A stretch of DNA of 64,000 nucleotides. It comes from Botryllus schlosseri. Lineage: Eukaryota. Below, piece after piece: positions 1-64,000 of this stretch. The stretch covers positions 37,202,001-37,266,000 of the forward strand of contig CM119371.1 in assembly GCA_051294905.1 (NCBI GenBank), read 5' to 3'. The translations under genes and the position numbers were made by a program. The notes beneath the pieces are model-generated. The model was not told the DNA's origin. It saw only the letters and a program-made list of their open reading frames with translations, and ran no database searches. How positions within the stretch are numbered: position 1 is the stretch's first letter; each line of letters starts with the position of its first letter.

Positions 1-292
1 TTCCGTAATTTGAGAAGTCGAGTAAACAGAAAATCGTGACTCGAGTCATTACAACCCTTTGGAACCCTGTATGAAATGTGTGATGTCACAAATGTGGCAG
101 CAATTGAAATTTGGAATATTTACCATCCAGTTGCATACATTTCTTGTAATTACCTGTTTGGTAAATTTTGATATCGGAATTTCTCAAAATTTGTTTTAAA
201 ATTTTACTACTTACCACGCTAAGATGGTTGAGAACCACTGTGTTAGGTTGTGATTTCCAGTTGACAATCAAATGTATTTTATATTATTTCAG

Positions 293-392
293 GACAACGA
301 TCGGTTATCGCTGCCAACTCTGGTGCTGGACTCCATATTAAAATGCCCAGTCAACTCGAGAAAGGCTCTCGCCTCAAATCTGGATCTGTCAG
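293..392 (+). CDS. ACTR10: Actin-related protein 10 (Arp11, dynactin) internal exon; gene begins upstream of the window
   Basis: ttcAG acceptor and GTaaac donor. Reads DNDRLSLPTLVLDSILKCPVNSRKALASNLDLS(G), resembling ACTR10 [34 protein letters not shown]. Proposed join 293-392,1156-1241,1463-1585,4842-4952. Confidence 0.85.
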
Positions 393-489
393 GTAAACTA
401 TTTTATAGCTGTGTAATGTTAGAAGAAATTCTGTTCGGGTAACAAACTGACTTTACAACTTGACAGCATCCGCAAAATCTTTCTTTATC

Positions 490-915
490 TTACTCAAGTC
501 ACGATTTTTTTGGTGACTCGACTTGACTCGGGTCATTGTGCATGACTCTAACCAAGTCATATAACTCAAGACTATGACAGCCAAGACAGAAATTACATTG
601 TAACTTCGAAGAATAGTAAAGTTACCACATGATTGCTATCAATCTATCAGTCCTGATACTTGACAAAACAGGGCCTGAAACTGTTATGACTGAGGAAATT
701 GACGATATTATGAATGCGAGCCATTCTATATCACTCGAGCAGAGTTGAGAAAAGGGGGTTGAACCGGAGTGAACTGAAAACTTGAACAGTGAACATTGTG
801 ACTTGGACTCGACCCTCTACTAGCTGACTTGGACTCCATAGTGAGACTCGAGGCAATATCGTAAAAGTTCAATTGACTTATAACTCGGATCATTGTGACT
901 TGGTTACGATCCTGG
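490..915. mobile_element. hAT-type MITE family A (GACTCGAGTC-rich), degraded copy
   Basis: Shares body and repeated GACTCGAGTC motifs with better copies at 31619-32052 and 32380-32882. Other pieces at 1-60, ~4352-4810, ~27040-27270 and ~33020-33383. Confidence 0.65.
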
Positions 916-1155
916 TTTTAACTAGTCGTTATGACAATTTCAATTTCTTGTTTCAAAAGCACTATCTACGTTACAAAATCCAAAAGTACAAGTGAAAGTA
1001 GTCAAAACACACTACCTCTTTGGTAATTATTGCGAGTACACAATGTACAAGTCGAAATACTTTGTTACTGACAACCTCTATATGAGGTATATTTCTTGAA
1101 TTATTAAACGAATTGACCTCAGTGCCTTTATTGCGTCCAAATGCATCTGTTGCAG

Positions 1156-1241
1156 GTAGAACATCCATGCTTGCCGGCTTTTCGCACAGATTGTTGTCAG
1201 ACCTCGAAGATCTGGTCGCGATCGGGGAACGATACAAGCCT
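1156..1241 (+). CDS. ACTR10: ACTR10 internal exon
   Basis: tgcAG acceptor and GTgagt donor, phase-compatible with the previous exon. Reads GRTSMLAGFSHRLLSDLEDLVAIGERYKP versus ACTR10 [20 protein letters not shown]. Confidence 0.85.
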
Positions 1242-1462
1242 GTGAGTTATGTTTTTGTTATCTGCAATTACTTCTAATTACAAAGAGAGTTTGACGAATA
1301 ATAAATTTTAAACTATTCCAAATTGTATCATAAATTACACTTATAGCTACACAGTTTTTCAAATTAAATTAGTATTAGAATTAATTACTGAATTCGCATA
1401 AACTTGAAATTGAATTAAGTCCCTAATTCTATAGATGTATTTCGAATTCTCGGTTTTCCGAG

Positions 1463-1585
1463 TGTCTGTTTCGCGTTCAGAACACGCCGGTCCGCGGAAA
1501 TATCGTGTTGTGGTTGGGAGCCTCAATTTACGCCTCGCTGGAAACTTTTCCTCACAGATCCATAACGAAAGAATATTTTATCGAG
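1463..1585 (+). CDS. ACTR10: ACTR10 internal exon (5' boundary uncertain: 1435 or 1463)
   Basis: In the frame +1 to the listed 1435 ORF it reads LFRVQNTPVRGNIVLWLGASIYASLETFPHRSITKEYFIE versus ACTR10 [38 protein letters not shown]. GTgagg donor at 1586. Confidence 0.75.
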
Positions 1586-1821
1586 GTGAGGGTAATGGTC
1601 TGTTATGGCTTGCGTTCGAAATAGCTGAGTGTCATAATATCAAGGCATTCAAAATAGTGACCGTACTGGCTGGGCAGGACAAGCAGGGCTGTGGAGTCGG
1701 TTCACTGTATCTCTAACTGAGAATTTTTGAATATGCCGATTAATATTTTTTTCACCGAACTCAGACTCAAGCACTCCTGTAAATCCTCTCCGATAATATT
1801 ACATTTAGTTATCATTATTGA

Positions 1822-2100
1822 CACTCTTGAAGGTACAAAGCTGAACGTACAAATCATGTATTCATATTGAAATAACCCGTAATATTTTCAGCTGATACTC
1901 ATCAGGACTGATCGTCAGCAGGTAGTGGAGAATTGGAAAGAACATTGTATGTCAACAATCGTATCACAAATGTTATTTCAAATTACCTACTAGTTGCCGA
2001 CGATTGCCGCTGATGACTGTCCTCAATCTAAAATATTCGGGTTCATTTCGATATGAATATACTACTCAATTGTATATTGGAAGTTTTGTACCTCGTAGAA
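1822..2100. mobile_element. Palindromic MITE family B (CGTCAGCAACTAGTGGAGAATTGG arms), interrupted by the 2101-4198 insertion
   Basis: Imperfect inverted arms. Related pieces at ~20229-20367, ~27308-27440, ~30330-30450, ~53380-53465, ~59470-59550 and ~60145-60270. Confidence 0.6.
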
Positions 2101-2611
2101 CAGGGGTGGGCAAACTTTTGAGCCCGCGTACCGCATTCAACATCTGAATCCATTCGCGGGCCGCACCATACAAAATTGATATTATGAACCAAAACGCAAT
2201 ATTGCATGGTGTTTGATTATATAGTGACCCCGTGAAGATAATATATATGTCTATTTAAAACAAACCAAAGATTGCTTTGATGATATCGTACTCGTGTCAG
2301 AAACAGTGGCGGGATTCATAGGCTGGTCGACCTTAATAACCAACTTATCAAAACTATAGAGATGAAAGTCGGTTATCCCGAATCTTAAAACTAAATTTAA
2401 ATCTGTGAAGAGCGATCTGTTCATAGATTTACTAATTCCGCTTTTTGTTCAGTTCTAGGACACACAATGCTGACAGCATCTTAACCATGTTAGCTTCAAA
2501 CACGCTTCTACTATATGTGTAGATAAAATATAAATACCCTTATTTTACCCACACAGAGAACGAATCTACCTAATTAAGACACGCGCGAATCGTATTTTAT
2601 AAGCTCATCAC

Positions 2612-3514
2612 TAGGGCGATTTTTTTTTTACCTAAAAAACTGAAGATTTTGACCTAAAAAATCTAAATTTTGACCTTTTTTGACTTAAAAAAATTGAATT
2701 TTGACCAAATTTTGACCTCGCGTATGCAAATTAGGTGTTTTCGCACATAATGTTAAAATTGTACTACTAATATTCATTTTTGGTTGGAACTGTCTGTCCT
2801 TACGAAGTAATTTGGTCTGAAAAAACGTTTTTTGGATCAAAAACAGACAAATTTCTACATGAAAAAACTAACATTTTAACGAAATCTGGCCCTATGAAGA
2901 ATTTAAGTAGTTACATTATGCATCATGGTGGAAAAAATAAAATAAAATTGTAGTACAACGAAACATACTTGTATATACATTCTCGGGTAGAAAGTGTCTG
3001 TCCTTACTCAGTAGCTTTCCAAGAATGCGGAAAGAACGTTCAACAGCAGCAGTTGCTGGCTGACAACATTGAAGTTGTGCGTATACAGCTGGTGACACAC
3101 CGTGTTGCTTCATTTTGACAAGTTGTCTACATCACAATTTTTCATCGTGCGCTTCTTGATATAAGAACCACGCAGTGCCCAAGCGATATAAGAACCACGC
3201 AGTGCCCAAGCAGTCTTGCTTCAGTTGGGATATTACGGTACGTTGAGCATAACATCATTTGTTTCATTTGAATGTTTACGATTCACAATGAGCAGACAAT
3301 GGGCCATCTACAATGGTAGGCCTATAAAGTAGGCTACAAGCTGTAAAATGCCAAATGATAAGTGCACCGACGGTGCAAAATATACCGTACAAACGAAATG
3401 CAGGTTGCAAATAAGTTTTTGATTTTGTAAACAATTTTGACCTAATTTTGCCCTAACGCCACAATTTTGACCTAATTTTGACTTTTTTTGACATGTCAAA
3501 AAAAAATCGCCCTA
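2612..3514 (-). mobile_element. hAT deletion derivative with C-terminal dimerisation-domain remnant
   Basis: TIR TAGGGCGATT...AATCGCCCTA and perfect 8-bp TSD ctcatcac. ORF 2916-3113 contains PATAAVERSFRILGKLLSKDRHFLPENV (hATC-like). Confidence 0.85.
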
Positions 3515-3725
3515 CTCATCACTGAAATAATTAAAACTGGAGTGGCCAATCTGAAATCACACTCGTGTCGTTATCCGAATAATGTCAATGTCGTTTAGGA
3601 TTTTAGGATTTCTGTGATGCTTGGCAGTTGAAACCCTTCAAACTGCGTGGACCTTGACATCGGGCTGTCGCGCCAGAAATTAAACATAAGAAATAAGATA
3701 GTATTTATAAGTATTTAATAGAGAA

Positions 3726-4019
3726 CAGTGGTTCTTTTTAAGACACGCCCCCCTCATGATAGCGAAAGATTTCGCACCCCACTTATCGTCATATCACAAA
3801 ACGCTGCCAGGATGCTAGCAAACATACCGGATAGTATGATGTCATGGAAAGTTACGACTGGATGAGAGATTTTTAAATATGAAATTCAGACTAAAAACAT
3901 AGCAAATATCATGAATTAAGTGTAAATCGCGCGAAGCGCGTAAAAAATTTCGGTCGAGCTCAACTTCGCGACGACCTTCATAAGGGAACGGAGCGCGCAC
4001 CCCAGTTTGAGAACCACTG
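3726..4019. mobile_element. Small Charlie-like MITE nested in 2101-4198
   Basis: CAGTGGTTCT...AGAACCACTG ends. A free-standing relative lies at 31002-31291. Confidence 0.65.
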
Positions 4020-4841
4020 CCTTAGAATTATCATGGCGAAATATACTAAGAAAAAATTTAATCACGTCCCTGCATTAATTCGATTTTTAGTACGCTTTTT
4101 ATCAATATTTTTAATAAGTTTCTTTAGACTCTCGCGGGCCGCACAGAACGGTGTTGCGGGCCGCATGCGGCCCGCGGGCCGTAGTTTGCCCACCCCTATC
4201 CTAGAAGCTCTGCAAATAGTGAAGAATTGGAAAGAACTTGTATGCCATCCATCATATCACCAAATATGATGTCACATTCACAAAAATTCAAGTATTTGAG
4301 GAGAACAGAGGGGTTGAGCTACATGTACTATTTTTAGAGTACCATATATAACAGGATTGTAGCCATAAGTTACAAGTCAATATCACTTTTATAGTTTTGA
4401 CTCGAGCCAAGTCGAGACATATTCAATTCACCATCGAGTCCATTTCAAGTCGGTTAGTAGATGGTCGAGTCAGAGTCATAGTGTTTGACTTTGGTCCAAG
4501 TCATTTTGTTCCCTGTTCAGTTTTAAGTACAATCGGCTTCAACTCCCTTTTTTCAACTCTGCTCGAGTGATATAGAATGGATCGCATTCATAATATCGTA
4601 ATTTTCCTCAATCTCAACAGTTTCTGGCTCTATTTTTCGAGTATCAGGACTGATAGACGAAATACCTACAATGTGGTGACTTTACTGTTCTTACAGTGAA
4701 GAGACTGTCTTGGCCACCTTTGTCTCGAGTCAAGTCATGTTACAGATTTGAAAAAATGACTCGAGTCATCAAAAAATATTAACTCGAATCTGTGTCAAAT
4801 CGAGTCAACGCCTGCGATAATATAGTCTTCCCTTATTTCAG

Positions 4842-4952
4842 AACAAACATCGACTTCCGGATTGGTGCGTATTGGATCTGCGACCTCCCGAGTTTCAGCC
4901 TGAAAAACCAGTGGCGATAAAAGCCTGCCCTATCTCAGCTCGTCAGGTCTGA
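4842..4952 (+). CDS. ACTR10: ACTR10 terminal coding exon
   Basis: Polypyrimidine ttcAG acceptor, phase 0. Reads NKHRLPDWCVLDLRPP (ACTR10 GRIPDWCSLNNPP) to TGA at 4950-4952. Confidence 0.8.
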   Translation, partial: NKHRLPDWCVLDLRPPEFQPEKPVAIKACPISARQV

Positions 4953-6645
4953 GAACGTCGTCATGGTCCAGTGTCGGATCGGTACCAAGAAATTCCGCAG
5001 CCGTATCGGCCCTGGCTTCGTTAAGACTGGCGCAGGCCGAGAAGAAGTAGCTCGGATTTGTTTAATATAGGATTGTCGGTTGCTTGTTCTGTGGAAATAT
5101 ACCTGTCTGCTGATATACAGGCTGCGTCTGGGATGTTCCTGTGTCGGTCGATTGGTTCTGCGACTAGTGTTGGGCAATATGGAGTATTTGAGTATCACTA
5201 ATCATGACATGGCAACGGTATGAATGATGTGGAAGGATTAGGTATCTACTTTTTATGCGACCACTATGATAGGGTTGCGATATTTTTGGATCCGGAAAGG
5301 ACACTTTTTACTAGTTACAAGATTCACAATACTGAACCCCAAAAGTGCTGATGCTATAATTTTAACGGCAAATTATGTTGCTTCAACTAAAAAAGTCAAA
5401 TTTTTGACTCGCGAAAAAGGAAAAGGTCATGTTTCCAGTCTTACTGCCGAAAGACCCGCCCGAACCTCTACGGGAGTGTAGTAGTGTATATATTTCTTGA
5501 ATCCTGCCACCGGGAACAGTGGTTGCGTTTATTGTCGAAATTTTATCTCAATAAAGTGCTGGTATTTATTGCTGATGGTGTGCGCGGGAGTCGGTCATCA
5601 TTTTTACTTCAGTAAAAGTAATGCTACAAAATCCTACTCATTTGCAAGTAAAAGTATTGTTTTTAAGGACCCAACCGTCCGAACTACTTAGAGTAAAAAG
5701 TCTGTATTCGAGTGAGTAGTTTTGGAAGTTGTTCTGTAGTTGGCTGGTACGTAGCAGATATTAGCGTGGACATGGCTTTGAAAGATCCGAATTTGTGAAA
5801 TTTTGTCGGAGTAGGATGAGAGATTTTTTTCTGAGCGGATTTGGATTGGATTTATCGATTTTTTAGGAGAATGGCGACCAATTATATTCAGATCAGTGCA
5901 CTTATGATACGCTCGGTGCCAATGAACATAAGAGGTTCAACCCTATGCCAATTTATCTTAATTCGAGAGGATTGTTGGTCGCGAAAGAAAAATTTCACGT
6001 CTTTACTGAATTTCAAGTTACGATCGGAATAGGATTGGACACGGATTTGAATATACAAAAGTTCTAGATTATGATTTGAAGTTTCGGATTTTGATTGGAT
6101 TAGGACATAGAAATTCTAAATCCGCTCATGTCTGGAGTTTATCTATCGAATGTAAAAATCACTTGGCTTGTATGTATTATCTAAACATGGAATGGCAACG
6201 GCAGATATTGCTGGTTCGTTCCGCTTCGCTGAGGCATGATTCAGAATTGTTTTGCGGCAGCGAATGTGGGATTTCTGGTAATCCAAAAGTTATCATTCAG
6301 AGCGCAGAATTTACTAAATCTGACCTTGACCGAAAGCTACTGTCGAATCGAGGTCGAAAATTTCACTTTCGATAGTGTAGCATTGTAATTTACGCCTTGT
6401 CTACGGTCCGCCGTTTAGTGTTGGCCGCGTGATGTGATTACAATAGCAACAATATCGTGAATATTATAGAAAATTGTCAGTCAGTAGCTCAGTTCAGTAC
6501 CACTCACGAGGAGGGTTGCTGTGACTATTTCGCAATAAGGTCAGTCCCTACGGTAATATAGGATCAGTATGTTGACAATAAGGTCAGACCACGGGTGAGG
6601 GTTCATGGCATTAGGAGGAAGGGTTGGGGACAAGGGTCCTATCCG

Positions 6646-7663
6646 GATTACCAGTGAACCCAGCCCTCGGTGAACCCAGCCTCACAAACCCAGCCCTCGG
6701 TGAACCCAGCCCTCGGTGAACCCAGCCCTCGGTGAACTCGGCCCTCGGGAACTTTTGTAATTAAGTGTATTAACAAAACAAGTATTATTATGAATTATTA
6801 AACTGATAATGTTATTATCAACTGATTTGTCGATCTTGTAAGGAGGTCAGGGCATGCGTAGATCACGCAGTCATGGCGTGATCAGATCACGGATTGCGCA
6901 AGCACCAAGCGCGGCCTTACAAACTCGGCCCTCGGTGAACTCGGACCTCGGTGAACCCGGCCCTCTGTGAATTCCGCCCTCGGGAAATTTTGTATTCACC
7001 GGCAACCCTAATATCCCCCCTCCCCCTCCCCTAATATCCCACCCCCGGCAACCCTAATATCCCCCTCCCCCAACCCTAATATCCCACCTCCCGCAACCCT
7101 AATATCCCACCTCCACCAACCCTAATATCCCACCTCCGGCAACCCTAATATCCCCCCTCCCCCAACCCTAATATCCCCCCTCCGGCAACCCTAATATCTC
7201 ACCTCCGGCAACCCTAATATCCCACCTCCGGCAACCCTAATATCCCACCTCCGGCAACCCTAATATCCCACCTCCACCAACCCTAATATACCCCCTCCCC
7301 CAACCCTAATATCCCACCTCCGGCAACCCTAATATCCCACCTCCACCAACCCTAATATACCCCCTCCCCCAACCCTAATATCCCACCTCCACCAACCCTA
7401 ATATCCCACCTCCAGCAACCCTAATATCCTACCTCCGCCAACCCTAATATCCCAGTACCAGCTTTAATTCAAAATTGTTCGGGGGCGGAATTCACCGAAG
7501 TCCATAGTATTCGAGAACAAGTAGAGTATGTGAGCGTCGCGTTATCTCCCCCGCACGCTTGTGAATACAAAAGTTCCCGAGGGCCGAGTTCACCGAGGGC
7601 TGGGTTCACCGAAGGCTGGGTTTGTGAGGCTGGGTTCACCGAGGGCTGGGTTCACCGGCAACC
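6646..7663. mobile_element. GG/CC-terminal MITE (Merlin/MULE-like) carrying a minisatellite
   Basis: TIRs built from CCCTCGGTGAACCCAG repeats, ending TTCACCGGCAACC. Perfect 8-bp TSD cctatccg. Sister copy at ~25100-25998. Confidence 0.8.
7000..7453. repeat. ~23-bp minisatellite (GGCAACCCTAATATCCCACCTCC)n, ~20 units
   Basis: Tandem units directly visible, each containing one CCCTAA. Confidence 0.95.
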
Positions 7664-9961
7664 CCTATCCGGGGGTCGCACACCACTACGCCATCTCCCC
7701 TTTATGACAGTAATCCATAATCTAATGACCCGAGCCTCCAACCTAAGCACTCTCACCCCAAAATCAAATTACACTAACCCTTAACCGTGGACTGAAAGTC
7801 TTGTGAACATAGCAGCTCAACTGACCTTATTGTGAATGTAATCGCACCAACCCTATAAAATAAGCTGCGTGTTACAGAAAGGTTTGATTGCATGGAAGAA
7901 TTGAGTTATTAAACAGAAAATTGCGTGTGAGATTACCACTAATTCCACTCCAGCTCCCGCCTCTTGACTCACTTTTGCCTAAAACAGGGTGTCCAAGTCC
8001 AACCTTTTTAACCAAAGGGAAATATTCGATTAACGAATGATTACAAGGGCCAAAAAGAATATCATATCTTTCTCTCTCTTCATCACTGATGATTTTTTTG
8101 CTGTTTTTCTACATACAATGGTGCTGAGTTGCTAAAATAAATGGTATGAGAAATCAGTGTGCATCAATTCATCAGTCGCGCCAAAAATCTATACCTGCAG
8201 GCTAATTTATTTCTCTGCTCAAGGGTTCCATACTCCTGTAGATGTTTTTAGTGTGATATTTCCAAGTCCAGTGTGTTAGATACTATAACCAATAATTGTC
8301 ACACATAGAAATTTGATACAACAATATAGATTGATCGTAAAAAAATGTGCCCGTCCCAGCTGACTAACAAAATTCGTCTGACATTTGGTTTTTCTGGAAA
8401 GCTTCAACAGGCCCGAGAAATTGGCCGACATGGTAGAGTGGGGTAACTTTGGGCAATCTATTATTTTGCATGTCTTTACACTCTGTTGTTTGTGAAAGAG
8501 TATTTGGTGAGAGTTGACGAGAGAAGTGACTATAATGAGACAAAATAGTATACGTCTGGCCTATTGCATGATTTTTTACCTAAACCCAACAGAAAAATTA
8601 AAGTCAAAAATTTACAAAAATAAGGTCAGTTGTGAACTCTAACGCCTCCCCTGGATTCATCGCTTATCTCAATTTCCACTCATATCTTCCCCTATTGGGA
8701 CTTATAAATAACATATGGGGATTAATTAGGTTATCCCACGGGTTGCGTCAGCAACATTCAGCTTGTTACCGTGATTTATTGCTGATTTCAAGATATTTTA
8801 CTGTTCTTTAAAAGATTACCAGTGAACTCGGCACTTGGTGAATTCGGCCCTTGGGAAATTTTTTACTATAATTTATCTGTACCTCCAAGAATCTGTTCAA
8901 ATAAAATATATTACCATTATTACCAACTATTTTTCAGAATTAGCCTAATAAACTAATATCATTATTATCAAGTGATTTGTCAATATTGTAAGGAGGTCAC
9001 GGCGTGATAAGATCACGTGATCATGGATTGCGTAAGTTATTGAGATAAAGCAACTATAGAATGTAAACATGGAACGGTAACGAACGATTTTGCAGCTTTG
9101 TTCCGCTTCGCTGAGGCTGGAGTGAAGAATTCTTTTGCGTAAGCGACTAGAATTTCTGGCAATCCAAAAGTTAACTTCCAGAGCGCAGAAATTACTGAAT
9201 CTGGGGCGGCATTGCAAAACAACTACTGCACTGCGGAATCAACATTTACCGTCATAATTCGAGAGAAGCGGACAATCGCGATTACAAAACCCTCAATAAC
9301 GATGTCTTCGAGAGCATTTTTACCGCTGACATTGACTTACCGCAAAACGTAGGAATCGATAGAAAACGTGAACGATCTGCGTCACGAACGTCACTATTCG
9401 CGAAGTTCGGTATTACAAAATTGAAATTAGCGCAGATTTCTCGCGGTAACTTACCGCTTAGCTTCTAGCTGGTGGAGTTGAATCCGCGCTGAAAATTGCA
9501 GCTTTTTGAACTGCAAAATCTTAATATTCTACTTCAATAAAGTAAAGAAGTGAGGCAGTAATCGATCTAAAAGGAAAAAGGGCATGTCCTGTAAGTTACC
9601 CAATTGGGTTGTATTTCATAGGCCACTGTTAGTAAAATCAAGCGAAATAAGGCAGTGGCGACATATAATGCTTATGAATTGAATTCTCATATATGGACCA
9701 GTAAGTGCGTGGACTGAGTAGGCTACCTCGCCGTTTAAAGCATGTATGAATATAACGGGGACTTGAGCTCTATGTCGGAAGCATGCTATTATAACCTACC
9801 GAGGTTAGTAATCTCTTGCCAAATAGATTTTTTGATATCCACTTTTTAACTTTGGCTAGCATATCGTGTGGTCTTGGTCGCCTTGTCAATAAGTAATTCG
9901 CTGCCGAACGGTAGAATTCAGTCCGATTCGGTAGGCCTATAAAGTCGTTGCGAATTACGAT

Positions 9962-12476
9962 CACGGCCGGGTCAGATCATGTCAGGTGATACAGGCCATA
10001 TTTCCACCATCTTGGATTGTCATGAAGATAGGCTGCCTTACAGAGCTGTGTTTTCTGATTTCAGAAAATCAAATTTCATCAAAAAAGGTCTTCTTGAACC
10101 GAAGCTATGACCGTCCAAAAATTGCTATTTTTGTGATCGCTCAAGCGGAAAAAATATCAGAAATTTATACTTGTAGTTTAAATTTGCTATATTTCGGTCA
10201 AATTAGGGTTGTTGAGAGTGACACTTACACACTTGTTCATTTATATCCTGCTTGATACTTTTTCGATTTCTTCGACACTTGGAGTTGCTTAGTCTGACCT
10301 TTAACCTTGTGATTTTGTTCATGTCTTTGAAAATCACTCACGCGTGACTTCATTTTCAATTGCAGATATCTCTTGGTGACTAGGTGATGTCATCAAGTGT
10401 AAGGTATCATTGGAAAGCTCTTGACAAGAGCTTTTAAAAACAAAAATAACATTAGTTACTTTTGAATCGTAACATACCATAAGAGCGCCATGAAGCTAGC
10501 TTGCAAATTTATTCAAAATCCTCCCCCTTTTCAACAAGAGCAGTTGAAAAAGTTGTGAAATTTTATGAAAACAACGAACATAGCAGGTTGATGCCAGGGA
10601 TGAAAGACCGAATTAGCATTAAAAAGAATGTGTATCAACAAAAACGTCTACTTTTATGTACTCTGAAAGAATTCCATATAAACAGCAAAACCCGGATGCA
10701 AAAATTGGATTCACAAAATTTTGTGAATTGAGGCCGAAATGGTGTGTTAGTGCAGGATCATCTGGAACACATGCCGTATGTGTCTGTACCATACATCAAA
10801 ATGTTGTTCTTTTGCTGCATGCTGCCCGCATTGAAGACATTACGAACGATAATCAACCTAAATGTAACAGTATTGGGGAGAGAGTATAGGTAAAGCTACT
10901 GCTGCAGAAGCGGGAATTCAGATCAGCGATGATAGCAGGCGCACCAGCCTACTGCGTATCAGGCCTGCCCCACACCACACACAGTCGATAGTAGCACATG
11001 GGCTGCAAGAGATGTCAGTAACCTCAGATCGTATGCCGCTACACACAGTCTATTGTCACTAATTTGCATCACTAATAACAAAATACTAAAATGCAAATGT
11101 ATGGCGAAATATTGGACATAAAATCGGCATTTTAAAACAAAACGGTTTCGATTTCAACATGGAAGCTGTTTCGACCCTGGCTGGCTACGTCACTTCATTT
11201 ATGTGCATTGCGGTAGTTATTAACGTAGGGTAGGAAGTACTGATTCAAGAAGTCTGAGCTATCGCGGCGGTTTCCTCAAAAATCACTAAAAGACAAATGA
11301 CTAGCTGAACACATGTTTGTTAATAACTGCATACTTTCCAGCACCAAACGGAACCATTGGTCTATTGCCGACGGCTAAATGAATAGGAGAAATATTTGCT
11401 TATGACATCACAATCAAGCGGTGTACAGTATTACACTTGAGATAACAGCGTACCATATTGCTCATTAACCTGTGCGTCAACCTGTACTGACCCATAAACC
11501 TGTCTTTGTGATAGCTAGCCATCGGCTCATTGTAATTCGGTTCTGGTACACCCCTGTACACCCCATCCGAGTGGTACACCCTGTGCAAATTCTGGTACAC
11601 CCTAGGGTGTACGACAACCCCGGTTGAAGAGCACTGGTGTAGAGTACATAAAACATCGCATCTTATCCTGTCAGTTGTGAATTCTGAAGTGTTGTGGAAG
11701 TATTGTGTGTCACCTCAAACTGTGTAGCAAAATTTTCTCAAATTTTCAAAAATATCTCAAATTATTGTCAGCATAATTTATGTCAGCAATTATCTGTCTG
11801 AGTTATACTGACTACCTTATGTGTAAAACACTTGGCACGGTACTGTATATAGAATAAAGGTTGAATGAGTTGCTTTACAGAGTTTGCTCTTGTTGAAAAG
11901 GGGGAGGATTTTGAATAAATTTGCAAGCTAGCTTCATGGCGCTCTTATGGTATGTTACGATTCAAAAGTAACTAATGTTATTTTTGTTTTTAAAAGCTCT
12001 TGTCAAGAGCTTTCCAATGATACCTTACACTTGATGACATCACCTGGTCACCAAGAGATATTTGCAATCGAAAATGAAGTCACGCATGAGTGATTTTCAA
12101 ATACATCAACAAAAAAGCGAGGTTAAAGGTCAGACTATGCAACCCCAGGTGTCAAAGAAGGCGAAAAAGTGTCAAGCAGGACATAAATGAACAAATGTGA
12201 AAGTGTTACCTTCAACAACCCTAATTTGAACGAATTGTAGCAAATTCAAATTACATATGTAAATTTCTGACATTTTTTCCGCTTGAGTGATCACAAAAAC
12301 AGCAATTTTTAAACGGCCATATCTTCGGTTCTACTCATCCGATTTCGATGGAATTTATTTTTTTGAAAGCAGAAGTAAAAGTTTTTTAACCATGCCAATT
12401 TTAATGACAATCTGAGATGGTGGAGGTACATTTTGAAATTTTTCTGGATCACCTGACATGATCTGACCCGGCCATG
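9962..12476. mobile_element. Long-TIR foldback DNA transposon derivative (~580-bp arms)
   Basis: CACGGCCGGGTCAGATCATGTCAGGTGAT and its inverse at ~12448-12476. Arms ~9962-10544 and ~11886-12476. No clear TSD. Confidence 0.8.
10540..10840 (+). pseudogene. Frameshifted transposase N-terminal fragment (Sola-like, assignment tentative)
   Basis: FYENNEHSRLMPGMKD...QKRLLLCTLKE, frameshift near 10678, then KIGFTKFCELRPKWCVSAGSSGTHAVCVCTIHQNV. I associate these motifs with a widespread invertebrate DDE transposase family. Confidence 0.65.
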
Positions 12477-12712
12477 TTTCCAGAATATTATACATGTATT
12501 GCTCCAACTGTATTATCCTCATACGAAGTTAAAACTCAATACACGCGTGATACTTGACGCAGCGGCCTAAAGCAGACAAACTATAATGTACCGTACGCCT
12601 GTAATTTAGTTCTCTTCAGAGCAAATACCACAAACAATTAGGGTATTTCCATTTCCCTGTATGTAAAAGATTATCGCAGCTAAATTACAAATCGTTGCTG
12701 ACCAGTGACCAC

Positions 12713-14222
12713 CAGAGTTGGATCACTGTAATTGAATGTAATTCATTACATTTTTCAATATAATTGTAATGTAATTGTAATTGAAGCATTTTTATTTTGT
12801 GTAATTGTAATTGTAATTGTAATTTGACAAAAATTTTGCTCAATTACAATTTCAATTACATTAAATTGCTATTGAGACCTGACAAGCACTATATAAAATA
12901 ATTGACTTATAATGCATTCTCTTTAAATGTCGACAAGGAATTTGGTGGATCCATTCGCGGAAGCCCTTGACTTTTTATTTTTACCGCTGTGCTGGCCTCG
13001 GCTGCCATTGTATACAATTTTTAGATTACTAACCAACGGATGGATTCGCAACACGTGACTCACGATTGAATACGCCGAGAAGCGAACTGCTGAGCCGGCT
13101 AAAAGCAGCAGAATTGATCGTCCCATAGCTGGCGATCCAAGCGTCGAAATTTGATATGTATGGTCCTAATCGAAAGCTAGTGTCGCACTGATTCCGCTAT
13201 AAAAGTATATTTCCAGGCAATGGTACCATCCCAAAATAGTCGTGAAAGTCTGGGAATCGGCATTGTTCTGAACAATCCCTGGGCGTAATTGGTAATTGTT
13301 GTGGTCATGCTGCTGCAGCGCTCTCACTTTTCAGAACAGTCGGCCTTAAACGGCTATTTTGGAGCAGTTACATTGCCCTGACGAGATTTTATTTTGTATT
13401 TTCGGAATTAGTACATCAATAGCTTACGATAAAGAACAGATGCATCAAATTTGGACGCATGGATCGCCAGCTCTAGGACTACAAAGTTTGCTGCTTTTAG
13501 CCGGCTCTGCAGTACGTTTGTCGGTGCATTCATCCGTGACTCACATCTTGCGCATCTATCCGTGGGTTGGCAATCTATCATACGATTTCAGATCACGATG
13601 CTGCATCGTTACTTCGTCTGGCTAACTAACCAGACCACTGGATATTATATAACGTCTAATCTGACAAAGCACGGTTTTGTTTTTACTCCTCATCCTAATT
13701 CCTACGTCCCTCGATAAAAATAATATTATTCCTTTAATTATATACTATATACGCAAATCCAACACATGCATATATTATAATACTTTTTCAACGACATACT
13801 GCACCCTATCCTTAATCCTAACCCATAGGAAATTAGGTAAATAACATTTTACATTTCCAATTACGTGAGCCATAATTACCGAGCATACAAAACACGCTTA
13901 TATTACGTCACAATGACATCTTACATAGCATACTATGTAGGCACATAAACGCATTTATTACTACACAATCTGAACTAGACTTGAATTGTTGTTAAATACG
14001 ACGCTACGGTTGTCAAGGAGCACGGTTGAATTTATGATTATTCAATTACATGTTCAACAGCAGCAATTGTAATTGTAATGTAATTGAAGCATGCAAGGAG
14101 TAATTGTAATTGTAATTTGATATTTTTAGCATGGAGTAATTGTGATGTAATTGAAACATGCAGGAAAGTAATTGTAATTGTAATTGTCATTGAACTGAAA
14201 TAATGTAATTGATCCAACTCTG
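12713..14222. mobile_element. hAT-like non-autonomous element with (GTAATT)n subterminal arrays
   Basis: TIR CAGAGTTGGATCA and perfect 8-bp TSD gtgaccac. Carries an internal palindromic passenger at ~13022-13580. Near-identical inverted copy at 27457-30011. Confidence 0.9.
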
Positions 14223-16180
14223 GTGACCACACAGCATTATAAACCCTCATTTGATGCCATCTTTTACTGAGATTATCGACTAGACGAAATCACAAATTAG
14301 CGCCTTGATTGCTAAACTTTGTGTTGCGTCTGGAATTATGAGAGTTTACGTGAGTTCAAAGTCCTCCTGCGTGAGCTGGCCGCAAAATGATTTGAAATAC
14401 CAATATTTACATTATGCGGTAATCGAATTCGAGAGAGCTCGTTACCGCTGGTGGAGATTCCGATTTACCGCATTGTTTTGTAATGTCCCCCCTGGTCTTG
14501 ATCGAAAGCTATTGTCGCACTGATTTCAAAAATATGAATAAAACTATGGTCACGCTCCAGTCTTTGACGAAAAATCACCCTCAACATCTGGAATGTGCAT
14601 TGTTCAGAACAATCGGATATCCGCGACACAATGGCCATAACAATGACCCGTTGCGACTCTACGATTGTTCGAACAATGCCGATATTTCAGACTTGGAGGG
14701 CCGATTCTAGGTTGATCAGTGTCTGGTCATATTTTCATTTATATTTTCGGGATCCGTTCGACAGTAGTTTTCGATCAATACCAGATTCAGTAATTGCTGC
14801 GCTCTGGAAGATAGCTTTTGGACTATCAGAAATCCTACAGTCGCTTACGCAAAACAATTCTCCACTTCAGCGAAGCAGAACGAAGCTGCAAAATTGGTCG
14901 TTGGTGTTCCATGTTTACATTCTATAAAGCAACGCTCACTAATCGACCACGTGTGGTCTGCTCGTTATTGTAACTGTAGGTTGGGGAGGGATGATGTTAG
15001 GGTTGGGGAGGGTTAGGTTCAAAGCTGTGGTTAGGGTAGCCCAATCTGTAACCACAATAAGGCAGTTCAAAATTCACTGACTACGTTATAAAATTGTTAG
15101 ATTGGCCAAATCAATGCTGCACGCTAAATTTGGCTCAATTCCAACCATTAGATGCGAAGTTCTTGCATCAAAAGGTTTTGGATTTGATATTAAAAAATAA
15201 ATAATTCAAATTTTATGCCCACCCTGTAAAATTGTTAGGCTGCCAGTAGAGACGATCACACCAAATTGGGATCAATTTCAACCACTAGAAGCGATGTTGT
15301 TGCAGTAGAAAAATTTGGATTTGACTAGAATAGTATTTACGGCGGCTAGTCCTTACATTATTTATTATAGAATCATAGAGTTAATCATTTTTGTACTGCA
15401 ATAGCTTTGCTTCCAGGGGTTGGAATTGAGCCGAATTTGGCGTGCATCATCTCCACTGACAGCCTAACAAATTTATGGGGTAGACTGAAAATTCTAGAAA
15501 TTTTATTTTTCATTTTTTAAGTAATAAATCGAAATATTTCTACCATAGGAATATCGCTTCTACCTGTTGGATTTGGGCCAAATTTGGTGTGCAGTGTTGT
15601 TTTAGCCAACCTAACAATTTTGTCAAGTAGCCAGTGAAATTTTAAAAGGTTTTTTTTGTTGAACAACCCTAATGCACAAATTAGTATTCCAGCATTTATA
15701 AATGTTGAAATAGAGGTAGTCAGGTAGTATATGAAAAAGACAACTCGAGATAGTGAAGCTAGTAGATCAATCCACCTGTGTACTACGGAAAAGCAGAAAT
15801 ACTTCGTAACTGATGACCTCATCGAGCGTGATAAGTAGAGCCGGGAAAATCCAGTATTAGGCTTCGAGTCGAGTGATCACGACTTTACAGATGTGTCATC
15901 TCAACTAACGTGCGCAGCTTTGTACTAATGGTTTTGTATGTTGTGTTATGATCAATCAAGATTAACAGCCTTACACAGTCAAAAATTGCATCAAAATTAT
16001 TATTATCGTTAATAAATTGACTTTTAGCGACAAGAAAGATCGTATCATTATTAGAGTTAGCAAACGTTGTTACAAAATCTTTTAGAAATTTGTGCCTAAC
16101 ATTTTGCGCTTAAAGACTTCAAGTACTATGTTACCTCAATTGCTAGATATAGATGGAATCAGTAGCCATCATTTCAACAA

Positions 16181-18814
16181 ATGAGCGTTACAGACTCTCG
16201 TATTCTAACTATTCATCGTGACTTGAAATATCGTTTAGGTGATATATACAAGAGTGGGGAAGGATCAGAGGATATGCATTCCGGCGTCAAATATCATGAA
16301 TGCGATGTGTGTGGGAAGGCATTTACTGGGAAGGGTAGCCTGAAGCTTCATATGAAGACGCATGATGAAGTCAAGAACAATGAATGCAATGTGTGTGGAA
16401 AAGCTTTTACTCAGAAGGGTAACCTCAAGCTTCATATGAAGATCCATGCTGGCATCAAAAATCATGAATGTGCTGTGTGTGGAAAAGCGTTTACTCAGAA
16501 GGGTAGCCTCAAACTTCACATGGAGCTCCATGCTGGCATCAAAAATTATGAATGTGCTGTCTGTGGGAAAGCATTTACTGGGAAAGGTAGCCTGAAGCTT
16601 CATACGAAGACGCATGATGAAGTCAACAACCACGAATGCAATGTGTGTGGAAAAGCTTTTACTCAGAAGGGTAACCTCGAGCTTCATATGGAGATGCATG
16701 CTGGCATCAAAAATCATGAATGTGCTGTGTGTGGGAAAGCCTTTACTCAGAAGGGTAGCCTGAATCTTCATATGGAGATGCATGCTGGCATCAAAAATCA
16801 TGAATGTGCTGTCTGTGGGAAAGCATTTACTGGGAAGGGTAGCCAGAAGCTTCATATGAAGACGCATGAGGAAGTAAAGAACCATGAATGCAATGTGTGT
16901 GGAAAAGCTTTTACTCAGAAGGGTAACCTCAAGCTTCATATGAAGATCCATGCTGGCATCCAAAATCATGAATGTGCTGTGTGTGGGAAAGCATTTACTG
17001 GGAAGGGTAGCCTGAAGCTTCATATGAAGACGCATGAGGAAGTAAAGAACCATGAATGCAATGTGTGTGGAAAAGCTTTTACTCAGAAGGGTAACCTCAA
17101 GCTTCACATGAAGATCCATGCTGGCATCAAAAATCATGAATGTGCTGTGTGTGGGAAAGCATTTACTCGGAAGGGTAGCCTCAAACTTCATATGGACACG
17201 CATGCTGGCATCAAAAATCACCAATGTGCTGTGTGTGGAAAAGCATTTACTCAGAAGGGTAACCTCAAACTTCATAGGAAGATCCATGCTGGCATCAAAA
17301 ATCATGAATGTGCTGTGTGTGGAAAAGCATTTACTCAGAAGGGTAGCCTCAAACTTCATATGGAGATCCATGCTGAAATCAAAAATCAGGAATGTGCTGT
17401 TTGTGGGAAAGCATTTACTGGAAAGGGTAGCCTGAAGCTTCATATGAAGACGCATGATGAAGTCAAGAACCATGAATGCAATGTGTGTGGAAAAGCTTTT
17501 ACTCAGAAGGGTAACCTCAAGCTTCATATGGAGATCCATGCTGGCATCAAAAATCATGAATGTGCTGTGTGTGGGAAAGCATTTACTCAGAAGGGTAACC
17601 TCAAACTTCATAGGAAGATCCATGCTGGCATCAAAAATCATGAATGTGCAGTGTGTGGGAAAGCATTTACTCAGAAGGGTAGCCTGAAGCTTCATATGAA
17701 GACGCATGAAGTCAAGAACCATAAATGCAATGTGTGTGGAAAAGCTTTTACTCAAAAGGGTAACCTCAAGCTTCATATGAAGATCCATCCTGGCATCAAA
17801 AATCATGAATGTGCTGTGTGTGGAAAAGCATTTACTCAGAAGGGTAGCCTCAAACTTCATACGGAGATCCATGCTGGCATCAAAAATCATGAATGTGCAG
17901 TGTGTGGGAAAGCATTTACTCAGAAGGGTTGCCTGAAGCCTCATATGAAGACGCATGATGAAGTCAAGAACCATGAATGCAATGTGTGTGGAAAAGCTTT
18001 TACTCAGAAGGGTAACCGCAAACGTCATAGGAAGATCCATGCTGGCATCAAAAATCATGAATGTGGAGTGTGTGGGAAAGCATTTACTCAGAAGGGTAGC
18101 ATGAAGCTTCATATGAAGACGCATGAAGTCAAGAACCATAAATGCAATGTGTGTGGAAAAGCTTTTACTCAAAAGGGTAACCTCAAGCTTCATATGAAGA
18201 TCCATCCTGGCGTCAAAAATCATGAATGTGCTGTGTGTGGAAAAGCATTTACTCAGAAGGGTAGCCTCAAACTTCATACGGAGATCCATGCTGGCATCAA
18301 AAATCATGAATGTGCAGTGTGTGGGAAAGCATTTACTCAGAAGGGTTGCCTGAAGCCTCATATGAAGACGCATGATGAAGTCAAGAACCATGAATGCAAT
18401 GTGTGTGGAAAAGCTTTTACTCAGAAGGGTAACCTCAGGCTTCATATGGTGATGCATGCTGGCATCAAAAATCATGAATGTGCTGTCTGTGGGAAAGCCT
18501 TTACTCAGAAGGGTACCCTGAAGCTTCATATGGAGATGCATGCTGGCATCAAAAATCATGAATGTGCTGTCTGTGGGAAAGCATTTACTGGGAAGGGTAG
18601 CCTGAAGCTTCATATGAAGATCCATGCTGGCATACAAAATCATGAATGCGCTGTGTGTGGAAAAGCATTTACTCAATCGGGTCACCTCAAACTTCATATG
18701 GAGATGCATGTTGGCGTCAGAAATCATGAATGTTGTGTGTGTGGAAAAGCATTTACTCAGAAGGGGAACCTCAAACTTCATATGGAGATGCATACCGGCG
18801 TCAAAAAATCTTAA
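16181..18814 (+). CDS. Tandem C2H2 zinc-finger protein, 30 fingers (probably the terminal exon starting at 16239)
   Basis: 877-aa ORF with 30 CxxCGKAFTxKGxLKLHxxxH units at an 84-bp period. Branch-like ttctaac at 16203 and tttAG at 16237-16238 suggest splicing. Confidence 0.9.
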   Translation: MSVTDSRILTIHRDLKYRLGDIYKSGEGSEDMHSGVKYHECDVCGKAFTGKGSLKLHMKTHDEVKNNECNVCGKAFTQKGNLKLHMKIHAGIKNHECAVCGKAFTQKGSLKLHMELHAGIKNYECAVCGKAFTGKGSLKLHTKTHDEVNNHECNVCGKAFTQKGNLELHMEMHAGIKNHECAVCGKAFTQKGSLNLHMEMHAGIKNHECAVCGKAFTGKGSQKLHMKTHEEVKNHECNVCGKAFTQKGNLKLHMKIHAGIQNHECAVCGKAFTGKGSLKLHMKTHEEVKNHECNVCGKAFTQKGNLKLHMKIHAGIKNHECAVCGKAFTRKGSLKLHMDTHAGIKNHQCAVCGKAFTQKGNLKLHRKIHAGIKNHECAVCGKAFTQKGSLKLHMEIHAEIKNQECAVCGKAFTGKGSLKLHMKTHDEVKNHECNVCGKAFTQKGNLKLHMEIHAGIKNHECAVCGKAFTQKGNLKLHRKIHAGIKNHECAVCGKAFTQKGSLKLHMKTHEVKNHKCNVCGKAFTQKGNLKLHMKIHPGIKNHECAVCGKAFTQKGSLKLHTEIHAGIKNHECAVCGKAFTQKGCLKPHMKTHDEVKNHECNVCGKAFTQKGNRKRHRKIHAGIKNHECGVCGKAFTQKGSMKLHMKTHEVKNHKCNVCGKAFTQKGNLKLHMKIHPGVKNHECAVCGKAFTQKGSLKLHTEIHAGIKNHECAVCGKAFTQKGCLKPHMKTHDEVKNHECNVCGKAFTQKGNLRLHMVMHAGIKNHECAVCGKAFTQKGTLKLHMEMHAGIKNHECAVCGKAFTGKGSLKLHMKIHAGIQNHECAVCGKAFTQSGHLKLHMEMHVGVRNHECCVCGKAFTQKGNLKLHMEMHTGVKKS

Positions 18815-20375
18815 ATGTGCTGTGTGCGGGAAAACATTTACTGGGAAGGGATACCTCAAGTTCCATATGGAGATGTATGCTGGCTCCCAATTTGACTGAA
18901 ATTTGAAGTGAAATTATGACAATTTGAAATTTCAACCATTTTGTAAAATAATAGTACTGACGGTGCCGAATTTTTTCAAATGACCAAACATCATGTTCCA
19001 TGCGTTTTTATTTGAGATGTGATGAGACTGCGTTTGCGTAAAGACATTGTTTGAATACAAACATAGACGCTTATTCGCTGGAAATCGGTCAGATTCATTT
19101 TGATAGCCCATTGTTCGGATCAAGTCATCGCGAGTCGTTGCATATTTTGGCTCGAATCAAGTAAGGGTCAATTTTCGAAGTATGAGGCGTTATCCAAAGC
19201 CAATACTTTTGCTAGCTGCTGGAAAGTGGGAACACAGATTGAGTCGTCATGTATTATGAATCGTGGAACGAGTATAGAGATAATTATACATGCAAAATGC
19301 TTTCTAGCGCTGACACATAGCTGACATAGGCCTACGGAGAACTGCTGAACTACGTAAGTAACTGTGTACTATTCATAACCGCAGTTAACTGCTAACCAAA
19401 ACGGGATAGAATACGATAGAAACCTCAAGATAGTTGAAACAAATTCATAAGATGCCCATACATTACTCACCCATGAAGCACAATGTAAGCTTGCTCCTAT
19501 TGGTAACGACTAATAAATACATTATACGTACATACTATTCGTGTGGTTTAGGTCATATAAGAGGGGTGATTAAGGTGAATATTGCCGGAGTGAGAGCAGT
19601 CTACAGAACCCGGGATGTAATAATTAAATTACTATGCTTCTCAAGTTTTACAGCAACGTCAGCTGTGATCAACAATGGGGGCTCAGTAAAACGCACTATC
19701 ATCGGACGACTGGTTGTGCTCACAGGTCACACCAGCGTATCTCGAACAATTAGAGGTGGTCAGTACCGAAGTAATTCTAATTTCTGAAGTACTCAAGTAG
19801 TTTTCTGCTACTCGGGTACTTACTCAAGTAGTTCTAATTTCCTTCTACTTTTACTTCGTAATATTTATTGTGATCAACTTACTTTCACAATTCCACTTTG
19901 TCGAATAGAAGTAGTTTAATCCCACAATCAGGAAGATAGGCTGGGGAATTCAAGGGAAGTTTTCACGCAGTATCACCTTTTAATTGTCATAAAAGTTCAG
20001 TAAAGTTAATAATATTTACTGCGCAGAGTGGATATGGTGTGACCAGTATGATTTCACAAAAGTATCGGTGAATTCGATTTAGGTAGCGGGTTGTGTGGTT
20101 CCGTTCACACCGCATTGTGGACCGTGTAAAATATTTCATCGGTGTATATAAGGCTCATCATAGCGTTTAAAACTGATGTTTGGCAATCTGCTGCTTAATT
20201 ACTTGAGTAGAATTAAAGTCAGTCATTTGAAGAGACTCTTTGGGGTACAGAACTTTAATATACATGTTAATAATATATTCATAGTAAAATATAATAAAAC
20301 CCGAAGCTTTCCGAGCTGTCACTTTTCAAGGGCAATCGTCAGCAAATGGAGAATTTCAAAAACATGCATCTAGCT

Positions 20376-21237
20376 CAGAGGTGGGCCGCATGCGGCCCGC
20401 AACCCCGTTCTGTGCGGCCCGCGAGAGTCTAAAGAAACTTATTAAAAATATCGATAAAATGCGTACTGAAAATCGAATTAATGCAGGGACTTGATTAAAC
20501 TTTTTCTGACTATATTTCACCATGATAATTCTAAGGAAGTGGGTCTCAACCTGGGGGACGCGTACCCCTTGGGTCATGAAAGCATCTGAAGGGGATCGCG
20601 AAGCTGAGCTCAACTGAAAATTTTTTCGCGCTTCGCGCGATTTCCTCTAAATTCCTAATTAGTGCTCTGTATTTAGTATGAATTTCATATTTAAAAATCT
20701 CTCATCAATAGTCGTGACTTCCCATGCCATCAAACAATCCGTTAGGTTTGCTATAGCATCCTGATTGCGTTTTGTGATATGACGATAAGGGGGAGCGAAA
20801 TCTACACATAGTAGATTGCGTGTTTGAAGCTAACATGGTTATGATGCTGTCAGCATTGTGTGTCCTGGAACTGAACCCAAAGCGGAATTAGTAAATCTAT
20901 GAACTGATCACTGCTCAGTGCTCACAGATTTAAATTTCAATCCTGTTCTAAGAATCGGGACAACAGACTTTTATCTCTATAGTTTTGACTAATTGGTTAT
21001 TGAAGTCGACCAGCCTATGAAATCTCGCCATTGTTTCTGGCGCGTATGTACGATATCATCATAGCAATGTTTGGTTTGTTTCAAATAAGCATATATATTA
21101 TCTCCATGTCCTCACTATATAATCAAATACCAGCAATATTGCGTTTTGGCTTATGATCCCAATTTTATATAGTGCGGCCCGCAAATGGATTCAGATGTTG
21201 AATGCGGCCCGCGAGCTCAAAAGTTTGCCCACCCCTG
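20376..21237. mobile_element. hAT-Charlie-like composite MITE, inverted sister of 2101-4198
   Basis: Ends CAGAGGTGGG and TTTGCCCACCCCTG. Perfect 8-bp TSD atctagct. Confidence 0.85.
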
Positions 21238-21985
21238 ATCTAGCTACATTGCATACAACCAATTATGACGTCATAGAAACAAACAACATGAAATTATAGA
21301 GACTGTAGGATGGAGCGACGACCCATTGTTCTAAGTTTAGATCCGTCACGCTTGACTTTGCGGAGTAAAATTCCATTCGCGAGAGTCGGATTGTCCTATT
21401 TTACATGTAAAAGTATAGGCGATTTCGGAAATACATGGACGAATTTGACCGCCGAAAAAGGGTGGAAATATTCTAGCTAGACGTTTCAAATTTTGCATGT
21501 TACGAGGAAGCATCAATATGTTCTCACTATAAAAATTTCACAACTGGCCTCCACCCAGAACACGTTTAAAATCAATTTCCCGCAATGCCTTATTCAGCGA
21601 TAAACTCTCCGCGGCCGAATCCCGTAAACTCGTAGACAATGCTATAATTGATAAGGCTTTATGCGGTAACTGAGTGGCCGCTGATACCGATACAAATACA
21701 AAACTGCCCAAACTATTTTCTGTGCATAAGCAACCGATGAAAAAAACGAATAGACTACACGGAAAGCGGATGAAAAAGAGCGACGAAAAGATTATCACTA
21801 CATCCAAAAGATCAATATCGTACACTATTTCATCGGGCATTAGGCCTATGTTACATTGGAAGACTGTACTTGTTCGTTTTGACATCTTCTTTTCTGTTCA
21901 CTAGAGGCTACATCGCATTGTCTTATATCCCGTTGTACATTTCGCGTCTTTAGCAGTTAAAAATAATAGATCCTCCGCGGCAATT

Positions 21986-22362
21986 ATGGCCAAAAACTGC
22001 GCTATACCTGGATGTAGGCCTACCTATGTGAACATTCCGCGTAGTGATCAATCTCGTAAGAGGTCCTTATTCACGGTACGAAGACCAGAGCTGGGAATGA
22101 AGCGGCCCAGAAGCAGCACGCAGCAATGGCCAGCCTCCTTCTTTCCATCAGGGACCTCTCGAAAGGAGATCGTATCAAGACGTTGCTCCATAAGGAGACG
22201 TAAGTAAAGCAGCTGTCTCAACTTCAACAGAATTAACAGTGTAATTTATAATAGAGCCGCAATCTGCGAAAATCATTTTGAGGAGAGCGACATCATTCAG
22301 CTCAAAACCAGAAAGCAACTCAAAGTGGGAGCTCTGCCTAAGCTAAATTTGCCTGAAAGATG
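21986..22362 (+). pseudogene. THAP-domain gene remnant (N-terminus of a P-type transposase)
   Basis: MAKNCAIPGC...SLFTV, then a 1-bp deletion near 22079 (restoring it gives FTVPK). A GT-AG intron at 22200-22254 then leads to AAICENHFEESDIIQLKTRKQLKVGALPKLNLP, giving the C2CH and AVP-like box. Confidence 0.8.
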
Positions 22363-23061
22363 TAGCACAATCATAAAGTTATGCAGGGTATCTCTATTAC
22401 TCAGATCAAGAAACCAATGCACCAAACGATTCCAATTGATATATTTATTCATATAGAAAGAAAGGAAGATACCTTTTCCAAGAAAAGATCGAGTTGCCAG
22501 AGACAGTTAGGCACAAAAATATTCCAGATTTGGTACAATATTCCATACCCGATTCCCTGCTATTGATACCAGACATTCTTGCAGTGGAAACTTTTTCCTC
22601 AGCTTGGTGAACAAGTGCATCAATAATCTTCACGAGCAAAGATGCAGCAAGAAGCTGATGCTGCAGTCCAAGAAGTTCGCTTACCTGCTGGCAAATGTTG
22701 GAGTAGTATTGATAAATACCGTCAGTACCAACGTCACAGAACACAGCATTCAAGCGTTTGACAAGTGGAACAATAAGATTTAAATCCAATTCCTCAAATC
22801 GTGGTCCACATACCTGGAAATAGAATGACAATTACGGCAAGCAATCTTCAAAATGTCCATTATTCGGTCGATGTCAATTTGCTCAGTCGGTGACGGGAGC
22901 TTATGCACTTTCCCGTGTTTCTTGAGTTCCCTTACGGTGGGAAATATGGCTTCACAGACGTCACAACTTATTCCACTCCACTCATCCAATCCTTCAAAGC
23001 ATTGGGAAATTTCCTCCTCGGTGATGGATTCCCAATCCTCCCACAATGATTCTTCGGCCAT
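22360..23061 (-). pseudogene. Convergent second gene of the element: acidic N-terminus, one C2H2 finger, helical region; disrupted
   Basis: ORF 22780-23061 has CDVCEAIFPTVRELKKHGKVH. It continues in another frame (22445-22831) as a plausible helical stretch. Confidence 0.6.
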
Positions 23062-24052
23062 AACTTTTACGAAAAAGTATCGGTTATAAAGGAATCAAAA
23101 TTTCTGTGAAAGCATAATACTCAGAATTTTATTTCCGTTTTGCTAATCAAATAACAATTACCATACCGGAACAGTACATGAAGATAGCTCGCTAATTCTA
23201 TAGTATCACAGCAATGTCCTCCAATAGTGCGGTAAGTGACTTATATTTTCTCGTCGGCAAGTTAAAATACATACAGATTCTGCTGAATGACGCCTTCCAG
23301 AAGGACCATGATATGGCATACCCACTTCGCCTGCAACGAAATGCCGTTTCATTTTCATCGCCTGCCCTATTATTGTTATCTTCTATAATCATATAATACG
23401 CCACTATAATAGCTATTATATCATAAATCATCGCTGGTATTCACCGACCGTGCGCATTGTGCAGCGATTATATACCGGTATATTCATCGCTTCGTACGGC
23501 AACGAACGCAAGACCGTCACGCAAGTATCCAAGATATTCACTAATCAGGCCAAACATATTAAGACGTCCAATTAGTCACAGAGTCCGTTATAAGTATTCA
23601 ACCTCCAATACTCCGACTCATTCCCATCCATAAGCATGCATTAAAGTTAAACCAACCAAACACTAAACTTTCCACCGTCTGAATTCCATGTGGGATTATT
23701 AATGATACACGTAACAATGGGAAGCTCCCTCCGCAAAGCGGAGCGTGACCTATCTAAAGGGAGTTGAAAATATTATTGCGCGCAGTGTAAATAGAGTAGT
23801 TCAACTTATATAGATATTTCGGTATATCAATGCACTAATACCGGTATAATATCTCATATTTATGGTATTATGGGCAAAAATACCATAAATATCCATTTTT
23901 ACAAGATAATTGCTGAAAAACCACGCAAACAAAATATGTCGCGGATGAATATTAATTAGGCATTTAAATCAGTCGTCACTCCATCCTACAGTCTCTATAA
24001 TGAAATACAGGCAAACCGCGAGCGCAGCTAGTGGCCAATTATAGAGATTCAC

Positions 24053-24080
24053 CATAGAATGTAAACGTTTACATTCTATA
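24053..24080. other. TIR-only palindrome (14+14 bp) with 7-bp TSD; candidate excision footprint
   Basis: gattcac-CATAGAATGTAAAC/GTTTACATTCTATA-gattcac. The arms match the termini of 9055-14926. Confidence 0.8.
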
Positions 24081-24410
24081 GATTCACTAAAAATTCCTTC
24101 TGCTGACACAAGCGTGGTCGGTGGATTTTAATATAAGTCGATTCCAGTGCAGACAGATGGAAATTAGTGCGGCCTCTACCTAATATAGAAAATCTTTCAT
24201 CGCGATAGTTTTTAGCGCAAGTTGCATTCTCAGTCAAATGCTTGCCGATGACAGAGTTCATAGCCATGGCCTGATTACGTTCTAGTAATCGCAGATCAGT
24301 TACGGCTGCGTCTTCGCGAGAGTCCAATGCGCGTGATCTAATAACGCTCGGAACATGTTGTTTGATGCGTTCCTGCAAGCGCTGAGTTGTTCTTCCCACG
24401 TACCGACAAT
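24081..24410 (-). mobile_element. Penelope-like retroelement GIY-YIG endonuclease fragment
   Basis: C..YVGRTTQRLQERIKQH...IGKHL...FSILGRGRTNFHLSALESTYIKIHRPRLCQQKEF, typical of the C-terminal GIY-YIG of PLEs. Confidence 0.75.
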
Positions 24411-25099
24411 CGCGTGCGCAACACGTGATTCATGGTTGAATTATGCGACAGTCAGCAGATTTGTTGTCACTTCATAGCATGAAACGGCAACATAATTGCT
24501 AATCCCATGGATGACGACCCTAGCGCTCAAATTAAGTAAAGTTGATCTTATTTGAAAGCCACAGTCGCGCCGAATCTGATAATATACAATAAACTTTCAT
24601 CAAGACAATGGAACCACCCCGAAATAACCTTCGAAGTCTGTAAATCAGCCTTGTTCCAAACAATCGTAACGACGCAGCACGATTACAATAACAACAGTCC
24701 TTGCGTGGTCCTCGACTCCCGCATTACCATCCATTTTCAGTACTTCTGTAATCACCTCACATTTCACCTGCCCCTTACACCCTGCCGCAGAGCCATAAGC
24801 GCCAAATGGCTGCTACGCCACTGTGACTACTACGGTATGGAGCAGTGGTTCCCAACGTGGGCGATTTTGCGGTCTTGGGAGCGAAAATAACCAACTGAGT
24901 GTTGGCGCGTTAAACTTAAAACGGCTATATTTGAGTCAAGTCGGAGAAATGGGTCTAAAGCTACAGGTAGTTCAGCTTTATCCTGGGGTTTACGAAGATG
25001 TTGAACGTAATCAGCTTCCTAAATAGGACGTGACTAAGTCCTGGCAAATGTGCCGACCTTTGATTGGTAATCAGGTCATCAAATTATGAGCCGGGCCAC

Positions 25100-25998
25100 G
25101 GACCAGTGAACTCAGACCTCGGTGAACTCGGTTTTATACCAATACCGAGAAAACCATTACCGAGAATGGACATTACCGAGAATACGATTACCGAGAATGG
25201 ACATTACCGAGAATGGTCATTACCGAGAATAGACACCACCGAGAATGGACATTACCGAGAATGGCCAATGTCAAGAATATAGCTTATTGGGACTGATGTT
25301 GTCGAGAAATTTATACCTGAGCATCGATACCGAATGTGGCAACGCCGTGATGCTCTCACACGACCTGTGCATATGCATAACATGCCTGCATTGCATATAT
25401 TGCATTCTCGGTGGTGTCCATTCTCGGTAATGTCCATTCTCTGTGGTGTCTATTCTCGGTAATGTCCATTCTCGGTGGTGTCCATTCTCGGTAATGGCAT
25501 TCTCGGTAATGGTTTTCTCGGTATTGACCGGACACCGGTGAACTCACCCTTACAAACTCGGCGCCTCGATGAACTCGGACCTCGGTGAACCCGGCCCTCG
25601 GTGAATTCCGCCGGCAACCCTATAATATCTCACCTCCACCAACCCTAATATCCCACCTCCGGCAACCCTGATATCCACCTCCGACAACCCTGATATCCCA
25701 CCTCCGGCAACCCTAATATCCCACCTCCACCAACCCTAATATCCCACCTCCGGCAACCCTAATATCCCACCTCCGCCAACCCTAATATCCCAGCTTTAAT
25801 TCAGAATTGTTCGGGGGCGGAATTCACCGAGGTCCATAGTATTCGAGAAACACCATGAATACCACAAAACAAACAAGTAGAGTATGTGAGCGTCGTGTTA
25901 TCTTCCCCGCTTACTCAATCCGTGAATACAAAATTTCGCGAGGGCCGAGTTTTACTTTGTAAGGCTGGGTTCACCGAGGTCTGAGTTCACCGGCAACC
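25100..25998. mobile_element. Sister of 6646-7663 with a shorter minisatellite (~8 units, 25612-25791)
   Basis: Same GGTGAAC-repeat TIRs, same CCCTAATATCCCACCTCC array and same downstream body. Left end is degraded. Confidence 0.8.
25130..25536. mobile_element. MULE-like palindromic MITE with TIRs of (ATTACCGAGAATGGAC)n repeats
   Basis: GG...CC ends, inverted arrays at 25140-25265 and 25400-25525, 9-bp TSD ggtgaactc. Confidence 0.75.
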
Positions 25999-26049
25999 TA
26001 TCAAATGATAAATGGAGTCGCGACCATGAAAGATTGGCAACCGCTGTAT

Positions 26050-26657
26050 GTGGGGTGTTTATAGCTCAAGTGATGCAGTGCGCATCGGCATTAAACTGAT
26101 AAATAATTGTATCAGTGCGACATGAGCATGACTTGACGATGTACTGAACAGTTATACGATCGTTGCATTTTCAAAGTCATCTTTTGGGCAGAGAGAGCAT
26201 CAAGATTATATTGTAATATATGGAAGAACCAATATCATTCAACGACGAAATGCATATAGTAGCCTAAGCCCCCAGAAGTTGCATCGATCACCCTACGGTG
26301 GCCAAAGATCAGCAGTGGTTATTTGGGCCGGAGGGGGCTTCGGCCCTGGTTACAACTTACTGCTGAACCGGACTGGTGACCTTTAGTCGATAGACAAAGC
26401 TTTGCTGGTGTGACGTCACCACATTGGTCGACAATGTTTTTACCTCATTTTGAAATCCGCTAGTGAGAGCTCTATAAAGAGCGTCCGGAATTTGTGACCC
26501 TTACCCCAGCCTTGGTGCATACATCTACATCGCCTAACTAGGCCCGGGTGGGTGACCAATTTCTACAACTAGGCTATTCCAATGTTGTTTTGACACCTTC
26601 CTATCTTTTCATTGTATCTCAGTCTTGAGGTGTTGACAATAAACTGATACTGAACTC
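26050..26657 (+). mobile_element. Probable SINE sharing its 3' end with the local LINE
   Basis: A-box-like TAGCTCAAGTG at the 5' end (no clear B box). 26510-26657 resembles the LINE 3' UTR at 45080-45240 and ends in AATAAA(CTGATA) repeats. Confidence 0.4.
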
Positions 26658-26728
26658 ATTTCCAGCAAGCCACGTGCAAAACTAGCAGTCGGTGTGGTAT
26701 GTTTATTTGAAAACAGAAAAGTAGAGAT

Positions 26729-26833
26729 TTAACGATGGCTGCTTGTGGACGAGGGCTTCTTGGCGAGCAAACTTTCAAACGTTACGATGACGACCGCCAG
26801 CACGAGACCGGCTTTCGAGCCTCTCATCGCAAA
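26729..26833 (-). CDS. NDUFB3: NDUFB3 last coding exon (transmembrane helix)
   Basis: tttcAG acceptor, phase 0. Reads FAMRGSKAGLVLAVVIVTFESLLAKKPSSTSSHR*. AATAAA lies ~25 nt downstream. Confidence 0.8.
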   Translation of the reverse strand, partial: FAMRGSKAGLVLAVVIVTFESLLAKKPSSTSSHR

Positions 26834-27456
26834 CTGAAACAAAATTATATTTTAAGCTGCGTTAGTGAAATAAAGTGACGAGTGAATTCGAGAAAACTTG
26901 TACATAGAATCAAGTTCATGTTCGTACGGCAAGCTTGACTCGTTCCACACAATACAGTTATTCTGTGGCATTTTCAGCAAAACCAGAAATCAGTTTGGAA
27001 TTATACTGAGAGCATAGAAACAATTCACTAATTTTTGCGGTTTTAACAGTTTCTGGCCCTATTTTCCAAGTATCAGTATTGATAGACGAAATCTCAATAA
27101 TGTGGTGACTAAGACCATTTTTCGAAGTTACAATGAAATGTCTGTCTTGACCGTGCTAGTCTCTCATATGACATGGTTCGAGTCAAGCACAAATGACTCT
27201 AGTCGATTCATTTTATATATTTGAAAAAATGAATTGAGTCAATCAAGACTCGAGTCATTACAACCTTGACTTGCACTGGACTAAAAATTTAGATTCTACT
27301 TCTACATGAAGAGCTTTTTTGAGGTACAGAACTTCAATATACAATTCATATTGAAATGAACCCGAATATTTTCGGCTGACACTCGTCAGGGGTAATCGTC
27401 AGCAACTAGTAGAGAATTGGAAACGAACATCGTATCATAAAATATGACGTCACCAG

Positions 27457-30011
27457 CAGAGTTGGATCAATTACATTATTTCAGTTCAATTACAATTACA
27501 ATTACAATTACTTTCATGAATGTTTCAATTACATTACAATTACAATTACTCCATGCTAAAAATATCAAATTACAATTACAATTACAATTACTCCTTGCAT
27601 GCTTCAATTACATTACAATTACAATTACAATTGCTGCTGTTGAACATGTAATTGAATAATCATAAATTCAACCGTGCTCCTTGACAACCGTAGCGTCGTA
27701 TTTAACAACAATTCAAGTCTAGTTCAGATTGTGTAGTAATAAATGCGTTTATGTGCGTACATAGTATGCTATGTAAGATGGCATTGTGACGTAATATAAG
27801 CGTGTTTTGTATGCTCGGTAATTATGGCTCACGTAATTGGAAATGTAAAATGTTATTTACCTAATTTCCTATGGGTCAGGATTAAGGATAGGGTGCAGTA
27901 TGTCGTTGAAAAAGTATTATAATATATGCATGTGTTGGATTTGCGTATATAGCATATAGTTAATGAAATAATATTATTTTTATCGAGGGACGTAGGAATT
28001 AGGATGAGGAGTAAAAACAAAACCGTGCTTTGTCAGATAACACGTTATATAATATCCAGTAGTCTGGTTAGTTAGCCAGACGAAATAACGATGCAGCATC
28101 GTGATCTGAAATCGTATTGTAGATTGCCAACCCACGGATAGATGCGCAAGATGTGAGTCACGGATGAATGCACCGACAAACGTACTGCAGAGCCGGCTAA
28201 AAGCAGCAAACTTTGTAGTCCTAGAGCTGGCGATCCAAGCGTCCAAATTTGATGCATTTGGTCTTTATCGTAAGTTATTGATGTACTAATTCCGAAAATA
28301 CAAAATAAAATCTCGTCAGGGCAATGTAACTGCTCCAAAATAGCCGTTTAAGGCCGACTGTTCTGAAAAGTGAGAGCGCTGCAGCAGCATGACCACAACA
28401 ATTACCAATTACGCCCAGCGATTGTTCAGAACAATGCCGATTCCCAGACTTTCACGACTATTTTGGGATGGTACCATTGCCTGGAAATATACTTTTATTG
28501 CGGAATCAGTGCGACACTAGCTTTCGATTAGGACCATACATTAGGGATGGTGTGAACCTCTGAAAGGTTCGGGTTCGTGTGAACGCGAACCTTTTTGAAA
28601 GGTTCTGTGTGAACACGAACGTGAACCTCGTGACGTCATATTGCTAATTCCAACCCTATCTTTCAATGAAGTGATAGCCTATTATACTAATGTACACGAT
28701 ACCTAGCGAAGACTCGGGCCACATAATGTCACATTGCTGCAGTACATATTGGCGTTTTAAACACCGCTAAATGTATCAACCGCGGTTATCAAAGGATATA
28801 ATAATCTCATAAAATCAATACATTCCGACGCTTTGCCAACAATTTCGACGAGGACTTACCAGGGAATATAAGCTTACGCCTTAACGGTCTGTGACAGACC
28901 GGACAATGCGTTCGGAGTCTGAGTATTGCTACATTGATATTGAGCAGAGTGTAAAACGGGTTTCTATACTCGCTACCGATACCATAAAAAACAAGTTATA
29001 TAGCAGTAGCCAGCACCTTAATCGTACGGATTTGGTTTTAATGATACAGTAAAGATATGAAGTCAAGATCGACCCCGCACGCCCGCTCGATTTTTTACAT
29101 TAGAAAACGATATCAATGTCATTGATTGGTTGAATAAGCATCATTGGCTGACTACGTATATCGCTCGTGATGTTGCGTGATTGCGGTTCAAGCTCATAGC
29201 AGAGAGTCACTAAATATTCACAAACGGAAAGCTGGATATTTCGAGAAATTTTTTGTAACAAAAAAGCAAGTAAAACTTTTAAGGTTGTCAAGGTGCATGC
29301 TCGTTTATTGTTGATTTTTTATGCTGCCAGCGCCATGCATAGAGTGACCCGCAGTTGAAATGCAATAAATTTGAACCAAAGATCTTATAATGAAGTGCAA
29401 ATTACAATTTATCAAAAAGGTTCACAGTGCAGAACCTACCAAGGTTCTGTTGTGAACGCAAACCTCAAAATTTCCGAGGTTCACACACAGAACGCGACCG
29501 TGAACCTCACGTTCACACCATCCCTACCATACATATCAAATTTCGACGCTTGGATCGCCAGCTATGGGACTATGAATTCTGCTGCTTTTAGCCGGCTCAG
29601 CAGTTCGCTTCTCGGCGTATTCAATCGTGAGTCACGTGTTGCGAATCCATCCGTTGGTTAGTAATCTAATAATTGTATACAATAACAACCGAGGCCAGCA
29701 TAGCGGTAAAAATAAAAAACTTCGCCCGCAAGGGCGCAGTCAAGGGCTTCCGCGAATGGATCCACCAAATTCCTTGTCGACATTTAAAGAGAATGCATTA
29801 TAAGTCAATTATTTTATGTTGTGCTTGTCAGGTCTCAATAGCAATTTAATGTAATTGAAATTGTAATTGAGCAAAATTTTTGTCAAATTACAATTACAAT
29901 TACAATTACACAAAATAAAAATGCTACAATTACAATTACATTACAATTACATTGAAAAATGTAATTAATTACATTCAATTACAATTACAAATTACAATTG
30001 ATCCAACTCTG
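27457..30011. mobile_element. hAT-like CAGAGTTGGATC element (inverted copy of 12713-14222) in an NDUFB3 intron
   Basis: Same TIR and body. Perfect 8-bp TSD gtcaccag. Contains the extra 28542-29526 insertion. Confidence 0.9.
28542..29526. mobile_element. hAT-like MITE, TIR TAGGGATGGTGTGAAC
   Basis: Perfect 8-bp TSD ccatacat. The paralogous site near 13156-13163 is empty. Sister copy at 39658-40663. Confidence 0.9.
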
Positions 30012-30803
30012 GTCACCAGCATAAAGTTTCGAATACCAGAGTGTTCAATGTACTATTTTTAGATGGTATACGAACTCTTTTTGTTGACACAGCCTTGACT
30101 GGTGTATTTTGATAAATGTCAACTCCAAGGCAAACAAGTGAGTGAATGGCCCCTCCCCACGACACGGAATCTGTCGCCTCGATAATTTTTCTCACAATCG
30201 GGATTATCCAACAGATGTTTGTCGAATACACCAGCCGAGGCTGTGTCAAGAAAAAGAGTTCGCATACCATCTAAAAATAGTAGCCTGCATAGAACGCTCT
30301 TGAACTCGAAATTTTGATGACATCATATTTTGTGATACGATTGTTGATATACGATGTTCTTTACCAATTCTCCACCAGCTGTTGACGATTACCCCTGACG
30401 AGTGTAAGTCGAAAATATTCGAGCTCATTTCAATATGAATATACTATTTAACTTCTACACGAGTGCCAACAATGGCTACTTTGACCACCTCAGGTTTCAC
30501 ATCTCATTAATGATAACTTCAGTTCAAATATATACCTTTTATGCGATCCACAAAAAAAAAACGAAAAAGTTAAGACAGCTCTACACCAGATTGAAATTAT
30601 TTGGTATTTTTTCCAGCATACTACATTTTTATGTATGCTGCGTACGACCAATCGAGGTTTACAGGCTTCCGCAGTGGAAAATACTATCGCACTTTTGTTG
30701 ATAAATCCTAGCCCTATTGATGAATTGCTGGTTGATACCTTTGACTCTACGTTCTTTACCAAATAAAATCTGGACATGTAATGGGAAACACAAGCCTACT
30801 CAC

Positions 30804-30939
30804 TTTGAAGGGGGAAGTTTTAACATCTCTGCTGAGCCTGTATTTCCAGACTTCATTTCGTAGCCAGGAATCTCGGAGACCAATCTTTGCAAGTCTACGT
30901 TGAACGCTTTCATACGGAGTGTCTTCCACTTTCCATGTG
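30804..30939 (-). CDS. NDUFB3: NADH:ubiquinone oxidoreductase subunit B3, middle exon
   Basis: [33 protein letters not shown] versus NDUFB3 [32 protein letters not shown]. tgcAG and GTgagt boundaries. Join 33778-33729,30939-30804,26833-26729 gives 96 aa. Confidence 0.9.
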
Positions 30940-31001
30940 CTGCAAGCAAACATACATCGTTATACAGTGTCGGCAGACTTGTACAAACTAACGTTCTAGA
31001 T

Positions 31002-31291
31002 CAGTGGTTCTCAACCTGGGGGTGTGAAAGCATCTGAAGCTGGGCGCGCAACTGCGGTAAACTGAAAAAATTTTCCACGATTTAACCCCAATCCACAGTT
31101 AAATTGCTCCGTGTATGGTTCGAATTCGAGAATTCTCTCATCAACAGTCATAACCTTCCACGCCATCAAACTATCTGTTGGAATTGCTAGCATTCTGGTT
31201 GCATTTAGTGATATGACGATGAGGGCGGCGCGAAAATTTTCACTACCGTATCATAAGTGGAGCATGTCGAAAAAAGTTTTGAGAACCACTA
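31002..31291. mobile_element. Charlie-like MITE
   Basis: CAGTGGTTCTCAA...TTGAGAACCACTA with TSD ttctagat/atctagat. Confidence 0.8.
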
Positions 31292-31618
31292 ATCTAGATG
31301 GGTAGTTTGGTCAGCTATATACCGTTATTTCAGTAGGCTTTGTTCTAGTTGCGGATTTTAAAAAGTGAGCAGTTCCAGATCTGGGTTTTGAAGCGAGACA
31401 TTTCTAGTTCTAGTTGTGGATTTGGAGAAGTGAGTCGTTTCAGTTCTAGCTGTGGATTTTGAAAAGCGAGAAGTTCTAGTTACGCCTTTAAAAAATTAGT
31501 TGCCGAGGAACTAAAAGACTTGTGATACCTGTGTTCTGTTGTGAGATGTTCTTGCGGCCATTGCTAGCTCAGAGTCATCACTACAAACGGCCAGGGGGTG
31601 ACATTTGGGGGTAAAAAC

Positions 31619-32052
31619 CAGGGTTTTAACCAACTCACTTTTATGGCTTCGACTCGAGTCATTTTCAATTCACCGCCGAGTCAAGTCCGGGTCAGCTAGT
31701 AGAGGGTCGAGTTCGAGTCATAGTGTTTTGACTCGAGTCAAAGTCATTATGTTATGTTTAGTTTTCAGTTCAATCCGGTTCAACCCACTTTTCCAAACTC
31801 TGCTCGAGTGATATAGAATGGCTACTATTCATGATATAGGCTTAGTAATTTTACTCAATCTTACTGGCCATATTTTACAAGTATCAGGACTGATAGACGA
31901 AATACTAATAATGTGGTACCGTAGCCTAACTTTACTATTTTTCGGAGTCGCAATGAAATGTCTGTCTTAGCCCGCTCCAGTTTGTGCTTTTGAAAAAATG
32001 ACCCGAGTCAAGTCAAGTCACCAAAAAATCGTGACGAGTCATTACAACTCTG
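31619..32052. mobile_element. hAT-type MITE family A
   Basis: CAGGGTTTTAAC...ATTACAACTCTG with TSD gtaaaaac/gttaaaac. Confidence 0.8.
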
Positions 32053-32379
32053 GTTAAAACCCCTCCCATTTCAAACACGAATCCTTGTCGTTTTGAAATG
32101 CCAATTCTATTCTCAATATTTCTTGGCTCATTTGCAGTTCAGAAATTCGTATTTGATTATCACTGCTTCCAATTAGGGAGTTGCTTCGAAAATAAATTTA
32201 GTTAGTTTTGTTTTAGTTCTTGTTGCGAGTTTTGACAAGCGAGCAGTTCTCGTTAGCACATCCAGTACCTTGTAGGAGTCCGAGTGTTGGGAAGACTCAA
32301 ATAACATTCTCCGAGAGACTTGGCTCGAGTGAGGAGTGATTACCGTATCACAGTCTGACCGATATCGGATGATTGAAAA

Positions 32380-32882
32380 CAGGGGTGTAATGACTCGAGT
32401 CACGATTTTCTGATGACTGGACTTGACTCGAGTCATTTTTTCAAAATACGGAAATGACTCGACTCAAGTCAATCTGTGTATTGACTCGACTTGAACTCGA
32501 GTCATCGTGCATGACTCGAGCCAAGTCATGTCACGCGGGACTCAGGCGGCCAAGACCGACATTTCATTGTAATTTCGAAGAATAGTAAAGTGACCACACT
32601 ATTGGGATTTCATCTATCGGTATTGGTACTTGAAAATGCGACCAGAAACTGCTGAAAGTGAGGAAAATTAGTATATTATAAATGTGAACCATTCGATATC
32701 ACCAAACAGTTATAAAACGTGGGTTCAACAAGACTTCAACTGGAAACTGAGCAGTTAACACAATGACTTGGACTCCAGTCATAACTCCATGACTCGGTGG
32801 TGAATTGAAAATGACTCGACTCAAAACTATTTAAGTGAGATTGACTTGCGACAGGGAGCCTAGTGAGTTGATTACAACCCTG
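32380..32882. mobile_element. hAT-type MITE family A (opposite orientation)
   Basis: CAGGGGTGTAATGACTCGAGTC...GATTACAACCCTG with TSD attgaaaa/tttgagaa. Confidence 0.8.
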
Positions 32883-33728
32883 TTTGAGAAGATACCAATA
32901 ACTATCAACTCCCCCTCCACCGATATGTTCAGCCTATATGCAAGCAAAAGATACGACATCTAGTCACATTTACAAAACTTCACATTCTTCGAGTGGCTTT
33001 ACAGCCATCGCAATGCTTGGATAGTTCTGACTCAAGTCAAGTCGAGTCATTTATATTTCACCACCGAGTCAAGTCCTAGTCCAAGTCTTGTTAAACCCAC
33101 TTTTTATAACTCTGTACATGGTGATATCGAATGGTCCGCATTTAATATATACCGGTACTGATTTTCTTCACTCTTAACAGTTTCTGGACGCATTTTCAAG
33201 TACTAGTACCAATAGGCGAAATAACAACAGTCTTGGTTACTTAACTATTCTTCGAAATTACAACAAAGTATTGGCCTTGGCCGTCTGAGACTCGAGTCAT
33301 GCGCAATGACTCGAGTCCAAGTCGAGTCAATACAGATGGACTCGAGTCATCAGAAAATCGTGACTCGAGTCATTAGGACCCTGATTAGAAATGAAATAAA
33401 CTAGAAAGGGTGCATCTGGATACTACTTTTACTCATGAGTTTACAGATTTTTTGGAAAAACTAGGCTTAAAACACTTGCCGTTTTACATATTGTTAATCG
33501 TATAAGAGTACGAATGAAGTGAATAAATTTCAAATAATTACCTTTTATGCGTCCATAAAGAAAATAATGCCAATTCTGTTTGGTATTTTTTGACCCAAAC
33601 CAACTAAAACTTAGAAATCCCTGATCCAAACACTGTTATTATGACATTACATGTAGATTTCTGAAGGTTATCATCAAGAAAATATGAATGCTATTGTAAA
33701 TCACAGGATCAGATGAAATTATCCTTAC

Positions 33729-33778
33729 CTCCAGTGCGGCTTGTACTCTTTAGGAATGTCTTTCCATCCCACACCCAT
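33729..33778 (-). CDS. NDUFB3: NDUFB3 first coding exon
   Basis: ATG, reading MGVGWKDIPKEYKPHW(S), with AG|GTaagg donor. Phase 2 matches the next exon. PHWSTWK aligns with PDYRQWK. Confidence 0.75.
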
Positions 33779-34789
33779 ACTATATATAATATATTGGACT
33801 ACAAGAAATAGACAAAGATAAATTTATAGCAACAGGACAGTTTGCATTGAAACAGGCCACGGTGGATTGCAAGATAATTACGCTGTAATTGTGCACTTAA
33901 ATCATACTAATACCGTAAGTGAAATATTGTCACGAATTTTGTACAGTAACAGCAAATAATACGTCATTTCACATCAGGCTACATCAAGATCAGATATTCT
34001 TGAAGGTGAAGAGAGCGTCCGCATACAGTTGAATGATATAATCATGTTGGAATTAACCAGATTAATTTCAATATGAATATATATTTAATGGTATACTGAA
34101 ATTCAATCAAATATTCGGAACTAATATATAAGTTTTCAAGATCAGGGCAAAATCGAGTAGGCTACTAGGATTCTTGTCGGAGTAGCAACAACAAAGTATG
34201 GATGATCCGGAAAGTACAAATATGTACCTTTGACGGGACCGCAACAAAATAAGACTGGTTGAACATGACTTAAAGATAATATGGCATTTTTTCGACAATG
34301 GATATTCCATTACACTGTGTGAGAATGCTATGGGTCGATCACTTCACAGGAATGTCATTTACATTAACGTGCTTAGCTTTGCACTGCATGTTATAGATGA
34401 TCTGACACGACTAATCGAAGTATCAAGGCTTCCAAACAGGGAAAAATGCATCAGATTCATAATTCGTGTTGATAATATAATTCTCAACGCATAATTCCAG
34501 CAGGCTACCCAAAAATATAGCCTCTCACTGCTCGAATGATTACAGTTATTACTCAGTTCAGATTTGAGTACCTGAATCACTTAGCTCAGAATTAGTCAGC
34601 AGGAAACTTTTGAAAGAATGATTCGATGTAACTTCACAGTCGATTATTCATTGGAACACTTTGGGTGAAACTAGTACATAACAAAATACTGGGGCTAGCT
34701 ACCAGTCACAAAGTGCCTTCTACGTTTTCGGAGTTATGAAGTAAGTTTGACCTGCTCACGTGCTATGATTTTAGACAACTTCTACTAAA

Positions 34790-35316
34790 AGAGGCACTGC
34801 ACTCAAAAAATGATGTGGTCTCAAATTGAAGTGCAAAACAATAACAAAAAATTTGGCCACAGCCATTTTTTTTCAGATCGCCACCGTAATGGAGCTGCAA
34901 TTTATTGAAATTTCCACAAACACATCACGCTCCAGCAGTCACGCAGAGATTGAACTTTATACCGTCGTCAGCCGATGTTACGAAGGAAATATGTCGTACA
35001 CGCCAAGGTGGTTAAGATACCGCGTTCAACGGAAGATGTCAGTCAGGAGATTTATGTCAAAATCGGGCCTAATGTATTCTATTTATTTAGGACATAGGTG
35101 CGATAGGGCGTGTACGACATCTCCTTCATAGCATCGGCTGACAACTATATAAAGTTCTATCTCTGCGTGACTGCTGAAGCGTGAAGTTGCTGTGGAAATT
35201 TCAATAAATTGGCGCTCTATTAGGGTGGCGTTCTGAAGAAAACGGCTGCGCCAAAATTTTTATTTCGTTTTGCCCTTCAATTTGAGACCACATCATTGTT
35301 AGAGTGCGGTGCCCCT
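34790..35316. mobile_element. Palindromic MITE, Kolobok-like
   Basis: ~215-bp imperfect inverted arms. Ends AGAGGCACTGCAC and GTGCGGTGCCCCT, flanked by taaa/tcaa (degenerate TTAA). Confidence 0.6.
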
Positions 35317-36178
35317 TCAATTGTTGCTGATTTGGAAATAGCGACTTATACTTATACTCGAGTGAAAACTTCTGACGTTAAAGTCCACTTCTACTTGAGT
35401 ACAAACAATAGCTAGCGCATAATACTTGAACAGTGAACATTGAACACGCATGCACATACAATCTTCGGAAGTGAATTTTGTACAGAAAGAACAGCAAATG
35501 GGCGCTCGTATTTCAAATTAAGAGACTCTCATAGGCACAAAACGTCAGTACCAGTAGGTATACAATTGAATGTATATTCATATTGAAATAAACCACAGGC
35601 GCGTAGCTAGCCAAGAGAAAAGTAGGGAGAGGTGAAACAAAACGGGGAGAGACGGAATATTTTGAAAACCGACAATGTTCCAAATTCTAATAGATTAATT
35701 GGGTTGAATCTATGCACGAATGTCAATGAAACTCGGATCAGATAATCTTGCTCAAACATAGGCCTATGCCAGAAATGGTATATTAAAATAAAGTTTCAAT
35801 AAATTTAGTATGGATATGTGAATGATGACTTACTCACAAAGCTGGGGTTTTTAAGCGAATCACAAACAAATTTGTGCTATGACGGATTGTGGAACATAAT
35901 CTAGTATGACAAATGGTTAATTATATAGATTTAGGTTGTTAAGAGAGTTTACAACAATGAAGAAACAATATGTGACTGCATATTACTCTCTCTGAGAGAA
36001 CAACAACAGACCATAAAGGGGGGTATAGACTAGCTCAGAAAGGGGGTGGGGGGTTCTCCAATTCTGCCCCCATCTACACCACTGAATGCCAATATGAATA
36101 CATCATTCAATTATCAATTGTATACTGAAATTCAATGAAAAATTCGGAAACCCGAGTACGGTACAGCAATAGAATAAT

Positions 36179-37864
36179 TCAACAAAATTTCACAGTCCAT
36201 TTTCTGTCTGCCCACTTTGGGTGAACTAATATCCGATCCCCGCTTTCGAGAGAAATATAGTAAAGTGTCTCAGTGTCTTTTGACATGCTGACTACATGGT
36301 CGGGGTTGTGATGACTGACATACTCCAATCTTTGTTCTTTTATCGGGATTTTTAGGAGACGGTAAATCATCATTTTCAGGGCGCCTACGGTCATGGAATG
36401 GGGAAGTTTTTTTTCGAGAGGTCGCAATTCTGGTTTGTCGGGTACGACGATAGTGACTTGAAGTAAATTCGACTTGAGTGCTGTTGATTTTATGAGGAAT
36501 TCACCATCTTCCATTGCGCCGTGAACTTTGACAAGCTCTAAATATCTGGGATGGTCGTTTTGGAAGCGAGACGACGGATTATTCTTAACAGGGTCTTGAT
36601 TCCCGCCACTTTCTCTCCAGTATTTGCCGTAACGTTTCATGTAGTCCATCTCGGCGCCTTGCCGTTCCGTCGCGTCCACGGCGCTACGATTAAGCATTTT
36701 AAGTCCTCGAATTTTTGCGATGATTATCTCTCTCATTGTTTCGCTCGATTCCTTTTCCAGAACAGGGTTGCTGCGGAAATTTAACTCGTTCAAAACCGGT
36801 AATTTGTTGAGTTGATCAAATATATCTTCGTTACAAAATTTGTTACCGCTCAGCGACAGATTTGTTAACGCGGGAAAGTCGGCTAAATCGATACACGCTT
36901 GATCCAACGAACAATTATTCAGTATCAATTTTTCAAGTTTTCGAAGACTCGCTAAATTTTTGACATGTTCCCAACTTTCTACAGGATTGCCGGTCAAGTT
37001 GAGCACTCTCAAGTGACAGAAAATTTCATGTTCGGGTTGCGTTATCGCAGATATATTATTCATACCAAGGTGAAGCTCGCAGATTTGAGGCCACATTGAC
37101 GATATCGACATCGCGTTAATCCAAGTCAAACCACAGTTGTTTAAAATGATGATTCGTAGGGAGCTGAAATCATGCGCCATATCTGCCGGGGATTTTGGAA
37201 TTTGAAGTTTATTTTCCGATAGATTCAACTGCGTGAGATTGCAAAGTTGTTTTGATATTCCGGCGATACTTTCCCATTCGTGGAACAGATTTTTAGACAA
37301 ATCCAGCTCTTCTATATTCGGAGCACGATTTTCAAGGAAATCATTGTCTCCAACATGAGAAATATCTTGCATTCTTAAACTGACTGCTCGCAGATTGCTC
37401 AAATTTTTGAAAACTTTGTGAGCTTTCTCCATTCCCACTGCCTCAATTTTCATTTTGTGATGAGTGACTGGATTTGATAAATACGTCTCGACGTTCTCCA
37501 ATCCCGATAATCCAATATCTGAGCCAGCGTAGCGATCTAAGATCGCAGTTGCTATCGAAATTCCGGCCGAAATCTTGTGCGGTTTCACAAACGAACCACC
37601 AGTCTCGTGCGAGCATTTAAAATACACAACACCGTTTTTAGTACCATTATGTTTTCCGCGGCTTGGTTCATCCCATTCCACGCCTACCCAGTCGCCTTTA
37701 GTTGGCGGTACGGGTCCCAGGTATCTGACCGTCCCGATGTCACCCCCGCTTGAAATTCTCTGGCCCAGGTAAAGTATTCCTTCTGCTCCCATTTTGAATT
37801 CTACTCGCGAAGGAGATCTGAAGTCCTGCTGAACCACAATCAACCTTGTCAAAACACAGGTCAT
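36179..37864 (-). CDS. TBCE: Tubulin-specific chaperone E, single coding exon (likely start at 37792, MGAEG)
   Basis: CAP-Gly (GTVRYLGPVPPTKGDWVGVEWDEPSRGKHNG), LRR series, ERQGAEMDY...HPRY motif and C-terminal ubiquitin-like domain (KKLPHSMTVGALK). Uninterrupted ORF. Confidence 0.95.
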   Translation of the reverse strand: MTCVLTRLIVVQQDFRSPSRVEFKMGAEGILYLGQRISSGGDIGTVRYLGPVPPTKGDWVGVEWDEPSRGKHNGTKNGVVYFKCSHETGGSFVKPHKISAGISIATAILDRYAGSDIGLSGLENVETYLSNPVTHHKMKIEAVGMEKAHKVFKNLSNLRAVSLRMQDISHVGDNDFLENRAPNIEELDLSKNLFHEWESIAGISKQLCNLTQLNLSENKLQIPKSPADMAHDFSSLRIIILNNCGLTWINAMSISSMWPQICELHLGMNNISAITQPEHEIFCHLRVLNLTGNPVESWEHVKNLASLRKLEKLILNNCSLDQACIDLADFPALTNLSLSGNKFCNEDIFDQLNKLPVLNELNFRSNPVLEKESSETMREIIIAKIRGLKMLNRSAVDATERQGAEMDYMKRYGKYWRESGGNQDPVKNNPSSRFQNDHPRYLELVKVHGAMEDGEFLIKSTALKSNLLQVTIVVPDKPELRPLEKKLPHSMTVGALKMMIYRLLKIPIKEQRLEYVSHHNPDHVVSMSKDTETLYYISLESGDRILVHPKWADRKWTVKFC

Positions 37865-38361
37865 GGGTCGCGTTATGGCTCGATGTTAGTCGAACCGACT
37901 GTTTTCGTTCCAGTTCGTAGTGCAGCTCGGTGTTTAAGACGAGCTAAATGGCATTATTTGAATGCTATTATCTGAAAAGATTATTAAAATACTGTCACAT
38001 ACGACTCAATATTTAAGAAGCAGTTTTTAGGAGTATCAGCTGTCTAAATTGTAGAGGGTCCGGGGAAAGTAGCAAACTGTACAGTTCAGCACCGATCATT
38101 ACCTTAGTAAGCATAAATGGTATTTTTAAAATGCAGAAGCGTCGGAGCTTTATCTGGAATGCGATTATTTGAAAACTTCACTGAAATACTGGCACTTATT
38201 TTTTAGGATAATCATTTATGACTCTGTTTTATCGAGCCTTCCGTTTATACCGTGCCTATCTGTATAGTATATATCACATGTCACCGAATTGTATTATTGA
38301 TTTGCACGACGAATAGAGATTATCTCTTTCTCTATCAGCTGTTGGAATTCGTAATGTTCTA

Positions 38362-38435
38362 CTGCCGAGAATCGAACCAGCAACTCCCAGTGTCGGTGAC
38401 TGTAGCAGGATAAAAGCACTACGCCAACTACCGGC
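38362..38435 (-). repeat. tRNA-derived (SINE-head-like) sequence
   Basis: Minus strand has A-box-like TGGCGTAGTGC and B-box GGTTCGATTCT with tRNA spacing, but no good cloverleaf. Confidence 0.45.
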
Positions 38436-38644
38436 GAGTTAGAAGAGTATAAAGTCACTGGTCGGACAAGTTGAAAATTTACTGTAACGGGTATTGAGAT
38501 TGCGTAATACGGAACTAGATTTCATTGAAGTCAATTAATGTTATGGCGCTGCATATCCTAGCATACCTTTACTGCAGTATCCTGACTACTGGGTGACGCG
38601 GCTTTGTATCACCCTTTCGACTATGCCGTTGATATCTAGACTCA

Positions 38645-38930
38645 ACCATCATCATCATCATTGGTTTATTAGCAATTTTTATCAGTTCAATACACCACAA
38701 AAATGCGATACAATGAAAAGACAGGAAGATGTCGAAGCGACTTGGAGTAGTCTATGGAATCAGACACCCACCTTTGCCTAGGCGATGTAAAGAGGAGACA
38801 TGCACACTGGATAAAAGTAAAGAAGACTCAATCAATCAATCAGGTTTAATAATATTTTCATCGTTTCAAAACATCACAAGACTGCGATACAATGAAAAGA
38901 TAGGAAGGTGTCGAAACAGCTTGGAGTAGC
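38645..38930 (-). mobile_element. Two adjacent 3'-end fragments of the LINE/SINE family
   Basis: Reverse-complement matches to 45080-45240, with (CAT)n and (TCAA)n tails. Confidence 0.7.
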
Positions 38931-39657
38931 CTTTACTCATAGCTATACCATTACCTTATATTTTTCAGTGTATGCTATTGATAAGCACGGTCAGGAAATA
39001 AAAGATTGTCTCTCTACTTTGATAACCTCTATTGGCGCTAAAATCCGCATATCTGCCTCCTTCTAGAACCGACATAAACTCGCATGGCCGTTCGAGGTTA
39101 ATAATAAATGCTATAGATAGTGTCAACTCCGTCCTCCGTTGCACTTTGAAAGCATAACCGAGAGTTGAACAAATTCTTCGCATCATTCCAATACAGAGTG
39201 CAGAAAAGACACAGCAATCTAGGCGGGTGGCGTATGGGCGTTATTGTATATAACTTGCACGATACCGGAAGAGTCTTTGTGTCACTTACGCTCAGCTGCA
39301 TTCATGCAATGATACATAGGTCATTCGAGCTTACGCTACAATGATATGCCATGTAAATTACTGGTGACGCATGCACGCGGACATTGAGAGCAATAATGGT
39401 AAATAATGGATCCTGGTAAAGGTTTTACCTTCAACTTATGCATTTTAAAATATGACCTTTTTATCAGCAAAAGTCAGGGGTTCCGTAATTTTCAAGGTAA
39501 GGTTTTACAAATCTCTGTATTGGGCCTGAAATTGCACTATTATTAGAGTCCGACCGATAATATCGATTCGATTTCCCATTTCGAGAGAAATAGCGGTATC
39601 GGCCTTAGATGTAAAAACAGATCGGCAATTTTCGTGACCTCACACCATGCTAGCAGG

Positions 39658-40663
39658 TAGGGATAGTGTGAATCTCTGAGAGGTTCAGGTTCGTGTGAAC
39701 GCGAACCTTTTTGAAAGGTTCTGTGTGAACGCGAACGTGAACCTCGTGACGTGACGTGACGTCATATTGCTAATTTCAACCCTATATTTCAGTGAAGTGA
39801 TAGCCTATATACCTAGCGACGACTCAGACCACATAATGCCACAATGCTGAAGTAGGCTACATATTGACGTTTTAAACGTCGCCAAATGCATCAACTGGGG
39901 CAATCAAATGATGTAATAATCCCATAAAATCGATATCTTCCGTCGCTTTGCCAACAATTTCGACGAGGACTTGCATGGGTATATATAAGCTTACGCCTTA
40001 ACGGTCTAGGCCAGACCGGACAATGCATTCGGAGTCCGAGTATTGCTAAGTTGATATTGAGCAGAGCGCAAAACGGGTTTCTACACTTGCTACCGATATT
40101 ACCCCTTCAACATAAGTTATACAGGAGTAGACAACACCCAAATCCCACGGAGTTGCTTTTTATGATACAAAAAACATATGAAATCACGTTCGATGCCGTA
40201 CGCCTGCTACATTTTTTTTTATATCAGACAACGATATCAATTTCATTGATTGGTTGGATAAGCATCATTCGCTGACTACCTACATGTAGTGTATTTCGCT
40301 CTTTATGTTGTGTAATTTCGGGTCATGCTCTGCTCACAGCGGAAAGTCACTAAATTTTCACAAACGGAAAGCTGGATATTTCGAGCAAACTTTTGTAACA
40401 ATGCAAGTAAAATGTTTGAGATGGTCAAGGTGCATGCTCGTTTAGTGATGAATTTTTGTGCTGCCAGCGCCATGCATATAGTGGCCCGCAGTTGAAGTGC
40501 AATAAATTTCAACCAAAGAAGCTATAATGAAGTGAAAATTGTGATATTTGAAAAAGGTTCACAGTGCAGAACCTACCAAGGTTCGTTTGTGAACGTGAAC
40601 CTCTAAATATCTGAGGTTCACACACAGAACGCCAACGTGAACCTCACGTTCGCACCATCCCTA
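39658..40663. mobile_element. hAT-like MITE, sister of 28542-29526
   Basis: TAGGGATAGTGTGAA...CGCACCATCCCTA with TSD ctagcagg/ctagcaga. Confidence 0.85.
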
Positions 40664-41615
40664 CTAGCAGAGAGTCATATAACTATAATATACGATTACT
40701 CGACTGGGAATATTGATCTATTTCTTTTAGCTTGCAGGCAGTGGTGGTAAAAGTAGTCACCGTTGGCACTCATGTAGAAGTAACGTAAATATCTGCTCAG
40801 GTAAAAGTACAACTACTGATTTTTAAGTACGAAAAAATATAAATGTTCTAGACCTATTTTGCCATAAAAACTGAAAACTGTCAAGTAGAAGTAGTCTTAA
40901 ATCATATGCACTTGAGTATTTAGTGTAAGAACGCCCGATATAGAGTAGTCCGTAGAAATAGAAGCAGTGACCACTCGCAGATGCAGCCTTTCTAGTTCAT
41001 TGTTCATGTCCGAGCATAGCAATTGGTGCTGTAAAGCTGCTACAACAAATGCTGCGAAGTATTAGAAATGCGCTTTAAGCTAGATGTTGTATCTTTTAAA
41101 TATCGACATATCGTTGTTATCGGTGAAGGTGCTAGTTATCACTATGGGCAATCGGTCTGGCTCTAATTTATACACCATTGCCTTCTGTAAAGGCTATCTA
41201 CGACTGTGGGATGAGACTTGAAATCAGCATTGCCGGTGTGATCATTTTGACAATTTAAGGATGTTGTAGTGTTTTACACTGAATTATACTAAATTTGTCA
41301 GCCTATTCAAACACTTTGGCTGCCACGAACAGAAATTCGTCTGCTGATCTAAACAATTGAAGTGGGGCCCTCAAGATCGACACTTGACCGTTCGTAAAAC
41401 GATCGTTTCTCGAACCGTTTTGTAACAATGAGACGCCGCTAACGAAAGAAAAACAAATACTCGATCAATTTCGAGCGAGAATCGAATCAGCAAACCCACG
41501 CGGCGTTTTCTGCTGGCGCGATGAGTCATTCTTCAGGTGTCGCTAATTGATTTAATACAGGTGAGTCATTCTGCGAGTGTCTGAAGATTACACAAGGCAC
41601 ATGTTCGACGTGACA

Positions 41616-41987
41616 TAGGGTTACCATACTTTTTAAAAACTCTGAAAGCTGTAACACCGGAAATGAAAATGGTCAATTTCAAAAATTTTCGACCAATAGT
41701 ACATGTGCTGACCCGACTCCTGAATTACCCGCATTTTTACGATGCGTAGTGGGATTGACTAAAAAAAAGGTCGTCACTTCGACTCGACCTCCGTTTTCAT
41801 GATTTTTTTTACGAACCTCTGACGTTAGCTGCGTCGAGGTCGAGTTTTTATGGCATTTTAATACTTTTCTAGAAAAAGAGGACAAATTCTAAAAAAAAAG
41901 AGGACATTTAGGCCTCCTCCGAGGACGCTTTCAATAAATTGAAAAAAGATGACAAATCCTCTTAAAAGAGGACATATGGTAACCCTA
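41616..41987. mobile_element. hAT-Blackjack-like MITE (TAGGGTTACCATA)
   Basis: TIR TAGGGTTACCATA...TATGGTAACCCTA with GAGGAC motifs. Relatives at ~43167-43523, 54396-54812, ~60581-60959 and ~62183-62537. Confidence 0.75.
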
Positions 41988-42866
41988 CGAGACACGATTA
42001 CCGAAAACATTTCATATTCCAGTAGCCTGACTGACCAACCAACCAAAACCAACCAGCCAGCCAACCAACAGCCAACCATAGAAATAACCAGAGTTGGTCA
42101 GCATACGGCAACGGAGTTCTTCCAGTTTTTCGAAGTAATCAGGCACGTTTATCCTACTTGCACTACTTACTCAAGTTATGAAGAGGCTCTTGGAGGTACA
42201 GGAGTTCATAACTCAAAAAAGACAATTTACCTAGAATGACAGTTATCCGTATAAGTTCCACGTCTGCTATAGAAACTTGAAAAATGTGTCATAAATCAAG
42301 ATGACCACAGAAGAAGATCGTTTACTCTGAGAACCCGGTACAGTAAACACAGCATTCGGCAGAATGTTTATTCTGAGTCTGACTGTGATGGATTAGACTT
42401 GTTCCAGGGGGTCTCACCATAGCCCTGGGAGAATTGAAGTGTTTTGACAAGCCTATAGTTCGCAGAGTGGGATTTTTGTCAGTTGTGGCTGTAATGTTGT
42501 TATTGCATTGTGACGTGTTCGCGGTAAAGCAGGCTACACTAAACACCAGACTTTGATCATTGCAGCGAAATATAGGCAATCTAATTCTAATCTACTTCCT
42601 GGTGCTCCTACAAATGCTACAGGAGGACTGTATTGAGCGAAACGAGTCAAGCTTGCTGTACAGATATTTGCCATTCTCGTGCTTTTGATAATGATGTGAT
42701 ACGAATTGTACAATATTTTTAATTCGTGATTAATTGCCGAGTTTTTGCGAATTCAGTCATTTTATTTCTCATCTAATTTGAAAGTCTGAAAGTTTTCTCT
42801 TACAGTTTCGTAGTTAGTTGATACGAACGGACTATATAGGTCTACCAAAGTCTACTATGATCATGC

Positions 42867-42902
42867 TATAGATAACTAACCTACCTAGGTTAGTTATCTA
42901 TA
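42867..42902. other. TIR-only palindrome (17+2+17 bp) with 7-bp TSD; candidate P-type excision footprint
   Basis: atcatgc-TATAGATAACTAACCTA-cc-TAGGTTAGTTATCTATA-atcatac. The arms are identical to the termini of 58025-58621. Confidence 0.85.
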
Positions 42903-43968
42903 ATCATACGGTCTTAGCCGATTTTCAACTTTAACCCAAGTCGGCAGATGTCGGTAGAGAGAAACTTTTTTATTTCTTGCAGACACGAGTATCGTATCAG
43001 AATCTGACCACATTTCCAGCAAAGAACCAATTTTATTCGTAAGTTGCGTGAAAAGTGCAGTTTAACCGTAATAATTTGAGGCGCGTAGTTAGGCCAGTAG
43101 TAGTTGAGCCATAAAAGCTTATAGGCCTACGGGAAGAGTAGTCCTCATTGATATTCAAAGGGTTCCCAGGTTATCATATTTAGAGATCCGGAAAGTATGA
43201 CACTTTCCGTAGGCTGCAAAAGGTACTAAAGCGGACGAGAAAACGGCGTATTTTTATATTTATAGCGCTAATTTCGTTGGGTTGGCTAAAAAAGGTCATT
43301 TCTCCGACTTGACTCCCGAAATACCCGCTTTTACCTTGAACAAGGTCATTTTTCCAATTCAACCCCCGAAATACCAGTCGACGGTGGGTTCGGCCCGATA
43401 TTTACCTTAATTCATGGTCTTTTGGGGCATTTTAGGCTAAAAAGGACGACAAATTGCCAAAAGGAGGACATTTCTTGAAAAAGGAGGACAAATCCTCCTA
43501 AATGAGGGCGTATGGTAACTCCATATTCGAGTAGAAGTAGAGGTAAAGTTGTAAATTTATCCTGGAGAATAAGTAAAAGTAGTGATTTCTATGGGAGGTC
43601 TGGTTTTGCCTAAAAACAGATAAATGTAAGTAAAAACTGATGAATTCAAAAACACTAAACAGCCGAGGAAGTAGCACAAGTAAGCCGAGAGTACTGCAGG
43701 TAGTAGCGTCTAATTAAGTGGCCTCTAATTAAGTACAAGTATAAGTAGCGATTTTGAAGTCAGTGAAGGTAGAAATACGGTCTAAAATGATAACCGCTCT
43801 AGTGAGCAGTGCAAGTGTCAAAAACTACTCGAGTATAATTAGACGTACTACCGTGACTATTTACTCAAGTAAAGCTGACGATTTTAAAGTAAGTAAATAA
43901 GTACGAATTCTAGGACTAGTTTTGCCTAATAAACTGAAAACTGTCAAATATAGAAGTATAGTTTAAAC

Positions 43969-45606
43969 CAGACCTGGGCAAATTGCGGCCCGCTAAAAGT
44001 TGCTTGGAATTCAAAACATAAAACCTTCTTTAGAATGTTGCTGCGAGGACTTTAACCATAAGCTGTGTCAACTGAACCGGAAATTCGTTTACTTTGAAGC
44101 CTGTTCAATAATATGCCGCCATTACGCACCCTACGTACCTCGCATGCGCAATTCAGATACAAAATAAAGTCAATGTACAAAGTATGTCGTAACAATTAAA
44201 GTTACACGGAGTCAATCTTTCCATATAGTTTAGTTCAAACGTTCTTTGTTGCTATTGTCGCATTACGAATTACGCGGTCTCTGCTTCAAATTGTTACGTG
44301 ATACGTTTCCAAATTCCTAATTCGTGAAACAAGTCAATCAGTGATCTTGATTTTATACGCGTCACCATCACCCATTGGGATGAACGGGCATGTCAAAAAA
44401 GCCGAAATCTGAAATGCAACGAAACTTTGGAGCATTATATGTTTGTTTACTGGAGTCGGGGGTGAACCCGTCCTTCAAGTTTGTGCCAAGCAGGTCGCCG
44501 TGTATAAGAAGTATAATATAAGCCGGTCTTTATGACAAAAACACGACGACAGACACTCTGTCCAGGGAGGGTGAATTTCAGACGACCTGCAAGTTTCGCT
44601 CAACAACAAGGCTATGTCGCTAAGCCTGGATGTGCAACTGATAAATCGCTTCTCAAAATATTTGGTGTTCTAGACTTGGAAGATATGAGGAAGCTAGAAA
44701 TTGCCAAGTTTATGTATCAGTTCCATTGCGGTCAATGTCCCTCAAATTCCAACGACTACTTCACCTCGGAGACAAAAGGGCGCAAGTACAGCACACGCGC
44801 GTCAACGAAGAACAACTACCATATGATCAGGACTGAATACAAGAAAACGCATTGCTCTATCAAGTATGCCGGACCCCAACTGTGGAACAGCATCTCGCCG
44901 GCTATCCGACAGTCGTCGAGCATGTCCGCATTCAAGTCGAAATACAAGCAATTTCTTCTAAATCAATACTAGCCAGTCTTCAGGATTGCCGGACCACGAC
45001 CTGACATCGACTTCGCCCTCCGCCACATGCCACCTCATTTTGTCGCTTGCGTCTTATATTCTCTGCAATACTTTTCATTCAGTGTGCATGCCTCTTATTT
45101 ACTTCGCCTAGGCCAAGGTGGGTGTCTGATCTTAAAGGCTACTCCAAGTTGTTTCGACACCTTCTTATCTTTTCATTGAATCGCAGTCTTGTGATGTTTT
45201 GAAACGATGAAAATATTAAAAGACCTGATTGATTGATTGAAGCTGCACAGTGCACACTGCTCGGAAGGCAGCGACCAAGACTTTGTATAGTATTCCAAAT
45301 ACATTTCAATGTCTTAATAGAAAAATGGGGATATGGGTTTAAAAATAGTTTCAAATGTATCATGTTTAACATTGTTTCGAATTATGACGGCAAATAAATA
45401 TTATTTATGTTAATCAGCCGTCGCGTTCTCATTACCTTATACCAAAACAGCCACTGAGCAGCATGTATCAACAATATAATTCACTTCTTTCAATTTAGAA
45501 ATAAAATTAATACGCCACTGAATATAGGTAAAACTTTTGACTCGGCCCGCCAACATATATTCTGCTTCTCATTTGGCCCGCGGAGAAACATAATTGCCCA
45601 CCCCGG
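43969..45606. mobile_element. Charlie-like MITE interrupted by a retroelement fragment
   Basis: CAGACCTGGGCAAATTGCGGCCCGC...TAATTGCCCACCCCGG with TSD gtttaaac/gtctgaac. Confidence 0.65.
44640..45240 (+). mobile_element. 5'-truncated LINE (L2/Crack/CR1 group): ORF2 C-terminus, 3' UTR and (TGAT)n tail
   Basis: EIAKFMYQF...YSTR...SIKYAGPQLWNSISPAIRQSSSMSAFKSKYKQFLLNQY*. Another copy at ~56250-56605. Confidence 0.8.
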
Positions 45607-47236
45607 GTCTGAACTAAAATGATAGCGAACTGAATAAGTAGTGTGAGTATGCAAAAGCTATTTGAGTAAATGCAGAAGCAACCTCATATATTTCTACTCA
45701 AGTAGAAATGATAGATATGTACATAAAACTGTACCCAAGTGCGATGTAATCCAAAGGTATCTCGAGTATGATCTGGAAAAGCCGAAAATTCCCACATCGC
45801 ATATTTCAACGCGTCATCTTGTGGAATCTGATATTTTTATTCTGTGAATGAACATCCACAAAGGCGGTTCCCAACGAAACAAACCATCTCGTTATCCGTG
45901 TTGTAATCGCTTCTAAAACCAGTCCGGACCTACATGTTCCACGCAATTTCTCCCGCTTCGATGTACCCAAAACAAATAGAACAACTCGTGATTCTGTACT
46001 CAAATAAAGGAAAACTGATTTCTGCGGGTAGAATGAGTTTCGCGTTTCGCTACCCGAACAACTTCCCGTCTGTTTGTGCGTCTGTTCAAAACAAACTTGT
46101 AGCAGAGAATGAGAAATGAAGGAATTTGTACTTTTTTATAGAACCGCTCCGGAATTATATCAATTGCGAATCGACTTTCAATGATAATGGAAACATTTCC
46201 TGTTTACCCTTTGTAATTTGCAAAGAATAAAGTAGTTTTGTGACATGTTTATCCCATTTTTACGAATTAAATTGTCCATAAAACTGGTAATAATTGAAAA
46301 CTGGTTTCGCACTGATTCTGAAAATATAGATTAAATTCTGGCAACGGCAACGCAACCACCCCGAAATAGGCTTCAAAGTCTGAAAATCGGCATTGTTCCA
46401 ACAATGCGAACGCCGCAACAGAATGACCACAAAAATGGCTAATTTTGTGGAGCGATTTTTCGAAAAAATGTCGATTTTCAGACTTTGAGGGGAATTTCGG
46501 GGTCGTACGATCGGCCCTTGCCAGATTTTAATTTATATTTTCGGAGTCAGTGCGACACTAGCTTTCGATTAAGACCAGAGCGACTCGGTCGCCAGCTATG
46601 TGACTACCAATTATGCTGCTTTTAGATTGCACAGCGGTAAATGACACTGCTTGCTCAAGTTTAACGACAGGAGTTGTGTGTCTATCCTTTCGTTAGTCAT
46701 CTATACTTCTATGGTTCTGAAATTGGAAAAATTCCTCTGGAAGAGCAAATTTCAATACAAGATTCTGACACAGTTAGTAACAACAAGCCGAAGGAATTCG
46801 TCTCGCACATCAATGGCGGCCAAGAGAAGATCGTTATCGAGTCGCAGGAGAATCGTGTCGAGTGTTTCCAAAACACCGAGATTGATCGAAAACTCGACAA
46901 TGCGCGTTTCGACGGATATTTAGAAAAGTTGCTTCTCGCGTACATTGGTTTCCTTTTATCCAGCGAAGTCAGTTTGGGACATGACAATGGGTAGACATGG
47001 CCAGAATCAAAGTACCTCTAGTCCTTCAGCGTGCTCAAGCAGATTTGGCCTGCAGTACTTGCTAAAGTGACTGTGTTTCTGGACCCTACTCTCGTTTGAA
47101 CTTGATAGTTTAGGAAACACACTGCATACTTTTTGCTTACTTGGAAATCACTAATTTTACTTGCGCTTCTACTTCTACTCAAGCAGTTATGGTATACTTG
47201 CACTTGCTTTTTGGTCAAGTGGTTATCATTGTAGAT

Positions 47237-48110
47237 CAGGGGTGTCAAACTCGAATTGCGTCGCGGGCCGGATTCAAGTCTTGAAATCGTTCGCGGGCCG
47301 GACCAGTCAACTGAATTCAAAATGTTGCCTCGTACCATTGCTTCTCGCTGGAACACTTTATTATCGAGCATATGTAGATAATACATGGATCGTAGGGGTT
47401 TTATTCTAGCGAGTCGCAACACCATTATTTGCGAACAATGAAATTGGCGAAAATACGATGATTGTACGGTTGAATACAGTTAAGGACCGGTAAAACAGTG
47501 GCATTACTGACGATACAAGGAGACATATTTCTGTGCCCCCTCTGCTTTAGTCATAATCTGGCATTAGCCCTGCGTATATATAGGCTGTGATGAATTCAAG
47601 ATATTTAACAGTAAACGCGGACGTTGTAATTTGGTTTATTATTGTTCAATCGCGAGTCGGGTTTCTCGTCCTGGAGTTATTGCGTTGAAAGTGACACGGC
47701 AGCGCGACCATATATATTTGAAATATATATCTGCGTAGCCGATAAATTCTCAATGTAAACTGCAGATAACGGTGCAGCATTGGCGTTTTCGCTGCTTCTG
47801 GTCCATTTATCCATAAAACTCTGAACTGAGCGCGCACTTTTTCCGTTCTCGAAATTGGGTGTTAATGTCACCGACTTGTTGCCAGCGGTTACTACAACGC
47901 TGTAGTCGGGTGGTTATAATGTGACCTATTAAATATGCTCGACATTTGCTGTCCTGAGGGTTATTTGAAGGAAGTATTTCTTACAAATCTCAACATTTGT
48001 TACAAATGTAATGAATAGTATAATCTTTTTTCAATCTACTCAGAATTGCTTCGCGGGCCGGATGAAATCGTCTGGCTGGCCGAATCCGGGCCGTATGTTT
48101 GACACCGCTG
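47237..48110. mobile_element. Charlie-like MITE
   Basis: CAGGGGTGTCAAAC...GTTTGACACCGCTG with TSD ttgtagat/atgtagat. Sister copy at 50137-50991. Confidence 0.85.
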
Positions 48111-48311
48111 ATGTAGATTGTACTTCTACCTTTTGTCATCCATTTTCACTTTTTAGGCAAAATGGGTTTAAAATGATAGCTATTTTACGTACTTGAAAAC
48201 GGCTACTTCTACTAATACTTGACCATGAATTTACGACGTTACTTGTACTTCTACTCAAATATTTTGCCTACTAACGGTACTTGCTCAACAGGTTATCTTT
48301 TCAGACTAAAC

Positions 48312-48832
48312 CAGGGGCGCGCGATATACGGCCCGCGAGTTCCCGGTGTTGCATGATAATGTGGCCTGCGGCTGGAGAAAGGTGGCCATGAAACTACATG
48401 TTCTGTTCGGGTCTACCTACATTTGCGAGCAGACATTTTCGACTACGAAAATGAACAGACAAAGCTGCGTTCCAATCTAACTGATGCTCACGTGCACTAT
48501 TGAGTCTTTATCAATGGTTTCTACGTCCGACATGCAGCCATAGTTCAAAGAACTTGTCTTCAACTTTGATCGACCACATATCTCATTAATTCACAGCTAT
48601 TGAAGTATATTATGTTAATAAATTCATTAGATACTGCATATTATGTCAATAAATTCATTAAGTACTGTTTTTGGCCTCTATGCTTTCAACTTGAAAATTA
48701 ACATTATGTACGATTTATTCCTTGTGTATGTGGATAAATACACGATTACTGCATCGATTCAGGAATCCGACCGGCCAAGTACTTCATTTTCTTATACACG
48801 ACTCGCCGACTGGAGAAGTTTCCCACTCCAGT
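48312..48832 (+). mobile_element. Charlie/SPIN-type hAT deletion derivative
   Basis: CAGGGGCG start. Decayed LFGSTYICEQTFS...LRSNLTDAHV dimerisation motif at ~48400-48500. Confidence 0.7.
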
Positions 48833-50136
48833 CACTAGATTATACCAATACTTTACCTTACAGGTTTCATTTTTTAGTCTAAACTGTTCCTCACTATTTG
48901 ACTTGCATATAAGAACTTTCTATACATCTGCATGCACTCCAGTAGAAAATGTGTTACCTATCATTGTGCACTTGAGGTAGATTTTACATGTCTCGGGAAT
49001 GGCTGCTTCCATCTGTATATGAGTTGAAATTTATAACGTTACTTTTATCTCAACTTGAGTACCAACGATGAATACTTTGAATGCACAAAATCTTTGAAAA
49101 CGAACTAATTTCAACTTCGACCAAGATTGAGTTGGCAATCAATGGCGTGTCATGAGTTCGCGGAAACGCGGTCCGTTCATCATGTCGCGAAAAATAACAA
49201 AATTCGTGTTTTGGAAAGAGAAATCCGTTTTCTGCAGAAAAGTCCTTCTAATTTGTTTAATTTATATTATGATTTCGCTGACGAGCGGCCATATTTGGTG
49301 TGGGAAACGCTAATCGTGAGCGCGCGAGTTTTGGGTTTGGAGCTGATAACGATCTGCATCTATATTCGTCTCGTGCGATGTTTTAGTTTTGGCATGACTA
49401 ATAATATCCCGAGACGCTGGATTGCCCATCACTCGAATTCTAAATCTAATTGTTGAAAACTAGCCAGGTTTTTTGAGTCCTAATGATAACGATCTGCTCA
49501 CAACATTTCCACAAAACGAAAAACCGGGAAACAACAAGATTGCGTCGACTAATAGCCCGAAACATGACGATTAATAGAGTAGATGTATTGTTTTAAATGT
49601 TTGACGACAAGACGCTCTAAGAATCAGTATAGGAAGGAGAATTCTCGTCTTAAAAGACTACTTGGTGGGTGTTTCCAGGAAAATGAAGCGGCTACAGTAA
49701 CGGCAGAGTCGGACGACAAGAAAATTGCCAGCTTTTTCAAATCAGATTAGAATCAGAATGAGTGAATTCACATAAACTTTGAAATTGAATTCAATTCATA
49801 GAAAGAAATGCAACAAAATCAAGTTCAGATGGGATAAAATCATAATTATTTTTCGTAATCACGAGAATAGCAAATATCTGTAGAGCGAGCTGGGCTCATT
49901 TCGCACGATACAGTTCTCCAGTAGCATTTTCATGAAAATCAGAAATCGCATTAGAATTATAATGAGAACAAAGAAACATTTCACGTGTTTGATTAAAAGT
50001 AGAATTACCAAATTCGCAAACACTCAGAAATTGAATGCAATTCCGATTTTGAAGGAAATAAAACAAAAATCAAGTTTATTTCGTATCAAAGCATAGTTAA
50101 CTTTCATAAGCACGAGAATGGCAAATGCCTGCATAT

Positions 50137-50991
50137 CAGGGGTGTCACACTCAAATTGCGCCGCGGGCCGGATTCAAGCCTTCAAATTGCTCGCGGGCCG
50201 GACCAGTCAACTGATTCCAAAATGTTACCTAGTGCTCTTTTTTTCACTTCAATACCATAAAAATATATATAGATAATACGCGGTCACGGGGTTTTTAAAG
50301 TAGCAAGTCGCAAAACCCCAAAATACGATGATTGTATGGTTGAATCAGGGATATCTAGATATCCCTGGGTTGAATAAAGTTTAGAACTGCTAAAACAGTG
50401 GCGTTAGCGACGATATAAGCTGCCACATTCTATGCTCTATTTGATTTAGTCGTAGTCTGGTGTAAGCCCTGTGTATGGGTTGCGAGGAATAAAGATGTTG
50501 GGAAACGCTGACGTTGGAGTTTGGTCTATTATTATTAAACCGCGAATCCGGCTCCTCTCATGTCTGGAGATCTATTGAGTCGAAATTGACACAGCAGTGC
50601 GATATCTTTGGGAAACTGACATATTTTCCCTGTAAACTGTATATAACGGTTCCGCAGTGACGTTTTCGCTTCTGTGAATAACTAATTTTTGTCCATATTC
50701 GTATAAAACTCCGAACTTGGTGTGCACTTTTTGCTTTCTTGAAATTGGTTGTCGATTTCACCGACTTATTACTATAGCGGTAACTAGACTGATTAACCAT
50801 AGCGCCGTAGTCAGGTGGTTATAGTGGGGACTCTGAACATGGAAGTATGTCGTGTAAAATATCTCAACATTTGTTACAAAGGTGCTGGAAAATATAAGAT
50901 ATTTTCAATCTACTCAGAATTGCTTCGCGGGCCGGATGAAATGGTCCGGCGGGCCGGATGCGGCCCGCGGGCCGTATGTTTGACACCATTG
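50137..50991. mobile_element. Charlie-like MITE, sister of 47237-48110
   Basis: CAGGGGTGTCACAC...GTTTGACACCATTG with TSD ctgcatat/ctgtacat. Confidence 0.85.
50346..50367. other. 22-bp perfect palindrome with 8-bp TSD; candidate excision footprint
   Basis: ggttgaat-CAGGGATATCT/AGATATCCCTG-ggttgaat. The paralogous site at ~47468-47475 has a single ggttgaat. Confidence 0.8.
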
Positions 50992-53900
50992 CTGTACATG
51001 GAGCTTGGTTCGTTTGGCATGATACAGTTCCCCTGTAGTATTTTGAGGAAAGCCAAAAAAAGAGATCTGAATCAAAATTAGATCATAGAAATATCTCGCA
51101 AATTAGATTAGAATTAGATTACAGGCATTTCGTTGTAATTAGTACAATTTGACAACTACAATAATCAAGTTGTCGAAGTCTGTGTTATAGTCCGACATAT
51201 GAGTAGCGACCGAAATCGTCGATCCGTGTTTTGCGGCATTCTTGCGTCACAAGCGGTCAGCATTTACCAAGACTTGAAACTTCGCCTTATCGCTTTTACG
51301 ATTATTTATTGTCTTTGTTTCTAATCGACTCGTAAGATCGCTTTAGAGTTCCCCTAGAGTTTTGCAAAATCATGGAACGTCTTGCATAACAACAGTTTCA
51401 GAAATAGGAATTTTGAGTTCTCTTCGTGAAAAAGTCGACAGTTTTTGTGGAGCTGTCGCTGCCATTGCAAGTAGTACAATAGATATATATCTAACGTTTT
51501 CTAAACAGCAACAAATAGCCTTATAAATTTAGACTAATTTTAGAAAACAGTTTATTATATAACCAGGGCAAATATTTGCAGCTTTTCGTAAAACGACTCC
51601 ACGATTCGCAGATTGGCAATATTCCAACGTAAATTGTCGGCAAACAATATTGTTTCGTATATAACAGAAATACCTCGTATGTCGCAATTTCGACACTGGT
51701 ACTTAGAGGTGGTCTGTATCGAAGTACTTCAACTTCTACTTCTACTCAAGTAGTATCCAAGTCGTCTTTACCTACTTAAGCTACTTTCTCGAGTGCTTAT
51801 TATGTTAGGCTACTGGGTGCTGGCCGTTTAGCAGTTATTTTGGGCGAAACTGGGCCTAGAATACTTACAATCCCACTGACTTGAAAATCGTCACTTCTAT
51901 TCGTACTGGACTAGATATTTATGGAGATACTTCTACTCAATGAGTACTCGAGTACTTTTCGACATCTTGCACTACTTACTCAATTGTTTAACGATTTTAG
52001 ACCACTTCTAATTCTCAGTTTTCAGTTTGTTTTTTCAGACACAACTGCTGCGCATGCGCACGCAGCGGAAAATTTTCTAGATTCTAATCGGCAATGCTGC
52101 GTTACAGCATTGCGGCATCGAATAATAAACATTTCAGCGACAAAGACATTTCAGGATAATTGTTTTTTTGTTTGTTGGCTGCTTAGACGAAGTTAATGGA
52201 AAATATTTGGATCTTACAACAACAAACACATCGCGAATCGATTTTAAGTGGTTTCGTCTTATTTCAAGCAATCCAATTGCACGATGTGTGCGGAAATGCT
52301 GATTACAGTGACTTGACAATCCAGTCAGGTCCATTCAGAAATGGTCAGAAATCAAACTGAAGCCTCATTAGGAAATGAGCCATAATTTGAGTCGATCGTA
52401 AACGATACTGCGAAATGTAAGACCAAATATACATCTTGTGACGCACTAGAGCAGGCTCAATGAAAAATTAGGCCTCACAAATTTTACATCCTCTTAAAAT
52501 TAAGTTAATTAACGCCGATCTCATTTCCGATGCGTAAATCTTCCCTCGCAATTATCACAACAGAACGTGAAATCGAAAAAGATTTTGAAATGTTCGCGAT
52601 TGGTACAATTTCGGGATATTTCGGGGATAATAGCCGAGCGCGGTACCCAAAAGATTGTGATGAAACCGATCTCAAGGCGATGATTATATTCTAAAATAAA
52701 TTGCCGTATAATCAGTTTGATTCGTGGGGATTTTAGTCGATGTAAGACTTATGAGAAATGAATTTGTATTTTAGTGTCCCGGATTCGGATTTGGATGTAA
52801 GAAAACCGGGTTTTAGGATTTTGGTCGGATTAGGATTGGCTATTTGTAGCAGAATTTTGACTTCAACTTGAAATATGTGATGATTTACAATTTCCAGGCG
52901 ACTTTTGAATCAAATTTCTTTGTTTTTCAATTTCACTCGGATTTGGGAATGATATAAAAAATAAATTCCTAATATGGGTTAGGACCTACACATAAAATTT
53001 CTGGCAAATTTGCCATTGCATGTGATTTTTGAATGAAATTTATGTCATTACCGGATATGAAATTAGATTTGAATAGAATGAAATTTCATGCAATTTTGGT
53101 ATAAAATCAGAGATCTCTTCACAATTTCACTGGGATTTGAGCATGGTGCAAAATAAAATCTATATTTGAATTTGGATTTGACAAAAAAATTCATAATAAT
53201 TCTGTATTTTCAGGCGCTTTTTGAATATAATTTCAGTTTTCTTTTCTACTTCATTAGAATTGGGACATGATACAAAATAAATTCTGGATTTCGATTAGAA
53301 TCTAAAATCAGGAACAGGATTTGGGCTAAAAAAATATGAATTATATTCTAAAGGGTGGACGCTTTCAATACGTACAATGTTATTTTCAATTTACTACTAA
53401 TTGCTGACGATTACCACTGACGAAAATATTCAGGTCCATTTCAATATGAATATATTATTCAATTGTTAATCAATGACTGTGAGTCAACAAACGATTGTCG
53501 GCACGGTATTGTTTCACAACGCGGACGACTTGAAATTCCAAATGTTCGCTCATTATGACGAAACAGATGTGATGGTTAGCGAAGAATGGAATTAGTCAGT
53601 CGAGTTACAAGCTCACAGTTTATTGTCGCGGGCGGCAGCTAATCCGATTAGCGACCGTGTTTTCGTTACGGGCATTCCTCACGCGTGCTTTGAAGACGAG
53701 ATATTGTAAACAAGGAGTGCCGAACGTTGTGCTTCTTGGAACAAGGCAGGAATATTCGTTTGCACATAGTGCATAGCATACAGGTATATAACACGGCATT
53801 CTTAAGGCACCATGGTGGTCGGTCAGTAATGAAGAACTTCCACTTTTTTGTGGTATTAAAGTAAGTTTACCCTACTTATCCAACTTACTCAAGTGGGTAT

Positions 53901-54395
53901 GATGTTAGCAGTGGGAGTTAACAGCCTCGAATAGAGCGCTAGCTACAAGCTGGACGATTGGGGGCGCTGAGAGCAAAAGTGGCGTTATGCTCTATAAAAC
54001 CAAGGTGGAAAATCCATTATTCACCTTCATATTTGCGCACTATGTGGTCACGGCGTTCGCTGTTGTACAAGACGAATTCAATCTGATATCATCATCAACG
54101 CTCTCCCTAGATCTTCATTGGCATACAATATTGACTTTTCTAATCAATAAACCATTGCGAACTGAATGCCTAGCCACTGTGGTTATTGTACACACATCTA
54201 TAAACGGCTGTAAAACGAGTATGATGAATATTTAAGAAGTTGATGCCCACAACGAAGTACAATGGCATTTGAAGGGAAATTGCTATACAGTGTACACGAT
54301 TTCATTCCTTGATGGTGCATGTCCAAGGATTTATCCAGACTTGTGATTTTGAATGAACGTGCAGCGTGCTGCCTATGAATTATGAAGGGTTAGGA

Positions 54396-54812
54396 TAGGG
54401 TTACCATATGTCCTCTTTAAAGAGGATTTCTCGTCTGTTTTTAATAAATTGAAAGAGTCCTCGGAGGACGCCCAAAGGTCCTTTTTTGGGAATTTTGTCG
54501 TCATTTTCCACGAGAAGTGTATTAATGCGATCAAAAACTGGACTGCGACGAAGCGAACGCCAGGGATGGCAAGATAGAAAACGGAAAATACGGCCCGACG
54601 GGTATTTCGGGAGTCGAGTCGGAGAATTGTTCCCCCTTTTTTAGTCAACCCCGGTAATAAAAAGAGAAAGCGGGAGTTTCCGAGTCAAATCTGAAAAATT
54701 ATCTTTTTTTTATTCAACACGATGCTATTACTGGAAAAAAAATTCAATTCACCCGGCTTTTAGAATTTTGAAAAGTTGCCTCTTTTTCGGATTTTAAAAC
54801 ATGGTAATCCTA
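54396..54812. mobile_element. hAT-Blackjack-like MITE
   Basis: TAGGGTTACCATATG...CATGGTAATCCTA with TSD ggttagga/tgttaggg. Confidence 0.75.
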
Positions 54813-57156
54813 TGTTAGGGGGACGGGTGATTCGTGTAAAAACATGTACGAACACTGATGTGTTGAACTATATTTCGGCTACACAGTTTGTTTTCAGCTT
54901 TTTAGGCAAAATTGGGCCAGGAACACTTACTATTTTTCGTACTTGAAAATCAATACCTCTACTAGTTAGTTAGATTATAAACGTGAGACGTTATTTCTAC
55001 ATTTTCTAAAGAAGTACACAACTAATACTTCAGTTGTTCTGGTCGACTTGCACTTCTTACTCAAGATGCTGGGATTCTAGAGTACTTCCATATCACAACA
55101 CTTTATAGTATTTTAGGCTAAAACGGGCCCACAGCATTTACTGTTTTACGTACTTTAAAATCGCTACTTCAAAATGTATACTTCATTGTAAATTTCCTAT
55201 GGTATTCTGACTTCTGCTCAAGTAGTGCTCAGACTATTATGTTGATGGGATAATTCTTCTTCTACACTGTTTACTTTATAAACACTTTTGAAGTAGACAG
55301 TGGTTTCAGAACTCTTTACACTACATTTATGATTGAATAGGGATAAAGAACCGACATTGTAGCACGATAACTGCATTTAACTCCATATAACACCGTAACC
55401 AATAAGCACGAGTGTATATAATGTTTATATTCTCCAGGGTTCCGGCTTAACGTGAAGGTCGTAAAGATCATATCGCCGGCACCCGTCTATACCGAGATCC
55501 AGTCATTTACACACAATATTAGGGTGTATGTGTTTTGTTTGGGGGTATTTTGTACAGACTCAATCTGTTTTATTATTAATGTTCCGGTTGACGTAGCAAT
55601 GGAATCTCTCTCTCTCTCTCTCTTGACGGACGGATTGCACCTATTTGAGTAGCATTATAGTCATTTTACTATGGTCGTGCCGGTGTAATTCCGAAAGCAA
55701 CCACCTCCCATTAACTGATGAAAGTATGCGACCCTTTGATCGAAGTGTATTTTTTGAAACTACTAGCTTGTTTCAGTTTCCTACCTTTTATTTACTACTC
55801 TTATTTGATATTCTTGTAAAGGGCTACTTCTACCCGCAATTAAGTCGACATTTGAAGCGTTACTAGTACTTCCATGCTTGAGCAATTGAGGACACTATAC
55901 TTTAACCAGCACTGTTATGCGCTAGCAAAACGTTGCTTTGTTATGTAATGCGATCCGCCATCAATCACGTTATTACATCAGTCTATGACTAACTAAGAAC
56001 TTGTCATTGTTTCGTTACGTTGTAGTAATAAACAGACGTGACAGCTGTCAAAACACTATTCGCGTCTGGGATAGGCTCTAATTCATGCCGTGTAATTACG
56101 AGGATTTCTGCATGTTTTCAATGTTTATATTTACGTTTCAACGAGCTAGATTACTCAGGTATCGAGTTCTCAAGCAGAGTCAACAAACATTCGGGCGGTT
56201 GGCAAATCCGATGCTTGATTGTAGTAGTAAATTAGAAGTAATGCCGTAGCTTTTACTGAAGCTTTCCGACAGTCGTCGAGTATGTCCACATTCAAGTCGA
56301 AATACAAGCAGCTTCTACTGAATAAATAGCATTCAGCCCGGAAGATTACCAGACCAAGATCTGACATATCGAGCTCGCCTTCCGGCACATGCCACCTCGT
56401 TTTGTCGCTTGTCCTTTTATGCTTTATTATAATACTACTCATTCGTGCGCCTTATTTACATCGCTTAGGCCCAGGTGGGTGTCTGATTTCGAAGACTACT
56501 CCAAGACATTTCGACACCTCCCTATCTTTTCAATGTATCGCAGTCTTGTGTTGTTTTGAAATGATGAAAATTCTACATAAACTAGTACTGATACTGATAC
56601 TACAATGATAGGTTATCAGAAATTTTTCTACACCATTTTAGTCATCTCACCAGTCACCATACACATCATACCCGAGGCTCTGCTAGGAATTCATTTCGAC
56701 AGCGAGAACATCCAAAAACAATTAGGTTCCAGGGCCTGATGATATGGAACTTCATTCCGTCTTATATTAAGGATAAACCTCTCCTTACTGTATGTTTTCC
56801 CACTGCCATTACTGTGAATTGTGAATGCTTCCAATTATTTTCTTCTGTCTTTGCTACATTACGAATGTGTTATATTTGTATTCTGAGTTACACAATGCAA
56901 AAAAAAAATCCATTCAGGCTGTAGCCTCCCGATACTTGATCTCCCGATCCCTTCGCTTTCTAAATGGGTTACTCTCTGAATTGCAATATGTTTTTTCGCA
57001 ACTAACACAAAATGACCAATGACACTTCGAATTTTAGAAAATGTATTCACATGCCGTGATATAGGGGCCATTTCACGCCGTTTTATTGACAATTTCACCG
57101 ATTGAATCAAATTTGTCCAAAAAATACTTTTTACTTCTCCCAAAATGACTGATGAC

Positions 57157-57952
57157 TAGGGCGAATTTTTTGACATGACAAAATAAGTCAAAATTTTGTG
57201 AAGATTGTAGCGTTAGATCAAAAAATTGTCAAAATTGTTTACAAAGTCAAAAATTTTTTGGCAACCTGCATTTTATATCGTAGTCGTTTGCACTGTTTTT
57301 CATTTGATATTTTACAGTTTGTTGCCCACTTTATAGGTCTACCGGTGTAGACGGCCCATTGTCTGCTCATTGCGAATCAGAATCGGTCAAATGAAACAAA
57401 TAGGTTGATATGGTGTTATGCTCAACGTACCGCAACATCCTAACTGAAGCAAGACTGCGTGGACATTGGTTCTTATGTCAAGAAGCGTACGACGAAAATT
57501 GTGATGTAGGTAGACGACATTGTCAGAATGAAGCAACGCGGTGCAACACTTCGTGTTGCCAGCCAACTACTGCTGCTGTTGAACGCTCTTCCTCCATTCT
57601 TGGCAAGCTACTTAGTAAGGACAGACACTTTCTACCCGAGAATGTAGGAAAGTATCTTTCGTTGTAATCCGGGTCCAGATTTCGTTTAAATAAAGATTTT
57701 TCATGTAACAATTTGTCAGTTTTTGAGTCAAAAAAATTTTTTTTTTCAGGCCAAACTACTTCGTAAGGACAGACAGTTAGTTCCAACCAGTAATGAAGTT
57801 AAGTAGTACAATTCTAACATTATGCGGGAAAACACCTAATTCGCATACATTAGGTCAAAGTTTGGTCTAAATTAAGTTTTTGTAGGTCAATAAATGTCAA
57901 AAATGAATTTTTTAGCTAAAAAATCTTCCGTTTTTTAGGGAAAATCGCCCTA
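57157..57952 (+). mobile_element. hAT deletion derivative, sister of 2612-3514
   Basis: TAGGGCGAA...ATCGCCCTA with perfect TSD ctgatgac. Remnant CCQPTTAAVERSSSILGKLLSKDRHFLPENV. Confidence 0.85.
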
Positions 57953-58024
57953 CTGATGACACTACGGTGGAATTGCCGAGAACATATCCAGGTACAATGA
58001 TAGAGCGAAAAATGTCTGTTTCAC

Positions 58025-58621
58025 TATAGATAACTAACCTACGGATAGATGCGCAACACGTGATTCACGGTCGAGTGACGCTACAGTCGCAGATTTGTTG
58101 TTGCTTCATAGCATGAAACGGCAACGTAATTGCTAATCCCATAGATGACGACCCTAGCGCTCAAGTTTAATAAAGTTGATCTTATTTGAAAGCTGTAGTC
58201 GCGCTGATTATGATAATATATATCAAAATCTGACCAGGGCAATGGAACCCCCTCGAAATACCTCTCAAAGGCTGAAAATCGGCATTGTTCTGAACAATCG
58301 CAACCCCGCAAGGACCATTGTTATGGTCTTTGTGCTGCGTCGTTGCGATTGTTTGGAACAATGCAGATTTTCAGACTTTGAAGGCTATTTCGGGGTGGTT
58401 CCATTGCCTTGATGAAAATTTAATCTATATTATCAGAATCAGCGCGGCTGTAACTTTCGAATAATATCAACGTTAATAAATTTGAGCGCTCGGGTCGTCA
58501 TCTATGGGATTAACAATTACATTGTCATTTCATGCTATGAAGCGACAACAAATCTGCGACTGTAGCATCACTCGACCGTGAATCACGTGATGCGCATCTA
58601 TCCGTAGGTTAGTTATCTATA
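58025..58621. mobile_element. P-superfamily-like foldback MITE (almost entirely palindromic)
   Basis: TATAGATAACTAACCTACGGATAGATGCGCA...TCCGTAGGTTAGTTATCTATA, ~280-bp arms, perfect 7-bp TSD gtttcac. Related pieces at ~13022-13580, ~24410-24700 and ~46300-46630. Confidence 0.85.
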
Positions 58622-61600
58622 GTTTCACACCCTTGTACCACCCGTGATATACGGGCGTGGTTATACACCCGTGGTACACCCGTATATCAGGGGTGGTGCA
58701 CGGGTGGAAATACACAGTCTTTTTGCTAAGAGTGCACTTCGTAACAAACCACCTCCGGAAACAGAACCACATAAGATAAACTGCAGCAAAACATGTCGAT
58801 AATCTTTTAATAGAAGAGGCTCCGATGATTCATCGTTGTGGGTTTGGGTCAAAAAATGTTCAGGTTCAAGTGGGATTTGTCTAAAAACACAGGCACTTGT
58901 TGCATAAGTAAGGAAACACGTGAATACGTAGGGCAAAATCAGAAGTTTCAATAAGAAATAGTTTTGTGTCAAAACTGTCTAGAAGAAATTGAAGTATAGG
59001 CTAAAAACTGAATCACTCCAGTAAGTGTTGACAAGGAACATTGACAGACATTAAAACGAGATATCTTTAATAAAATTGGCGATCGCTCGTATAAGTTGAC
59101 TGAAAAAGCGGTCATTTTCCGAGTCGGTACCTAGAAACCAATTTTGGTTGGGTTGACCTTTTTTTAGTCAATCTACGTAGCAATTACAGTACAACCCATT
59201 TTTACGTGTATTTGTGGACGATATGGCCTTTTTCGGTTGTGTGTGTGAACTCGTCCAACAATCAACGTAATAAAAGAGTCCGAATTGCTAAAAAAGAGGA
59301 CATTCGGGCGTCCTCGGATGACAGTTAAGTTTTCTTGAAAAAAGAGGACGGATCCTAATGAAAGAGTCTCTTAAGAATGATCATTTGTGTTAAGTTTAAT
59401 ATAAACATATGAAACATGCTTGAGAAAATACGATTGTTGATGTACAAAATTGTTTTCAAATCTCTATTAGTTACTGACGATTAACCCAGACAAGTGTCAG
59501 CCAATAATATTCGGGTTCATTTCAATATCGGTATACCATTCAGTTGTACTTGAAAAAAGCAAACATGCTACGTTACCGATCAAGGCTGTTCTGCAGCAAA
59601 ACATACCGATAATCTTTTAATATCAGCGGCACCGATGATTCATCGTTATAAACACAACGTGGCTGAACATCATACCGAGATGAACAATCACAAATTAAAT
59701 CCAATTAAGAATTAATGAAGACTTGGGCCAGATGCGGACAACTGGAGTCAAGTGCCGCTTCTAATTATTTGTTTACGAGTTCGAGCCTTCAGTACGGTGA
59801 GGTCATCAATCACGAAAAGCTACTCACCATAAAAGGAGGTTTTTACATCTATTTTCAATAAAATCATTTAGAAGGTACCTATACCGGATCTGGTCAAAGC
59901 AGTCAACGTTGCTACTCAAGTAAAAGTAGACGTAAGACACTAAATTCTTACTCAAATGCAAGTAAAAGTGACAAGATGTCTCACAAATTCTTCAAGTGGA
60001 AGTAATGTAGAAGGCAGTGGATTCAATCGTGGGGTCTCACGCTTGGAGCAGATGATGATCGGATGTGGCTACTCTCGAATTTGCGAGATGCATCTTCCCG
60101 ACTAACGCAAAATGATCAATGACACTATAAATGTATACTATAATCTTTCCAATTCTCCACTAGTTGCTGACGATTACCCCTGACGAGTGCCAGGCGAAAA
60201 TATTCGGGTTCATTTCAATATGAATTCAATTGTATATTAAAGTTCTGTACCTCCAAGAAACTCTTCAAATATGGGTAGGATGTTGGGAAATAGATTCAGA
60301 AGTGGCATACAAAATATATATTAGGTCACGAAAATGAGTATTGACACTGCAAATAGCGCAATTTTTCAAATTATATTCCGTTACCGTATTACAGGGGCTA
60401 TTTTCCATAGTTTTTTTGACAACTACAGTCATAAGAGTGATGCAAACTAATCTCTGCTGTACAAAAATCCAAAAAGAAAGTCGTTCTGCCTAAAATCTGT
60501 TCAAGTGCGAACGTAGTATAGTCTAAAAACATTAACAGAGCAAATAGTGCAAGTAGACACTGCCCCCTTAAGTATTATGTTGGGTTACCATATTATAAGA
60601 TCAAAAAATATGACAATTTTTTCAAGTTACAACAAGAGACATATCAATGGAAAATTTATACAGATAATGGTGATCGCACGGTAGGCTGACTAAAAAGTTC
60701 AATTTACCGCGTCGGTACCTTAAAGCCGGGATTTCACAGACAGTTTCCGTTGGGTTGACCTTTTTTGTAATCACGGCAGTTCTACAAAAAAGCAGGTTTT
60801 CACATGTACTTTGTAGCGAATTGGCCATTTTTAGTCGCATCTGTATAGTCGCCTAAGACTCAAAGCAAAAGGAGAGGACGGATTGCGAAAAAAGAAGACA
60901 TTTCGCCATCCTCCGAGGATATTTTTGCTTTACCGCAAAGAGGACAAATGGTATCCCTATAGTATTATGAAAAGGTAGCAGTACTTCATCCTTGTCGAAA
61001 TCGAAAGAACATTTTGATGTCATGTATTGAACGTACGAACATATTCGAGAAAAGCATTTTGACGTACAGAGTACGCGTACGAATGCGACATTGGCGCCAT
61101 GGAACGCAAAATTTGAATCGGATAATCTCAAACTAAACTCTCCGCAAGCCCGACTTAAAATCGTTGGATGATTCCATGACCTCAGCTCGGAATAATACGG
61201 CGATAGTGACGTGTCAATCAACCGGTCATTGCGCGTAAACAGAGGCCATTGTGACGAATTCGCTTCAGACCGAACGAATCAAAACATGGGTTTATGCGAA
61301 GGTCAAAAGAGCGATAAGTTCGGGTGATTGACTGAGCTTAAGTCCCCAGTTCAATTGTTTAGGTATCCAGCAGATTTCGACACGTAGTGAATTCTAGTTG
61401 TTTAATCAGACCAATTAGAGTGGAATGCTAGTTATATAATTCTAATCCTATTCGTGGAATGTTTTAATTCTCTAAATTCAATTCAAATTTAATTTCTGGT
61501 TTTCATAAAAATGCTACAGGACTGTATCGCAAGAAACGAGCCGAGCTCACTGTACATACATTCGCCATTTTCCTGCTTGTGAGGATGAACTCTGAGTTGA

Positions 61601-64000
61601 CATGAACTGAGCTTGATTAAATTTCCAAGTTTCAGGGAATTCAGTAATTCTAATTCTACTCTAATTTGAGAACAAAAAACTGTACGGCCATAATTCCAGT
61701 TCCAATATATTTTGGAAAAGTTGAAATCACATCGTTGTCCAGCGCACAAAGTAATTTATCCCTTCCGGGTACTCGAGCCGGTTCTGCTAACGTGTACTGG
61801 TAACTAGAATAGCATTTTTATAAGTATTTCCCCTTATACGTATAGCTGTACTTTCTTTTCATACTTTGGATTTTGTGAAGACATTGCACGCGCGAAGGAC
61901 TTTTGGTTTTTTCGGGTGCTCAAACATAGGTTTTTATTGCTTTACCTTCATGCAAGTATTACGTGTTTAAATACTTCCACTTCTACGTAAGAATTTTTAA
62001 GCGTAGGCGCTTACTTTTTTTGGCTTTGGAGTTTATAAAGACATTAGACACACAAAGTAAATAGACCTTTTCCGAGTACTCAAGTAGGTTTTATCTACTC
62101 GTCCTGGTAACTCAATTTGTTCGGTTGAAAGCACTTCCAATTCTGCTTGACAGTTTTTATGAAAAGCTACCTACTTTTACCTGAGATTACCATGTACGTC
62201 CTCCTTCAGGAGGATTTGTCCTCCTTTTCAAGGAAATTCCTCTTTTTCGACAATTTGTCCTCTTTTTACCTAAAAATAACAAAAAAGAACACGAATTACG
62301 CGAAATGTTGGCCGAATGGAGGAGGAACGGGTAGTTCGGGCGGACTTACTTTATTTTTAGTCAACTCGGCTAATATGAGCTATAAACAGGTCTTTCGGGA
62401 GGAGAGTCGAAAAAATAACTTTTTGTTAGTTGACTTTATCTTGATAAATTTGAAAGTCACCCGTTTTCTCGTCCGCTAAAATAACCTTTTCAACCTGTGA
62501 AATCTTCCTTTACGGATCTCAGAATATGGTTACCCTACTTTTAACACGTACTATTGTGCGAAGTAAAATCAAGTTCTGGGGTATGCTTCATAATTTTGAT
62601 GAGTCGGGAAGATTTAAAAATTTGGTAAAAGACTAAAAATATACGGAGTCACGACCATATCTTTTGTTTCCTGCTTGCGCACCTTTAAAAAACCTAGTTT
62701 TGACGTGCCATTTTCCAGTCAAAAAACAATGGTTTTGATTCAGATTTGCGCAGACAATTTGTGTCGATCATCTCATCATTATGAGATCATACATGATCTG
62801 ATTCGGTAATAGTGAAGGTTGGTGTCTGTAACAATCGCGACTGCGGATGATCTCTCTAAGCGCACGAATCCGCGCAAAATTAACGGATCAATTCGACGAG
62901 ACAATCCTCATGAGAGGGCGCGCGAATCGAGATATTGGAGATGTCATGGCCACGCGCGAAATTGAGCCGGAATTTCGATCCGCTTATGTGAGATAATGTT
63001 TCGTAACAATGCGGACCGACTTTTGATTGTTGTATTAATTTCATAACATATTCTATTTGAATAAACTCATACTGAGACTCCAGACGATGATTTTACCAGA
63101 TTTGGATATGGATTTATGATTTTTGTAGTACTGGACTTACATTGGGATTTTACTCCTGCAGAAGTAAAAGTAACGCGTGATTGTATACTCACGTACAAGT
63201 ACATGTAAAAGTTTCCGAGACATCTTCAAAACTGCTACAAGCTCAAGTTGAAAAGTAAAGTTTTTAAAAGTGCTTTCTACTCTTTCAGAATCCAAAGCGT
63301 AAAAAGTTTGGCGTGTCTTGTTGACATCACCACTCTGATACAACAACATCAAGTTCGGCTTATATCAAATTATACTTCATCCTCATAAGCACGAGAATGG
63401 CAAATGTATGTACAGTTTGTACACCACGCTTGGCTCGTTCCGCGCTATACAATTCTGTAGCATTTTGAGAAAAACCAGAAAACAGATTATAATTGTAATT
63501 AGATTATAGAAACATTTCAAAAAATTCGATTACCATATTCTCTAATTAGTCAAATTGACAGTTAGATTTATTTAGTTGCCCAAGTCAAGCAGAAGGGCTA
63601 GCACCGAATGTAATATTGATGTTACTTTTGAACAAGTTTCCGTCATTACCGGAATTTGATCAGAATCTAAAGTGCGTAACACCATTTAGATTCAAAAATA
63701 TGACATCCGCGCATCTGTGGCAGGAACGAGTCATCGTAAACGACCGGAGACTCCGGATTGCGGCTGAAACCGGAACCAGCAGTCTAGGATTGGCGACCGC
63801 GACATTGTAAACAAACACGAGCGGTACGTTGCGGTTTAGGCGCGCCTCAAACAAGACCAAATTATTTCTTTCATGTATCGACAACGGGTCGTTTGAATCT
63901 AATGTCGCGCGTCAAACAATACCGCCGATACTGGCATTGTCTTTGTGACAGCATAATGGATCTATCTCTCTTTGATGTGATGTGTGTCGAACAATTTTGT

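Follow-up and report, generated by a model that had tools for sequence, protein, structure and literature searches.

The P element of Drosophila melanogaster encodes all six domains of its 87-kDa transposase (PDB 6P5A) in a single gene, with the C-terminal domain (CTD) fused to the rest by a flexible linker (PMC7776569). Within the complex, the CTD sits packed between one subunit's RNase H domain and its partner's GTP-binding domain, in contact with both transposon and target DNA (PMC7776569). [quoted passage not shown] It further resembles the P element in having terminal inverted repeats (TIRs) with unequally spaced sub-terminal inverted repeats, target-site duplications (TSDs) of 7-8 bp, a probable CTD fold encoded within the element and internal-deletion derivatives that are presumably mobilized in trans. 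Unlike in the P element, exon 2 of a distinct, convergently oriented gene encodes the CTD-like domain, the N-terminal extension of that gene's product includes a C2H2 finger in this lineage, and the TSD is 7 bp instead of 8. TSDs of 7 bp are also known from Galileo and 1360/Hoppel (PMC3698922). The long TIRs of Galileo resemble those of about 250 bp in a sister family found here (L038 type); Galileo and 1360/Hoppel differ in having one gene only and no intron-rich structure. The P elements of Ciona (Pcin1-3) come close in their many small exons, TIRs and TSDs. A second gene is not known to belong to their description. Our literature search, outside Repbase reports and the Ciona study itself (Kimbacher et al. 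2009), turned up neither a split P element nor one with two genes.

Two genes inside one TIR pair are a trait that PIF/Harbinger and ProtoRAG/Transib share with the family described here, whereas their transposases belong to other folds and families and their second proteins (Myb-like and RAG2-like, respectively) are not pieces of a transposase. The ProtoRAG genes are convergent. TSDs are 3 bp in Harbinger and 5 bp in Transib; the ProtoRAG/Transib group is defined by the 5-bp TSD together with a RAG1-like and RAG2-like gene pair, and Kolobok by a 4-bp TTAA TSD and a Kolobok-type DDE transposase.

Results

A deleted P-superfamily element and its full-length relatives

The element studied lies in a 64,000-nucleotide stretch of the Botryllus schlosseri genome (the window), where it occupies positions 21295-23999 (2705 bases, about 2.7 kb) and carries the start of a THAP gene on the plus strand and the start of a C2H2-finger gene on the minus strand (Table 1). 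It is a non-autonomous, mutated internal-deletion derivative of a 6.2-kb P-superfamily transposon. The 28-bp TIRs and perfect 7-bp TSD given in a preliminary description both stand, the TIRs pairing with one mismatch; in an inverted-repeat search the terminal pair measured 35 nt at 91%, two flank bases included. The corresponding sub-terminal pair in the full-length copy L035 is 30 nt at 87%.

Table 1. Parts of the window element, in positions of the window
Feature	Positions	Strand	Details
Left TSD, ATGAAAT	21288..21294	.	identical to 24000-24006
Left TIR, 28 bp, TATAGAGACTGTAGG...	21295..21322	+	same termini in all family copies
Left sub-terminal inverted repeat arm	21336..21374	+	paired arms 39 nt, 77%
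Transposase exon 1, THAP N-terminal half, MAKNCAIPGC...	21986..22199	+	exon end set by spliced contig
Intron 1, 55 nt, GT..AG	22200..22254	+	homologous L035 1403-1457 spliced out in run X2 contig
Transposase exon 2, THAP C-terminal half, AAICENHF...ALPKLNLP	22255..22378	+	Pfam THAP; boundaries from L035 joints 1458 and 1579/1656
Intron 2	22379..22456	+	mapped from L035 1582-1657
Transposase exon 3 remnant, ends at internal-deletion junction	22457..22539	+	microhomology ACAAT 22535-22539
Intron of second gene, initial 9 nt only (GT...), truncated by deletion	22540..22548	-	L035 intron 5127-5258
ORF2 (second gene) exon 1: acidic N-terminus, C2H2 finger, three long helices	22549..23061	-	
Single C2H2 finger of ORF2	22903..22965	-	within exon 1
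Right sub-terminal inverted repeat arm	23720..23758	-	pairs with left arm
Right TIR, 28 bp	23972..23999	-	pairs with left TIR
Right TSD, ATGAAAT	24000..24006	.	identical to left TSD

At least 57 matches to the window element were found in the genome, eight of them spanning all 2705 bases, and these eight 2.7-kb copies (window included) are 97.4-99.9% alike. The full-length copies elsewhere in the genome, about 6.2 kb long, hold two convergent spliced genes and have 3.5-4.9 kb extra at element position 1231-1245, which bears out the earlier view of the window element as an internally deleted copy of a P-lineage transposon. Both ends were located in 16 family copies. A perfect 7-bp TSD flanks 12 of these, so that the duplication in the window is beyond chance; one more has a 7-bp TSD with one mismatch, one has 8 bp and two have none. 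The perfect 7-bp duplications read roughly GTGNNAC across copies, and a 7-bp TSD was also found in 3/3 elements of the L038-type sister family.

Damage to the window copy

The genes had been thought to meet tail-to-tail near 22360; both are instead cut at the deletion junction 22539/22540, which carries a 5-bp microhomology, and a contig of run X1 has the same joint (1731 to 5245 in L035 coordinates). As a result the copy is without the catalytic core and without the tail (CTD) exon of the second gene (ORF2). By copy alignment, transposase exon 1 loses its frame through a 4-nt deletion after 22093 that is private to this copy. This replaces the one-base repair ('FTVPK') proposed before, as 7/7 other aligned copies read FTVRRPELLRNE... 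in one frame. A 6-nt insertion at 22015-22020, likewise private, lies in the same exon, the intron 2 donor is mutated from GT to TT (22379 G to T, private with respect to the other copies), and intron 2 contains a 2-nt insertion at 22395-22396. In ORF2, the break at about 22810 was considered as an intron and ruled out: two extra nucleotides at 22810-22811, private to this copy, shift the frame of exon 1 there. With core and tail exon deleted and private frameshifts in what remains, the window copy is dead.

P elements are subject to repression by truncated P proteins (66-kDa, KP). A KP-like repressor made from the 2.7-kb form was considered and dropped, THAP exon 1 being intact in only two (L007 and L008) of the five aligned 2.7-kb copies, window included. 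L003 and L005 have a common +1 stop in this exon, and in a separate comparison, outside the five-copy alignment, exon 1 of L002, L004 and L006 also does not end in HKET.

A P-type transposase gene that ends before the CTD

The full-length transposase gene (gene 1) has many exons, which encode in order THAP, HTH, the N-terminal part of RNase H, the GTP-binding insertion and the C-terminal part of RNase H. The plus-strand THAP domain of the preliminary description was recovered on window exon 2 at E=3e-4 (21.9 bits, under the 23.9 cut-off), a sub-threshold score explained by the intron that divides the domain; matches of comparable level were obtained in L035 and L042, and direct reading places the CxxC in exon 1 and the CxxH in exon 2. 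The other matches come from full-length copies, as the domains concerned are deleted in the window copy. PF12017 (Tnp_P_element HTH) scored 27.5 bits in L042 (cut-off 23) and PF21787 (TNP-like RNaseH_N) 33.6 bits in L042 and 27.0 bits in L035 (cut-off 24.6), with PF21788 (GTP-binding insertion domain) at 16-22 bits per exon, under its cut-off of 24.8. PF21789 (RNaseH_C) had no Pfam match in the full-length copies, where the motif 'QDVLEAFFG...NPD' was recognized by eye only.

In four lineages, the transposase frame stops soon after '...QDVLEA(T/F)FG...NPD...PKRK'. Gene 1 therefore ends just past the RNase H domain, without a CTD, in every lineage examined (four), and the P-superfamily trait of one gene encoding all domains, CTD included, is absent here. 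Among named proteins, the nearest is a 'Transposable element P transposase' of Ciona savignyi (61% identity across one exon); a single transposase exon searched against PDB sequences gave nothing. Together with the Pfam matches to P-specific domains, and with TSDs of 7 bp that are not TTAA, this groups the transposase with P and not with Kolobok, as had been surmised. No RAG-type Pfam match was found on any exon scanned, and the 7-bp TSD also differs from that of ProtoRAG/Transib.

Splicing of both genes

Contigs of run X2, which is presumed to be RNA, skip six GT..AG segments on the plus strand, the transposase introns, and one CT..AC segment (5126/5259, 132 nt), the ORF2 intron on the minus strand. 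At intron 1 the joint in L035 is 1402/1458, the contig skipping exactly the 55 nt homologous to the intron predicted earlier. Spliced-contig support for the transposase coding sequence thus amounts to six introns, and the splicing of both genes comes from one public run. Raw reads of the RNA run X24 gave 40 partly fitting reads with no splice joints, and no RNA dataset was listed as containing the element.

A second gene maintained with the transposase

ORF2 consists of two exons on the minus strand and is convergent to the transposase in full-length copies. In the window it starts at the ATG at 23061 and has the acidic N-terminus, single C2H2 finger and helices previously noted; compared with the CTD of the P transposase, it has about 145 extra N-terminal residues. 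The predicted model of exon 1 has a pLDDT of 73, and a fold search with this N-terminal half gave no recognized fold (best Foldseek probability 0.15).

We considered whether the minus-strand gene could be a one-off host-gene capture or a nested insertion in the window copy, and this is refuted by the full-length loci, by co-divergence and by the absence of its own TIR pair, leaving it with a negligible probability. ORF2 is present and convergent in 6/6 family loci retaining the transposase 3' exons (L031-L035, L064). More broadly, the two genes are convergent in 19 of the 24 loci with ORF2 and the last transposase exons, and in the other five ORF2 is co-directional with transposase fragments. 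At least five diverged P lineages in this genome carry the gene pair, and across lineages ORF2 identity tracks transposase identity. The ORF2 intron (phase 1) is at the same position as a 55-nt ORF2 intron in a family about 50% diverged, and dN/dS of ORF2 is 0.10-0.20 between sub-lineages, which indicates purifying selection. Finally, neither a TIR pair nor a TSD bracketing ORF2 alone was found in the inverted-repeat search, and the nested insertion was dropped accordingly.

ORF2 exon 2 resembles the missing CTD

By fold and profile similarity, ORF2 exon 2 is likely a homologue of the P transposase CTD that gene 1 lacks. In an AF2 model of a one-exon ORF2 (pLDDT 67), residues 137-283 match 6p5a_B (P transposase residues 618-734), which ranked first among 350,542 chains by Foldseek (probability 0.96, E 0.25) and first among 48,161 chains by VIA-align (Z 8.4, rmsd 3.2, 113/118 residues), a program for which helical models can reach such Z values by chance. 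The next VIA-align matches (Z 8.0 and 7.9) tie with 6p5a_B by Z and align only 74-76 residues, leaving the P CTD as the only fold match that covers the whole domain. At the profile level, PF12596 (Tnp_P_element_C) matches 9/16 ORF2s of this genome at E<=1 and the next family 2/16; the best score is 19.4 bits (E 0.0015-0.0017), and all are under the 22.6-bit cut-off. Public data contain 161 stand-alone relatives of ORF2 (clusters), among them P0009 on an 8.7-kb contig and P0010 on one of 1.36 Mb. PF12596 was found at E<=0.1 in 12/36 of those scanned, with P0015 (26.5 bits) and P0011 (23.3 bits) passing the cut-off and one relative also touching THAP9_C. Exon 2 of the window family aligns to P0015 over its whole length at E=3e-12.

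At the sequence level the link to the CTD is weak. ORF2 profiles A1 and A3 against PDB sequences returned no P transposase, A3 giving chance matches only (RNase NGR3, E 0.042, and tuberin). PF12596 over the whole genome had no match, but controls were equally without a match, which makes that search uninformative. The ESM Atlas gave no usable match with the L042 ORF2, and with P0001 nothing beyond scores of 0.77 to MULE clusters, under the meaningful level. With the L043 ORF2 as query, a word-index search of proteins yielded 2 unnamed proteins only, and cluster look-ups of 12 ORF2 relatives gave no protein names.

Given that unrelated helical chains come within 1 Z of the CTD match, that the Foldseek E value is only 0.25, that ORF2s of this genome never reach the Pfam cut-off and that many relatives (15/36 scanned) carry a C2H2 finger, ORF2 might instead be an unrelated accessory DNA-binding or import protein, like the Myb-like protein of PIF/Harbinger, with its CTD likeness a chance arrangement of helices. 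We regard this as quite improbable: the P CTD heads two independent fold rankings and is matched over the whole domain, PF12596 recurs far more often than any other Pfam family and has its cut-off passed by two relatives, and the domain matched is exactly the one absent from the adjacent transposase gene. The two-component layout of the preliminary description thus holds, while its 'accessory' gene appears to be not foreign but the transposase's own tail.

Discussion

The window holds a dead deletion copy of a full-length two-gene element, whose ORF2 probably supplies the missing CTD as a separate protein. The two proteins would assemble on the element ends, with ORF2 in the place held by the CTD in the Drosophila complex, and the extra N-terminal half of ORF2 (acidic stretch, C2H2 finger and helices) may anchor it to the core or to DNA. 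A microhomology-mediated deletion, of the kind that interrupted gap repair is expected to leave, could have removed the core and the CTD exon, and full-length elements may then have copied the deleted form in trans.

A different role is conceivable for the same protein, in which ORF2, a tail domain derived from the CTD, would titrate or repress the transposase in the manner of the truncated P proteins mentioned above and would not be a subunit needed for catalysis. This would fit the abundance of L038-type elements, which are 3.5 kb, non-autonomous and keep an intact ORF2 without a transposase, as well as the open ORF2 exon 1 in 6/8 of the 2.7-kb copies; the convergent 3' ends, only about 190 bp apart in L035, make antisense effects possible. 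We nevertheless consider regulation alone unlikely, as gene 1 has no CTD in any lineage examined, and an active enzyme would have none unless from ORF2. The conservation of ORF2 with the transposase over deep divergence also argues against it, as do the contacts of the Drosophila CTD with transposon and target DNA inside the complex (PMC7776569).

With ORF2 thus read as the tail subunit, the arrangement may extend well beyond this family. If so, the 161 stand-alone clusters, none fused, would point to an old and widespread design and not to a local oddity; no fused ORF2-transposase form appeared in a search for longer proteins with one ORF2 profile, which is weak evidence, and none of the 150 relatives listed exceeds 469 aa. 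We are inclined to think that a whole branch of the P superfamily is a natural two-subunit transposase, with the core and the DNA-contacting CTD encoded by facing genes. Its tail subunit would have an N-terminal module of its own (a C2H2 finger in many lineages), maybe a separable targeting or licensing factor.

The window copy itself adds little, being a dead deletion derivative. The contributions of the family are a C2H2-bearing, intron-containing lineage, splice evidence for both genes, figures for selection and co-divergence, and relatives that pass the Pfam cut-off. For genome annotation, ORF2 has no passing Pfam match here and would end up labelled as a hypothetical zinc-finger protein. 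To our knowledge, the role of the P transposase CTD is known from one cryo-EM complex only. A natural split system could test that role in assembly, DNA looping, target capture and regulation, and P would become one of the few cut-and-paste superfamilies that use two proteins.

The element and its damage

The element ends in 28-bp terminal inverted repeats (TIRs) with one mismatch and lies between perfect 7-bp target-site duplications (TSDs), both as the preliminary description had them, and the minus-strand gene that it reported, with a C2H2 finger and a helical region, was also recovered. Exon 2 of the plus-strand gene matches Pfam THAP with E=3e-4 (21.9 bits, under the 23.9 cut-off). Differences private to the window copy were defined by comparison with sister copies. 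The one-base repair of the THAP frame at 'FTVPK' did not hold, because the real lesion is a private 4-nt deletion; seven other aligned copies (four of 2.7 kb, three full-length) read FTVRRPELLRNE... in a single frame. The window copy retains only exon 1 of the second gene (ORF2), its exon resembling the P transposase C-terminal domain (CTD) having been deleted, and is dead and non-autonomous.

Features of the element in the window and exons of L035, a full-length copy of its family
Feature	Position	Strand	Remark
Element	21295-23999		
7-bp direct repeat ATGAAAT, perfect	21288-21294 and 24000-24006		flanks element
Sub-terminal inverted repeat	21336-21374 and 23720-23758		
THAP gene start	21986	+	MAKNCAIPGC...
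Second gene start	23061	-	MAEESLWEDWE...
C2H2 finger, single, second gene	22903-22965	-	helices after finger
4-nt deletion	after 22093		private; shifts THAP exon frame
6-nt insertion	22015-22020		private
Donor-site change G>T	22379		private
2-nt insertion	22810-22811		private; shifts minus gene frame
L035 frames, in order		+	THAP; P-type HTH (PF12017); 'DEMK' exon; TNP-like RNaseH_N (PF21787); GTP-binding insertion domain (PF21788)
L035 final exons		+	'...TQDVLEATFG' exon; last exon '...NPDV...PKRKRKAK'; stop

Just right of the element, a 117-aa minus-strand frame with a GIY-YIG nuclease motif (24076-24429, Pfam E=2e-5), adjoined by a palindrome at ~24050-24080, is possibly a piece of some other mobile element. 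Elsewhere in the window, a single 882-aa open frame at 16166-18814 (+) holds 27 C2H2 zinc fingers (Pfam zf-C2H2, E ~1e-177), and the opposite strand is likewise open for exactly 882 aa (16265-18913, -). An unbroken, apparently intronless 568-aa frame at 36179-37885 (-) carries CAP-Gly, leucine-rich repeats and a ubiquitin-like domain, the combination that makes up tubulin-folding cofactor E.

A repeat family with internally deleted members

Searching the 495.5-Mb genome with the 2705-base element gave at least 57 matches, 40 of 230 candidates having been scored; eight of the matches span the whole length, with a mutual identity of 97.4-99.9%. Full-length loci align to element positions 1-1245 and 1231-2705, the two parts lying 3.5-4.9 kb apart, and measure ~6.2 kb (L035, 501-6693, is an example). 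The deletion junction of the window copy falls at 22539|22540, with five bases (ACAAT) common to both sides, and the same joint is present in a contig of public run X1. Interrupted gap repair leaves such junctions in P-element internal deletions, and we infer this origin here. Among 16 copies with both ends found, TSDs were perfect 7-bp in 12, 7-bp with one mismatch in one, 8-bp in one and absent in two, with target sites approximating GTGNNAC.

In an alignment of THAP exon 1 that included the 2.7-kb-form loci L003, L005, L007 and L008 (not L002, L004 or L006), a 1-nt insertion common to L003 and L005 leads to a stop near the exon end, with the exon open in L007 and L008. The exon-1 frame of L002-L005 is 67-68 aa and ends other than in HKET; L006 reads differently. 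Therefore at least two sub-lineages of the deletion form were amplified, L002, L004 and L006 probably behaving as L003/L005.

Both genes are spliced in contigs of public run X2. Six transposase introns, all GT..AG, are missing from these contigs, among them the 55-nt intron proposed earlier for the THAP gene. ORF2 of the window's family has two exons, and an X2 contig skips its 132-nt intron (L035 5127-5258, GT..AG in minus sense), joining '...SRES' to 'DILEYIGG...' in phase 1. The RNA origin of X2 is only a guess; seven canonical intron skips, each in the sense of its gene, are otherwise hard to explain. Raw RNA run X24 gave 40 partly fitting reads and zero joints. In the ~50% diverged L038 family, ORF2 is interrupted at the identical codon position by a GT..AG intron of 55 nt.

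A P-type transposase without its C-terminal domain

In L035, PF21787 scores 27.0 bits (cut-off 24.6) and PF21788 is sub-threshold. Domain order and early stop are the same in three other lineages (L042, L043, L044), with L042 scoring 27.5 bits for PF12017 and 33.6 for PF21787. The CTD is absent from all four genes, whose frames were read to the stop, and the space left before the facing gene (~190 bp in L035) could not accommodate one. The closest named proteins, Ciona P-transposase fragments (61% identity across one exon), no more than hint at a tunicate origin.

THAP, HTH, split RNase H with GTP-binding insert and 7-8-bp TSDs are all features of the P superfamily; its single gene with fused CTD is not found here. 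These domains and TSDs bear out the earlier P-lineage assignment over the Kolobok grouping held as its alternative, and TSD length and domain content exclude Kolobok, Transib/ProtoRAG and Harbinger alike. PMC3698922 gives 7-bp TSDs for Galileo and 1360, as in the window's family. The sub-terminal repeats of L035 (542-571 vs 6423-6452) lie 13 nt inside the left TIR and ~210 nt inside the right, an unequal spacing reminiscent of the asymmetric transposase-binding sites of the P element. No description of a two-gene or split P element was found in the literature searched, which included neither the paper on Ciona P elements nor reports in Repbase.

The second gene resembles the missing domain

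In other lineages a single exon encodes ORF2 (~300 aa), which lacks the finger; its N-terminal half aligns co-linearly with exon 1 of the window's family, the finger being an insertion. The L042 protein was modelled with AF2 (16 input sequences, pLDDT 67.4, pTM 0.56), and the top Foldseek match to this model among 350,542 chains was 6p5a_B, which in the Drosophila P transposase complex is the CTD chain (prob 0.96, E 0.25, TM 0.55 on target). VIA-align of model residues 137-283 with 6p5a_B 618-734 gave Z 8.4 (rmsd 3.2 Å, 113/118 residues aligned). Ranking 48,161 representatives independently of Foldseek also placed 6p5a_B first, tied by Z with the next rows (8.0 and 7.9, 74-76 residues aligned); helical models can score this high by chance.

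PF12596 (Tnp_P_element_C) was matched at E<=1 by nine of 16 ORF2s (best 0.0015), the runner-up family by two. When 1.84 billion representatives were searched by profile, 161 proteins matched at E<=0.001, 51 at 1e-10 and 20 at 1e-30; the 150 listed measure 68-469 aa, and therefore none of these is fused to a transposase. Among 36 of them selected as near full length and scanned with Pfam, 12 matched PF12596 at E<=0.1, two stand-alone proteins exceeding its 22.6-bit cut-off (P0015, 26.5; P0011, 23.3); one also touched THAP9_C, and 15 have an N-terminal C2H2 finger as in the window's family. Exon 2 of the window family's ORF2 matches P0015 over its entire length (E=3e-12). Fold ranking, PF12596 matches and the P0015 match, taken together, make homology between ORF2 and the CTD likely, though not proven.

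An old and selected pair

ORF2 and the last transposase exons are both held by 24 of 34 loci examined. They are convergent in 19: six of the window's family, confirming that its full-length copies keep the second gene, and L040, L042/L049, L043/L050/L057, L044/L059, the L041-type group and L058. ORF2 is co-directional with transposase fragments in the other five (L046, L047, L060, L061 and L045), where pieces of the last exons come after it in the same orientation; these loci are probably deletion derivatives that have been rearranged and have spread. ORF2 evolves faster than the transposase, and identities of the two are correlated (Spearman 0.64, 45 non-independent pairs of 10 loci). ORF2 dN/dS was 0.20 (L043/L050), 0.13 (L053/L041) and ~0.10 (L042/L043, dS saturated), and 0.59-0.77 against decayed copies. 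Inverted repeats bracketing ORF2 alone were looked for and none were found. These results remove the readings of a one-off capture and of a nested insertion; the pair is old and selected.

A proposed two-protein transposase

A sister family (type locus L038, 5901-9397; also L039, L062, L063) consists of 3.5-kb elements with TIRs of ~250 bp, termini resembling those of the window element (TATAGAG...GGAGTGACGAC) and 7-bp TSDs in 3/3. The family has an intact two-exon ORF2 without transposase, and the genome contains dozens of such ORF2 copies with open frames, ~50% identical to the window family. The main rival explanation is that ORF2 regulates the enzyme instead of completing it, and the abundance of these transposase-less elements fits regulator and subunit alike.

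The full-length architecture, convergent ORF2 and deletion junction support the earlier proposal of an internally deleted, two-component P-lineage element. PMC7776569 describes the CTD of the Drosophila strand-transfer complex as all-helical and tied to RNase H via a flexible, disordered linker. A CTD so held could plausibly come from a polypeptide of its own, and ORF2 is therefore most likely the subunit that completes a transposase of two proteins; the N-terminal half of ORF2 would replace the linker as attachment, or add DNA binding via the finger.

Follow-up and report, generated by a model that had tools for sequence, protein, structure and literature searches.

The window, i.e., the whole 64,000-nucleotide stretch of Botryllus schlosseri DNA analyzed here, combines ordinary host genes with scars and elements of transposons. 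The features on which the following analysis draws are:

16166-18814, plus strand: exon with a long C2H2 zinc-finger array, an ordinary host gene
24053..24080 (with flanks 24046-24087), no strand: second scar of the window, 28 bp, of the TATAGAATGTAAAC family, another TATAG-ended family
36182-37789, minus strand: TBCE gene, intronless, an ordinary host gene
42860..42866, plus strand: left copy of the 7-bp target-site duplication, atcatgc, whose position 6 probably carries a mutation
42867..42884, plus strand: left arm, the first 18 nt of a transposon end, by sequence match to the window element
42885, no strand: single non-arm base, C, which forms a CCTA duplication together with neighbouring bases
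42886..42902, minus strand: right arm, the first 17 nt of a transposon end, by sequence match to the window element
42903..42909, plus strand: right copy of the 7-bp target-site duplication, atcatac, which pairs with atcatgc
58025..58621, no strand: non-autonomous element (MITE) of the scar family, 597 bp, a near-perfect hairpin with 288-bp arms

The palindrome at 42867-42902 is 36 bp long and consists of 18 nt of the left end of the 58025-58621 element, a C, and 17 nt of its right end, although it can equally be read as 17+cc+17. The two flanking 7-mers are alike at 6 of 7 positions. The target consensus of the family, taken from 44 perfect duplications, is GTnnnAC, and 88% of these duplications have A as their sixth base; the left copy is therefore probably the mutated one. 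The terminal 15-mer has four exact matches in the window, all of them in the scar and the ends of the element; when up to two mismatches are allowed there are six, whereas chance predicts 0.16 and 100 shuffles never yielded as many. Thus, the palindrome with its 7-bp target duplication (6/7), described in an earlier note made from the window alone, is genuine, its arms matching the ends of the element well above chance. The host was also rightly taken to be a non-insect animal: it is an ascidian, and the TBCE protein of the window is closest to that of Styela clava (58% identity, 695 bits; next match 474 bits). A flank search of the genome found no paralogue spanning the scar. A read contig beginning at 42873 agrees with the assembly, which bears on the assembly only. 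No allele joints or loose ends at 42867 or 58025 were listed in four repeat-swamped read runs, three of them from a single sample, perhaps the source; a small-share metagenome run gave short repeat pieces, which carry no evidential weight.

The MITE at 58025-58621 is the type of element whose excision leaves the 36-bp scar. It is flanked by a perfect 7-bp duplication (58018-58024 and 58622-58628), its first 26 nt are identical to those of two transposase-coding copies, L077 and L139, and about 99 nt are 86–88% alike to the ends of L139 and L142. There are at least 40 near-full-length relatives (all 40 scored among 2994 candidates), and the intact ends of the family give 649 exact 26-nt matches genome-wide, corresponding to about 325 elements. 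The second scar of the window also carries a perfect 7-bp duplication. An element of its TATAGAATGTAAAC family, TATAG-ended and with a perfect 7-bp duplication, occupies 9055-14926; its length of 5.9 kb is owed to nested inverted-repeat elements at 10003-12424 and 13020-13579.

Two facing exact 15-nt ends within 60 bp of each other were found at 277 sites of the genome, and a reversed control pattern at none; since 15 exact nt are needed per arm, shorter or mutated scars are uncounted. The lengths are 30–35 bp at 26 sites, 36 bp at 175 (by subtraction), 37 bp at 29, and 38–60 bp at 47, so that scars of 36–37 bp make up 204 of the 277. Only 36 matches measured 61–430 bp, and many of these represent a scar plus a neighbouring end, or one-sided deletions. 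The 7-bp duplication is preserved at 6–7 of 7 positions in 14 of 15 scars of a first set, in 25 of 28 scars of a 36-bp set (the two sets share nine sites), and in 38 of the 47 long scars of 38–60 bp. The flanks of the 28 examined 36-bp scars are mutually unrelated. In three of these 28 (L005, L283, and L287), an additional TA separates the scar from one of the two target copies. Host repeats carry some scars along as passive copies; for this reason, scar counts overstate the number of independent events. At one scar site within a host repeat, empty paralogues occur at 22 of 25 loci and contain the 7-mer only once, which confirms that the target was single prior to insertion. No full element sharing flanks with a scar was found among the genome paralogues of scarred sites; for two scar sites in host repeats, empty paralogues were found and a full-element copy was not. 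Fixation of the scars in the assembly suggests that excision took place in the germline.

The transposase partner of the family was found from paired family ends. Ends spaced 5.5–6.7 kb apart enclose a P transposase in two long copies: L077 (G000:C4:6979230-6984759), of 5530 bp, with a perfect 7-bp duplication and inverted repeats of about 400 bp, and L139, of 6693 bp, with a perfect 7-bp duplication and the same two-gene layout. Of the two, L139 has the ends closest to those of the window MITE. L077 matches PF21787, the N-terminal part of the P-type RNase H, at 33.6 bits, above the 24.6 cut-off; its match to PF21788, the GTP-binding insertion, comes from a single short exon and is under the 24.8 cut-off (E 3e-4, 21.6 bits). 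The motifs DEMK, VADG, DPQH, and QDVLE, located in short exons, provide the series D, D, D(2)H, E, and the core gene ends about 50 codons past the catalytic glutamate. The first exon opens with a CxxxxC pattern that looks THAP-like; Pfam gave no match there.

Next after the core gene in L077 lies a second, convergent and intronless gene of 300 aa. When its predicted structure (pLDDT 81.7) was compared with 48,161 chains, the best match was to residues 617–734 of the Drosophila P transposase (6p5a_B; Z 10.3, rmsd 2.5, 114 residues aligned), with the next chain at Z 6.8. Foldseek likewise ranked the C-terminal domain first, yet with an E of 0.35. An HMM built from the C-termini of one-gene P transposases scored four of five ORFs of the second-gene type above all 1005 shuffled or reversed controls. 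Sequence searches with the second gene against PDB, Pfam, longer proteins, and Atlas (with a relative) gave no match, and pairwise BLAST gave an E of 0.028 to one one-gene P transposase and nothing to another. Its 33 relatives elsewhere are all at most 331 aa long. In our opinion, the putative transposase source is a two-gene P element, in which an intron-rich core gene is accompanied by a convergent gene predicted to have the P C-terminal-domain fold. The long inverted repeat of L077 (895-945 and 5657-5700) contains the first transposase codons, and the right-hand repeat directs the transposase start sequence into the upstream region of the second gene. Judged from this arrangement, both genes may share a promoter located in the inverted repeat.

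On sequence grounds, the window-scar family can be assigned to the P superfamily. Its target-site duplication of 7 bp is one of the two lengths, 7 or 8 bp, expected of the superfamily. CA...TG termini are usual for P elements, and other P families of this genome do end in CA, whereas the family considered here has TATAG...CTATA ends. The hATw elements are a hAT subgroup with a 7-bp duplication; a hAT reading of the ends was dropped, as the coding copies match P-type domains and no hAT family. CACTA and Academ readings were dropped in view of the 7-bp duplication and the P-type enclosed gene. The TATAG ends of the family are absent around the 30 best PF21787 loci and from 20 wider stretches around other P matches. 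The proposal of the earlier note that the scar is a P-type excision footprint is supported: its ends are shared with elements coding for P transposase, and its junction classes resemble the footprints of the Drosophila P element (PMC2895639).

Several further elements with TATAG ends deserve mention. L142-L145 are multi-copy non-autonomous elements of 4–6 kb with large inverted duplications of the transposase region. An ORF of 307–312 aa, for which membrane segments are predicted, lies in two inverted copies between family ends at L080-L081 (G000:C3:29896455-29907244); it may be a captured host gene.

The depth of the cut can be read from the junctions. Positions 16–22 of the family end are T16 A17 C18 G19 G20 A21 T22. 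The TACGTA junction, present at 89 identical sites, is a join at the CG microhomology of positions 18–19 and requires an 18-nt arm, whereas the TACGGA junction, with 69 exact sites, requires one arm of at least 20 nt (for both counts, the patterns were shortened by one base on either side). In the 37-bp class, 23 of 29 scars are exact, and one arm must be at least 19 nt long; the 33-bp class has 14 exact members. The 32-bp TA join, which is the product expected of 17-nt tails, accounts for only 8 exact cases, or 9 including one variant, of the 277. The TCCGGA junction was found at none of 86 sites, and the 42-bp AT join expected of tails of at least 22 nt at 1 of 277. Among scars up to about 82 bp, only 10 sites have arms of at least 22 nt; several of these are explained by templated copies, and two represent aborted gap repair in which the other side is exactly 21 nt.

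The longer scars tell the same limit in another way. In 43 non-redundant long scars, left after removal of four passive duplicates (L086, L088, L095, and L119), the share of arms extending one base further is 0.70 at 19 nt, 0.54 at 20, and 0.37 at 21, with no arm beyond 24 nt; arms of 17 nt number 18 of 86. Filler-free joins of 20+20, 21+20, and 21+18 occur. At four loci with one-sided deletions, the shorter arm retains 15, 17, 19, or 20 nt and the duplication is undamaged. When arms whose 21st base could be templated were left out, 13 of 29 carried the 21st base of the element, which does not differ significantly from 0.3 (p = 0.065) and bears on the choice between 20 and 21. Since 69 junctions need at least 20 nt, the 17-nt product is rare, and only 10 sites reach 22, we infer that the stagger of the window-scar family is about 20–21 nt, deeper than the 17 nt of Drosophila P.

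The earlier note had derived a 17-nt stagger from the 17+17 appearance of the window scar and expected arm lengths to show a sharp ceiling near 17 bp. The sharp ceiling is there; for the window-scar family, its arm lengths put it at about 20–21 nt, and the 17-nt figure is not supported. The junction of the window scar itself, TACCTA, is uncommon (2 of 50 among the first matches listed); it recurs at G000:C2:22307510, next to a 7/7 duplication, and a 100% match exists at C13:19692245. Base 42885 with its neighbours is read as a short templated insertion (the CCTA duplication) or as a point mutation of the modal junction. The scar fits a CCTA duplication followed by a TA join, in which case it is a trimmed minority product that looks like 17+17 by chance.

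Other P families of the same genome serve as internal controls. The CAGGGATATC-ended one-gene family, with an 8-bp duplication, has left 439 scars, many of them passive; by eye, in 50 listed matches, 27 of the 34 arms reaching 17 nt stop there, two stop at 18, five at 19, and none at 20, so that this family does have its footprint ceiling at 17 nt. One-gene families ending in CA(T/G)GGCC, with a 7-bp duplication, have 64 scars; in 25 of these, chosen towards long ones, 11 arms stop at 18 and 3 of 50 at 19, none being longer, and the duplication is preserved at 6–7 of 7 positions in 24 of the 25. A sister TATAG family, recognized by a diagnostic base, has 58 scars with a spectrum like that of the window-scar family, including a 20+21 join. 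The third TATAG family, TATAGAATGTAAAC, has 71 exact scars, mostly of 28 bp and formed through a 4-bp palindrome at positions 13–16, and its tail can therefore be stated only as at least 16 nt. The six end types together give 966 exact scar matches, some of them passive copies.

The sixth end type, CAATG, has 57 scars with arms mostly of 16–18 nt by eye; longer ones are ambiguous, as TA runs hamper the reading. The duplications flanking these scars are of 7 or 8 bp. This family has a split transposase too, namely a truncated one accompanied by a convergent ORF that resembles the C-terminal domain (L051 1468-8088; L053 2865-7246). A split gene as the cause of the deeper cut is weakened by these arms and is insufficient by itself, because the CAATG family shows mostly 16–18 nt. 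Taken together, the arm-length ceiling appears to be family-specific, at about 17, 18, and 20–21 nt among the P families of this genome; it tracks the family and not the repair system, because CA-ended families stop at 17 or 18 in the same genome. A short site within a dispersed host repeat (L223-L247; e.g., G000:C3:16727610-16727955) carries scars of four P end types in different copies, namely those of two TATAGAT families, TATAGAATG, and CAGGGATATC, and is an insertion hot spot common to several P families. The CAGGGATATC scar at this site was later multiplied passively.

These controls bear on the possibility that the cut lies at 17 nt, as in Drosophila, and that one to four extra bases were filled in prior to joining, with the sister chromatid or another copy as template. 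The 17–18-nt arms of the window scar, the frequency of 17 among the arms of long scars (18/86), and the existence of aborted gap-repair products are all compatible with such copying. The terminal TA join of 32 bp, however, should then dominate, and it accounts for 8–9 of 277; copying would not halt so sharply at 20–21, and other families, whose breaks are mended in the same cell, have arms ending at 17 or 18. We consider a 17-nt cut in this family quite unlikely.

Tn10 nearly precise excision exemplifies a comparable type of event, the collapse of a hairpin. If short direct repeats close to the base of the long hairpin MITE underwent replication slippage or were sites of cruciform cutting, the element could likewise collapse independently of transposase. 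This would suit its 288-bp arms, a perfectly palindromic modal product at a 2-bp repeat, and a TATAGAATGTAAAC family collapsing mostly at its own 4-bp palindrome. Nevertheless, 6-bp repeats in the MITE end predict products of 56 and 70 bp, neither of which is among the 10 long-arm sites, even though base 27 of the MITE is common to 280 intact ends. Moreover, scar lengths form no continuum, the flanks and termini are the templates of the fillers, as in break repair, and every family has its own arm ceiling. A collapse of this kind is, in our opinion, very improbable.

Many identical 36-bp copies had been named beforehand as speaking against excision and for a mobile micro-MITE amplified by P transposase, and formally they exist, as 89 copies at unrelated sites, every one flanked by a separate 7-bp duplication that follows the family consensus. 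There is nevertheless little chance that this explains the palindrome, given that dozens of distinct junctions would each have to move, the sister family independently shows the whole junction spectrum, one-sided intermediates with a short arm of 15–20 nt occur, one junction likewise dominates experimental Drosophila footprints (PMC2895639 Table 1), and a 36-bp unit would lack subterminal binding sites and, with inner cuts 17–21 nt deep, retain little or no duplex. The favoured microhomology join explains the identical copies better.

The closest experimental counterpart is the Drosophila P element, in which donor cleavage is staggered by 17 nt, the order of cleavage being unknown, and the transferred strand loops over the C-terminal domain with its 3′-terminal G in contact with GTP (PMC7776569). 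The commonest short join among its footprints relies on 2 nt of microhomology situated one base away from the end of the 17-nt tail, and blunt joins and templated fillers also occur, under a ceiling of 17 (PMC2895639). In both systems, the two target copies are kept, terminal sequence of both ends is kept up to a sharp ceiling, and the tails are joined bluntly, with templated fillers, or by 1–3 nt of microhomology close to their tips. The transposases share the RNase H and the C-terminal domain fold, and may also share the GTP-binding insertion, whose match is below the cut-off here. The ascidian family differs in its ceiling of about 20–21 nt instead of 17, in its duplication of 7 instead of 8 bp, in carrying the C-terminal domain on a separate convergent gene, and in presenting natural fixed scars instead of laboratory events. 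Its ends are TA...TA, so that its 3′-terminal base is A in place of the G that contacts GTP in Drosophila (PMC7776569).

Galileo, another member of the P superfamily, shares a 7-bp duplication (GTANTAC, compared with GTnnnAC here), long inverted repeats, and foldback-like derivatives, whereas a one-gene transposase is described for it (PMC4168063); the accessible part of that paper yielded no footprint analysis. Zebrafish Pdre2 and THAP9 are likewise excisable P-type elements outside insects, with flanking deletions after excision in cell assays (bioRxiv 10.1101/2024.03.22.586318), unlike the scars described here; the main text of that preprint, as far as available, gives no stagger length for the fish element, and its supplementary junctions could bear on it. 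P elements are known in Ciona (cited in PMC1562414 and PMC3698922). A literature search whose coverage mostly excluded subscription papers found no paper describing two-gene P elements, genomic P footprints in organisms other than Drosophila, or a P stagger that differs from 17.

We therefore favour, with a probability of about 0.78, the reading that the 36-bp palindrome is what repair left at the donor site after a P-superfamily transposon, TATAG-ended and making 7-bp duplications, was cut about 20–21 nt inside its ends. A member of the family would have inserted and duplicated 7 bp, a step demonstrated here. The transposase would then have cut one strand at each end of the element and the other strand some 20–21 nt inside, as arm lengths suggest, and by analogy with the 17-nt Drosophila stagger, 3′ tails of terminal sequence would have remained on the chromosome. 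Being identical, the tails would have been joined by microhomology-mediated end joining, probably by polymerase theta, mostly via the self-complementary CG at positions 18–19, which gives 36 bp; some joins, that of the window scar presumably among them, would have been preceded by short templated synthesis.

With regard to the P superfamily at large, we lean towards the view that a long stagger is conserved across animals while its depth is a family trait. The TA-ended two-gene clade would then cut 21 nt inside, with a 3′-A end and hence a differing end geometry and perhaps a differing cofactor contact. If this is true, the 21-nt cut exceeds the only measured case by four nt. The scars of this one chordate genome indicate a long stagger common to several P families and of varying depth (17, 18, and 20–21 nt), from which concrete predictions for biochemistry and structure follow. 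It should be noted that repeat annotation could mistake such tiny palindromes for micro-MITEs. In the window-scar family there is nearly one scar per surviving element, and the scars constitute a natural data set for end-joining repair. Genome assemblies would thus hold a direct in vivo record of the cut geometry of every P family and of the outcomes of germline end joining.
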